From an uncultured Bacteroidota bacterium (GTDB lineage: Bacteria; Bacteroidota; Bacteroidia; UBA4408): a DNA stretch of 35,537 nt. Numbering within the stretch: position 1 is the first letter of the stretch; each line of letters begins with the position of its first letter. The position numbers and the translations under genes are program-made. Under the pieces are notes generated by a model. The model was not told where the DNA came from. It did no database searches and saw nothing but the letters and a program-made list of their open reading frames with translations. Where the stretch lies: contig CAIMMJ010000042.1 in NCBI GenBank assembly GCA_903842515.1, forward strand, positions 1-35,537, read 5' to 3'. Positions 1 through 35,537 of the stretch are shown here, one piece after another.

Positions 1-783
1 CTAGATCATTTAGAAGAATTACGTTGGCATTTGGTGAGGAGTGTGGTGGTTATTTTTTCGCTTGCAATAGTATTTTTTGCAAATAGAGAATTTTTGTTCG
101 ATACCATAATTCTTGCACCAAAAGACCCAGGTTTTTTTACATATAGAATGATGTGTAAGCTCTCACATTTTTTGAACATGGGCGATGCATTGTGTATGAA
201 TGGCTTGGAATTTAGTTTAATAAACACTACGCTTTCCGGACAATTTACCTTGCACATGTGGGCAGCATTTGTGGCAGGAATAGTAGTTGGTTTTCCTTAC
301 CTAGTTTGGGAAGCCTGGAGGTTTATTAAACCTGCTCTTACTGCCACAGAAATAGGTTACTCTAAAGGAATATTGTTTTTTGTATCTATTCTGTTTTCTA
401 TTGGTGTTCTCTTTGGATACTATCTTATTGCTCCATTGTCTATCAACTTTTTGGGCACTTATCAAGTGAGCAGCGAAGTAAAAAACATGATAGACATGGA
501 TTCTTACATTAGCACAATAACGGTTATTACGTTTGCGTCGGGATTGCTTTTTGAGTTGCCCATAGTGGTTTATTTTTTATCGAGCCTTGGAATTATTTCT
601 CCCGCCTTTATGAAAAGATACCGCAAACATGCAGTGGTAGTAATTTTAATTTTAGCAGCAGTAATAACACCTTCACCGGATATTACTTCTCAATTGTTGG
701 TTGCCCTGCCGGTGTATGTTTTGTATGAGCTAAGTATTTTTGTTTCGGCTTATGTGGTGAACAAGAAAGAAAGGGAAGGCTAA
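1..783 (+). CDS. tatC: Twin-arginine translocase subunit TatC (5'-partial; frame open from base 1)
   Basis: Frame 1 reads LDHLEELRWHLVRS from base 1, so the true start lies outside the window. The protein is polytopic and carries TatC-like motifs (FPYLVWEAWRFIKPAL, ITPSPDITSQ). Stop codon is TAA at 781-783. Confidence 0.9.
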   Translation, partial: LDHLEELRWHLVRSVVVIFSLAIVFFANREFLFDTIILAPKDPGFFTYRMMCKLSHFLNMGDALCMNGLEFSLINTTLSGQFTLHMWAAFVAGIVVGFPYLVWEAWRFIKPALTATEIGYSKGILFFVSILFSIGVLFGYYLIAPLSINFLGTYQVSSEVKNMIDMDSYISTITVITFASGLLFELPIVVYFLSSLGIISPAFMKRYRKHAVVVILILAAVITPSPDITSQLLVALPVYVLYELSIFVSAYVVNKKEREG

Positions 784-952
784 GAGAATTAATGGTTTTT
801 TGCATTAGATAATTGTATATAACCACATCCGCTAAAAGCTGATAAGATCAATAAGTCTTCTCGCTAAAAAAGAGTAAGAAAGAAACGGAAAACAGAACGA
901 GTTTTATAATTCTAAAAATGTAGATTTAACGCAATACTAACCTACAAAAAAC

Positions 953-2086
953 TTGAGGAATATATTGATTTTATTGTCTTTTTGTTTATTATTAAAAGCA
1001 TCATATTTACTGCTTTCTGTTTTTTTAGAAAACGGCAGGGAAAACAAAACTCTGTTTAATAAATATGTTTCGATTGTTAAAAAAAACGATTCATTTTGGT
1101 ATGAAAAAATTACAAAAGAAGGATATTCAAAAATAAACCAAAAAAGTGATTTAGGGTTTTCTCAAGGAAAATATTTCAAACAAAGTGAGTGGGCTTTCTT
1201 CCCATTTTATCCTTTTTCCATTAGGTTTTGTTCTAATGTTTTTAATCTTAATTTTAACGAAAGTGCCTTTTTGATAAGTATTGTATTCTCATTTTTATCA
1301 GTTATTGGAATGTATTGGTTTGGAATAATATATTATAAGAATCAATCCTTAGCTTTCTTGAATTCTTTGGTTGTTTTTTGTTTTCCATTTTCATTTTATT
1401 TTTCGATGTTTTACACCGAAGCGATTTTTTTTGCTTTAATACTTTTTAGCTTCATTGCAATTTACTATCACCGATTATTAATAGTAGGAATATTATTAAT
1501 ACCACTTGTACTAGTAAGACCCAATGGAATTATTATTGCTATTCCTTTGTTTTTTTATTTTTTAGAACACAATAATATACTAACGAAAAATAAATTTGGT
1601 TGGCAAGAAATTTTGAAATTGAAAACTCTAAAACATTCATCAGTATTTTTAATTGCACCATTAACTTTCATTATATTTTGCATTTATCAGTATTTGATGA
1701 CTGGCTATTTTTTTGCATTTAGCATAGCACAGCAAGGGTGGTATCGTGAATTTACATTGCCATTTTTATCATTTTTTCGCAGTGGAGATTTTTCTACACA
1801 ATTCAATTCGTTTTTTACACTGTCAGTTTTAGCTTATGCTGTAATTATCAGAAAAAAGTTGCCAATTAGTTTAAATGTTTTTATTGCAATAAGTTTGATT
1901 TTACCCCTTTGCTCTGGATCCGTAATGTCTATGACTAGATTTGTGTCAGTAGTATTTCCCATGTTTTTACTATTTTCTGAATTTATAAATAAGTCCAATT
2001 ACAAATACCTTTTAGTATTTGTGTTTACTATATTTCATTATCTTAGCTTTTATAGCTGGCTCATCAATCATCCAATTAGTTATTAA
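953..2086 (+). CDS. Polytopic integral membrane protein, possibly a GT-C-type glycosyl/mannosyltransferase (function tentative)
   Basis: 377-aa ORF with a TTG start and about 10 or more hydrophobic segments rich in F/L/I. Its overall look resembles PIG-V/DUF2029-like membrane glycosyltransferases. I could not verify a catalytic motif by eye. Confidence 0.55.
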   Translation: MRNILILLSFCLLLKASYLLLSVFLENGRENKTLFNKYVSIVKKNDSFWYEKITKEGYSKINQKSDLGFSQGKYFKQSEWAFFPFYPFSIRFCSNVFNLNFNESAFLISIVFSFLSVIGMYWFGIIYYKNQSLAFLNSLVVFCFPFSFYFSMFYTEAIFFALILFSFIAIYYHRLLIVGILLIPLVLVRPNGIIIAIPLFFYFLEHNNILTKNKFGWQEILKLKTLKHSSVFLIAPLTFIIFCIYQYLMTGYFFAFSIAQQGWYREFTLPFLSFFRSGDFSTQFNSFFTLSVLAYAVIIRKKLPISLNVFIAISLILPLCSGSVMSMTRFVSVVFPMFLLFSEFINKSNYKYLLVFVFTIFHYLSFYSWLINHPISY

Positions 2087-2144
2087 AACATAAATTGAAA
2101 TAATGTTTATTAACTGGTTGTTTAAGGAAAGTTGAATTTTAAAT

Positions 2145-2432
2145 TTAATTCTCAAAAACAGAATTTAACCTTAATCCAATTGTAGCTTCAACTCTTGAAA
2201 TCGATATTTGAACTTTAGGAAACTCAAACATATCATCGGATGATTTAGTAGCTTGAATTATATCATTAAATCCACCAATAACAACTTTGGTTTCTATGCC
2301 TATTAAAACATTTTTATTAATGGAAAAATCTATCCCTTGGCTCAGTGAAGAGCCTAAATAAAAATGTGTTTTTAAGATTATTAGTGGTATTTTTAACGGA
2401 TTGCAGATTAACGAATCAGCAGATTCGAAGCT
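2145..2432 (-). pseudogene. Possible C-terminal remnant of an outer-membrane beta-barrel-like protein (start-less open frame)
   Basis: The minus-strand frame is open for 95 codons with no usable start codon. It reads ...THFYLGSSLSQGIDFSINKNVLIGIETKVVIGGFND...SRVEATIGLRLNSVFEN*. The alternating-hydrophobic pattern is typical of beta-barrel C-termini. It lies directly next to the HepT/MntA cassette. Confidence 0.3.
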
Positions 2433-2514
2433 TTAACCTGTAGACTTGCAACAAAGGTAGAAATGAAAACGGCACGTACAAATACTTTTTAAACCCGCCA
2501 TTTTGCGAATGTGC

Positions 2515-2531
2515 TGTTAGCACTAGTACGT
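2515..2531. repeat. Left arm of the inverted repeat bracketing the HepT/MntA cassette
   Basis: tgttagcactagtacgt. Its reverse complement matches 3216-3232 (acgtattagtgctaact) at 15 of 17 positions. It lies 6 nt beyond the hepT stop codon. Confidence 0.5.
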
Positions 2532-2536
2532 TACTA

Positions 2537-2893
2537 TTATTTCTGTTGTATATCTTTTAACACAGTCTTTACGTCTTCGTAATTTACAGGTAAATGTCTT
2601 GTTGCTATGTCCCAAATAATTTCATAATCAATACCAAAATACTCATGGCTAATTCTGTTTCTTAAACGGTACATTTCTTCCCAAGGAATTGAAGGGTATT
2701 TGTCTTTTATGTTATTGGGCAAGTTTTTAGTTGCCTCACCTATAATTTCAAAATTACGTATAACTGCGTCAACTGTTTTATAGTCCCACTTAAAGTGTTG
2801 AAAGTCAAGACCACCAATATATTCTTTCACCCTTTCCATCGAAAGAATAATGTCTGATAAGTATAAAATGGGATCTCTGTCGCTTGGTTTCAA
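2537..2893 (-). CDS. hepT: HepT (DUF86/HEPN) toxin of a type VII toxin-antitoxin pair
   Basis: 118 aa carrying the HEPN R-x4-H-x-Y motif (RNRISHEY). It overlaps the upstream nucleotidyltransferase gene by 4 nt (ATGA). Confidence 0.85.
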   Translation of the reverse strand: MKPSDRDPILYLSDIILSMERVKEYIGGLDFQHFKWDYKTVDAVIRNFEIIGEATKNLPNNIKDKYPSIPWEEMYRLRNRISHEYFGIDYEIIWDIATRHLPVNYEDVKTVLKDIQQK

Positions 2894-3180
2894 ATATATT
2901 GAACTTGTTTAAGGATTGATTCTTTGATTTGTTCTTTCAATGAATTTCGGGTAACTAGGTCAACACGAATTCCCATATTCTGTTCTAAAAAACGTTCTAA
3001 TGTAAAAAACTCCCAACCAACTGGTTCAGAAAATTCAACTAACAAGTCAAGGTCGCTTTTTTCGTTTTGTTGTCCAGTAGAGTATGAACCAAAATATCCA
3101 ATTGAACTTACATGAAATTTGTCAGTAAGCAATGGTTTAATGGCTTTTAATTTACTCTCTATTTCTAATTTTGTCAACAT
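2890..3180 (-). CDS. mntA: MntA minimal nucleotidyltransferase antitoxin
   Basis: 96 aa carrying the GS-x3-G...SDLDLLV nucleotidyltransferase signature (GSYSTGQQNEKSDLDLLVEF). It is translationally coupled to hepT. Confidence 0.85.
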   Translation of the reverse strand: MLTKLEIESKLKAIKPLLTDKFHVSSIGYFGSYSTGQQNEKSDLDLLVEFSEPVGWEFFTLERFLEQNMGIRVDLVTRNSLKEQIKESILKQVQYI

Positions 3181-3215
3181 GGTCGCAAGTTAATATTTTT
3201 TTTTGAAACCCCAAC

Positions 3216-3232
3216 ACGTATTAGTGCTAACT
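3216..3232. repeat. Right arm of the inverted repeat bracketing the HepT/MntA cassette
   Basis: acgtattagtgctaact, 36 nt upstream of the mntA start. It is internally near-palindromic (TTAG-TG-CTAA). Confidence 0.5.
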
Positions 3233-3388
3233 AAATTATTGGCGAAGAAAGAATAATTTAATTATATACTCACTCTAAAATAAAACAGAAATACCCTGTC
3301 CACAATTCAAAGTTGAAAATATTATTTCTTCTCATAAAATTGTTGCAATAAAAATTACAACTTGCTTTTAAATTATTTATCAAAAGAA

Positions 3389-4696
3389 ATGGCAAAATTT
3401 GAAATTATAGGCGGCAAAAAATTAAAAGGAGAAATTATACCACAAGGTGCAAAAAACGAAGCATTGCAAATATTGTGTGCAGTATTGCTAACTCCCGAAC
3501 CTGTTGTTATTAGTAATGTTCCGGATATTGTTGATGTAAATAAATTAATAGATTTACTAAAAGAGTTGGGCGTAAAAGTTACTAAATCTGGTTTTGAACA
3601 ATATACTTTTATTGCCGATGACGTAAATATTGATTACTTAAATTCTCCCGAATTTAAAAAGAAGGGAGCTGCACTAAGAGGTTCTATAATGATTGTTGGG
3701 CCTTTGTTGGCAAGATTTGGAAGAGGATATATTCCTAAACCGGGTGGCGATAAAATTGGTAGAAGAAGATTAGATACTCATTTTATTGGATTTCAAAATT
3801 TAGGTGCAAAGTTTGAATACATAGAAAACGAAGAGTTTTATAAAGTAGAAGCGTCCAACTTAAAAGGTTGTTATATGCTGTTGGATGAGGCTTCTGTTAC
3901 CGGAACTGCAAACATTGTTATGGCAGCAGTAATGGCAAAAGGAACAACAACAATATACAATGCCGCATGTGAGCCTTATTTGCAGCAACTCTGCAAAATG
4001 CTAAACAGGATGGGTGCAAAAATCAGTGGAATTGGTTCTAATTTATTAACTATTGAGGGCGTTGAATATTTAGGTGGAACAGAACATAGAATGTTGCCCG
4101 ACATGATAGAAATTGGCTCATTTATTGGCTTGGCAGCAATGACACAGTCTGAAATTACCATTAAAAATGTTTCGTACGAAAGCCTTGGAATAATACCAGA
4201 TACGTTTAGAAAATTAGGAATTGAGATGGAACTGAGAGGAGATGATTTATACATTCCTTCGCGAGAAAATTATGAAATAGATACATTTATTGATGGCTCA
4301 ATTCTTACGGTGGCAGATGCTATTTGGCCGGGATTTACACCCGATTTGTTGAGTATAGTTTTAGTAGTTGCTACACAAGCAAAAGGAAGTGTTTTAATTC
4401 ATCAAAAAATGTTTGAAAGCCGTTTGTTTTTTGTGGATAAATTGATTGATATGGGTGCTCAAATAATTTTGTGCGACCCACACAGAGCAACAGTAATAGG
4501 GCTAAACAGGCAACATAGTTTAAGGGGAATAAATATGACGTCTCCAGATATACGTGCCGGAGTTTCATTACTTATTGCAGCACTTAGTGCACAAGGAAAA
4601 AGTGTGATTGACAATATTGAACAAATTGATAGAGGATATCAGAACATTGATAGTAGATTAAAAGCAATTGGTGCTGATATTACCAGAATAAATTAA
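3389..4696 (+). CDS. murA: UDP-N-acetylglucosamine 1-carboxyvinyltransferase MurA
   Basis: The N-terminus MAKFEIIGGKKLKGEIIPQGAKNEALQILCAVLL is typical of MurA. I chose the ATG at 3389 over the upstream TTG at 3362. The active-site loop reads KPGGDKIGRRRLDTH. Confidence 0.95.
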   Translation: MAKFEIIGGKKLKGEIIPQGAKNEALQILCAVLLTPEPVVISNVPDIVDVNKLIDLLKELGVKVTKSGFEQYTFIADDVNIDYLNSPEFKKKGAALRGSIMIVGPLLARFGRGYIPKPGGDKIGRRRLDTHFIGFQNLGAKFEYIENEEFYKVEASNLKGCYMLLDEASVTGTANIVMAAVMAKGTTTIYNAACEPYLQQLCKMLNRMGAKISGIGSNLLTIEGVEYLGGTEHRMLPDMIEIGSFIGLAAMTQSEITIKNVSYESLGIIPDTFRKLGIEMELRGDDLYIPSRENYEIDTFIDGSILTVADAIWPGFTPDLLSIVLVVATQAKGSVLIHQKMFESRLFFVDKLIDMGAQIILCDPHRATVIGLNRQHSLRGINMTSPDIRAGVSLLIAALSAQGKSVIDNIEQIDRGYQNIDSRLKAIGADITRIN

Positions 4697-4754
4697 TTTT
4701 TATAATTTTGGAACAATAATTGTCAAAAGAATACCAACAATATCTAAACAAAAA

Positions 4755-5300
4755 ATGAAAAAAATAAATTTTTTTATAGCCCTAATAGCATTTTCTACAT
4801 TGGTTTGGGGATTCTCGAATAAACTTGCGGGAAGCACTGCAACCGTTGGGCTGAACATAGGAAACAAAGCTCCCGAGATGGTTTACAAAACACCCGATGG
4901 AAAAGACCTGTCGTTGTCATCTGTAAACAAAGGAAAAATTGTATTGATAGATTTTTGGGCATCGTGGTGTGGTCCATGCCGTATGGAGAACCCCGCTGTT
5001 GTTGCCGCTTATGAAAAATACAAAAACACAAAATTTAAAAACGGCGCCAAAGGCTTCACTATTTATAGCGTTTCATTAGACAAAGCAAAAGAAAATTGGG
5101 TAGCAGCAATTGCAAAAGATAAATTATCATGGTCTAACCACGTAAGCGATTTAATGTCGTGGCAAAGTGCAGCAGCTGCCCAATATGGTGTGAATAGCAT
5201 TCCAATGAATTTTTTGTTGGATGCAAAGGGAATTATTGTTGCAAAAAATTTAAGAGGCTCTGCACTTGAAGCAGAAATAGAAAAGTTGGTAAAAAAATAA
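4755..5300 (+). CDS. TlpA/ResA-family thiol:disulfide oxidoreductase (exported thioredoxin-like protein)
   Basis: Signal or anchor peptide followed by a WASWCGPC thioredoxin active site. Confidence 0.85.
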   Translation: MKKINFFIALIAFSTLVWGFSNKLAGSTATVGLNIGNKAPEMVYKTPDGKDLSLSSVNKGKIVLIDFWASWCGPCRMENPAVVAAYEKYKNTKFKNGAKGFTIYSVSLDKAKENWVAAIAKDKLSWSNHVSDLMSWQSAAAAQYGVNSIPMNFLLDAKGIIVAKNLRGSALEAEIEKLVKK

Positions 5301-5320
5301 TTTATAGTTTTAATTCTCAT

Positions 5321-5359
5321 ATTGGCTTTGTTGCATTAGCAGCACAGCCAATTTTTTTT
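5321..5359 (+). terminator. Intrinsic terminator after the tlpA-like gene
   Basis: ttggctttgttgc-atta-gcagcacagccaa forms a 13-bp stem with one mismatch and one G-U pair. It is followed by a run of nine T (5351-5359). Confidence 0.6.
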
Positions 5360-5360
5360 A

Positions 5361-6473
5361 ATGGACATGGATGCAGATTGGCTTACGAGAACTTTTTTGG
5401 GAAATACAGTAGAACAGATTCTTTGGTTCTTTGGTATTTTGCTTGCCGGAATTGCTTTTAGAACAATTATTGCTTATGTATTTTCGAGATTTTTATTTGA
5501 AGTTTTAAAAAAACATTCCAAAGAAATTGGTTCACAAAAATTAGTTGAGCTACTTAAAAGACCCTTTGGTTTTTTTGTAATTATATCTACACTGTATTTT
5601 GCCTTTAACTGTTTATCCTTCCCTGCACAATGGGAAATTGGTCCTGCACATCTTTTTGGAATACGAATGTTTTTGCAAAGAACATTTCAAGTTTTTTTAA
5701 TTGTAAGTTTTACATGGATTTTGCTAAGAATAATAGACTTTATAGGATTAATTCTGCATCATAAAGCAATTGTTACAGAAAGTAAAATGGACGATCAAAT
5801 TGTGCCATTTGTGAAAGAAGGTATAAAAATTAGTATAGCTGTTATCTCCCTGTTTTTTATTTTAGGAGCAGTATTTAAATTAAATATTACTTCATTAATT
5901 GCCGGATTAGGAATTGGTGGACTTGCAATTGCATTGGCAGCCAAAGAATCGTTAGAAAATTTATTGGGCTCGTTTACCATATTTTTTGATAAGCCATTTA
6001 CAGTTGGCGATTTTGTGGATGTGGCAGGCGTAAAGGGTCATGTAGAAAAAATTGGATTTAGAAGCACGAGAATTAGAACAGTAGAAAAAAGCTTTTTAAC
6101 TGTTCCCAACAAAAAAATGGTAGACAGTGTTTTGGATAACATTACTTTAAAAACCATGCAAAGAATTAGAATGGCTTTGGCTATTTCTTTGGAAACTCCG
6201 GCTGATAAAATACAACGTTTAATTTCTAAAATTAATTCTTTTCTAGAACAACAAAACGAAATTACAAATGATTTTACAGTAAAGTTTTTTGAGATAAACA
6301 ACACTGTTGGTTTTGAGATTTTAATTGTCTATTTTGTGAATACTACTTCTTACGATGAAAGTTTAGAAGTTAAAGAGAAAGTTAATTTTAAACTACTAGA
6401 AATTCTAAAAGAAGAAGAAATTAGCCTAACAATAAATAGTTATTTTTCATCTACCAATGGCTATAAAAAATAA
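5361..6473 (+). CDS. MscS-family mechanosensitive ion channel
   Basis: N-terminal TM helices followed by the MscS beta-domain signature (LGSFTIFFDKPFTVGDFVDVAGVKGHVEKIGFRSTRIRT). Confidence 0.85.
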   Translation: MDMDADWLTRTFLGNTVEQILWFFGILLAGIAFRTIIAYVFSRFLFEVLKKHSKEIGSQKLVELLKRPFGFFVIISTLYFAFNCLSFPAQWEIGPAHLFGIRMFLQRTFQVFLIVSFTWILLRIIDFIGLILHHKAIVTESKMDDQIVPFVKEGIKISIAVISLFFILGAVFKLNITSLIAGLGIGGLAIALAAKESLENLLGSFTIFFDKPFTVGDFVDVAGVKGHVEKIGFRSTRIRTVEKSFLTVPNKKMVDSVLDNITLKTMQRIRMALAISLETPADKIQRLISKINSFLEQQNEITNDFTVKFFEINNTVGFEILIVYFVNTTSYDESLEVKEKVNFKLLEILKEEEISLTINSYFSSTNGYKK

Positions 6474-7089
6474 AAAAAAATTCTACGTGGTGTGGGTTGG
6501 CGCTAAACCTGGAATTTACCAAACTTGGGACGAATGTCAAAAACAAGTTATAGGATTTAAGGACTCAAAATACAAATCGTTCCCAACAAAAATAGAAGCA
6601 GAAAAAGCATTTTCAGAAACCTTTCAAAAAAATATTTATCAAGCCAAGAATACTGAAACCGCAAAAAAAACAACTGAAAGTTATCCCAAAGGAGAATACT
6701 TGTGTGTAGACGCTGCATGGAATACAGTAAGCGGAGATGCAGAGTATCGTGGAGTAATGATGCCAAGCAAACAAGAAGTTTTTCAAAAAGGGCCTTACTT
6801 AGATGGAACCAACAACATTGTTGAATTTTTAGGAATTGTTCATGGCTTGGCTTGGTGCAAACAAAATAATTATTTCTTCCCTATTTATTCTGATAGCAAA
6901 ACAGCCATCTCTTGGATTAAAAAGAAAAAAGCCAATACCAAGTTGGAACAAACTTATAGAAACAAACCTCTTTTTGAACTTTTACAAAGGGCAGAACTAT
7001 GGATTAAAACTAATTCTTGGACCAATCAAATTCTAAAATGGGAAACAGATATTTGGGGAGAAATTCCCGCAGATTTTGGAAGAAAATAA
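6457..7089 (+). CDS. rnhA: Ribonuclease HI with an N-terminal hybrid-binding (viroplasmin-like) domain
   Basis: FYVVWVGAKPGIYQTWDECQKQV...KSFPTKIEAEKAF forms the hybrid-binding domain. The RNase H core has candidate DEDD residues (VDAAW, NIVEFLG, IYSDSK, PADFGRK). It overlaps the mscS-like gene by 17 nt. Confidence 0.85.
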   Translation: MAIKNKKKFYVVWVGAKPGIYQTWDECQKQVIGFKDSKYKSFPTKIEAEKAFSETFQKNIYQAKNTETAKKTTESYPKGEYLCVDAAWNTVSGDAEYRGVMMPSKQEVFQKGPYLDGTNNIVEFLGIVHGLAWCKQNNYFFPIYSDSKTAISWIKKKKANTKLEQTYRNKPLFELLQRAELWIKTNSWTNQILKWETDIWGEIPADFGRK

Positions 7090-7112
7090 ATAGTATACAC
7101 AATTACAAATAA

Positions 7113-8018
7113 ATGAAACACATAAAATTACTTCTTCTTTTTTATATACTTTTTTCTTTTAAATCTTTCTCTCAAGACAAAGACTCAACAATAAACCACG
7201 GATACTTTTTAGGAGGTGCTTACGGCAATGTATATATTGAAGCCAGCTTTAAAGACCAACTTTTAAATGGACCATTTATTATCAGGGATAACAAACGAAG
7301 AGTATTACTTAAAGGTAGTTTTAATAACAATCAAAAAAATGGTATTTGGGAAAAATACCATTCAAAAGATACCAGTTATTTTCTAAGAAAAAAAACCGAA
7401 TATATTGTAAATAAACCTGCTGCAATAATTTTAGAAACAGATAGTTCGTCAAGAAAAATTAAAAATAAAAATTATGTGTTGGAATATTTACCCGATACCA
7501 TCAAAAAATTTGACAGTTTAGTCGAATACCTTACCCTTCAAAAACAAATAGTTCCCAGTAGAAATGGTGGAGCGTTTAATGTATCGGAATATGGAAATTT
7601 ATTGTCAAGATTTTATAGAGGAATTACTAAAAATTATGTTCCCATTTATGCTGACGCCGAATTAAAAAATAAAATTCTAAAACCAGTTTTTTCTGAAAGC
7701 AACAAAGCTGTTTCAATAAAGACATCAGATAACTTTTATTTCTTTGAAGAGTACGGATTATACCAAAGAATAAACAGTATTGGCTTAGAATTAAAAGATG
7801 GAACTATGTATTGGGTTTCCTTAAATGATATTGAGCTGAAAGGAATTAATTTAGTGATAGATTATTCTATGTTTAATGCACTAAAACAAAACTTATTGCC
7901 AAATAGAATGCTGTTCGAAAATAATGTTTCCAACATAAAAATTAATAGAAACATCAATTGGGAAATTCGGAGTAAACAGATTTTAATGGAAATTTATAGC
8001 AGAGAATTATTTAAGTGA
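7113..8018 (+). CDS. Secreted hypothetical protein with a MORN-variant (YwqK-like) repeat
   Basis: Signal peptide MKHIKLLLLFYILFSFKSFSQ. The LNGPFIIRDN...GSFNNNQKNGIWEKY segment resembles MORN-variant repeats. No catalytic motif recognised. Confidence 0.6.
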   Translation: MKHIKLLLLFYILFSFKSFSQDKDSTINHGYFLGGAYGNVYIEASFKDQLLNGPFIIRDNKRRVLLKGSFNNNQKNGIWEKYHSKDTSYFLRKKTEYIVNKPAAIILETDSSSRKIKNKNYVLEYLPDTIKKFDSLVEYLTLQKQIVPSRNGGAFNVSEYGNLLSRFYRGITKNYVPIYADAELKNKILKPVFSESNKAVSIKTSDNFYFFEEYGLYQRINSIGLELKDGTMYWVSLNDIELKGINLVIDYSMFNALKQNLLPNRMLFENNVSNIKINRNINWEIRSKQILMEIYSRELFK

Positions 8019-8054
8019 AATTGATTTTTTCTTTTTTGGATTTTTTCGAGTATC

Positions 8055-8312
8055 CTAAAACATAGTTAAATCTATATGCGAGGAACTTATTTTGTATATT
8101 AATAAGTTGTGGGGTGTAATTAGGGCCTCGTGAACATCTTTTATATTTACTTTTCTAAATATTAAGGGTTGTTTAGAAATAAAATCAATAGTTCTAAAAG
8201 TAGCTTGAACAAAATTTGAAACTTCTTTTTTTGACCAATTTTTTTCTAAATAATTTACAATTGCTTCAAAAGTATTTTCTGCTTCAGAAGTCCACCTTAA
8301 TTCTTTAGCAAT
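8055..8312 (-). pseudogene. Decayed RelE/ParE-family toxin gene (no start codon, premature TAG)
   Basis: The minus-strand frame reads (I)AKELRWTSEAENTFEAIVNYLEKNWSKKEVSNFVQATFRTIDFISKQPLIFRKVNIKDVHEALITPHNLLIYKISSSHIDLTMF*DTRKNPKK. This fits the ParE/RelE-like pattern (W..A...I..YL...WS, FxDTRxNP). There is no ATG, GTG or TTG start. An in-frame TAG at 8055-8057 sits where Trp is expected. Confidence 0.6.
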
Positions 8313-8530
8313 TTTTTATACTTTTTCTTCACTTCATCGTGCTCTCGAGTATTTCCTGTTTCAGATTGTTCTATTCCTTTCTTTATTGATAATTGAACTA
8401 TTTTAGGCAATTCTTGAAACTAATTTTGTGGTTGACTTTCGAAAATAGAATTAATATAACCAATGAAATATTTATTGTTTGATTCTAATATTTTTTTAGT
8501 AAGATTTATTTTTACACTAACTAAACTCAT
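8297..8530 (-). pseudogene. Decayed cognate antitoxin / addiction-module component (internal TAG)
   Basis: The ATG at 8530 opens MSLVSVKINLTKKILESNNKYFIGYINSIFESQPQN*FQELPKIVQLSIKKGIEQSETGNTREHDEVKKKYKKLLKN*. An in-frame TAG is at 8420-8422. The 3' end overlaps the toxin frame, as in intact TA pairs. Confidence 0.5.
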
Positions 8531-8587
8531 ATTTTAGACAATTGGAATTTTAAATTTAACAACATTTTTGAGTAACATAATCACTAT

Positions 8588-10528
8588 TTAAGCTAGTTTT
8601 TTATTCTCTTCCACTTCCAATGCAATATTTTCCCAATTTTTATATTCTTGTTCCAATTTAGATTTAAGTTGTTGGTAATTGGCAAAAAACAATTCATTGC
8701 TAGAATTTTCTAAAAACGAAGGCAAAGACATTTCTTGATCCAACAGTTTAATTTTATTCTCTATTGCGGCAATTTCTTCTTCTGTTCTTTTTAGTTTATT
8801 CTCTAATCTTTTTATCTCTTTCGCCTCTTCTTTTCTCTCGTTGTATGATTTAGTATTTTGCACTTCAACTTTAACTTCACCTGATTTCTTATCTTTTTGC
8901 TTTGCTAAATCATCAAGTGTGGATAAATTTTTATCTTTTAAAAAATCATAAATATCTCCTAAATATGGTTTTATTTTTCCCTGATTAAATTCAAATATTT
9001 TATCTGTTAGCTCGTGTAAAAAATTTCTATCGTGTGATACAATTATTATCGTACCGTTAAAATTTTTCAAGGCTTCTTTCAACATGTCTTTCGATTTCAT
9101 GTCGAGGTGATTGGTGGGCTCGTCTAAAATTAGAACGTTGTGTGGTTCTAATAAAAGCTTACACATGGCCAGTCTAGATTTTTCTCCTCCACTTAATACT
9201 TTTACTTTTTTTTCTACTTCATCGCCACCAAATAAAAATGAACCCAACAAACTTCTTACTTGTTTTCTAATTTCCCCTTCTGCAACATCATCTATTGTTG
9301 CAAAAATTGTTTTTTCCTCATCCAGCATTTCAGCTTGGTTTTGTGCATAGTAACCCACCTTTACCTGATGCCCTAAAAATATGGACCCTTGAGCTTCTAA
9401 ATTATTGGTTAGAATTTTTACAAGCGTACTTTTCCCTTGACCATTTTTCCCTACAAATGCAACTTTATCTCCACGTTCTATTTCTAAATCAATTCCGTTT
9501 AGAACCAATTTGTCGCCATAACTTTTTTTTATGTTTTCGCACCTAAGGCTAACCTTTCCGCTATGAGGAGCCGGGGGAAATTTAAAACGAATGGCTGCGT
9601 TTTCTGTGTCGTCTAATTCTACAATATCTAGGCGGTCTAATTTTTTTATTAAGCTTTGTGCAAAGGCAGCCTTACTTGCTTTTGCTCTGTATTTATTTAT
9701 TAAGGCTTCTGTTTGCTCTATGTATTTTTCTTGGTTTTTTTGTTCGTTCTTTTGTTGCTCAATTCTCTCTTGCCTTAGCTGTACAAACTTAGAATAGTTT
9801 GCTTTGTAATCGTAAATTTTTCCGCTTACAATTTCTATGGATCGATTTGTTACCCTATCTAAAAAATCTCTGTCGTGCGATACCATCAACAAGCCACCTG
9901 TATAGCCCTGCAAGAAGTTTTCGAGCCATTGAATACTTTCTATATCTAAATGGTTAGTAGGCTCATCCAATAATATAAGAGAAGGTTTTTTTAGTAGAAT
10001 TTTTGCCAGCTCAATCCTCATTCTCCAGCCACCGCTAAATTCTAAAGTCTGTCTTTCAAAGTCTTCACGAGTGAATCCCAAACCCATTAAAATTTTTTCG
10101 GTTTCCGATGCAAAACTGTAACCTCCTATCATGCCAAATCGTTCGTTGGCATCGTTTAGTTGATTTAGAATGGATAAATATTCATCAGATTCGTAATCCT
10201 CTCTTGTAGTAACTAAATGCTCTAAATTTTTTATTTTTTGTTCCAGCTCATTTATTTCTTTAAAGGCCGAAACGGCTTCTTCAAAAACAGTTTTGCCGTC
10301 TACGTGCTTCATTTCCTGGGCTAAATAACCTATTGTAAATTCTTTGGGGAATGAAATTGTGCCGGTATAAGATTTGTTTTCTCCTGCAATAATTTTTAAG
10401 AGAGTAGATTTTCCTGCTCCGTTTTTTCCTACCAAACCAATTCTATCGGAACTTTGAACCAAAAAAGAAACATCGTCAAATAAATCCTTTCCACCAAAGG
10501 AAACACCTAAATTTTGTATTGAAATCAT
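8588..10528 (-). CDS. ABC-F family ATPase (two ABC cassettes, no TM domain, K/E-rich coiled-coil C-terminus; Uup/YheS-like)
   Basis: Two Walker A motifs (GKNGAGKST, GKNGQGKST), two LSGG signatures (FSGGWRMR, LSGGEKSR), two Walker B motifs (LLDEPTNHLD, ILDEPTNHLD), and an inter-domain linker. Confidence 0.9.
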   Translation of the reverse strand: MISIQNLGVSFGGKDLFDDVSFLVQSSDRIGLVGKNGAGKSTLLKIIAGENKSYTGTISFPKEFTIGYLAQEMKHVDGKTVFEEAVSAFKEINELEQKIKNLEHLVTTREDYESDEYLSILNQLNDANERFGMIGGYSFASETEKILMGLGFTREDFERQTLEFSGGWRMRIELAKILLKKPSLILLDEPTNHLDIESIQWLENFLQGYTGGLLMVSHDRDFLDRVTNRSIEIVSGKIYDYKANYSKFVQLRQERIEQQKNEQKNQEKYIEQTEALINKYRAKASKAAFAQSLIKKLDRLDIVELDDTENAAIRFKFPPAPHSGKVSLRCENIKKSYGDKLVLNGIDLEIERGDKVAFVGKNGQGKSTLVKILTNNLEAQGSIFLGHQVKVGYYAQNQAEMLDEEKTIFATIDDVAEGEIRKQVRSLLGSFLFGGDEVEKKVKVLSGGEKSRLAMCKLLLEPHNVLILDEPTNHLDMKSKDMLKEALKNFNGTIIIVSHDRNFLHELTDKIFEFNQGKIKPYLGDIYDFLKDKNLSTLDDLAKQKDKKSGEVKVEVQNTKSYNERKEEAKEIKRLENKLKRTEEEIAAIENKIKLLDQEMSLPSFLENSSNELFFANYQQLKSKLEQEYKNWENIALEVEENKKLA

Positions 10529-10630
10529 ACCACAAAAGTAAGTTGTATAATTTAAAAGAAGAATTAAATAATTTTAATATCGGATAAATATATTTTGAGG
10601 TTTTAACGATTTTAATAAAAAGATGTATAT

Positions 10631-11617
10631 TTGGGGGTGGAATGGAAAACAAACAACTATAATTTTGATGGCTTAGAAGTTTATTTAAATAGAATTCAAG
10701 AAAAAAAGATTCTATTAGATAAGCACAGGCCAATTCCTGCAATAGCGCTAAAAAAAATAAAAGAAAGTTTATCGCTAGAATGGACATATAACTCTAATAG
10801 CATAGAGGGCAATACACTTACACTAAGAGAAACCAAAATGGTTATTGAAGAAGGGTTTACGATAAAAGGTAAATCTCTTAGAGAACACTTTGAAGCAGTG
10901 AATCACCAAGAAGCAATAGAATATGTAGAACAATTAACAAATGAAAAATACCAGCTAAAAAGTAAAGATATTTTAGAAGTCCATTCCTTAGTTTTAAACA
11001 AAATTGAAAAAGATTTCGCAGGCAGATTTAGAACATCAGGAGTTAGAATTTCGGGGGCAAATTTTGTTCCACCAAATGCACTAAAGGTTTCTTTATTAAT
11101 TGACGAATTAATAGAATGGGTAAACAAAGAGTCTAAAAAATTGCATCCAATAATTAGAGCAACTATCTTTCACCACAGGTTTGTGCATATTCACCCATTC
11201 TTTGATGGAAATGGCAGAACAGTAAGGCTAGTTTTTAATTTATTGTTGATGAAAGAAGGTTATCCGCCTGCAATTATTTTAAAAACCGATAGAAAAAAAT
11301 ACTACGATGCATTAAACAAAGCAAACAATGGAGATTACTCAAAATTGCTTTTACTGGTTATTCAGGCAGTAGAAAGAAGCTTAGATATTTACTGTAGTAG
11401 TTTAGATAATACCTACGATAATTATATGCCAATACAAAACATTGTAGAAGAGTTGGATGTTCCGTATGGGCAAGAATACATCAGTCTTTTAGCGAGAACA
11501 GGAAAAATTGATGCTTTTAAAGAAGGAAGAAATTGGCTTACTTCAAAAGAAGCTGTTTTTAATTATATGAACAAACGTCCTAAAAAAAGAAGAAGCAAGT
11601 TTGACGTAATAAAATAA
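10631..11617 (+). CDS. Fic-domain protein (class II, intramolecular inhibitory helix) with a C-terminal HTH-like tail
   Basis: Fic motif HPFFDGNGRTVR. An N-terminal inhibitory (S/T)xxxE(G/N) motif is present as SNSIEG. The start is uncertain (TTG 10631 or GTG 10637; no early ATG). Confidence 0.85.
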   Translation: MGVEWKTNNYNFDGLEVYLNRIQEKKILLDKHRPIPAIALKKIKESLSLEWTYNSNSIEGNTLTLRETKMVIEEGFTIKGKSLREHFEAVNHQEAIEYVEQLTNEKYQLKSKDILEVHSLVLNKIEKDFAGRFRTSGVRISGANFVPPNALKVSLLIDELIEWVNKESKKLHPIIRATIFHHRFVHIHPFFDGNGRTVRLVFNLLLMKEGYPPAIILKTDRKKYYDALNKANNGDYSKLLLLVIQAVERSLDIYCSSLDNTYDNYMPIQNIVEELDVPYGQEYISLLARTGKIDAFKEGRNWLTSKEAVFNYMNKRPKKRRSKFDVIK

Positions 11618-11767
11618 ACTTATTTTAAACTCAATAATAAATCTTAAAGTAGGAGAAATACTAGAGGGATAAAAATGCAATACTCTAAAAATAGTATAAA
11701 TTTAATCTCAAGTGATTATAAATACAATAGTAGCGTAGCTTGAAGGTATTTTATTCAATTTAATAAA

Positions 11768-13873
11768 CTACTTTCTTTTTACTTTTAAAAGCAAAGAATT
11801 ACCAATAACTATTACATCGCTAAAGGCCATGGAAAAAGCTGCAAGCATTGGGCTTATACCTCCACCTGCAGCAATAGGAATTGCAACAATGTTGTATAAA
11901 AATGCCCAAAATAAATTTTGTTTTATGGTATTGTAGCTAAGCATAGAAAGTTCAAAAGCTTCTTCTATTCCCTTTAATTTGTTGTTCTTTAGCACAACCA
12001 CTTGTGCTGAATTAATAGCCGAGGCGTTTGCATCGGAAAGAGAAATGCCTACGTTAGCTAAAGATAAGGCCGGAGCATCGTTAATTCCATCTCCAATCAT
12101 AGCAACGTTGGCGGATGTACGAAGTTTTTGTATTTCTATTAATTTTTGTTCGGGTTTTGTTTCATAGTAAACTTCATCAAAATTATATTTTACAGCAAAA
12201 CTTTCTACCCTATTTTTTTTGTCACCACTCATCAAAACAACTTTTTTGTTTTTGCTTTTTAAGTAAGTCAACATTTCTTCAATACCTTCTCTTGTTTGGT
12301 CTTCTATAAAAAGTGTTGCAATTAATTCTTGGTTTTTATACAGACTTACTACTTTAAATAATTCAGAATCTTCTCCTGCAATGAGCTTGTAAATAGTTGA
12401 TTCAAAATTTGCCTCCACACCTAAGCCAGCAAACTCTTTGTAATCGTCTATTTTTAATATACTACAAGTAGATTCTAATTCTTGCTTTAGCGAAATTGCG
12501 ATGGGATGACTAGAGAAACTTTCTAAGGTATAAATGATGTTTTTTACAAATTGTTCATCCTGCTTTTCATCAATAGAAATCTTGTTTAATTTAAATTTTC
12601 CTGTTGTGAGTGTTCCTGTTTTGTCAAAAACAACAGTATCAATTTTTGCTAATGCCTCTAATGTATTTCCGCCTTTTATTAGCAATCCTTTTTTTGTTGC
12701 CAAACCCACTCCAACCATAACAGCAGTAGGCGTTGCCAAACCCATTGCACAGGGGCAAGAAATAACCAAAACCGCTATGCTTCTCAAAAAAGATTCAATT
12801 AAACTATGGGTGATAAAATAATTGATTGGAAATGCTATGATAGAAATTGCAACAACACCCAATACAAAATATCCGCTTACTACATCGCCTATTTTTTGAA
12901 TCTCTGGCTTTGAACTATTGGCATCTTTTACCAATTTTATTATTCCTGAAAGCACTGTTTTGTCTCCTTTTGTTTCTGCTCTTAATTTTAGGGTACCACT
13001 TTGTAAAATTGTACCACCAAAAACTTTGCTTCCAAGCGATTTATCAAGAGGGAAAGATTCTCCAGAAATCATTGATTCATCCACTGTACCACTTCCTTCA
13101 TACACTTCTCCATCGGCAGGAATTTTATCTCCGGACGGAACTAATAATAAGTCGAATTTATTTACTTCGTCAATGCTAATTTCGTTGATTATTTCTCTTC
13201 CAAATTGAAGCGAAATTCTTTTTGCTGTTTTAGGTAATTGTCCAACTAAATCTTTTAGAGAATTTGTTGTCTCAAAAACTGCTTTTTGCTCAATAAGCTG
13301 CCCTAGCAATACAAAACAAACAATGGATGATGCTGTTTCAAAAAATAATTTATGATGCAAATGTGGGTCATCAAAAAAATAAATCATCGAAAACAAACTG
13401 TAGAAAAAAGCCGAAGATGAACCAATTAATATTAAAACGTCCATATTGGGATGTTTCATTTTTAGAGAAGAAACAGCACTTCTTCCAAAATGTATTACAC
13501 CCAAAGAAAAAACTGGAAATGATAAAAAGAGTTGAAAAAAAGAATTTTCAAGAAAAGAAATTCCAGTAAAAAAATGTCCAAACAACAAAGGTGTTGTAAG
13601 AATGAGAGAAAAAATAAATTTTTGAGTAATTGTAATTTCTTTTTTTAAATTTTTGGCATCTTGAACTTTGTATCCGAGCTTATTAATTCCAGTAATAATA
13701 GATTCTAATTTCTGTTGTTCTACCTCCTCAAAAACAACTTCCCCCGTTAGGAATTCTACACGAGGATTTTGTACTTGCTCTTTTATTAAAAAATTGGAAA
13801 CTGTTTTTGCACAATCCATGCAAGTCATTCCTGTAACTTTTAGTACTTGTGTTTTTCTTTCTTCTCTTTCCAT
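11768..13873 (-). CDS. copA: Heavy-metal (Cu+/Ag+-type) translocating P1B-type ATPase
   Basis: N-terminal HMA domain GMTCMDCAKTV, CPC transmembrane metal site (SCPCAMGLATP), DKTGTLT phosphorylation site, SSHPIA and GDGINDAP motifs. Confidence 0.9.
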   Translation of the reverse strand: MEREERKTQVLKVTGMTCMDCAKTVSNFLIKEQVQNPRVEFLTGEVVFEEVEQQKLESIITGINKLGYKVQDAKNLKKEITITQKFIFSLILTTPLLFGHFFTGISFLENSFFQLFLSFPVFSLGVIHFGRSAVSSLKMKHPNMDVLILIGSSSAFFYSLFSMIYFFDDPHLHHKLFFETASSIVCFVLLGQLIEQKAVFETTNSLKDLVGQLPKTAKRISLQFGREIINEISIDEVNKFDLLLVPSGDKIPADGEVYEGSGTVDESMISGESFPLDKSLGSKVFGGTILQSGTLKLRAETKGDKTVLSGIIKLVKDANSSKPEIQKIGDVVSGYFVLGVVAISIIAFPINYFITHSLIESFLRSIAVLVISCPCAMGLATPTAVMVGVGLATKKGLLIKGGNTLEALAKIDTVVFDKTGTLTTGKFKLNKISIDEKQDEQFVKNIIYTLESFSSHPIAISLKQELESTCSILKIDDYKEFAGLGVEANFESTIYKLIAGEDSELFKVVSLYKNQELIATLFIEDQTREGIEEMLTYLKSKNKKVVLMSGDKKNRVESFAVKYNFDEVYYETKPEQKLIEIQKLRTSANVAMIGDGINDAPALSLANVGISLSDANASAINSAQVVVLKNNKLKGIEEAFELSMLSYNTIKQNLFWAFLYNIVAIPIAAGGGISPMLAAFSMAFSDVIVIGNSLLLKVKRK

Positions 13874-13875
13874 TT

Positions 13876-14418
13876 CTAAATTTTATCTCTCATGTATTCC
13901 CAAAGAACTATGCCAACAGAAACCGAAACATTTAAAGAATGTTTTGCACCTATTTGTGGAATTTCTATAACATTGTGGCAGATCTCAATAATATTTTGGT
14001 CTACGCCGTTTACTTCGTTTCCAAAAACTAGGACGATAGGTGTAGTTTGTATGTTAAACATGTTCTGCAACATTTTGCTGTTTGTGGTTTGCTCTACAGC
14101 AAAAATTTTTACGCCAGAATTCTTTAACTCTGAAACCAATTCAGTAGCGCTTTTGTGGTATTCCCAATCTACGGAAAGTTCGGCACCAAGTGCAGTTTTG
14201 TGAATTTCTCTATCGGGAGGTGTGCCTGTGATGCCGCAAAGAAATAATTTTTTAATTCCAAAAGCATCAGAGGTTCTAAAGGTAGAGCCCACGTTGTGCA
14301 GGCTTCTTACGTTGTCTAAAACAATATAAACTTCTTGTTTTTTTTTATTTTTTACTTCTTCAATCGATGGTCTGTTGAGTTCTGAGAGCGATAATTTTTT
14401 ATTTGTAAGTAAATTCAT
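13876..14418 (-). CDS. SpoU/TrmH-family RNA 2'-O-methyltransferase
   Basis: SPOUT motifs NVGSTFRTSDAFG, LVFGNEVNGV and IEIPQIGAKHSLNVSVSVGIVLWE. Confidence 0.85.
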   Translation of the reverse strand: MNLLTNKKLSLSELNRPSIEEVKNKKKQEVYIVLDNVRSLHNVGSTFRTSDAFGIKKLFLCGITGTPPDREIHKTALGAELSVDWEYHKSATELVSELKNSGVKIFAVEQTTNSKMLQNMFNIQTTPIVLVFGNEVNGVDQNIIEICHNVIEIPQIGAKHSLNVSVSVGIVLWEYMRDKI

Positions 14419-14474
14419 TTCAAACTAAAAATATATTTTCTTACAAAGGTTAACATTTTTATTTTGAAAATTAG

Positions 14475-14546
14475 TAGTCTCGACGAGAATCGAACTCATA
14501 TCAAAAGTTTAGGATACTTCTATTCTATCCATTGAACTACGAGACC
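14475..14546 (-). tRNA. tRNA-Arg (anticodon CCU)
   Basis: The reverse complement GGTCTCGTAGTTCAATGGATAGAATAGAAGTATCCTAAACTTTTGATATGAGTTCGATTCTCGTCGAGACTA folds as a cloverleaf. It has a 7-bp acceptor stem, a GTTC/GAAT D stem, a GAAGT/ACTTT anticodon stem with loop A-T-CCT-A-A, and an ATGAG/CTCGT T stem with a TTCGATT loop. CCA is not encoded. Confidence 0.85.
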
Positions 14547-14567
14547 ATATTTTATTTTAAAGAACTT

Positions 14568-16610
14568 TTATTTTACTGCAGAACCTTCTTCTGTTTCTTG
14601 TTTTGTAGGACTAACAAACGACAATTCTCCTTTTGAATTTTCTGCCATTAATATCATTCCATGCGATTCTATCCCTTTAATTTTTCGTGGTGCTAAATTA
14701 ACTAAAATAATTACTTTTTGACCTACAATTTTTTCGGGCTCATAAAACGCTGCAATTCCTGATACTACTGTTCTTGTATCTATTCCTGTATCAATTTTTA
14801 AGTGAAGTAATTTGTCGGTTTTTGGAACTTTTTGTGCTTCTACTATTTTGCCCACTCTTATGTCCATCTTTTGAAAATCGTCGAAGCTAATTTCGGGCTT
14901 GGGTTCCGCAATTTTAGCACCTGTAGTTTCGTTACTTTTTTTCTTGTTTATAAGTTTTGAAACTTGCAATTCTATTGTGGCATCCTCTACTTTTTGGAAC
15001 AATAAAAATCCTTCATTAATTTTTGTTCCACTTTTTAAATTATTGAGTTGACTTGCTCTCTCCCATTCCATTTTTTCTGAGCCAAGCATTTCTATAATCT
15101 TGTTTGCTGTAAAAGGTAAAAATGGTTCCATTACAATGGATAAATTTTGACAGATCTGTAAACACAAATTAATAATAACGTTTACTCTTGTTGGCTCTGT
15201 TTTTATTAATTTCCAAGGCTCTGTTTCGGCCAAAAATTTGTTGCCAATTCTTGCTAAATTCATTAGCTCGGCAAGGGCTTCTCTAAAACGAAATGCTTCT
15301 ATGGCAATAGATATTTTATCAGGCATCTTGCATACTTCTTCCATCAATAAAATATCTTCTTTGGTATATTGATCTACTTCGGGAATATTCCCTTCAAAAA
15401 ATTTATGAGTAAGAACAACTGTTCGGTTTACAAAATTTCCTAGAATGGCCACCAACTCATTGTTTACTCTTGCCTGAAAATCTTTCCAAGTAAATTCACT
15501 GTCTTTGGTTTCGGGTAAAATGGAAGTAAGGTAAAATCTTAATTCGTCTTGTTTGTTTGGAAATTCGTGCAAATATTCATGCATTTCTATGCTCCAATGC
15601 CTGCTTGTACTCATTTTATCTCCCTCTAAATTCATAAACTCATTTGCAGGAACATTGGTGGGTAAAATAAATTCTCCGTGAGCCATTAGCATTAAGGGAA
15701 AGGTTATGCAGTGAAAAACAATATTGTCTTTTCCAATGAAATGAATTAAGCTGGTTTCTTTGTCTTTCCAATACAATTCCCAATTTTTTCCATTGTCTAA
15801 AGCCCATTGTTTTGTGGCCGAAATATACCCTATTGGTGCATCAAACCACACGTACAACACTTTCCCTTTTCCGTTTTGCAATGGCACTTCTACTCCCCAA
15901 TCTAAATCACGTGTCATTGCTCTTGGTCTTAAACCATCGTTTATCCACGATTTGCATTGCCCGTAAACAGTGGGCTTCCAATCTTTGTTACTTTCTATAA
16001 ATGCATCAATATCTGCCTGCATTTCATCCATTGGTAAAAACCAGTTTGTGGTTTTCTTTAAAATTGGAGCTAAGCCTGTGAGCACTGATATGGGATTTAT
16101 AAGTTCTGTTGGAGTTAAATCGCTTCCACATCTTTCGCATTGATCTCCAAATGCATTGGGGTTTGAACATTTTGGGCAAGTACCTTTTATGTATCTGTCT
16201 GCTAAAAATTTTTGTGCTTTTTCATCGTAATATTGCTCTGTTTCTTGCTCTACCAATTTTCCTTTTTCGTACATTTTTAAAAAGAAATCTTGAGCTGTTT
16301 TGTGGTGTATAGCCGAACTTGTTCTGTGAAAAATATCAAAAGAAATACCCAATTGCTCAAAACTATTCTTATTTAGGGCATGGTATTTATCAATTATTTG
16401 TTGTGGTGTGGTGTTTTCGCTTACTGCTTGGTTAGCAATGGCGGTTCCATGTTCGTCGCTTCCGCAAACAAAAACAACATCTTTCTTTTTGCTTCTTAAA
16501 TACCTTACGTAAATGTCGGCTGGCAAATATGCTCCCGCCAGATGTCCAATGTGTTTAGGTCCATTGGCATAGGGCAAAGCGGCCGTTATTGTGTGTCTTT
16601 TTGGGGTCAA
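14568..16610 (-). CDS. metG: Methionyl-tRNA synthetase with a C-terminal tRNA-binding (EMAP/Trbp111-like) domain
   Basis: HIGH motif (PKHIGHLAG), KMSKS variant (KMSTSRH), Zn knuckle (CPKCSNPNAFGDQCERCG), C-terminal FQKMDIRVGKIVEAQ OB-fold. TTG start at 16610. Confidence 0.95.
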   Translation of the reverse strand: MTPKRHTITAALPYANGPKHIGHLAGAYLPADIYVRYLRSKKKDVVFVCGSDEHGTAIANQAVSENTTPQQIIDKYHALNKNSFEQLGISFDIFHRTSSAIHHKTAQDFFLKMYEKGKLVEQETEQYYDEKAQKFLADRYIKGTCPKCSNPNAFGDQCERCGSDLTPTELINPISVLTGLAPILKKTTNWFLPMDEMQADIDAFIESNKDWKPTVYGQCKSWINDGLRPRAMTRDLDWGVEVPLQNGKGKVLYVWFDAPIGYISATKQWALDNGKNWELYWKDKETSLIHFIGKDNIVFHCITFPLMLMAHGEFILPTNVPANEFMNLEGDKMSTSRHWSIEMHEYLHEFPNKQDELRFYLTSILPETKDSEFTWKDFQARVNNELVAILGNFVNRTVVLTHKFFEGNIPEVDQYTKEDILLMEEVCKMPDKISIAIEAFRFREALAELMNLARIGNKFLAETEPWKLIKTEPTRVNVIINLCLQICQNLSIVMEPFLPFTANKIIEMLGSEKMEWERASQLNNLKSGTKINEGFLLFQKVEDATIELQVSKLINKKKSNETTGAKIAEPKPEISFDDFQKMDIRVGKIVEAQKVPKTDKLLHLKIDTGIDTRTVVSGIAAFYEPEKIVGQKVIILVNLAPRKIKGIESHGMILMAENSKGELSFVSPTKQETEEGSAVK

Positions 16611-16742
16611 TTTTTTGGTTCTTTAAAGGTGCAAACTTCCTCAAAATAGTTTAAACTTCCCAATAAATGCTATTAATATTCGCAAAAGCATCCACATTAA
16701 AATTAAAATTTGAAAAGAACAAACTCAAAACAATTATCTTTT

Positions 16743-16750
16743 TATCTTTG
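16743..16750 (+). promoter_or_regulatory. Candidate Bacteroidota -7 promoter box (TAnnTTTG) for prfB
   Basis: tatctttg ends 5 nt before the prfB ATG, which would imply a leaderless or near-leaderless mRNA. This is a motif match only. Confidence 0.25.
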
Positions 16751-16755
16751 CCAAC

Positions 16756-17875
16756 ATGAGTATTACAATAGAGCAAATAAAAGCTCTAAGTTCCAGAAAA
16801 GAGGAACTGAGGAGGCATCTTTGACGTAGATTACCAGCTACGTCAAATAGAAGAAGAGGAAGAAAAAACATTGGCACCAGGCTTTTGGGACGACCCTAAG
16901 AAAGCCGAATTGGTGATGAAAGCAATAAGAGAAAAAAAGCAATGGACAGATTCGTTTAAAAACGTTTCTAAAAGTTGTGATGACCTTGAAGTTGTTTTTG
17001 AGTTCTTTATTTCTGGTGATGTAAGTGAAGAGGAATTGCAAGTGCAGTTTTTAACTACAGAAAAAGTTCTAGAAGACCTTGAGTTTAAGAATATGCTCAG
17101 TGGTAAAGAAGATTCATTAAGTGCTATTCTTACCATAAACTCTGGGGCCGGTGGCACCGAAAGTTGCGATTGGGCTTCAATGCTAATGAGAATGTATATG
17201 ATGTGGGCAGAAAAGCATGGATTTAAAATTACTGAAGAAGACTTTCAGGAAGGCGATGTGGCAGGAATAAAATCTGTTACACTGCAAATAGAAGGGCCCT
17301 TTGCCTATGGTTATTTAAAAGGTGAAAGTGGCGTTCATCGTTTGGTAAGAATTTCTCCATTTGATGCAAATGCCAAACGACACACTTCATTTGCATCTGT
17401 TTATGCCTATCCCCTGATAGACGATACTATAAACATAGAGATAAATCCTGCAGACATAGAATGGGATACTTTTAGATCGGGAGGCGCAGGAGGCCAAAAC
17501 GTTAACAAAGTAGAAACGGCAGTAAGGGTAACGCACAAGCCTTCTGGTATTATTATCAAAAACCAAGAATCAAGGTCTCAATTGCAGAACAAAGAAAAAG
17601 CCTTGCAATTGCTAAAATCTCAGTTGTATGAATTGGAGATGAGGAAAAGACAAGAATCTATTGATGCAATTGAAGGTTCAAAAATGAAAATTGAATGGGG
17701 TTCGCAAATAAGAAACTATGTGTTGCATCCCTATAAATTGATAAAAGATGTAAGAACAGGCTACGAAACCTCCAATACACAAGGGGTTTTAGATGGAGAT
17801 TTAGACGAGTTTATCAAATCTTTTTTAATGGAATACGGAAAAGCTAAAGAAAATAAAAAAACAAATTTTATATGA
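16756..17875 (+). CDS. prfB: Peptide chain release factor 2, expressed by programmed +1 frameshift: join(16756..16821,16823..17875)
   Basis: Frame 0 reads [22 protein letters not shown] and then hits TGA at 16822-16824. The +1 frame continues [28 protein letters not shown]... and carries the SPF tripeptide (RISPFDA) and GGQ ([13 protein letters not shown]). The ORF track shows only the downstream frame from 16871. Confidence 0.95.
16809..16847 (+). promoter_or_regulatory. prfB recoding site: internal SD-like GAGGAGG, a 3-nt spacer, CUU UGA C, and an overlapping hairpin
   Basis: GAGGAGG (16809-16815), CAT, then CTT TGA C (16819-16825). The layout matches the E. coli prfB shift site. A perfect 10-bp stem (16820-16829 with 16838-16847) and an 8-nt loop enclose the UGA. 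Confidence 0.85.
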
Positions 17876-18957
17876 ACTATAAAAAAATATTAATCACTGG
17901 AGGCGCCGGATTTATAGGTTCTCATGTGGTAAGACGATTTATTAAAAATTATCCAAATTGTAAAATAGTAAATTTAGATGCTCTAACTTATGCAGGAAAT
18001 CTATTAAATATTTCGGATGTAGAACACAGCGAAAATTACAGCTTTGTAAAAGGAGATATTGTTGACGGTGATTTTATTTTTAAACTTTTTGAAAAAGAAC
18101 AATTTGATGCCGTAATTCATTTAGCAGCAGAATCGCATGTGGATAGATCTATTGCAAATCCGATGGATTTTATCTTAACAAATGTTGTTGGCACAGTTAA
18201 TCTTTTAAATGCTGCCAAACACATTTGGAAATTAGACAAAGAAGGATTTTCTAATAAGTTGTTTTATCATGTATCTACTGATGAAGTGTACGGTTCTTTG
18301 GGTGAAACAGGTATGTTTTTAGAAACTACCTCATACGACCCTAGAAGTCCATATTCTGCATCAAAAGCAAGCTCTGATCATTTTGTTAGAGCTTATCATC
18401 ATACGTATGGAATTCCGGTAATTATTTCTAACTGTTCTAACAATTACGGTTCTCATCAATTTCCAGAAAAACTAATTCCTTTGTTTATTCACAACATAAA
18501 AAACAATAAACCATTGCCTGTTTACGGCAAAGGAGAAAATGTAAGAGATTGGTTGTGGGTAGATGATCATGCAAGAGCCATTGAGGTAATTTTTAACTCA
18601 AATAAGATTGGCGAAACATACAATATTGGCGGTCATAACGAGTGGAAAAACATTGACCTTATTAAAGTAATGTGTAAGGTAATGGACAGAAAATTGGGAA
18701 GAGCTGAAGGTGATTCTGAAAAGCTAATTACTTATGTGCAAGACCGTGCAGGGCATGATATGAGGTATGCCATTGACTCTACAAAACTTCAAAACGATTT
18801 GGGTTGGAAACCATCGTTACAATTTGAAGAAGGAATTGAAAAAACAATAGACTGGTATTTGGCCAACGAAAAATGGCTAGAGAATGTAACCAGCGGAGAA
18901 TATTTAAAATATTACGAAACTCAATACGGACAGAGGAGTTCGGCTAATACTATATAA
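17872..18957 (+). CDS. rfbB: dTDP-glucose 4,6-dehydratase
   Basis: [11 protein letters not shown] Rossmann motif, STDEVYG, and the [10 protein letters not shown] catalytic YxxxK. It overlaps the prfB stop by 4 nt (ATGA). Confidence 0.9.
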
Positions 18958-18958
18958 T

Positions 18959-19948
18959 ATGTTTGACAAAATATTTTTTGAAGGGGACATTAAAAACTCT
19001 TCATTTTTAATTACCGGAGGAGCAGGATTCATTGGGTCTAACCTTGCCGAATATCTTTTAAAATATGGTGCAGGAAAAGTTAGAGTTTTTGATAATTTGT
19101 CCACCGGTTTTTATGAAAACATTGAGGGCTTTGTTTCTCTTCCTAATTTTGAATTTGTAAATGGAGACATTCAAAATGTTGACGAATGCCATAATGCCTG
19201 CCAAGGAATTGATTATGTTTTGCACCAGGCAGCCTTAGGCTCCGTGCCCAGAAGCATAGAAAATCCAATTGCTACTAACGGTTCTAACATTGACGGTTTT
19301 TTGAACATGTTGGTGGCGGCAAAAGATTCAAAGGTTAAAAGATTTGTGTATGCAAGTTCCTCATCGGTGTATGGCGATAGTCCTATTTTACCAAAAAGTG
19401 AAAATCAAATTGGTGCCCCACTTTCACCGTATGCCGTAACAAAATATGTGAATGAGTTGTATGCGGGAGTTTTTTATAAAACCTACGGTTTAGAAGTAAT
19501 TGGGCTAAGGTATTTTAATATTTTTGGACCACGACAAAATCCTAAAGGTGCTTATGCTGCTGCTATTCCATTGTTTATGGATGCCATTTTAAGCAATGAA
19601 TCACCTTACATTAATGGAGATGGGGAGCAATCTAGAGATTTTACTTTTGTAGAAAATGCTGTTCAGGCTAATATAAAAGCACTTTACACCAAAGACCCAT
19701 TAGCAATAGGCGAAGTATTTAATATTGCTTGTGGAGATAGAATTACAATTAATCAATTGTTTCAGATGCTAAAAGATTATTCTAATTCTTCTGTAAATGC
19801 AGCGTATAGAGAGCCAAGAGCAGGTGACATAAAAGACTCTTTGGCGGATATTTCACGTGCTAACAAAATGCTTGGATATTCTCCAGAATTTGAGGTTAGA
19901 AAAGGATTACAGATAACGCTTGATTGGTTTAAAAATAAATTTTATTAA
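18959..19948 (+). CDS. SDR-family NAD-dependent sugar-nucleotide epimerase (WbpP/TviC-like UDP-GlcNAc 4-epimerase family, tentative)
   Basis: [19 protein letters not shown], and the SPYAVTKYVNE catalytic YxxxK. Confidence 0.8.
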   Translation: MFDKIFFEGDIKNSSFLITGGAGFIGSNLAEYLLKYGAGKVRVFDNLSTGFYENIEGFVSLPNFEFVNGDIQNVDECHNACQGIDYVLHQAALGSVPRSIENPIATNGSNIDGFLNMLVAAKDSKVKRFVYASSSSVYGDSPILPKSENQIGAPLSPYAVTKYVNELYAGVFYKTYGLEVIGLRYFNIFGPRQNPKGAYAAAIPLFMDAILSNESPYINGDGEQSRDFTFVENAVQANIKALYTKDPLAIGEVFNIACGDRITINQLFQMLKDYSNSSVNAAYREPRAGDIKDSLADISRANKMLGYSPEFEVRKGLQITLDWFKNKFY

Positions 19949-19949
19949 A

Positions 19950-20705
19950 TTGAATTTCTTCAAGAATCTATTTTCGGGAAAAGAAAAAAGGGAAGAATCG
20001 CTTATCAAAGATTTTTCAGAAATTGGCATTGATATGCACTCCCATTTTATTCCAGGTATTGATGATGGAGCCGCAACAATTCAAGACTCAATTGATTTAA
20101 TTAGAAAAATGGTGGATTTTGGTTATAAAAAAATTTATACCACGCCACACATCATGTCTGATTATTATAAAAACACACCCGAAATAATTTTAAGTGGTTT
20201 AGAACAAGTGAGAGAGGCCATTAAACAAAATGGAATTCCTGTTGAGCTTTATGCAGCAGCAGAATATTACTGTGACTTTGAATTTTCCAGCAAAATTGGC
20301 AAAGAGAAACTATTAACTTTTGGCGACAATTATATCTTGTTTGAAGTTTCTTATTTAAATGCTCCAGAAAACATTAGTGATGTTATTTTTATGCTCCAAT
20401 CCAATGGTTACAGACCGGTTTTGGCTCATCCCGAACGTTATCCTTACTGGTTCAGTAATTATAAAATCTATTCTGAGTTAAAAAATAAAGGGGCTTTGCT
20501 TCAACTAAATATAAATTCACTTACAGGTTATTATTCCCCTGCAACAAAAAAGATTGGAGAAAAATTAATTGCAGATAATCTTATTGATTTTATTGGCAGC
20601 GATTGCCACCATTCTGGCCACATAAACTTAATGCACCAAGCGTTAAAAAACCCTTACCTAAAAACACTTTTGGAATCTGGTAATTTAAAAAATAAGTTTC
20701 TGTAA
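19950..20705 (+). CDS. CpsB/YwqE-type PHP-domain protein-tyrosine phosphatase (capsule/EPS regulation)
   Basis: The DMHSHFIPGIDDGA motif and later His clusters (AHPERY, GSDCHH). I placed the start at TTG 19950, just after the upstream stop. The ORF track's TTG 19920 would overlap the upstream gene by 29 nt. The start is uncertain. Confidence 0.75.
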   Translation: MNFFKNLFSGKEKREESLIKDFSEIGIDMHSHFIPGIDDGAATIQDSIDLIRKMVDFGYKKIYTTPHIMSDYYKNTPEIILSGLEQVREAIKQNGIPVELYAAAEYYCDFEFSSKIGKEKLLTFGDNYILFEVSYLNAPENISDVIFMLQSNGYRPVLAHPERYPYWFSNYKIYSELKNKGALLQLNINSLTGYYSPATKKIGEKLIADNLIDFIGSDCHHSGHINLMHQALKNPYLKTLLESGNLKNKFL

Positions 20706-20707
20706 TT

Positions 20708-21226
20708 TTATTCTTCTTTTAACCAGCTGGAATACATCAAATAATTATTGGCAATTCTATTTATTTCGCCTTCAATTAATTTTTGGTCTACTTTCTTTAC
20801 AAATTTGGCCGGCACTCCTGCGTAAATACTTCCAGCTTCAACAACTGTGTTTTCTAACAACACTGCTCCAGCGGCAATAATACTGTTGCTACCCACCACA
20901 CAATTATCCATTACTATGGCTCCCATGCCCACTAAAACATTGTTGTGCAAGGTGCAGCCATGAACAATAGCATTGTGCCCTATTGAAACGTTATCGCCAA
21001 TAACTGTTTTTGTTTTTTGATAAGTGCAATGTATAACTGCCCCGTCTTGAACATTAACTTTATTTCCCATTTTAATGGAATTTACATCACCTCTTACCAC
21101 CGCATTAAACCAAACACTGCATTCGTCACCCATTTCTACATCGCCCACTAATGTTGAGTTTTCTGCAAAGTAACAATTAGCGCCATGTTTGGGGAATACT
21201 CCTTTTATTGATTTTATAAGTGCCAT
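20708..21226 (-). CDS. Gamma-carbonic-anhydrase-like / left-handed beta-helix (hexapeptide repeat) protein
   Basis: Hexapeptide repeats throughout, and the SVWFNAVVRGDVNSIKMGNKVNVQDGAVIH pattern typical of YrdA/PaaY-like proteins. Confidence 0.85.
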   Translation of the reverse strand: MALIKSIKGVFPKHGANCYFAENSTLVGDVEMGDECSVWFNAVVRGDVNSIKMGNKVNVQDGAVIHCTYQKTKTVIGDNVSIGHNAIVHGCTLHNNVLVGMGAIVMDNCVVGSNSIIAAGAVLLENTVVEAGSIYAGVPAKFVKKVDQKLIEGEINRIANNYLMYSSWLKEE

Positions 21227-21250
21227 ATATTTATTTGGTGGTTTTGAAAA

Positions 21251-21286
21251 TAAAACAAAAAAGCTGCCTTTTTCAAGACAGCTTTT
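21251..21286 (-). terminator. Intrinsic terminator downstream of tsf
   Basis: On the minus strand: AAAAGCTGTC-ttgaaaaa-GGCAGCTTTT (10-bp stem including one G-U pair), followed by a T-rich tail (TTGTTTTA). It lies about 20 nt after the tsf stop. Confidence 0.55.
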
Positions 21287-21307
21287 CTACTACAATTTAT
21301 AAAAAAA

Positions 21308-22141
21308 TTAAACTAATGAAACTCTTTTGAAATCTGTAATTGCTAAATCTTTGTCAATACTTTTTACATATTGATTTACTGTCATTTTATTGTCTTTGAT
21401 GTATTCTTGATTGAGCAAGGTACTTTCTTTGTAAAATTTTTGAATTTTACCTTGAGCAATTTTTTCTAACATTTCTTCTGGTTTTCCTTCTTGACGTGCT
21501 TGATCTTTTGCAATTTCTACTTCTCTTTCTAAAGTTGAGGCATCTACATCGCCCTTGTCTAAAGCAACAGGAGCCATTGCAGCGGCTTGCATAGCCACAT
21601 TTTTTGCAACTTCTTCGCTAACATTTGCCTGATTAAATCCTACAATTGTTGCCAATTTATTTCCCGGGTGAATGTATGAATAAACGTATTCGGCATTAAC
21701 TGTTTCGTACCTACTCAATTCTATTTTCTCGCCAATTTTTGCAACGTAATCTAATATTCTATCAGAAATTTTAATTCCATCTATTGCATTTTCTTTTAAT
21801 TCGTCAATGCTAGAAGGGTTAGTAGAATTTGCCGTTTCTAAAATAGAATTTGCAAATGAACCAAAGTCTGCATTAATGGCAACAAAATCCGTTTCGCAGT
21901 TTAGGCAAATAATTGTTCCTCTTTTTTTGTCGGCAGTAACTTTCGCAATTACTTGTCCTTCTTTTGCATCTCTATCTCCACGGTTTGCTGCAACTTTTTG
22001 TCCTTTTTTTCTAAGGTAGTCTATAGCTTTTTCAAAATCTCCGCCACTTTCTGTTAATGCTTTTTTGCAGTCCATCATACCCGCTCCGGTAGTGGATCTT
22101 AATTTGTTTACATCTGCTGCTGTAATTGTTACTGTTGTCAT
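21308..22141 (-). CDS. tsf: Translation elongation factor Ts
   Basis: N-terminal UBA-like motif VNKLRSTTGAGMMDCKKALTESGGDFEKAIDYLRKKG, and conserved position after rpsB. Confidence 0.95.
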   Translation of the reverse strand: MTTVTITAADVNKLRSTTGAGMMDCKKALTESGGDFEKAIDYLRKKGQKVAANRGDRDAKEGQVIAKVTADKKRGTIICLNCETDFVAINADFGSFANSILETANSTNPSSIDELKENAIDGIKISDRILDYVAKIGEKIELSRYETVNAEYVYSYIHPGNKLATIVGFNQANVSEEVAKNVAMQAAAMAPVALDKGDVDASTLEREVEIAKDQARQEGKPEEMLEKIAQGKIQKFYKESTLLNQEYIKDNKMTVNQYVKSIDKDLAITDFKRVSLV

Positions 22142-22172
22142 ATTTATTTTTTTGAAATATTTTTATTGATTA

Positions 22173-22216
22173 AAAAAAAATCCAAAATCGTTTTTTAGAC
22201 TTTGGATTTTTTCCAT
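22173..22216 (-). terminator. Hairpin plus U-tract between rpsB and tsf (terminator/attenuator)
   Basis: AAATCCAAA (22179-22187) pairs with TTTGGATTT (22202-22210). It is flanked by an A-run on the plus strand (a U-run on the minus-strand transcript) and a T-run on the other side. Confidence 0.5.
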
Positions 22217-22233
22217 AGGTTTAAAACCCAATA

Positions 22234-23067
22234 TTATGCTTTTCTTGCTCTTTTTGGAGCTCCTTCGGCAGAAACTCTTTTTGGTTTTCTTCCTTCTTCC
22301 TCAGCTTCAGCTAAAAGTTTTGCTGCTTTTAATTCTATTTCAGAACCTTCCTTTTCTTCTGTTTCTTTTTCTTTGTCAACTTTTCTTTCCGACAATCCTT
22401 CTTGCATTGCAGAAGTGATTACATTCAAAATTAGTTGAACAGATTTTGTTGCATCATCATTTGCAGGAATAGCGTAATCTATTAAATTGGGATTTGAGTT
22501 GGTATCTACAATTCCAAAAGTTGGTATTCCAAGTCTTTTTGCTTCGGCAACTGCAATGTGTTCTTTGTGAATATCTACAATAAACAGTGCAGCAGGCAAA
22601 CGAGTAAGGTCGGCAATGCTACCCAAAGTTTTTTCTAATTTTTCTCTTTCTCTTGTGATAAGTAATTTCTCTCTTTTTGCAATTACATCAAAAGTACCGT
22701 CAGTTGCCATTTTATCAATTAACGACATTTTTTTAATTGCCTTACGAATAGTTGCAAAGTTGGTTAGCATTCCACCCGGCCATCTTTCAGTAACATAAGG
22801 CATATTTATGTTTTGAACTGTATTGGCAACAATATCTTTTGCTTGTTTTTTGGTTGCAACAAACAAGACTTTTTTTCCAGACTTTGCAATTTGCTTTAAA
22901 GCTTCTGCAGCTTCGTCTAACTTAACTAAAGTCTTATTAAGATCTATAATATGAATTCCATTTTTCTCCATAAAAATGTAAGGAGCCATGTTTGGATTCC
23001 ATTTTCTTTTAAGGTGACCAAAGTGAACACCTGCTTCAAGAAGATCGTTATAATTTGTTCTAGACAT
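22234..23067 (-). CDS. rpsB: 30S ribosomal protein S2 (with a K/E-rich C-terminal extension)
   Basis: LLEAGVHFGHLKRKWNPNMAPYIF and the conserved core. The tail is KEKETEEKEG...PKRARKA. Confidence 0.95.
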   Translation of the reverse strand: MSRTNYNDLLEAGVHFGHLKRKWNPNMAPYIFMEKNGIHIIDLNKTLVKLDEAAEALKQIAKSGKKVLFVATKKQAKDIVANTVQNINMPYVTERWPGGMLTNFATIRKAIKKMSLIDKMATDGTFDVIAKREKLLITREREKLEKTLGSIADLTRLPAALFIVDIHKEHIAVAEAKRLGIPTFGIVDTNSNPNLIDYAIPANDDATKSVQLILNVITSAMQEGLSERKVDKEKETEEKEGSEIELKAAKLLAEAEEEGRKPKRVSAEGAPKRARKA

Positions 23068-23097
23068 GTAATTTTTTTTATTGGTAATGAATAATGA

Positions 23098-23484
23098 TTA
23101 ACGTTTACTGAATTGGAATCTCTTTCTTGCTTTCTTTTGACCAGGTTTTTTTCTTTCTACCATTCTTGGATCTCTTGTTAGCAATCCTGCTGGTTTAAGC
23201 ATTGGACGGTAGTCGGCAGAAATTTCACACAATGCTTTTGAAATACCTAATCTTACGGCTTCGGCTTGACCTTTAAAACCACCACCCGCAACATTTACTT
23301 TTACGTCGTATTGGTTTTGGTTATTGGTAACTTCAAACGCTTGCGTTACTATGTAGTGAAGAATTCCTGTAGCGAAATATTCTTTGTAATCGCGGTCGTT
23401 TACCGTTATTTTTCCACTGCCTTTTTTTAGATATACTCTAGCAACAGCTGTTTTTCTTCTTCCGGATGTATTGGTTAATTCCAT
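23098..23484 (-). CDS. rpsI: 30S ribosomal protein S9
   Basis: GRRKTAVARV...GGGFKGQAEAVRLGISKAL...RDPRMVERKKPGQKKARKRFQFSKR. Confidence 0.95.
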   Translation of the reverse strand: MELTNTSGRRKTAVARVYLKKGSGKITVNDRDYKEYFATGILHYIVTQAFEVTNNQNQYDVKVNVAGGGFKGQAEAVRLGISKALCEISADYRPMLKPAGLLTRDPRMVERKKPGQKKARKRFQFSKR

Positions 23485-23492
23485 TTATTTTA

Positions 23493-23948
23493 TTACTTCA
23501 ATGAATTAATATTAATTTGCTTTGGTTGTTGTGCTTCGTGCGGATGCTGAGTTCCTGCATAAACAAAAAGGTTGCCATTGATTGCTCTTCCTAATTTGTT
23601 TTTAGGCAACATTCCTTTAACAGCCATTTTAATTATTCTTTCGGGATGTTTGTTTAGCAACTCTTTTGGAGAAGTAAATCTTTGTCCACCTGGATAACCG
23701 GTGTGGCGAGTATACACTTTTGCATCTACTTTAGAGCCAGTAAGAACAACCTTTTCTGCGTTAATAATAACGATGTTGTCTCCACAATCTACGTGTGGTG
23801 TAAAGTTTGTTTTATACTTGCCTCTTACAAGTTTTGCTACTTTTGTTGCTAGTCTTCCTAACACTTCGTTTTCTGCATCTATCAAAAGCCACTCTTTATT
23901 AACGGTTGCTTTGTTTGCCGAAACTGTTTTATAACTTAATGTATCCAC
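23493..23948 (-). CDS. rplM: 50S ribosomal protein L13
   Basis: KEWLLIDAENEVLGRLATKVAKLVRGK...HTGYPGG. GTG start at 23948. Confidence 0.95.
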   Translation of the reverse strand: MDTLSYKTVSANKATVNKEWLLIDAENEVLGRLATKVAKLVRGKYKTNFTPHVDCGDNIVIINAEKVVLTGSKVDAKVYTRHTGYPGGQRFTSPKELLNKHPERIIKMAVKGMLPKNKLGRAINGNLFVYAGTQHPHEAQQPKQININSLK

Positions 23949-24150
23949 CTGATATCTAATTAATTAATCACTTTTTTATACTTTCCCTTTTGTTTTAAGG
24001 GCTGCAAATGTAAAAACAATTTTATTTTATTCAAAATTATCAACACTATTTTTTTAAAATCCTTTAATTCTTTGATTTAAGTTGTTCAAAACAATTAAAC
24101 TCGCAACAAAAATCAACAAAGTGTATTTTTAACACTATAAATACAAAAAC

Positions 24151-24580
24151 ATGGAATTAATAGATCTTTTTGATGAAAATGGACATAAGATAAGTCCGGG
24201 GCTGCCTGCACACATCACCAATTACTTAATTGATATAGATGGAACTGTTTGTGAAGATATTCCTAACGAAGAGCCCGAGAGAATGCTTACAGCAGAATTA
24301 ATTCCCGGCGCTTTGGATATGATTAATAAGTGGTACGATGAAGGGAACATTATAACTTTTTTTACCTCAAGGCTAGATCTACATAGAGAGTATACAGAAA
24401 AATGGTTAGCAGTAAATAATTTTAAACACCATGCCATCATCTTTAATAAACCTCGTGGTGGCAATTATCATTGGATTGATGATAGGGTTTGTTAAAGCCA
24501 CAAAGTTTAAAGGTAAGTTTACCGATTTTGTAAAAAAAGAAAAGACCATTTGGGTGTTTGAGGACCGCAAAAAGGATTAA
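24151..24580 (+). pseudogene. Small HAD-like phosphatase-fold gene interrupted by a 1-nt frameshift (or a sequencing error)
   Basis: Frame 1 reads ...LIDIDGTVCEDIP...FFTSR...KPRGGNYHWIDDRVC* and stops at 24493-24495. The frame one base further along continues without a stop as (V)KATKFKGKFTDFVKKEKTIWVFEDRKKD* to 24580. Removing one T from the TTT at 24488-24490 joins the two frames. Confidence 0.55.
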
Positions 24581-24676
24581 ACTTCTCTATTTAGGCCATT
24601 TGTCCATTTTAAATATTACACGGCAGCCGTAAATAATTTTTTATATTTTTATTCTTATTAATTAAGTGAACGCAAT

Positions 24677-25939
24677 ATGAATAAGAGAAACTTTCTAAAA
24701 AACTCAGCACTGCTGGGAGTTGCTTCGGCAATAGGAATACCTTCATTTTCTAAAATACTAGAAAATTCTAAACACATTCCAGAAGATGAATTGGCACAAG
24801 ACGATACGTTCTGGAATTCTATAAGAGGCGGATACAAACTAAAACCAGATTACATTAATTTGGAAAACGGTTACTACAATTTTATGCCAACAGAAATTCT
24901 AGAAAAATATATTGAACATGTAAAAGAAATAAATTATCAAGGTTCTTTTTATTTGCGAACGGTTCAATTTGACAACAAAAAAAGAATTGCTGCAAAATTA
25001 TCAGAGATGCTTGGATGCAAAGATGATGAATTGATAATTACCAGAAACACCACAGAATCTTTAGACATGGTAATTGCCGGACAAAACTGGCAACAGGGAG
25101 ATGAAGCCGTTATGGCTGAACAAGATTACGGAGCTATGTTGGACATGTTTAAACAAATTTCTAAACGGTATGGAACAGTTAATAAAATTATTTCTGTTCC
25201 TAATCACCCAAAATCCGACGAGGAAATTGTGGAACTTTATTCCAATGCCATTACACCCAAAACAAAATTATTAATGGTTTGCCATGTTATAAATATTACT
25301 GGTCAAATTTTACCCGTGAAAAAGATATGTGAAATGGCAAAAAGCAAAAACGTAAAAGTTATGGTGGATGGAGCTCATGCTTTTGCTCACATAAAATTTA
25401 ATCTACCAGATATTAATTGCGATTACTACGGTTGTAGTTTACACAAATGGCTTAGTGCTCCTCTAGGAGCCGGTATTTTGTATGTGCGAAAGGAAGAAAT
25501 AAAAAATATCTGGCCAATTTTTGCGGAGGCAGAAAAAGACATGAACGATATTTTACGCTTAAACCATACAGGCACCATTCCTGTGCATGTAGATTTGGGC
25601 ATTGAAAACGCCATAAACTACTACACTACCATTGGCATAGATAGAAAAGAAGCCCGGTTGCGTTTTTTGCAAAATTATTGGACCAGTAGAGTAAGAGAAT
25701 TACCAAATGTTGTTTTAAATACCCCCAAAGAAAAGAATAGAGCTTGCGCTATTGCAAATGTGGGTATTAAAAATATTAAACCTTCGGAATTGTGTAAAAC
25801 GTTATTAGATAAGTATAAAATATTTACAGTGGCAATAGATTATGCCGGAGTTCAGGGCTGCCGAATTACACCAAATATTTACACCAGCACTAAAGAATTA
25901 GATTTATTGGTGAAGGCAATAAAAGAAATGGTGGCATAA
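24677..25939 (+). CDS. Class V aminotransferase-fold PLP enzyme with a Tat-type signal peptide (cysteine desulfurase / isopenicillin-N-epimerase-like)
   Basis: N-terminus MNKRNFLKNSALLGVASAIG (KR-NFLK Tat-like motif). PLP-lysine context SLHKWLSAPLGAGILYV. Also TRNTTESLDMV and DGAHAF. Confidence 0.85.
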   Translation: MNKRNFLKNSALLGVASAIGIPSFSKILENSKHIPEDELAQDDTFWNSIRGGYKLKPDYINLENGYYNFMPTEILEKYIEHVKEINYQGSFYLRTVQFDNKKRIAAKLSEMLGCKDDELIITRNTTESLDMVIAGQNWQQGDEAVMAEQDYGAMLDMFKQISKRYGTVNKIISVPNHPKSDEEIVELYSNAITPKTKLLMVCHVINITGQILPVKKICEMAKSKNVKVMVDGAHAFAHIKFNLPDINCDYYGCSLHKWLSAPLGAGILYVRKEEIKNIWPIFAEAEKDMNDILRLNHTGTIPVHVDLGIENAINYYTTIGIDRKEARLRFLQNYWTSRVRELPNVVLNTPKEKNRACAIANVGIKNIKPSELCKTLLDKYKIFTVAIDYAGVQGCRITPNIYTSTKELDLLVKAIKEMVA

Positions 25940-26066
25940 ATTAAATTTTACAAAAGTAATTTTTAGCAATATCAGCTCAACTTAAAAAAGAATGTCCTTC
26001 GTATACCTAAATTACGTTACATTAATTTAAAAATAAATCTAACATTTGCACTGCACAATAATAATA

Positions 26067-26864
26067 ATGGACTTAATAGATATACTTAATAATTACGACA
26101 TTATAACATTAACCATATTGGTTGTTTTGTCATTTATTGCAGGTTTTGTAGATGCGGTGGTAGGCGGTGGTGGCCTTATTCAAATTCCAGCACTCCTTAT
26201 TTCTTTTCCTCAAACTGCTCTTCCTACAATTTTTGGAACCAACAAAATTGCATCATTAGCAGGAACAAGTATATCGGCAATAGGTTATTCTAAACGAATA
26301 AATTTTAACTTTAAATTACTTTTTGTTGTTTCAGTTTGCGCTGGACTTTCATCGTTTTTAGGAGCCAAAATAGTTAGTTTTATTAATGTAGAATTTCTTA
26401 AGCCATTTATTCTAGTTGTATTAATTGCCGTTGCTGTTTACACTTTTATTAAAAAGGATTTAGGCTCTGTTCCATCAAAAAATTTATCCTTGAATAAACA
26501 AATTATCTACGGTTCATTATTGGGTTTTGGTGTTGGTTTTTATGATGGATTTTTTGGACCTGGAACAGGCAGTTTTTTTGTATTAGGTTTTGTTGTTCTG
26601 TTGGGCTTTGAATTTGTTCATGCCTCAGCCTATGCCAAAGTAATAAATTGCATGACTAATATTTCGGCATTAATGGTTTTTATAAAACAAGGTAATTATT
26701 TGTTAGAACTTGCGATATTAATGTCGGTTTGCAACATAACAGGAAATTTTGTTGGCACTAGACTAGCCTTGAAAAAGGGAAATGCCTTTGTTAGAACAAT
26801 TTTTTTAGTGATTGTAACACTAATGATTTTGAGATATGCTTATGACATATTTATAAAACATTGA
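26067..26864 (+). CDS. TauE/SafE-family anion (sulfite-type) exporter
   Basis: Polytopic protein with the GGGGLIQIPALL motif. I prefer the ATG at 26067 (MDLIDIL...) over the TTG at 26046. Confidence 0.8.
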   Translation: MDLIDILNNYDIITLTILVVLSFIAGFVDAVVGGGGLIQIPALLISFPQTALPTIFGTNKIASLAGTSISAIGYSKRINFNFKLLFVVSVCAGLSSFLGAKIVSFINVEFLKPFILVVLIAVAVYTFIKKDLGSVPSKNLSLNKQIIYGSLLGFGVGFYDGFFGPGTGSFFVLGFVVLLGFEFVHASAYAKVINCMTNISALMVFIKQGNYLLELAILMSVCNITGNFVGTRLALKKGNAFVRTIFLVIVTLMILRYAYDIFIKH

Positions 26865-26930
26865 AACTTTATTAATGAGTAAATAGAGATTTTTGAACAT
26901 GTTGTAATTTGTAAAGGTGCTCTACTCATT

Positions 26931-27175
26931 CTTTAGTCTGGCGCAAAGATAATGGCGTTCGGGACTAAGGACATTTAAATAAAATCTTTATATTTGATTT
27001 ATGTTTGATGGAGGACATAAAAGTAATAATCAGCCCGTAATGGAGGAATAAAAAATTTATTGTGGCGAGAGAGGTTTAATAAAAATAGAAAATGTATGAA
27101 GTCCTAAGTCCTTTGGGTTATTCAATGCTTCATACTAAGGAAAGATGGAGTGGAATAGAAAGCACAAATGCTTAG
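26931..27175 (+). repeat. Intergenic repeat, copy 1 (long form)
   Basis: 26931-27003 aligns without gaps to 28661-28733, and the last 37 nt are identical (aaggacatttaaataaaatctttatatttgatttatg). It then shares ggaggaYataaaa...atagaaaatgtatgaagtc...ttattMaatgcttca with copy 2, but carries an extra segment of about 60 nt (about 27020-27080). It contains a TATATTTG box (26989-26996). Confidence 0.6.
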
Positions 27176-27234
27176 CCTATGAATAAAAACACGAGTGAAA
27201 AACTAATGATGTACCTAAATATATTTTTTTGGTT

Positions 27235-28392
27235 TTATTGAACTATTATTTTTTTTATCAGCACATTTTTCTGTTCCTCAGTTACTTTTACTACATACAT
27301 TCCTTTGCGGAATTGCTGAACATCTAACATGTTTTGATTTCTTGCTTTATAGATTGTTTGTCCCACGTAATTAATTATTTCAATTTCAAAATTTGTACTA
27401 TTTTTTGAAAAAGTTAGATTAAGAAAATCTGTTGCGGGATTTGGAGAAATAAGGAGTGAGTTGATTTCTTTTGCAGTGGAGCTAGAACTTAAATTACAAT
27501 TAAGAAGGTTTATGTTTTGATGAATATCTAAAAACTGCTTAAGAACTGACACCAATGAATCGGAAAACAATTTGCGGTTAGAATAATTATCACGAACATT
27601 GGCATAGTTGCATTCTATTTGCAGGCCATTAACGGTGTTGCCTACTGAATAACTTGTATGGTTTGCTGTATTGTAACCACCACTGTAATAATTGTCTGTT
27701 GTTTCTGGAAATGGTATTTGTTGGCTGGGAACTGATGGATAACCAGCATTGCCAAACAAAGTTCCTAAGGCAAAATTACCTCTTAATAATTCTGCATGAC
27801 TATATCCATTTGAATTAGTTGCAACTAAATTTTGAATTGAGCTGTAATCAATGTATTGGTTGGTGTTTAATACACTGTCGGCCAAAACCAATTCATTGTC
27901 GTATAATAAGTATCCTAACTCAAGTCTCTGAATTAGGTTCCCGTGACCATGCAGGTCAATATAAAATGCTTTCCCTCCAAATACATTTTGAGCCCTGGCT
28001 TGGGCGGTATCAATAAAATTATTGAATTCGTTCCATGCATTTGCTGCTATTGGATTTCCACAAGCTCCATCGGCAATATTTCTGTTGCAATCTAATTTAG
28101 ACCTGTGTAAATTGCAATAAATAATGTAAGGATGACATCCAGTAGCAGTTACAAAAGCGGTATCAATTTGTTGAGCCAGTTCAATTGTATTTGCATCTGA
28201 AACTAGAACGGCGCTATTGCAAGTGCGGTTGGGAATATCTGAAGGAAGGAGATTACCGCCATGAGGCACTGAAATAATTATTGGCAGATTCCCTGAATGG
28301 TACTCTGTATAGTTATTGACGCCATAAATAATTTGGGAATAACTTTGTAAACAATAAATTAAAGCTAATGCTAAGAATATTATTTTTTGCAC
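27235..28392 (-). CDS. T9SS-secreted protein: N-terminal N-formylglutamate-amidohydrolase-like / zinc-hydrolase-like domain (tentative) plus a Por C-terminal sorting domain
   Basis: Signal peptide (GTG start) MQKIIFLALALIYCLQSYSQ. PIIISVPHGGNLLPSDIP and YIDLHGHG motifs. C-terminal ISPNPATDFLNLTF...GMYVVKV...KKIIVQ is typical of T9SS CTDs. Confidence 0.8.
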   Translation of the reverse strand: MQKIIFLALALIYCLQSYSQIIYGVNNYTEYHSGNLPIIISVPHGGNLLPSDIPNRTCNSAVLVSDANTIELAQQIDTAFVTATGCHPYIIYCNLHRSKLDCNRNIADGACGNPIAANAWNEFNNFIDTAQARAQNVFGGKAFYIDLHGHGNLIQRLELGYLLYDNELVLADSVLNTNQYIDYSSIQNLVATNSNGYSHAELLRGNFALGTLFGNAGYPSVPSQQIPFPETTDNYYSGGYNTANHTSYSVGNTVNGLQIECNYANVRDNYSNRKLFSDSLVSVLKQFLDIHQNINLLNCNLSSSSTAKEINSLLISPNPATDFLNLTFSKNSTNFEIEIINYVGQTIYKARNQNMLDVQQFRKGMYVVKVTEEQKNVLIKKIIVQ

Positions 28393-28421
28393 GAGCTAAA
28401 ATTACTTTTTTTTCTTTGTTT

Positions 28422-28485
28422 TAAATTTGTTTTTGGTTTTTATGACGGAGGCAAAGTGGAATGCAGATTTGCATAGCAGGTATTT
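28422..28485 (+). repeat. Intergenic repeat, partial copy 3
   Basis: TAAATTTG box (28422-28429), then ttatgacggaggcaaagtggaat + ATGCA-gatt-TGCAT + agc. This resembles both the ATG-GGAGG block and the tail (gtggaat...AAGCA-caaa-TGCTT-agc, 27150-27176) of copy 1. Confidence 0.35.
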
Positions 28486-28544
28486 TGAAGTACAAATGTT
28501 TATTAGCCGCGGCTAAAGAATACTAAACTTTATTATACCAAGAT

Positions 28545-28594
28545 TACGCAGTTGAAAAAAGTTTTTAATTTTGGTGTATAAATTCAACTGCGTA
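28545..28594. repeat. Perfect 12-bp inverted repeat with a 26-nt spacer
   Basis: tacgcagttgaa (28545-28556) and ttcaactgcgta (28583-28594). It lies in the intergenic space between the divergent T9SS gene and the GAF-kinase gene. Confidence 0.6.
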
Positions 28595-28660
28595 GCAATA
28601 GAAAAAATTGCGTATGAAATTAGAGCTATCCTTTACCAATAAAGAGATTACAAACACTTT

Positions 28661-28830
28661 CCTTAGTCCGAGGCAAAGATAAATGTGTTAGGGACCAAGG
28701 ACATTTAAATAAAATCTTTATATTTGATTTATGACAGGTGGAGGATATAAAAATAGAAAATGTATGAAGTCTTTAGTCCCTTAGCTTATTAAATGCTTCA
28801 GATGGAGGAAAGAAGGATAAAGTGGATTAC
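28661..28830 (+). repeat. Intergenic repeat, copy 2 (short form), immediately upstream of the GAF-kinase gene
   Basis: See copy 1. TATATTTG box at 28719-28726. The ATG at 28731 is followed by GGTGGAGG. It ends about 55 nt before the 28886 start codon. Confidence 0.6.
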
Positions 28831-28885
28831 TACCTACCATAGACGCTAAATGTTTTATTATTAAAATTTAAAAAAATAAAAAAAT

Positions 28886-30088
28886 ATGCAGAAACCAAGT
28901 TTTCACAAAGAAGAGCTAGAACGTTTAAATAGCTTAAGGTCATATTTAGTTTTAGACAGTGAATCAGATAAAGAAATAGATTGTCTTACAGAACTTGCAT
29001 CTGAAATTTGTGAAACGCCAATTTCATTGGTTAGTTTGGTGGATAGTGACAGGCAGTGGTTTAAATCTAAAGTAGGTCTGCAGGCAAGCGAAACAAGCAG
29101 AGATATAGCATTTTGTGCACACGCAATCGTCCAATCCGAAGAAATGTTTATCATTGAAGATGCCACAAAAGATGAACGTTTTTTTGACAATCCTTTGGTT
29201 GTAAATGCACCATTAGTAATATTCTATGCGGGAGTTGTATTAAAAAGCGATACAAATTATCCATTAGGAACGCTGTGTGTTATTGACAATCAACCGCGAA
29301 AATTAAATGATAAACAAATTAGAGCACTTAAAACCATTGCAAGGCAAATAATGAACTTGCTTAATTACAAAAAAGTGTTGCGTTTGGGGGAGGAATTGAG
29401 ACTTCAATTGGCGCAAAAGAATCAAGAACTAGAAAGTTTTGCATCAATTGCAGCACACGATTTAAAATCTCCGCTCATAAACATTATGAGTGTTGCAAAT
29501 TTATTTTCTAAAACATACGAATTACAATTAGACTCTAAAGGTAGTGTTATGTTAGACTTAATTGAAAAGTCAGCTAAGCGACTTTCTTTAATGATTGATG
29601 GGTTATTGCAGTTTTCAAAAATTGATGGCATGAGTTTATTACTAAAATCTAAAGTAACCTTAAGCGAAACAATAACCGAACTCGCAGCATTGATTGGTAA
29701 CAATAACAATTTAAAAATTTTGCTGTACTCAGATTTAACAACTATTGAAACATATCCTATACTACTTGATCAAATTCTGATGAATTTATTTTCAAATTCA
29801 CTAAAATATAACCACACAAAAATAGCAGAAATTGAACTTTATGTTTCCGAGAATCCCAGCCATTATTTATTTATAGTTAAAGACAATGGCCCAGGAATAG
29901 ATAAGAAATACCAAGGCGCTATTTTTAATTTATTTCAGACCGCTACCAATAAAGATCAATTTGGCAATAAAGGAAATGGCATAGGCTTGGCTCTAGTAAA
30001 GAAAATTATAGAAAAACTTGGAGGCAAAATTTATGTAGAATCTGAATTAGGACATGGAGCTGAGTTTCATTTTTCCATTTCTAAATAG
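28886..30088 (+). CDS. Soluble GAF-domain sensor histidine kinase (GAF-HisKA-HATPase)
   Basis: N-terminal GAF domain (ELASEICETPISLVSLVDSDRQWFKS...FYAGVVL...LGTLCVID), H-box FASIAAHDLKSPL (His191), N box LMNLFSNSLKY, G boxes DNGPGID and GNGIGLALVKKIIE. No TM segments. Confidence 0.9.
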   Translation: MQKPSFHKEELERLNSLRSYLVLDSESDKEIDCLTELASEICETPISLVSLVDSDRQWFKSKVGLQASETSRDIAFCAHAIVQSEEMFIIEDATKDERFFDNPLVVNAPLVIFYAGVVLKSDTNYPLGTLCVIDNQPRKLNDKQIRALKTIARQIMNLLNYKKVLRLGEELRLQLAQKNQELESFASIAAHDLKSPLINIMSVANLFSKTYELQLDSKGSVMLDLIEKSAKRLSLMIDGLLQFSKIDGMSLLLKSKVTLSETITELAALIGNNNNLKILLYSDLTTIETYPILLDQILMNLFSNSLKYNHTKIAEIELYVSENPSHYLFIVKDNGPGIDKKYQGAIFNLFQTATNKDQFGNKGNGIGLALVKKIIEKLGGKIYVESELGHGAEFHFSISK

Positions 30089-30452
30089 TTGAACCTCAAA
30101 TTCTCGTAAGCCTAATAAAATTAATCGATTTGAATGAAAATATAGGATTTAAACCTACCGTTTTCTTTTGTATAATATTAAAAACATGGCATTTATTCGG
30201 AGCGAAAAACGGCCTCATGAATACCTTAATGAATAAATTAAATGATGAATAAAAAGTAAGGCAGGTTTGGGCAGCTTCCCAATATAAAAATTCTATAAAT
30301 GACTTTTTGAGGTTGTACTAATAGAATAAAAGTGAGTACTCAAATAATTTTATTCAATTGAACTAAAACAAAATTTACAATACGGCAAGCAAAGAAAGAG
30401 ATGGGTGGCACATTGCATAAAAAGAAATTAAACTTATGTTTTACCTTTCTGT

Positions 30453-30481
30453 TTTGATAAAATTTGTTTTTTGTATGTTTG
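30453..30481 (+). promoter_or_regulatory. Candidate promoter for the H-NOX operon (TTTG ... TAnnTTTG)
   Basis: TATGTTTG at 30474-30481, 20 nt upstream of the ATG. TTTG at 30453-30456 gives a 17-nt spacer, which is shorter than the 19-21 nt consensus I recall. This is a motif match only. Confidence 0.25.
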
Positions 30482-30501
30482 TGTTATAAAAAACAAAATA
30501 T

Positions 30502-31047
30502 ATGTACGGTTTAGTAAATAAAGCAATTCAAGATTTAGTGTGCGAAAAGTTTGGAGAAGATAAATGGCTTGAAATAAAAAAAATGTCAAATTTTGAAGAC
30601 GATTTTTTTATAGGTCTGCAATCCTACCCGGATTCATTGACCTATGAATTGGTTAAAAATTCATCAAAAGTTTTAGGGGCAGAGTCCTCTGTAATAATGG
30701 AAGCTTTTGGAGAATATTGGATTTTATTTACCGCTAAAGAAGGTTATGGCGAAATGTTAGATTTGGCAGGAGATAGCTTAGCAGAATTTTTAAATAATTT
30801 AGATATGCTTCACAACAGGGTAAACAACATTATGCCCGAGTTAGTAGCGCCTCAATTTTCAACCCGAAATGAAACTACCAATTCAATAGAGTTGGAGTAC
30901 AGATCAAAACGACAAGGAATGGCCCCAATGGTGGTAGGGCTTTTGAGAGGTTTGGGCATAAGATTTAATAAAGAAAATATGAAAATTGAACATATTCAAC
31001 AAAAAAACGACGTAAATGATTGTGATGTTTTTAAAATTGAGTGGTAA
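30502..31047 (+). CDS. hnoX: Stand-alone H-NOX (haem nitric oxide/oxygen-binding, HNOB) sensor protein, sGC/Nostoc type
   Basis: MYGLVNKAIQDLV N-terminus, proximal His104 in LDMLHNRV, Y-x-S-x-R triad as YRSKR (133-137), and a C-terminal IEHIQQKNDVNDCDVFKIEW resembling the end of the sGC beta1 H-NOX domain. Confidence 0.9.
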   Translation: MYGLVNKAIQDLVCEKFGEDKWLEIKKMSNFEDDFFIGLQSYPDSLTYELVKNSSKVLGAESSVIMEAFGEYWILFTAKEGYGEMLDLAGDSLAEFLNNLDMLHNRVNNIMPELVAPQFSTRNETTNSIELEYRSKRQGMAPMVVGLLRGLGIRFNKENMKIEHIQQKNDVNDCDVFKIEW

Positions 31048-31053
31048 AGTTTA

Positions 31054-33432
31054 ATGGAAAAACCTACTACCCCAATTAATGAGCAAAACAGGTTAGGTGC
31101 ACTAAATTCTTATGAAATATTAGATACACTAGAAGAAAAAGAGTACAATGATATTATTGCTCTTGCAAGTCAAATTTGTGGAACCAACATTTCAATTATC
31201 AGCTTTATTGATGAATACAGACAATGGTTTAAAGCAAGTCTTGGATTAAAGCTAAAACAAACTCCTCGCGAGATTTCTTTTTGCGGACATGCCATTAATA
31301 CCCCTAACGAAATTTTTGTTGTTTCTGACGCCAGGATTGATAAAAGATTTTCTGATAATCCTTTAGTAACAGGAGAACCACATATTGTTTTTTATGCCGG
31401 TGTACCGCTAGTTGATGACAATGGATTTGCATTAGGAACCATTTGCGTTTTAGATTCGGCCCCTAAAGAGCTCAACAAAAATCAAATAAATGCATTAAAA
31501 ATATTGAGCGAACAAGTAATACAGTTACTAAGCATTAAAAAAAAGAGTTTAGATTTAATTAAAGAAAAATTGCTTTTTCTTGATTCAATTAATTTTGCTT
31601 GTCCTTTTTTTCTGATAATTGATATTAATGAATTCATTATTGAATATGGAGATAATTATAAAATAACCTTTCCTGAAATTAAAAAAGGAACATTGTTTAG
31701 TGATTATTTTATTTTTGAATCAGGAATAAATATTACTACACTTTTAACCTCTTATACAAACGAAAATAAATTATTGTTTTACAAAAGTATAGATGGAACG
31801 CAAAGGTATAAGTGTTCTATAAAAAGATATAATGATGCTTTGTTGGTTCTTTCCGTTCCGGTTATAAATTCAATTTATTTGATTTCTAACTATAGACTAA
31901 AAATAAATAATTTCCCTAAACATGATTACATAGCTGAATTTTTATTTCTGCAGCAAGCTGCTGCAAAAGGATTGCAAGATTCAAAAATACTAAATGCTAA
32001 TTTAACTGAAAAAAATAAACTTCTAGAATTATCTAAAAAAGCATTAATCAACGCAAACGGCCGCCTAGAAGAACAGGTTAATGAACGCACAAAAAAAATT
32101 AAAAACTTAGCATTATTTCCTGAGCAAAATCCTAATCCTGTATTTGAATTAGATTATGAAAATAAAGAAATAAATTATTCAAATCCTGCAAGTAAATTAC
32201 TTTTTTATAAAGGCAGTGATTTTACTTTTGAAGAACTAATAAAAGTTTTATGTATTACAGAAGAAGCAGTTGTATCTAAAAAATCTCAAAAATTTGAAAT
32301 TGAAATTGAATCGGAAATTTATGAGCGGTACATCTTTTTTATTGGTAACTCAACTATTATAAGAGTTTACCTGCACAACATTACAGAAAATAAAAAGTAT
32401 CAAAATGAATTAAAAGAAAAAAATTTAAAGTTAGAAGACACATTAAATCAAGTTGTGAATCTTCAAGAAGATATAATAAAAAAAGAAAAAATGGCAACGC
32501 TAGGTTTGTTAATTTCAGGAATAGCTCACGAAATTAATACTCCATTAGGCGCAATAAAAGCTTCTAGCGATAACCTAATTTATTTAATAAAAAACGAGCT
32601 AATTAATAAAATTGCAGAATTAGATATTAACGATATCTTAGATAGCTTGGAATTATTTTTTTTACAAAAAAAAACAAATACAACTTTTAACAATTCAAGA
32701 GAAGAAAGAGCAGCTTCAAAAAAAATAGAACTAGAACTTAAAACTCAGTATAAAAACATTTCAAATACATTTTTTTACTCGAGAAAAATTCATGAATTAG
32801 GCTTTGAAAGTTTAGATCCTAGCCTTGAAAAGTTTTTAACGCACAAAAACAGTTTACAAGTTTTTACATTTGCAGTAAATCTGTTAACAATTATAAAGTC
32901 GGCCGATACAATTTCAATTGCAATAAATAAGGCTTCAAAAGTTGTATCGTCACTAAATAATTTTTCTCATGGAAATATTAATAAAGAAATTTCTGCATTT
33001 AATCTTAAAGGCAGTATAGATTCTGTTTTAACTCTCCTTTGGAATAAAATAAAGCAAGGTGCAGAAGTTATTAATAATGTTTCGGATGAAATTTATATCA
33101 CCACTAATCAAGAAGAATTGTCACAGGTATGGACAAATATAATTAACAATGCTTTGCAAGCCTCCAACAATAGCTGCAAAATAGAAATAAGTTATTTATT
33201 AGAGCAAGATTACCATATTATTACTATTAAAAACAATGGTCCTGAAATTCCTAAAGATATTATTGGCAATATTTTTGACGAGTTTTTTACCACAAAAAAG
33301 CGAGGCGAAGGAACGGGGCTTGGTTTAAATATTGTGAAAAAAATTATTGAAAAAAACAAAGGACTTATTGAGTGTTTCAGTAATTCATTAGAAACAAAAT
33401 TTGTTATTTCTTTACCCATAAAAAATGAATGA
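31054..33432 (+). CDS. Soluble multidomain sensor histidine kinase: GAF - HNOBA - coiled coil - PAS-like - HisKA - HATPase
   Basis: GAF domain (aa about 10-160), paralogous to the one in the 28886 kinase. HNOBA-like blocks CPFFLIIDINEFIIEYGDNYKITFPEIKKG and LSVPVINSIYLISNYRLKINNFPKHDYIAEFLFLQQ. PAS-like FPEQNPNPVFELDYENKEINYSNPAS. H-box GIAHEINTPLGAI (His492, codon 32527-32529). N box WTNIINNALQA. G boxes NNGPEIP and GEGTGLGLNIVKKIIE. Confidence 0.9.
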   Translation: MEKPTTPINEQNRLGALNSYEILDTLEEKEYNDIIALASQICGTNISIISFIDEYRQWFKASLGLKLKQTPREISFCGHAINTPNEIFVVSDARIDKRFSDNPLVTGEPHIVFYAGVPLVDDNGFALGTICVLDSAPKELNKNQINALKILSEQVIQLLSIKKKSLDLIKEKLLFLDSINFACPFFLIIDINEFIIEYGDNYKITFPEIKKGTLFSDYFIFESGINITTLLTSYTNENKLLFYKSIDGTQRYKCSIKRYNDALLVLSVPVINSIYLISNYRLKINNFPKHDYIAEFLFLQQAAAKGLQDSKILNANLTEKNKLLELSKKALINANGRLEEQVNERTKKIKNLALFPEQNPNPVFELDYENKEINYSNPASKLLFYKGSDFTFEELIKVLCITEEAVVSKKSQKFEIEIESEIYERYIFFIGNSTIIRVYLHNITENKKYQNELKEKNLKLEDTLNQVVNLQEDIIKKEKMATLGLLISGIAHEINTPLGAIKASSDNLIYLIKNELINKIAELDINDILDSLELFFLQKKTNTTFNNSREERAASKKIELELKTQYKNISNTFFYSRKIHELGFESLDPSLEKFLTHKNSLQVFTFAVNLLTIIKSADTISIAINKASKVVSSLNNFSHGNINKEISAFNLKGSIDSVLTLLWNKIKQGAEVINNVSDEIYITTNQEELSQVWTNIINNALQASNNSCKIEISYLLEQDYHIITIKNNGPEIPKDIIGNIFDEFFTTKKRGEGTGLGLNIVKKIIEKNKGLIECFSNSLETKFVISLPIKNE

Positions 33433-33823
33433 ATTAGCGATAATATCAGTAGATGATGAAAAAATAATTCTTGATTCTCTTAAAAGTCAATTTGAAATAA
33501 ATTTTCAAAATAAATTTCTTTTTGAATTTGCCGAAAGTGCAGAAGAGGCATTAGAGTTAATTGATGAATTAATTGAGGATGGTATTAAAATAATCTTAGT
33601 AATTTCTGATTATCAAATGCCAGGCATGAAAGGCGATGAGTTTGCATTAATTCTTCGCCGTAAGCTACCATCTACAAAAGTAATATTGCTTACAGGGCAA
33701 ATAAGCCAAGATGTAGCAATAGATTTCGTTAATAATAATATTTTTGTAAACATTGTGTCAAAACCTTGGTCTGAAAACGAATTAGTAACCCTTGTAAAAA
33801 ATATTGCCAACAATGTCGGCTAA
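33425..33823 (+). CDS. Single-domain response regulator (REC only) 1
   Basis: VDDE acidic pocket, phospho-acceptor Asp in LVISDYQMPGMKG, LLTGQ (Thr), SKPW (Lys). Its start overlaps the kinase stop by 8 nt (ATGAATGA). Confidence 0.85.
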   Translation: MNELAIISVDDEKIILDSLKSQFEINFQNKFLFEFAESAEEALELIDELIEDGIKIILVISDYQMPGMKGDEFALILRRKLPSTKVILLTGQISQDVAIDFVNNNIFVNIVSKPWSENELVTLVKNIANNVG

Positions 33824-34214
33824 AAAAGCTATATTAATAGTTGATGATGAATTTATTATCCTTGAGTCACTAAAAATTCAGTTAGAACGAATTATTGATA
33901 AAGAAATTATTTTAGAAGTAGCTTATTCAGGTGAAGAAGCTAATGCTATTATTGATGAGTTATACAGTAATGAAATAAATCTTTTACTCGTTATTTCTGA
34001 CTATAATTTAGATGATTGCAAAGGAACGGATGTACTTAGTTATTGTAATCAAAAATTTTCTGGTTCAAAAAAGATTATCCTATCTGGCCAATTAGATAAT
34101 GAAAATATAACTCATTTTAAAGAAACAATTGGATTGCATGACCTTTTTTTTAAGCCTTGGGGGTTTGACGAACTAAGAAAATCGATTGGTAAAATACCTG
34201 AATTATTTAATTAA
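33813..34214 (+). CDS. Single-domain response regulator (REC only) 2
   Basis: IVDDE, LLVISDYNLDDCKG, ILSGQ, FKPW. I prefer the ATG at 33813 (MSAKKAILIVDDE) over the TTG at 33804. It overlaps REC 1 by 11 nt. Confidence 0.8.
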   Translation: MSAKKAILIVDDEFIILESLKIQLERIIDKEIILEVAYSGEEANAIIDELYSNEINLLLVISDYNLDDCKGTDVLSYCNQKFSGSKKIILSGQLDNENITHFKETIGLHDLFFKPWGFDELRKSIGKIPELFN

Positions 34215-34256
34215 CAACCAAAAGAAACTACAAAACAATAAATTTTTATTGGCCAT

Positions 34257-35375
34257 TTATTGAAAACACAAGGATGGTTTTAAGGCAAGAAAGATCATAT
34301 CGTCTGTTTGATTTGTTTTTCCTTGCCATTTTCTAAGAAAAATATTTAACTGAACTTGTATTGATGTAAGGTCGTTATTCAAATATTCTGAATCTAAAAA
34401 TGATATCAACCGTTTTCTTGAAAGTTTTTTATCCAAAAAACCTCCAAATTGATCAGTAATGCCATCTGAATAAAAGTAAAAAACATCATCTTTATTGAAA
34501 TTTATTTTAATCAAAGAGCTATTTGATTCTTCATCACCTTTTAATCGAAGTTTAAGAAGTTTATTTTTATTGTTTAAAGAATCATAATATATGAATTCTC
34601 TTTTTGAGCCTACTATTTCAATTTCTGAGCTCCCTTTTTTTAGTTTAAAAATAGCTATATCAATAGAATCGTGTACTTCGTGCTCAGCAAAAATAGGACT
34701 CAACATTGATTTTAGTTCAATATAAAGTTGGTTAATAATTACTTTCAAATCAGTGTGTGTAGAGGTAACATTTTTTAATATGTTGTAGCAAATTATAGAA
34801 AGTAGTGCCCCAGGAACACCATGTCCTGTGCAATCGCCAACGGCAACAATTATTTCTTCATTTGCATTTCCTCCACCAATAAAACAAAAATCTCCAGAAA
34901 CAATATCTTTTGGTCTGTTTATATAAATATATTCTTTGAAAATGCTTTTGATTTCGTTTTCTTTTGCAAATAATTGTTTTTGTATTCTTTGTGCGTAAAC
35001 CAAAGAATCTGTAAGACTAACTATACTTTCAATAACATTTTCTAATTCTTCAGAAGAGAGAGGTTTGGATAAATACCCATTCATGTTTGTAGATAAAGCT
35101 CTATTGTAAACATTATCGTTGGTATTTGCAGACACATATATTATTGGAATATTAAGCGTTTCTTGAATTTTTTTGGCCGTTTCAATCCCGTCTATCTCTC
35201 CTTCCAATCTTATATCCATCAAAATTAAATCTGCATGGTTATCTTTAAAAAATTCTACCGCATCTATACCATTTTCAAAACAAGCAACTACATCATGGCC
35301 TAAATTTGTAACGTAATGCATGTGCAACTCTTGAAGTATTAACTCATCTTCTATTATAACTACTTTTTTTGTCAT
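34257..35375 (-). CDS. Response regulator fused to a PP2C/SpoIIE-family serine phosphatase (RsbU-like output)
   Basis: REC domain (IIEDE, LILMDIRLEGEIDG, SKPL), then PP2C motifs SGDFCFIGG, VAVGDCTGHGVPGALLS, FYFYSDGITDQFGG and QTDDMIFLAL. Confidence 0.9.
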   Translation of the reverse strand: MTKKVVIIEDELILQELHMHYVTNLGHDVVACFENGIDAVEFFKDNHADLILMDIRLEGEIDGIETAKKIQETLNIPIIYVSANTNDNVYNRALSTNMNGYLSKPLSSEELENVIESIVSLTDSLVYAQRIQKQLFAKENEIKSIFKEYIYINRPKDIVSGDFCFIGGGNANEEIIVAVGDCTGHGVPGALLSIICYNILKNVTSTHTDLKVIINQLYIELKSMLSPIFAEHEVHDSIDIAIFKLKKGSSEIEIVGSKREFIYYDSLNNKNKLLKLRLKGDEESNSSLIKINFNKDDVFYFYSDGITDQFGGFLDKKLSRKRLISFLDSEYLNNDLTSIQVQLNIFLRKWQGKTNQTDDMIFLALKPSLCFQ

Positions 35376-35459
35376 GTTCCTTAGAGCTTTTAATTGTACT
35401 TCTACTCTTTTATTTTTTTAGTTGATTTTTAGGTAATCGCATATATTCATTTCTGCCTT

Positions 35460-35537
35460 TTACAAATTTGTAAATGTAATCTGCAAAGTTAGTCCGGGTT
35501 TTTTTATATACTCAATAGACCCTTTAATTTGCCTAAC
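35460..35537 (-). CDS. 3' end of an upstream minus-strand ORF running off the window (possibly a kinase C-terminus; very tentative)
   Basis: The minus frame reads ...VRQIKGSIEYIKKPGLTLQITFTNL* with TAA at 35460-35462, 84 nt upstream of the REC-PP2C gene. Only 25 codons are visible. The G-x-I...G-x-T-x-x-I-x-F ending is loosely HATPase-like. Confidence 0.25.
   Translation of the reverse strand, partial: VRQIKGSIEYIKKPGLTLQITFTNL

Follow-up and report, generated by a model that had tools for sequence, protein, structure and literature searches.

The window, that is, the whole 35,537-nt stretch of DNA analysed here, contains four closely packed genes on the forward strand by ORF calling, encoding an H-NOX protein, a sensor histidine kinase and two REC-only proteins (REC1 and REC2), followed by a convergent ORF on the reverse strand that encodes a REC-PP2C protein (Table 1). 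Direct reading of the sequence places the H-NOX stop codon TAA at 31045-31047 and, after 6 nt, the kinase ATG at 31054. The kinase and REC1 genes overlap by 8 nt (33425-33432, ATGAATGA), and REC1 and REC2 overlap by 11 nt (33813-33823, ATGTCGGCTAA), provided that REC2 starts at its ATG; translation from an alternative in-frame start, the TTG at 33804, would give a 136-aa protein. The four genes, the gap and both overlaps thus lie exactly where the original prediction had put them.

The −7 consensus of Bacteroidetes promoters is TAnnTTTG, and we only infer from the sequence that TATGTTTG upstream of the H-NOX gene may be the −7 element of this operon. A scan of sigma-70 sites showed no enrichment, with 21 found and 30 expected. 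Domain searches found no c-di-GMP enzyme or DNA-binding regulator anywhere in the window, as had been claimed, and no cyclase; a STAS or anti-sigma substrate for the PP2C is not encoded in the window either.

Table 1 Features of the H-NOX locus in window coordinates
Feature	Position	Strand	Kinase residues	Description
Candidate Bacteroidota-type −7 promoter element TATGTTTG	30474-30481	+		~20 nt 5′ of the H-NOX ATG
H-NOX ORF	30502-31047	+		181 aa
Sensor histidine kinase ORF	31054-33432	+		792 aa, predicted soluble
GAF, PA2771/4ZMU subfamily	31072-31548	+	7-165	Pfam GAF 2.9e-11
HNOBA/H-NOXA PAS-fold domain	31606-31923	+	185-290	family profile, model, Foldseek
Long signalling helix (coiled coil)	31927-32109	+	292-352	single helix in both models
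Second PAS-like domain	32116-32379	+	355-442	PAS-type strand/helix order in model
DHp domain	32383-32967	+	444-638	phospho-acceptor His492 = nt 32527-32529
GHKL ATPase (CA) domain	32992-33423	+	647-790	HATPase_c 4e-19, 69.5 bits
REC1 ORF	33425-33823	+		132 aa
REC2 ORF	33813-34214	+		133 aa from ATG
REC-PP2C ORF	34257-35375	−		372 aa, convergent
GAF-PAS-HWE/HisKA_2 kinase, last 25 codons	35460-35537	−		runs off the window edge

Domains of the H-NOX, kinase and receiver proteins

The H-NOX protein covers the full Pfam HNOB profile (165 bits, E 1.5e-48) and matches the Nostoc Alr2278 structures (E 1e-51) as well as human sGC β1 (E 1e-28). It is 48% identical to the Nostoc (Ns) H-NOX, whose structure has been solved (PDB 2O09/4IAH). 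Its predicted haem residues are the proximal His104 and the Tyr133-x-Ser135-x-Arg137 motif; where Tt H-NOX has the distal tyrosine that binds O2 (Tyr140), the alignment shows Met143. Across 120 H-NOX homologues, His104, the Y-S-R motif, Trp73 and Met143 are invariant and no distal tyrosine is present. The protein contains only two cysteines (C14 and C174) and therefore lacks the three-cysteine zinc site. Judged from these residues, this stand-alone protein probably carries haem and senses NO.

The kinase has the domain order GAF, HNOBA, signalling helix, PAS, DHp and CA (full-length AlphaFold model, pLDDT 79). The GAF domain matches PDB 4zmu (E 3.5e-36), contains three cysteines that are nearly invariant in the family (C42, C77 and C131) and probably adds another input to the kinase. 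The next domain, HNOBA, was the one weak call: on the full-length kinase the Pfam HNOBA profile scored 17.4 bits, below its cutoff of 23.4, while the isolated segment reached 24.1 bits and 35 of 36 relatives matched. A family profile searched against the PDB gave significant matches only to 2p04 and 2p08 (E 2.6e-4), the HNOBA structures of the Nostoc punctiforme (Np) STHK. With the HNOBA model (pLDDT 88.8) as the Foldseek query, the top 21 PDB matches were all sGC or the Np STHK H-NOXA domain, the latter superimposing with a TM-score of 0.75-0.79 and an rmsd of ~2 Å; unrelated PAS domains entered the list only from E ~1e-3. The sGC matches comprise the α and β PAS domains with the coiled coil, including the Manduca sGC PAS, and the alignments to both subunits span 152-177 columns, which correspond to PAS plus coiled coil. 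As in sGC, the signalling helix runs on unbroken from HNOBA. The family profile and the structure model thus uphold HNOBA, and every other domain assigned in the original prediction, including the stand-alone H-NOX and the two REC-only proteins, held as well.

The second PAS-like domain starts with an FPEQNPNPV motif (NPNPV from residue 359), and distant homologues match PF08448 (PAS_4) at this position. In the DHp domain, His492 lies within HEINTPL, and the H-box GIAHEINTPLG is invariant in the kinase family. The HisKA match is partial (E 0.0019, profile positions 3-27 only), and a confidently modelled helical insert of ~70 residues (525-595) lies between the two DHp helices. The CA domain has canonical N and G2 boxes, while its G1 box reads N-N-G-P-E instead of the usual DxGxG.

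REC1 matches Response_reg (1.1e-15) with D10/D11, the acceptor D62, T90 and K113, and its best NCBIfam match is the REC domain of a NosR-family nitric-oxide response regulator (78.6 bits). REC2 also matches Response_reg, is 36% identical to REC1 and contains the acceptor Asp, Ser and Lys. REC-PP2C combines Response_reg (9e-22) with SpoIIE (6e-12) and has intact DxxGHG, SDG and DD motifs; the best NCBIfam match of its phosphatase part is SiaA, at 78.7 bits, far below the equivalog cutoff. In an alignment, the acceptor Asp, Thr/Ser and Lys are kept in all three REC domains.

Conserved linkage and a second, convergent operon

The gene order of the window recurs in 80 species-level genomes, far beyond chance, and the same order was recovered with H-NOX homologues as the starting point. 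The adjacency is conserved: among 68 species-level Bacteroidota loci, 67 have the H-NOX gene immediately 5′ of the kinase gene, mostly at a distance of −10 to +9 nt, and the kinase gene is followed by a REC gene in 62 of 67. GAF-less family kinases of 530 aa still have HNOBA and H-NOX; therefore, HNOBA is the constant partner of H-NOX.

REC-PP2C had been described as a neighbour of the module, and indeed it is adjacent; it is also a conserved member of the module in a subclade (16 of 80 loci), and in this genome it ends a second, convergent operon of FIST/NosP-like, HWE kinase and REC-PP2C genes that adjoins the H-NOX module. Positions 30442-35537 of the window are 94% identical in DNA to the near-identical locus L008, and the 25-codon translation at the window edge matches the end of the kinase there exactly. 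In L008, a FIST/FIST_C (NosP-like) gene precedes the HWE kinase, which is followed by REC-PP2C. NosP is the sole NCBIfam match of the FIST protein, over its full length, with 88 bits against a 450-bit cutoff. The HWE/HisKA_2 partner kinase carries a GAF domain and a Cys-less LOV-like PAS domain.

Proposed NO signalling and its alternatives

We consider it probable, at roughly 70%, that the locus is an NO-responsive two-component module in which H-NOX docks in trans on the HNOBA kinase. A promoter 5′ of 30502 would give one transcript for H-NOX, the kinase, REC1 and REC2. The H-NOX would carry ferrous haem on His104 and bind NO, possibly CO, but not O2. We propose the HNOBA (PAS) domain, with the adjoining signalling helix, as its docking site, and this interface in trans would have the same architecture that sGC uses in cis. 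When NO rearranges H-NOX, the helix and then the second PAS would carry the change to the DHp domain, where autophosphorylation of His492 would be altered. All H-NOX/kinase pairs tested to date suggest by analogy that the effect of NO is most likely inhibition, as in Silicibacter, where the NO-bound H-NOX inhibits the kinase (PMC4436077; for H-NOX/kinase regulation in general, PMC8738867). The sign could be the opposite here, because NO activates the output in sGC. Phosphate would flow to REC1 and REC2, which may compete as acceptors, serve as sinks for phosphate or act as diffusible regulators of a single domain, and probably also to the neighbouring REC-PP2C, which would pass the signal on by dephosphorylating Ser/Thr residues of a target encoded outside the window. 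The convergent operon would probably give the same phosphatase a second sensory input.

The part of REC-PP2C in this scheme can be read differently. Because in this genome it is transcribed together with the FIST-linked HWE kinase, separately from the H-NOX operon, REC-PP2C may depend on that kinase alone; the H-NOX kinase would signal only to REC1 and REC2 as single-domain regulators, and the two modules would adjoin through related cues, not through shared phosphate flow. HWE/HisKA_2 kinases typically partner single-domain or PhyR-like receivers, and the REC domain of REC-PP2C matches the PhyR-family model with 65 bits. In the window and at L008 and L009, REC-PP2C is encoded on the other strand and follows a different kinase gene, which is HWE-type in L008. 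As 64 of the 80 H-NOX/HNOBA-kinase loci lack it, REC-PP2C cannot be an output common to all of them; of the 62 loci in which a REC gene follows the kinase, 42 have just one. However, most of the loci with REC-PP2C have it directly 5′ of H-NOX on the same strand, 3-60 nt away, resembling a five-gene operon, and it is confined to the subclade of 790-980-aa kinases, the one with two REC genes. We regard a complete separation of the two modules as unlikely.

The signal might also be CO or O2, or the redox state read by a thiol/zinc switch that needs no haem, or the GAF domain might be the primary sensor with H-NOX as an accessory. Both NO and CO are bound by the Ns H-NOX, the nearest relative with a solved structure (PDB entries; PMC2576301), a haem-independent redox mode was reported for the Vibrio cholerae H-NOX (PMC8738867), and the GAF cysteines are nearly invariant. 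These readings are quite improbable, in that the invariant proximal histidine and Y-S-R motif and the lack of a distal tyrosine for O2 binding argue against a signal other than NO, the cysteine content of H-NOX argues against a redox switch, and the GAF-less kinases retain H-NOX and HNOBA. We give very little weight to a pseudokinase or non-standard nucleotide user (poor ATP binding, a phosphatase or scaffold for the RECs, or use of GTP): of 114 family kinases, 111 have Asn in place of the adenine-contacting Asp of the G1 box, and DxGxG has lost its second Gly, so that ordinary ATP-dependent autophosphorylation is not guaranteed, but the motif census of the same 114 kinases shows the H-box His and the N, F and G2 boxes to be strictly conserved, the HATPase_c match is strong, and the G1 change is common to a large, clearly selected clade including HNOBA-less members, which favours a functional variant over decay.

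Relation to known systems

The proposed NO-responsive module shares with animal sGC (α1/β1) the order H-NOX, H-NOXA (PAS) and coiled-coil signalling helix. Unlike sGC, it has no cyclase domain, its H-NOX is a separate polypeptide and its output is a histidine kinase, which is probably a homodimer in contrast to the α/β heterodimer of sGC. As regards fold and gene linkage, the original prediction was right to see a divided sensor half of sGC coupled to a histidine kinase.

In cyanobacterial H-NOX/H-NOXA kinase operons (L088 and L089), H-NOX is likewise followed within a few nt by an HNOBA kinase, and the cyanobacterial and Bacteroidota HNOBA domains are mutual best structural and sequence matches. 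These loci differ from the window in that HNOBA is N-terminal without a GAF domain and that they are flanked neither by a pair of REC-only genes nor by REC-PP2C or a FIST module. We know of no biochemical test of H-NOX kinase regulation in a cyanobacterial or Bacteroidota system. The cyanobacterial arrangement has been described as the alr2278-alr2280 operon of Nostoc sp. PCC 7120 (PMC12267927) and as a 'histidine kinase operon' (PMC2576301).

The H-NOX gene also adjoins a histidine kinase in the proteobacterial HnoX-HnoK systems (Shewanella oneidensis, Vibrio cholerae/harveyi HqsK and Silicibacter SiliH-NOX/SiliHK), whose kinases, to our knowledge, carry no HNOBA or GAF annotation. Their characterised outputs are c-di-GMP enzymes, transcription factors and Hpt/quorum-sensing relays, whereas the candidate outputs in the window are REC-only proteins and REC-PP2C. 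In these networks, the NO-bound H-NOX controls autophosphorylation and each kinase has several response regulators (PMC4436077, PMC8738867, PMC8846402). FIST/NosP genes are found near some H-NOX genes (PMC8738867), and the FIST module resembles NosP-NahK in having a FIST/FIST_C gene directly 5′ of a histidine kinase, here beside the H-NOX module. It differs in its low NosP score, in the HWE/HisKA_2 partner, which is not a NahK-type hybrid, and in that the FIST gene is outside the window. REC-PP2C has a SpoIIE-type PP2C like Bacillus cereus RsbY, whose class also has a REC domain, and Pseudomonas SiaA. Unlike these partner-switching regulators, it has no STAS/anti-sigma substrate nearby, scores far below the equivalog cutoffs and is linked to H-NOX, which is new.

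The novelty of the locus had been overstated, in that H-NOX beside an HNOBA kinase has long been known in cyanobacteria and sequence data contain many HNOBA kinases: among bacterial HNOBA architectures, the histidine kinase is the most frequent (54 of 81 sampled). The N-terminal GAF, the twin RECs, the PP2C output and the FIST linkage are undescribed. The gene cluster is real and widely conserved in uncultured freshwater Bacteroidota, and what is new here is REC-PP2C as a conserved member of one subclade and a candidate output of the H-NOX network. Direct HNOBA-SpoIIE fusions exist elsewhere (9 of the 81 sampled), so that PP2C recurs as an output of HNOBA signalling.

Gene order and sensor protein of the H-NOX operon

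Reading of the gene junctions gave four plus-strand open reading frames whose coordinates, gap and overlaps agree exactly with the original prediction. Read directly, the H-NOX and kinase genes are separated by TAA, 6 nt and ATG, and the kinase and REC1 genes overlap by ATGAATGA; the two receiver genes overlap by the 11 nt ATGTCGGCTAA, given a REC2 start at the ATG at 33813. The H-NOX gene is preceded by 413 nt of intergenic DNA, in which TATGTTTG at 30474-30481 is what we take, from the known consensus alone, to be a candidate Bacteroidota-type −7 element. A σ70 promoter scan, with a tool not made for Bacteroidota promoters, returned 21 sites against 30.2 expected from shuffling. A terminator scan gave no convincing plus-strand site, and an Rfam scan of 30000-35537 gave zero matches at E ≤ 0.1.

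Genes of the H-NOX locus and domains of its kinase (domain bounds from the full-length AlphaFold model, pLDDT 79)
Feature	Position	Strand	Length or remark
H-NOX gene	30502-31047	+	181 aa
Kinase gene	31054-33432	+	792 aa
REC1 gene	33425-33823	+	132 aa
REC2 gene	33804/33813-34214	+	136 or 133 aa by start
REC-PP2C gene	34257-35375	- (convergent)	372 aa
GAF	kinase residues ~10-140		model
Linker helix	kinase residues 142-182		model
HNOBA PAS	kinase residues 185-290		model
Signalling helix	kinase residues 292-352		model
Second PAS, NPNPV at start	kinase residues 355-442		model
DHp helix 1 with His492	kinase residues 444-522		model
Helical insert	kinase residues 525-595, nt 32626-32838		~70 residues, confident model, between DHp helices
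DHp helix 2	kinase residues 600-638		model
CA	kinase residues 647-790		model

The product of the first gene is, judged by its sequence, unambiguously an H-NOX protein. It matches the Pfam HNOB profile (PF07700) over all 163 positions (1-163) with 165.3 bits against a cutoff of 25.5, in keeping with the stand-alone haem sensor of the original prediction, for which haem binding is predicted. The protein matches Nostoc Alr2278 structures at E 1e-51 and human sGC β1 at E 1e-28, and is 48% identical to the Nostoc H-NOX. The proximal haem-ligating His104 aligns with Nostoc His105, and the Y-x-S-x-R propionate-binding motif consists of Tyr133, Ser135 and Arg137; these residues and Trp73 show little or no variation among 120 H-NOX homologues. 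Met143, invariant in all 120, presumably aligns with the O2-binding Tyr140 of the Thermoanaerobacter H-NOX. Together with the lack of a distal-pocket tyrosine, the residues are the signature of a predicted NO/CO-selective, O2-non-binding class. A three-cysteine zinc/redox site of the Vibrio cholerae type was ruled out because the protein has two cysteines only.

HNOBA domain and catalytic core of the kinase

The proposed domain order of the kinase, GAF, HNOBA, coiled coil, PAS, HisKA (His492) and HATPase, is seen in the Pfam matches together with the full-length model. The kinase gives a HATPase_c match and, around His492, a HisKA match that is partial (profile positions 3-27) because the helical insert separates the two DHp helices. 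The GAF domain matches that of the diguanylate cyclase 4ZMU (E 3.5e-36). The region 31054-31548, which encodes the GAF, has three cysteines with a conservation of 90% or more among the aligned kinases: C42, C77 (in an F-C-x-H motif) and C131. They may form a redox, metal or ligand site.

The Pfam matches that the original prediction had anticipated were found at once for HNOB; for HNOBA (PF07701), also called H-NOXA, the full kinase scored 17.4 bits against a cutoff of 23.4, and the assignment held only through the isolated segment, a family profile and a structure model. The isolated segment reached 24.1 bits, spanning profile positions 126-195 alone. Because the full-protein score lay below the Pfam cutoff, we tested the call in relatives, by a profile search of the PDB and by structure modeling. 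Pfam matched HNOBA in 35 of 36 kinase relatives, with a best E of 1.7e-8. A plain phmmer search of the PDB with the kinase reached no H-NOXA structure and a family profile was therefore needed; when residues 160-350 of 36 sequences were built into a profile and searched against all PDB sequences, the only significant matches were 2P04 and 2P08 (E 2.6e-4), both structures of H-NOXA from the Nostoc punctiforme signal-transduction histidine kinase (STHK) (PDB). In addition, the AlphaFold model of the segment (pLDDT 88.8) had as its best 21 Foldseek matches in the PDB only sGC α/β PAS with coiled coil (152-177 aligned columns for sGC), N. punctiforme STHK H-NOXA (TM 0.75-0.79, rmsd 1.9-2.1 Å) and Manduca sGC PAS. 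Generic PAS domains, from phytochromes and PpsR, first appeared at E ~1e-3, two to three orders of magnitude weaker. Profile, relatives and predicted fold thus confirm kinase residues 185-290 as an HNOBA domain, and this domain is encoded beside an H-NOX gene both here, across the 6-nt gap, and in 67 of 68 related loci.

In the catalytic core, the H-box (His492), N, F and G2 boxes are conserved and canonical across the family. The G1 box reads I-K-N-N-G-P-E-I-P (residues 724-733, nt 33223-33252) as against the canonical DxGxG: Asn replaces the adenine-contacting Asp in 111 of 114 related kinases (homologues P0001-P0120), members without HNOBA included, and the second Gly varies across the family. 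The Asn may alter nucleotide binding or specificity.

Conservation in Bacteroidota and relation to other HNOBA systems

Homologues of the kinase number thousands and come chiefly from Bacteroidota metagenomes. A scan with the HNOBA profile of one genome per GTDB species returned 80 loci, 78 of them labelled Bacteroidota (Crocinitomicaceae, Flavobacteriales, Chitinophagaceae and unclassified) and two being TPA assemblies labelled Akkermansia. All but one of the 80 locus titles denote a metagenome-assembled genome (MAG), the remaining one, L032, being an uncultured isolate assembly, and lakes and rivers predominate as the source. The gene adjacency expected across Bacteroidota was retained: the H-NOX gene lies immediately 5' of the kinase gene in 67 of 68 assessable loci, mostly with gaps of −10 to +9 nt, and a REC-only gene follows the kinase in 62 of 67. 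A search begun from the H-NOX homologues recovered the same gene order.

The loci fall into two grades. The first consists of three genes, for H-NOX, for a kinase of 820-1660 aa that carries additional PAS/GAF domains, and for a single REC. The second, with 16 loci, has a kinase of 790-980 aa, two RECs and REC-PP2C; in most of its members the REC-PP2C gene lies directly 5' of the H-NOX gene on the same strand. Most of the 80 loci are without REC-PP2C. A few kinases (530 aa) have no GAF and still retain HNOBA, indicating that HNOBA is the invariant partner of H-NOX. These kinases are publicly annotated only as 'GAF domain-containing protein' or 'signal transduction histidine kinase', so that the HNOBA link cannot at present be seen in databases. 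In one otherwise syntenic locus (L091 9553-11719), the kinase appears as two open reading frames of 72 and 628 aa with no Pfam matches recorded, which probably reflects a pseudogene, a frameshift or a faulty assembly.

When 1.84 billion representative proteins were searched exhaustively with the profile, HNOBA clusters numbered 1,265 at E ≤ 1e-3, falling to 372 at E ≤ 1e-10 and to 36 at E ≤ 1e-30. In the closest tier (~36 protein clusters at 50% identity), HNOBA starts near residue 160, behind a GAF; in nearly all of the more distant proteins it is N-terminal. Among 81 distant HNOBA proteins, HATPase_c was counted in 54, HisKA in 46, SpoIIE/PP2C in 9, GGDEF in 3 and GAF in 1, implying that HNOBA-kinases are the commonest bacterial HNOBA architecture, that GAF-HNOBA marks the Bacteroidota clade and that PP2C is a recurrent HNOBA output. 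Fusions of an N-terminal HNOBA to SpoIIE/PP2C are present in the homologues P0302, P0312, P0316, P0332, P0350, P0352, P0362 and P0376; as read from domain composition, these link HNOBA signalling to PP2C outputs outside the Bacteroidota GAF-HNOBA clade.

A similar arrangement exists in cyanobacteria, where the H-NOX gene is followed 11 nt on by a gene with N-terminal HNOBA (Nostoc sp. CENA543 and one metagenomic cyanobacterial contig). The Anabaena alr2278-2280 operon is on record (PMC12267927), and two papers describe a Nostoc 'histidine kinase operon' and an H-NOXA structure (PMC2576301; PMC2828450). A homologue search seeded with the N. punctiforme STHK H-NOXA returned 13 short HNOBA proteins, with genomic context for two, and no full-length Nostoc kinases. 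In Nostoc sp. CENA543 (L088 8001-8489), an HNOBA-only frame of 162 aa follows H-NOX, and locus L089 (8001-9417) has an HNOBA frame of 119 aa and then a separate HisKA/HATPase frame of 342 aa; these HNOBA frames may come from kinases that were truncated or split, or may encode HNOBA proteins that truly stand alone. Since H-NOX/HNOBA-kinase pairing is the cyanobacterial arrangement and HNOBA-kinases are the commonest architecture, the original prediction overstated the novelty of the system. In its predicted gene content, the locus is a cyanobacterial-type H-NOX/HNOBA-kinase module extended by a GAF, twin RECs, REC-PP2C and a NosP-like neighbour. [quoted passage not shown]

REC-PP2C, the neighbouring FIST module and a proposed relay

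Response_reg and SpoIIE matches bear out the two REC-only proteins and the neighbouring REC-PP2C. REC1 and REC2, which have no further domain, are 36% identical, and the best NCBIfam match of REC1 is the receiver of the 'nitric_RR_NosR' family. REC-PP2C scored 77.8 bits for Response_reg and 46.3 bits for SpoIIE (cutoff 25), and its metal-binding motifs GDCTGHG, SDGITD and TDDM are intact as read in translation. The acidic pocket, acceptor Asp, Thr/Ser and Lys are kept in all three receivers. As the original prediction had it, no c-di-GMP enzyme or DNA-binding regulator is visible: the whole window contains no cyclase, GGDEF/EAL/HD-GYP, sigma factor, STAS or DNA-binding regulator.

The remaining window is ordinary chromosome, with genes for TatC, EPSP synthase, MetRS, RF, EF-Ts, the ribosomal proteins S2, S9 and L13, and a T9SS-tailed protein. 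Genes for a HepT-like ribonuclease toxin (2537-2893, minus strand) and a Fic/DOC family protein (10631-11617, plus strand) are unrelated to the H-NOX module. At 28886-30088 (plus strand) lies a gene for a 400-aa GAF-HisKA-HATPase kinase, whose GAF is 4ZMU-like and falls in one subfamily with the N-terminal GAF of the H-NOX-linked kinase; both GAFs share an N-terminal NE..RL..L..Y motif and conserved Cys positions. This kinase was dropped as a core member, being adjacent in the two closest relatives only (L008 and L009).

Between position 30442 and the end of the window, its DNA shares 94% identity with L008, the MAG 'Bacteroidota bacterium ELA547'. Upstream of H-NOX, the L008 counterpart (2930-4912) of window 30089-30441 exceeds it by ~1.6 kb and otherwise aligns poorly, suggesting that these close relatives differ by an insertion or deletion. 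The L008 minus strand encodes, in order, a FIST/FIST_C protein and a 705-aa GAF-PAS-HisKA_2/HWE kinase (L008 9930-12573), followed by REC-PP2C. The last 78 nt of the window (35460-35537, minus strand) encode a 25-residue C-terminus identical to that of the L008 HWE kinase, indicating that REC-PP2C closes a second sensor-kinase operon converging on the H-NOX operon. In most loci with REC-PP2C, the H-NOX module has FIST and/or HWE-kinase genes at its flanks, in varying orientations. The FIST protein, encoded in the relatives beyond the window edge, has the NO sensor NosP (NF041558) as its sole NCBIfam match, at full length and 88 bits, which falls short of the equivalog cutoff of 450 bits. The HWE kinase PAS scores best to LOV blue-light kinases; a LOV photoreceptor was ruled out, as the flavin-adduct Cys motif is absent (GKKPGSFLYG).

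The split NO sensor wired to a phosphorelay that had been proposed is supported by the observed genes, folds, residues and linkage of the H-NOX module, from which we infer ligand binding, docking, the sign of regulation, the phosphotransfer routes and a PP2C target. In this NO-responsive phosphorelay, haem-bound H-NOX would dock in trans on a dimeric kinase, at its HNOBA/signalling-helix unit, and NO binding to H-NOX would alter autophosphorylation at His492. Phosphate would then pass from the kinase to REC1, REC2 and probably REC-PP2C, which would also take input from the FIST-linked HWE kinase. The main caveats to the relay are the family-wide G1 Asn and the absence of REC-PP2C from most loci. 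To our knowledge, H-NOX signalling has been elucidated almost entirely in Proteobacteria, through c-di-GMP, quorum sensing or transcription. The characterised proteobacterial systems have c-di-GMP enzymes, transcription factors and quorum-sensing relays as outputs, and NO-bound H-NOX inhibits the kinase in them (PMC4436077; PMC8738867; PMC8846402). By this precedent inhibition would be the most likely sign here; activation, as in sGC, may also occur.

We further considered a two-sensor hub, in which the H-NOX/HNOBA kinase and the NosP-like FIST/HWE kinase converge on one REC-PP2C; we hold this to be doubtful, with a probability of roughly 0.3. If it is true, the readout of NO, either by itself or combined with a second cue, would be Ser/Thr dephosphorylation (partner switching) instead of c-di-GMP or transcription; no H-NOX system has been described with an output of this class. 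A 2022 review places FIST genes near one H-NOX group and mentions neither HNOBA nor PP2C (PMC8738867). Our full-text search, of incomplete literature coverage, turned up neither a paper on H-NOX together with PP2C nor experiments on a Bacteroidota H-NOX.

If the relay is true, the separate soluble H-NOX and HNOBA would offer a tractable minimal model of the H-NOX-PAS-coiled-coil relay that activates animal sGC. A large uncharacterised freshwater branch of Bacteroidota (80 species-level genomes) retains a putative sGC-type H-NOXA docking domain in a kinase, and one subclade of this branch additionally has a regulator with a PP2C phosphatase domain as well as a NosP-like module. Should this be confirmed, it would represent a new output class for bacterial NO sensing and would hint at NO as a cue for abundant lake Bacteroidota.

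Follow-up and report, generated by a model that had tools for sequence, protein, structure and literature searches.

The window (the whole stretch of DNA analysed, 35,537 nucleotides) encodes a histidine kinase of 792 residues in which residues from about 170 to 351 (nucleotides 31561-32106) form a divergent, genuine HNOBA domain composed of a PAS core and an ERT-type signalling helix. The kinase is complete, with its H-box histidine and its N and G boxes, and belongs to the same operon as a haem-type H-NOX. We propose that this separately encoded H-NOX docks in trans on the HNOBA domain and that its signal is relayed to His492 of the kinase. To the proposal as a whole, including the identity of the domain, we attach a probability of about 0.65.

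Organisation of the locus

Features of the H-NOX/kinase locus and the evidence for each
Feature	Position	Strand	Evidence or remarks
H-NOX (HNOB), 181 aa, stand-alone haem NO sensor	30502..31047	+	PF07700 E 1.5e-48, full length
Sensor histidine kinase, 792 aa	31054..33432	+	GAF - HNOBA (PAS + S-helix) - PAS - DHp - CA
N-terminal GAF, aa 10-141	31081..31476	+	PF01590 E 2.9e-11; alpha/beta fold in model
Long helix, aa 142-182, from GAF to HNOBA PAS core	31477..31599	+	Full-length model
HNOBA PAS core, aa 183-292	31600..31929	+	Sequence profiles, model, Foldseek
Signalling helix, aa 293-351, continuous with PAS core	31930..32106	+	Both models; ERT signature
Second PAS-like domain, aa 355-443	32116..32382	+	PAS-type strand/helix pattern 363-442 in model
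Coiled coil and DHp, aa 444-638	32383..32967	+	Helices 444-522, 525-595 and 600-638 in model
Catalytic ATP-binding domain, aa 647-792	32992..33429	+	PF02518 E 4e-19
Receiver REC1, stand-alone, 132 aa	33425..33823	+	PF00072 E 1.1e-15
Receiver REC2, stand-alone, 136 aa	33804..34214	+	PF00072 E 4.7e-12
REC-PP2C (SpoIIE-type) phosphatase response regulator, convergent	34257..35375	-	PF00072 E 9e-22; PF07228 E 6e-12

Pfam recognises GAF, HisKA and HATPase_c in the kinase, together with a marginal HNOBA match. An exact look-up of the kinase sequence found no record, the names of clusters carry no information, and its closest database relatives carry GAF as their sole annotation. A GAF paralogous to that of the kinase (about 50% identity) is present in a neighbouring, H-NOX-independent kinase.

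A full-length AlphaFold model of the kinase has a pLDDT of 82.9. The helix that follows the GAF provides, with its C-terminal part, the N-terminal cap helix of the HNOBA domain. The second PAS-like domain opens with an FPEQNPNPV motif. It has no Pfam match on this kinase itself; among the 69 closest homologues, PAS_4 is found in 23 and PAS_9 in 18. The HisKA match is restricted to residues 484-508 and includes the phospho-acceptor His492 (nucleotides 32527-32529), which is nearly invariant among homologues. A helical insert of about 70 residues (525-595) separates DHp helices 1 and 2. In the ATP-binding domain N699 is invariant, N695 nearly so, and G755 and G757 are conserved.

The gene for REC1 overlaps the kinase stop codon, and most related loci keep both stand-alone receivers downstream of the kinase. 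Among related loci, 15 have the REC-PP2C gene, which probably specifies a further output of the system, at most 6 kb away; 13 of these belong to the 21 closest. Over positions 28300-35537, a scan for sigma-70 promoters gave fewer promoter-like sites than in shuffled sequences and a scan for intrinsic terminators remained at chance level.

Identity of the HNOBA domain

The domain was first suggested in an earlier note, made by comparing peptides of the kinase with two conserved blocks of sGC beta1. All three kinase peptides quoted there are present in the ORF: block 1 at residues 183-212 (nucleotides 31600-31689), block 2 at 268-301 (31855-31956) and the following helix at 313-350 (31990-32103). 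The human sGC beta1 strings are correct when compared with PDB chain 6jt0_B. Alignment with hmmalign places both blocks in the same register and the coincident positions that had been listed are right, except that the terminal QQ of the kinase pairs with G-E of sGC rather than with E-Q, an error of one position. The limits of the domain are slightly wider than the interval 31576-32088 originally assigned to it. Identities between the kinase and sGC beta1 amount to about 7/30 and 6/32 in the two blocks, which alone is not above chance.

The Pfam HNOBA profile (PF07701, length 216, gathering threshold 23.4 bits) scores 17.4 bits (E 0.0033) against the whole kinase, under the threshold, and 24.4 bits (E 2.3e-5) against isolated residues 175-345, barely over it. 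The match is partial and covers profile positions 126-195. No other PAS family in Pfam matches the isolated segment at E<=10, and an NCBIfam scan of the segment and of the H-NOX returned no family. A phmmer search of all PDB sequences with the single segment found no chain of sGC or of the Nostoc punctiforme kinase STHK (NpSTHK) at E<=10, and a profile of four sequences from the close subfamily also found no match in PDB. Similarity of this pairwise or shallow-profile kind can therefore not by itself prove that the domain is HNOBA, and its identity rests on profile methods, which are decisive.

Since a word-indexed homologue search yielded only three close fragments, an exhaustive HMMER search was needed. 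With the four-sequence profile this retrieved 343 proteins from 1.84e9. Pfam HNOBA is carried by 42/69 (the set of closest homologues) and 75/80 of the scanned profile matches, with E-values down to 7.7e-36. When the four-sequence subfamily is compared by hhalign with 75 canonical bacterial HNOBA segments, the two align over 182 columns with a probability of 99.9% (E 9.8e-35). The HNOBA profile match begins at residue 170 of the kinase. The prediction of an HNOBA match with no better-scoring PAS family was thus borne out by PF07701 on the segment and by hhalign. A wider family profile seeded from the segment, searched against solved structures, finds solely the PAS of NpSTHK (2P04/2P08, E 7.5e-25) and chains of sGC beta1 (1.2e-20) and sGC alpha1 (3.8e-15).

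The divergence of the domain can be followed along the canonical signatures (FPFH ... G ... LKGQ ... P ... DFxxHD ... LFLxQ). The kinase keeps PF, G199, P269, F287, H290-D291 and LFLQQ. FPFH has become CPFF and LKGQ has become YKCS (within QRYKCS), while DFxxHD (DFAxHD) reads NFPKHD, the near-invariant aspartate before the phenylalanine being replaced by Asn286.

Predicted fold and signalling helix

In an AlphaFold model of the segment (pLDDT 93.2), obtained from an input alignment that included canonical HNOBA sequences, the domain is predicted to adopt a five-stranded PAS fold (pLDDT above 90) with an N-terminal cap helix (2-22 in segment numbering) and a long C-terminal helix (132-194). The model superposes on the solved HNOBA domains, as the earlier note had anticipated: with Foldseek, all 21 matches at E<=1e-3 are sGC or NpSTHK, no other PAS comes within about 100-fold of them, and the fit to 2P04/2P08 has a TM-score of 0.76 and an rmsd of 2.1 A.

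A long helix after the PAS core, as in sGC, had also been foreseen. In the full-length model this helix runs without interruption from the HNOBA PAS to the second PAS and carries the ERT signature of S-helices at residues 344-346 (nucleotides 32083-32091). S-helices are helices of about 40 residues placed between signalling modules, with ERT as their central signature (PMC1592074).

The H-NOX gene and its association with HNOBA kinases

Judged from sequence similarity, the H-NOX is of the Nostoc/sGC-like type. Its nearest solved relative is the Nostoc H-NOX Alr2278 (E 1e-51), compared with 3e-28 for sGC beta1 and 1e-7 for Shewanella H-NOX. It carries the haem-ligating histidine (H104) and the YxSxR motif (Y133, S135, R137). 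Across 26 orthologues there is no variation at His104, Pro117, Tyr133 or Arg137 and almost none at S135.

The kinase starts 6 nucleotides past the H-NOX stop codon. With the four-sequence alignment 59 related loci were gathered. The H-NOX gene lies directly upstream of the kinase and on the same strand in 54 of them, and the other five end at a contig edge; the association is therefore found in 54/54 testable Bacteroidota loci and chance adjacency is rejected. In 50/53 pairs the two genes overlap or are at most 13 nucleotides apart. The pairing persists where the kinase differs in its N-terminal part. For example, 13 related kinases (L046-L058) have no GAF and begin with HNOBA, and the H-NOX gene is still upstream. 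The same is true of five distant HNOBA kinases (5/5), all of which begin with HNOBA.

Where does H-NOX dock?

The earlier note called the domain the 'obvious' docking and transduction site for the separately encoded H-NOX. This wording is too strong. We infer such a role from gene adjacency together with a domain-specific co-evolution signal, both of which suggest that H-NOX may dock on HNOBA and pass its signal there.

The signal comes from a mirror-tree analysis in which H-NOX distances were compared with those of HNOBA, GAF and the kinase core, overall and in two subclades. Subject to the confounding of such correlations by phylogeny and by rate and saturation differences between domains, r between H-NOX and HNOBA reaches 0.91 overall; within the subclades it is 0.83 and 0.89. 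Partial correlations for this pair are 0.57-0.85 with GAF controlled and 0.79-0.81 with the core controlled, and none of 2000 permutations reaches the observed values. With HNOBA controlled, H-NOX and GAF have a partial correlation of -0.08 overall and of 0.15 and 0.12 in the subclades (not significant). For H-NOX and the kinase core it is 0.22 overall (reached in 5/2000 permutations) and 0.25 and -0.04 in the subclades, the value in one subclade being not significant. The kinase cores of the subclades may not be strictly orthologous. Physical linkage cannot explain the first rank of HNOBA because hnox is separated from the HNOBA coding region by that of the GAF. The ranking supports docking on HNOBA without proving it.

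The most serious alternative, which we consider unlikely, accepts a true HNOBA domain and makes of it a dimerisation and transmission module only, with H-NOX docking on the DHp/CA core. The H-NOX-regulated kinases of Shewanella and Vibrio are not known to carry an HNOBA domain, so that H-NOX can also act elsewhere on a kinase, and docking on DHp/CA has been proposed for H-NOX-regulated kinases of this sort. HDX-MS studies of the interface in Shewanella and Vibrio H-NOX/kinase pairs exist (references listed in PMC8738867). Dimerisation through the PAS domain is, moreover, documented for NpSTHK and sGC (PMC2828450), and a cap helix with a long S-helix is typical of dimeric transmission modules. 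However, a generic dimerisation module would not need to adjoin an H-NOX gene in 54/54 and again in 5/5 loci. The co-variation also argues against core docking: the link between H-NOX and the core is weak once HNOBA is taken into account, whereas that between H-NOX and HNOBA stays high with the core controlled.

Docking on the N-terminal GAF, the domain found where sGC has its H-NOX, with HNOBA as a mere relay, is very improbable. The GAF does sit directly before HNOBA, joined to it by an uninterrupted helix, and most close relatives have it. Nevertheless, both the 13 GAF-less kinases and the five distant ones retain their upstream H-NOX gene, H-NOX and GAF show no significant partial correlation once HNOBA is controlled, and the paralogous GAF serves in a kinase that is independent of H-NOX. 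We therefore reject the GAF as docking site. Least probable of all is an ordinary ligand-binding PAS, resembling HNOBA through shared fold alone and incidentally adjacent to H-NOX; the marginal, partial Pfam match and the PDB searches without an sGC chain would suit it, but it is effectively refuted by the hhalign alignment across the whole domain, the exclusive sGC and NpSTHK matches of the PDB profile, the Foldseek ranking, the lack of any other PAS Pfam family on the segment and the constant H-NOX adjacency.

Proposed mechanism

With docking on HNOBA as the preferred reading, the system might operate as follows. The GAF-HNOBA-PAS-DHp-CA kinase would be cytoplasmic and co-transcribed, and probably translationally coupled, with the H-NOX gene. 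H-NOX would bind in trans to the PAS/helix module of the dimeric kinase, a contact replacing the cis H-NOX-PAS contact of sGC. When NO binds the haem, whose ligand is His104, the H-NOX/HNOBA contact would be altered; passing along the S-helix, the second PAS and the coiled coil, this change would reach the DHp domain and affect autophosphorylation at His492. Phosphotransfer to the two single-domain receivers and to the REC-PP2C phosphatase would change as a result. The cis GAF could provide a second, independent input.

In all characterised H-NOX/kinase pairs NO-bound H-NOX inhibits kinase autophosphorylation (PMC4436077), and by analogy inhibition by the NO-bound protein may be expected here. 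We found no binding or activity data in the literature for bacterial kinases that contain HNOBA.

Significance

The novelty implied by the earlier note is not supported. Iyer, Anantharaman and Aravind reportedly defined HNOBA in 2003 and described bacterial HNOBA kinases adjoining H-NOX genes. Their paper is reference 30 of PMC1592074. A crystal structure of an HNOBA bacterial kinase (2P04) has been available since 2007. As the gene pairing has been known since 2003, the present locus is a divergent new member and no new kind of system. What is new is a divergent, Pfam-marginal HNOBA clade in Bacteroidota, here with an N-terminal GAF. A fuller reading, which we regard as an even bet, is that the Bacteroidota GAF-HNOBA kinases form an unannotated clade in which the H-NOX-PAS contact is made in trans between co-evolving polypeptides and in which a cis GAF replaces H-NOX and supplies a second input.

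Standard Pfam annotation misses HNOBA in this clade, and sGC-type NO modules (a Nostoc/sGC-like H-NOX with an HNOBA kinase) occur widely among uncultured freshwater Bacteroidota. If this fuller reading holds, the operon would be a naturally split, bacterially expressible model of communication between H-NOX and the sGC-type PAS/signalling helix, and would let the prediction of 2003, that HNOBA is the H-NOX adaptor, be tested directly for the first time. Since H-NOX and HNOBA are separate proteins with a domain-specific co-evolution signal, they are a convenient pair for tests of docking and signal entry. Where H-NOX docks and by what route its signal reaches the S-helix are questions relevant to sGC pharmacology.

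Comparison with known systems

The closest known system is the Nostoc punctiforme STHK (Npun02000820), likewise a bacterial histidine kinase with an HNOBA (H-NOXA) PAS, which gives both the best family-profile match and the best superposition. The H-NOX of the window is also most like the Nostoc type. Identity in register between NpSTHK and the window kinase is nevertheless only about 15% (17/110), FPFH and LKGQ are replaced in the latter, and the host belongs to the Bacteroidota instead of the cyanobacteria. In the Nostoc protein, as in most such matches, HNOBA is N-terminal, whereas in the window kinase it lies between a GAF and a further PAS. The 2P04/2P08 structure is that of Ma et al. (2008, JBC), as cited in PMC2828450.

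The PAS and coiled coil of sGC alpha1/beta1 (6JT0/6JT2, 6PAS, 4GJ4) are a homologous domain (Foldseek E 5e-6). Both sGC and the window kinase have a long signalling helix behind the PAS core, and in both this module is functionally coupled to an H-NOX haem sensor. The sGC chain, however, includes its H-NOX, which stands in cis on the N-terminal side of the PAS, and its output is a class III cyclase. The window system has H-NOX as a protein of its own, has a GAF in the N-terminal place and signals through a histidine kinase, whose helix carries an ERT signature and leads into another PAS.

The H-NOX/HnoK systems of Shewanella oneidensis, Vibrio spp. and Silicibacter sp. TrichCH4B likewise have a stand-alone H-NOX encoded beside a kinase, with multiple response regulators as targets. 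Their kinases are not known to carry an HNOBA domain. Their H-NOX proteins are distant from that of the window (E about 1e-7, against 1e-51 for Nostoc), and they act through c-di-GMP enzymes or quorum-sensing circuits rather than two bare receivers and a REC-PP2C phosphatase. Finally, the helix itself is a typical instance of the S-helix family, in which an ERT-bearing helix of about 40-60 residues connects signalling domains (Anantharaman, Balaji and Aravind 2006, PMC1592074).

Gene organization of the window

The kinase gene, two receiver genes and the gene for an sGC-like H-NOX (hnox) together form a tight operon. The histidine kinase itself is complete, cytoplasmic and multi-sensor, and contains a divergent HNOBA domain. 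The kinase start lies 6 nt past the H-NOX stop codon. In the kinase, Pfam matches GAF at aa 32-156, HATPase_c at aa 685-790 and only part of HisKA (aa 484-508). On the 3' side Pfam identifies two single-domain receivers (REC1 and REC2) and a convergent REC-PP2C phosphatase. The remaining genes are chromosomal housekeeping genes (TatC, EPSP synthase, MetRS, RF2, EF-Ts, S2 and a T9SS-sorted protein, which fits a Bacteroidota origin of the window). GC content is approximately 31%.

Features of the window and domains of the kinase (aa numbering and domain limits from the full-length model)
Feature	Position	Strand	Remarks
Fic/DOC-domain protein	10631-11617	+
prfB frame-0 short ORF	16756-16824		22 aa; ends at CTT TGA C
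prfB frameshift site	16819-16825
prfB main PCRF/RF-1 ORF	16823-17875		+1 frame, from GAC
Secreted protein	27235-28392	-	T9SS C-terminal sorting domain
Second, simpler kinase	28886-30088	+	GAF-HisKA-HATPase_c; 414 nt 5' of hnox
TATGTTTG	30474-30481		21 nt 5' of hnox ATG
H-NOX ORF	30502..31047	+	181 aa; PF07700 E 1.5e-48, full length
Kinase ORF	31054..33432	+	792 aa; contains flagged segment
GAF	aa 10-141
Helix running into HNOBA cap	aa 142-182
HNOBA PAS core	up to ~aa 292
Post-HNOBA helix	aa 293-351
Second PAS	aa 363-442
Long helix with His492	aa 444-522
Helical insert	aa 525-595 (32626-32838)
DHp helix 2	aa 600-638
CA	aa 647-788
REC-PP2C response regulator	34257-35375	-	SpoIIE-type phosphatase; converges on operon

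The GAF domains of the two kinases are roughly 50% identical, so the upstream kinase is a paralogous sensor; it is kept at the same position only in the closest related locus (L001). There, two extra minus-strand genes (2927-4969; 323 aa and 184 aa) separate it from hnox, while the window has only the 414-nt spacer (30088-30502). The 323-aa product carries a DDYGNxxYGxxG-type motif which recalls polymorphic-toxin domains, and the difference may be a toxin/immunity-like indel. The sequence TATGTTTG is a perfect fit to TAnnTTTG, the Bacteroidota -7 promoter consensus. Given such a short motif in AT-rich DNA, this may be a chance match. A sigma-70 scan of 28300-35537 yielded fewer promoter-like sites than shuffled sequences. 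The RF2 gene (prfB) includes a classical programmed +1 frameshift, and its CTTTGAC occurs once in the whole window.

Identification of the HNOBA domain

The earlier note had quoted three kinase peptides, two blocks aligned with sGC beta1 and the helix that follows them. These were located at aa 183-212, 268-301 and 313-350, and the human sGC beta1 strings match PDB chain 6jt0_B. Placing the segment and sGC beta1 fragments on a family HMM reproduced the proposed register of both blocks, except that the terminal QQ pairs with G-E of sGC, not E-Q. In this alignment, identity to sGC beta1 is low, 11/68 for one half and 19/82 for the other, and identity to the Nostoc domain is 17/110. A phmmer search of all PDB sequences with the segment gave no sGC chain at E<=10. 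Taken alone, the pairwise similarity of the segment to sGC is below significance.

Profile methods provide the evidence for homology. The Pfam HNOBA model (PF07701) is sub-threshold on the whole kinase (17.4 bits, E 0.0033, aa 260-333; cut-off 23.4) and just over the cut-off on the segment alone (24.4 bits, E 2.3e-5), on which no other PAS family scored at E<=10. A word-indexed search with the segment found only three close fragments, with GAF as their sole annotation. A subfamily profile made from these and the window segment (4 sequences, 190 positions) was searched by HMMER in 1.84 billion representative proteins, giving 343 matches at E<=1e-3 (65 at E<=1e-10) which cover essentially all 190 positions. 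Pfam was run on the best 149 of these 343 matches: PF07701 is present in 42/69 of the closest group and 75/80 of the more distant one (best E 7.7e-36), and GAF in 25/69 of the closest. The outputs in these 149 are mostly HisKA/HATPase_c kinases, with a few GGDEF, SpoIIE, EAL and STAS. The consensus of the distant set is the classical FPFH...G...LKGQ...P...DFAxHD...LFLLQ. Comparison of the 4-sequence subfamily with 75 canonical bacterial HNOBA segments using hhalign gave a probability of 99.9% (E 9.8e-35) over 182 columns, including the N-terminal half of HNOBA, which is missed by Pfam. Finally, a 69-sequence profile matched only eight of all PDB sequences: 2P04/2P08 (the PAS domain of a Nostoc punctiforme signal-transduction histidine kinase; E ~1e-24), sGC beta1 and alpha1 (human and Manduca) and the Manduca alpha PAS.

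Predicted fold and domain layout

An AlphaFold2 model of aa 161-369, generated with the 69-sequence alignment (pLDDT 93.2), comprises a five-stranded PAS core with a cap helix, together with a single unbroken helix of about 60 residues. Foldseek gave 21 PDB matches at E<=1e-3, every one of them an sGC chain or 2P04/2P08, and generic PAS domains (phytochromes) begin at E 1.3e-3. The superposition (TM 0.76, rmsd 2.1 A, ~100 residues) agrees with the sequence evidence and is not an independent test, since the model alignment includes canonical HNOBA sequences.

In the full-length model (pLDDT 82.9) the long helix predicted to follow HNOBA is continuous. At aa 344-346 it carries ERT, the S-helix family signature (PMC1592074). 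In this model an insert of ~70 residues, made up of several short helices, appears to interrupt the DHp four-helix-bundle hairpin between helix 2 and the helix bearing His492. This is why the Pfam HisKA match is so confined.

Genomic association with H-NOX

A one-genome-per-species scan identified 59 related loci, 58 of them titled Bacteroidota (Bacteroidia, Crocinitomicaceae, Flavobacteriales, Cryomorphaceae) and one titled as a MAG of an uncultured Akkermansia sp. Over the segment, identity reaches 88% in the closest locus, JBAXQC010000005. A tblastn search with the window H-NOX located a full-length H-NOX gene directly upstream on the same strand in 54/59 loci; in the other five the match sits at the contig 5' edge. 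H-NOX stop and kinase start are separated by <=13 nt or overlap in 50/53 pairs. In 13 loci (L046-L058) the kinase is GAF-less with an N-terminal HNOBA, and the H-NOX gene still precedes it. Similarly, a PF07700 gene lies directly upstream of all five distant HNOBA kinases that were taken from the HMMER list. Most loci have two receiver genes 3' of the kinase, and in 15 a REC-PP2C gene is found near the H-NOX/kinase pair, on either side. This recurrence hints at a partner-switching rather than a transcription-factor output.

The window H-NOX is nearest to Nostoc Alr2278 (E 1e-51), followed by sGC beta1 (3e-28), with Shewanella H-NOX far behind (1e-7). His104, Pro117, Tyr133 and Arg137 are invariant among the orthologues.

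Co-variation of H-NOX with the kinase domains

Pairwise distance matrices for H-NOX, GAF, HNOBA and the C-terminal 310 aa (core) were compared in 34 complete GAF-containing loci.

Correlation of pairwise distances between H-NOX and kinase domains
Correlation	All 34	Subclade A	Subclade B
r(H-NOX, HNOBA)	0.91	0.83	0.89
r(H-NOX, GAF)	0.65	0.73	0.77
r(H-NOX, core)	0.76	0.46	0.62
partial r(H-NOX, HNOBA given GAF)	0.85	0.57	0.69
partial r(H-NOX, HNOBA given core)	0.79	0.79	0.81

Neither H-NOX/HNOBA partial correlation was attained in any of 2000 permutations. That with GAF given HNOBA was ~0 and not significant, and that with the core given HNOBA was weak (0.22 overall, 5/2000 permutations; 0.25 in subclade A, 89/2000; -0.04 in subclade B). 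Physical linkage or recombination cannot account for this order, because the stretch coding for GAF separates hnox from the part that encodes HNOBA. H-NOX is far more conserved than HNOBA, its presumed partner (mean pairwise p-distance in L001-L058: H-NOX 0.32, HNOBA 0.58, GAF 0.44), yet the distances of both are tightly correlated. This co-variation is suggestive of H-NOX acting via HNOBA, but short of proof; both phylogeny and unequal rates among the domains confound mirror-tree statistics.

Proposed mechanism

NO-bound H-NOX would lower kinase activity, as it does in every H-NOX/kinase pair characterised to date (PMC4436077). H-NOX would bind the HNOBA PAS/helix module in trans, and NO binding to the haem would alter this contact, the change being relayed through the S-helix, second PAS and coiled coil to His492. 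GAF may provide a second input. Output would pass to REC1, REC2 and probably also to the REC-PP2C phosphatase.

Comparison with known systems

Iyer, Anantharaman and Aravind (2003) reportedly defined HNOBA as the domain between H-NOX and cyclase in sGC, also found it in bacterial signalling proteins whose genes adjoin H-NOX genes, and predicted it to be an H-NOX adaptor. Later papers credit that study with the definition, gene neighbourhood and adaptor prediction (PMC1592074 and PMC549065), and a Nostoc histidine kinase supplied the HNOBA/PAS domain that was crystallised to model dimerisation in sGC (2P04/2P08; PMC2828450). Hence there is precedent for an HNOBA domain in a bacterial histidine kinase encoded beside an H-NOX gene. 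What is new is that this clade is divergent, the full-length kinase falling under the Pfam gathering threshold, and that its nearest database relatives are annotated with GAF only. Also new are its wide distribution among uncultured freshwater Bacteroidota, the GAF which usually precedes HNOBA, and the domain-specific co-evolution signal between its HNOBA and its H-NOX.
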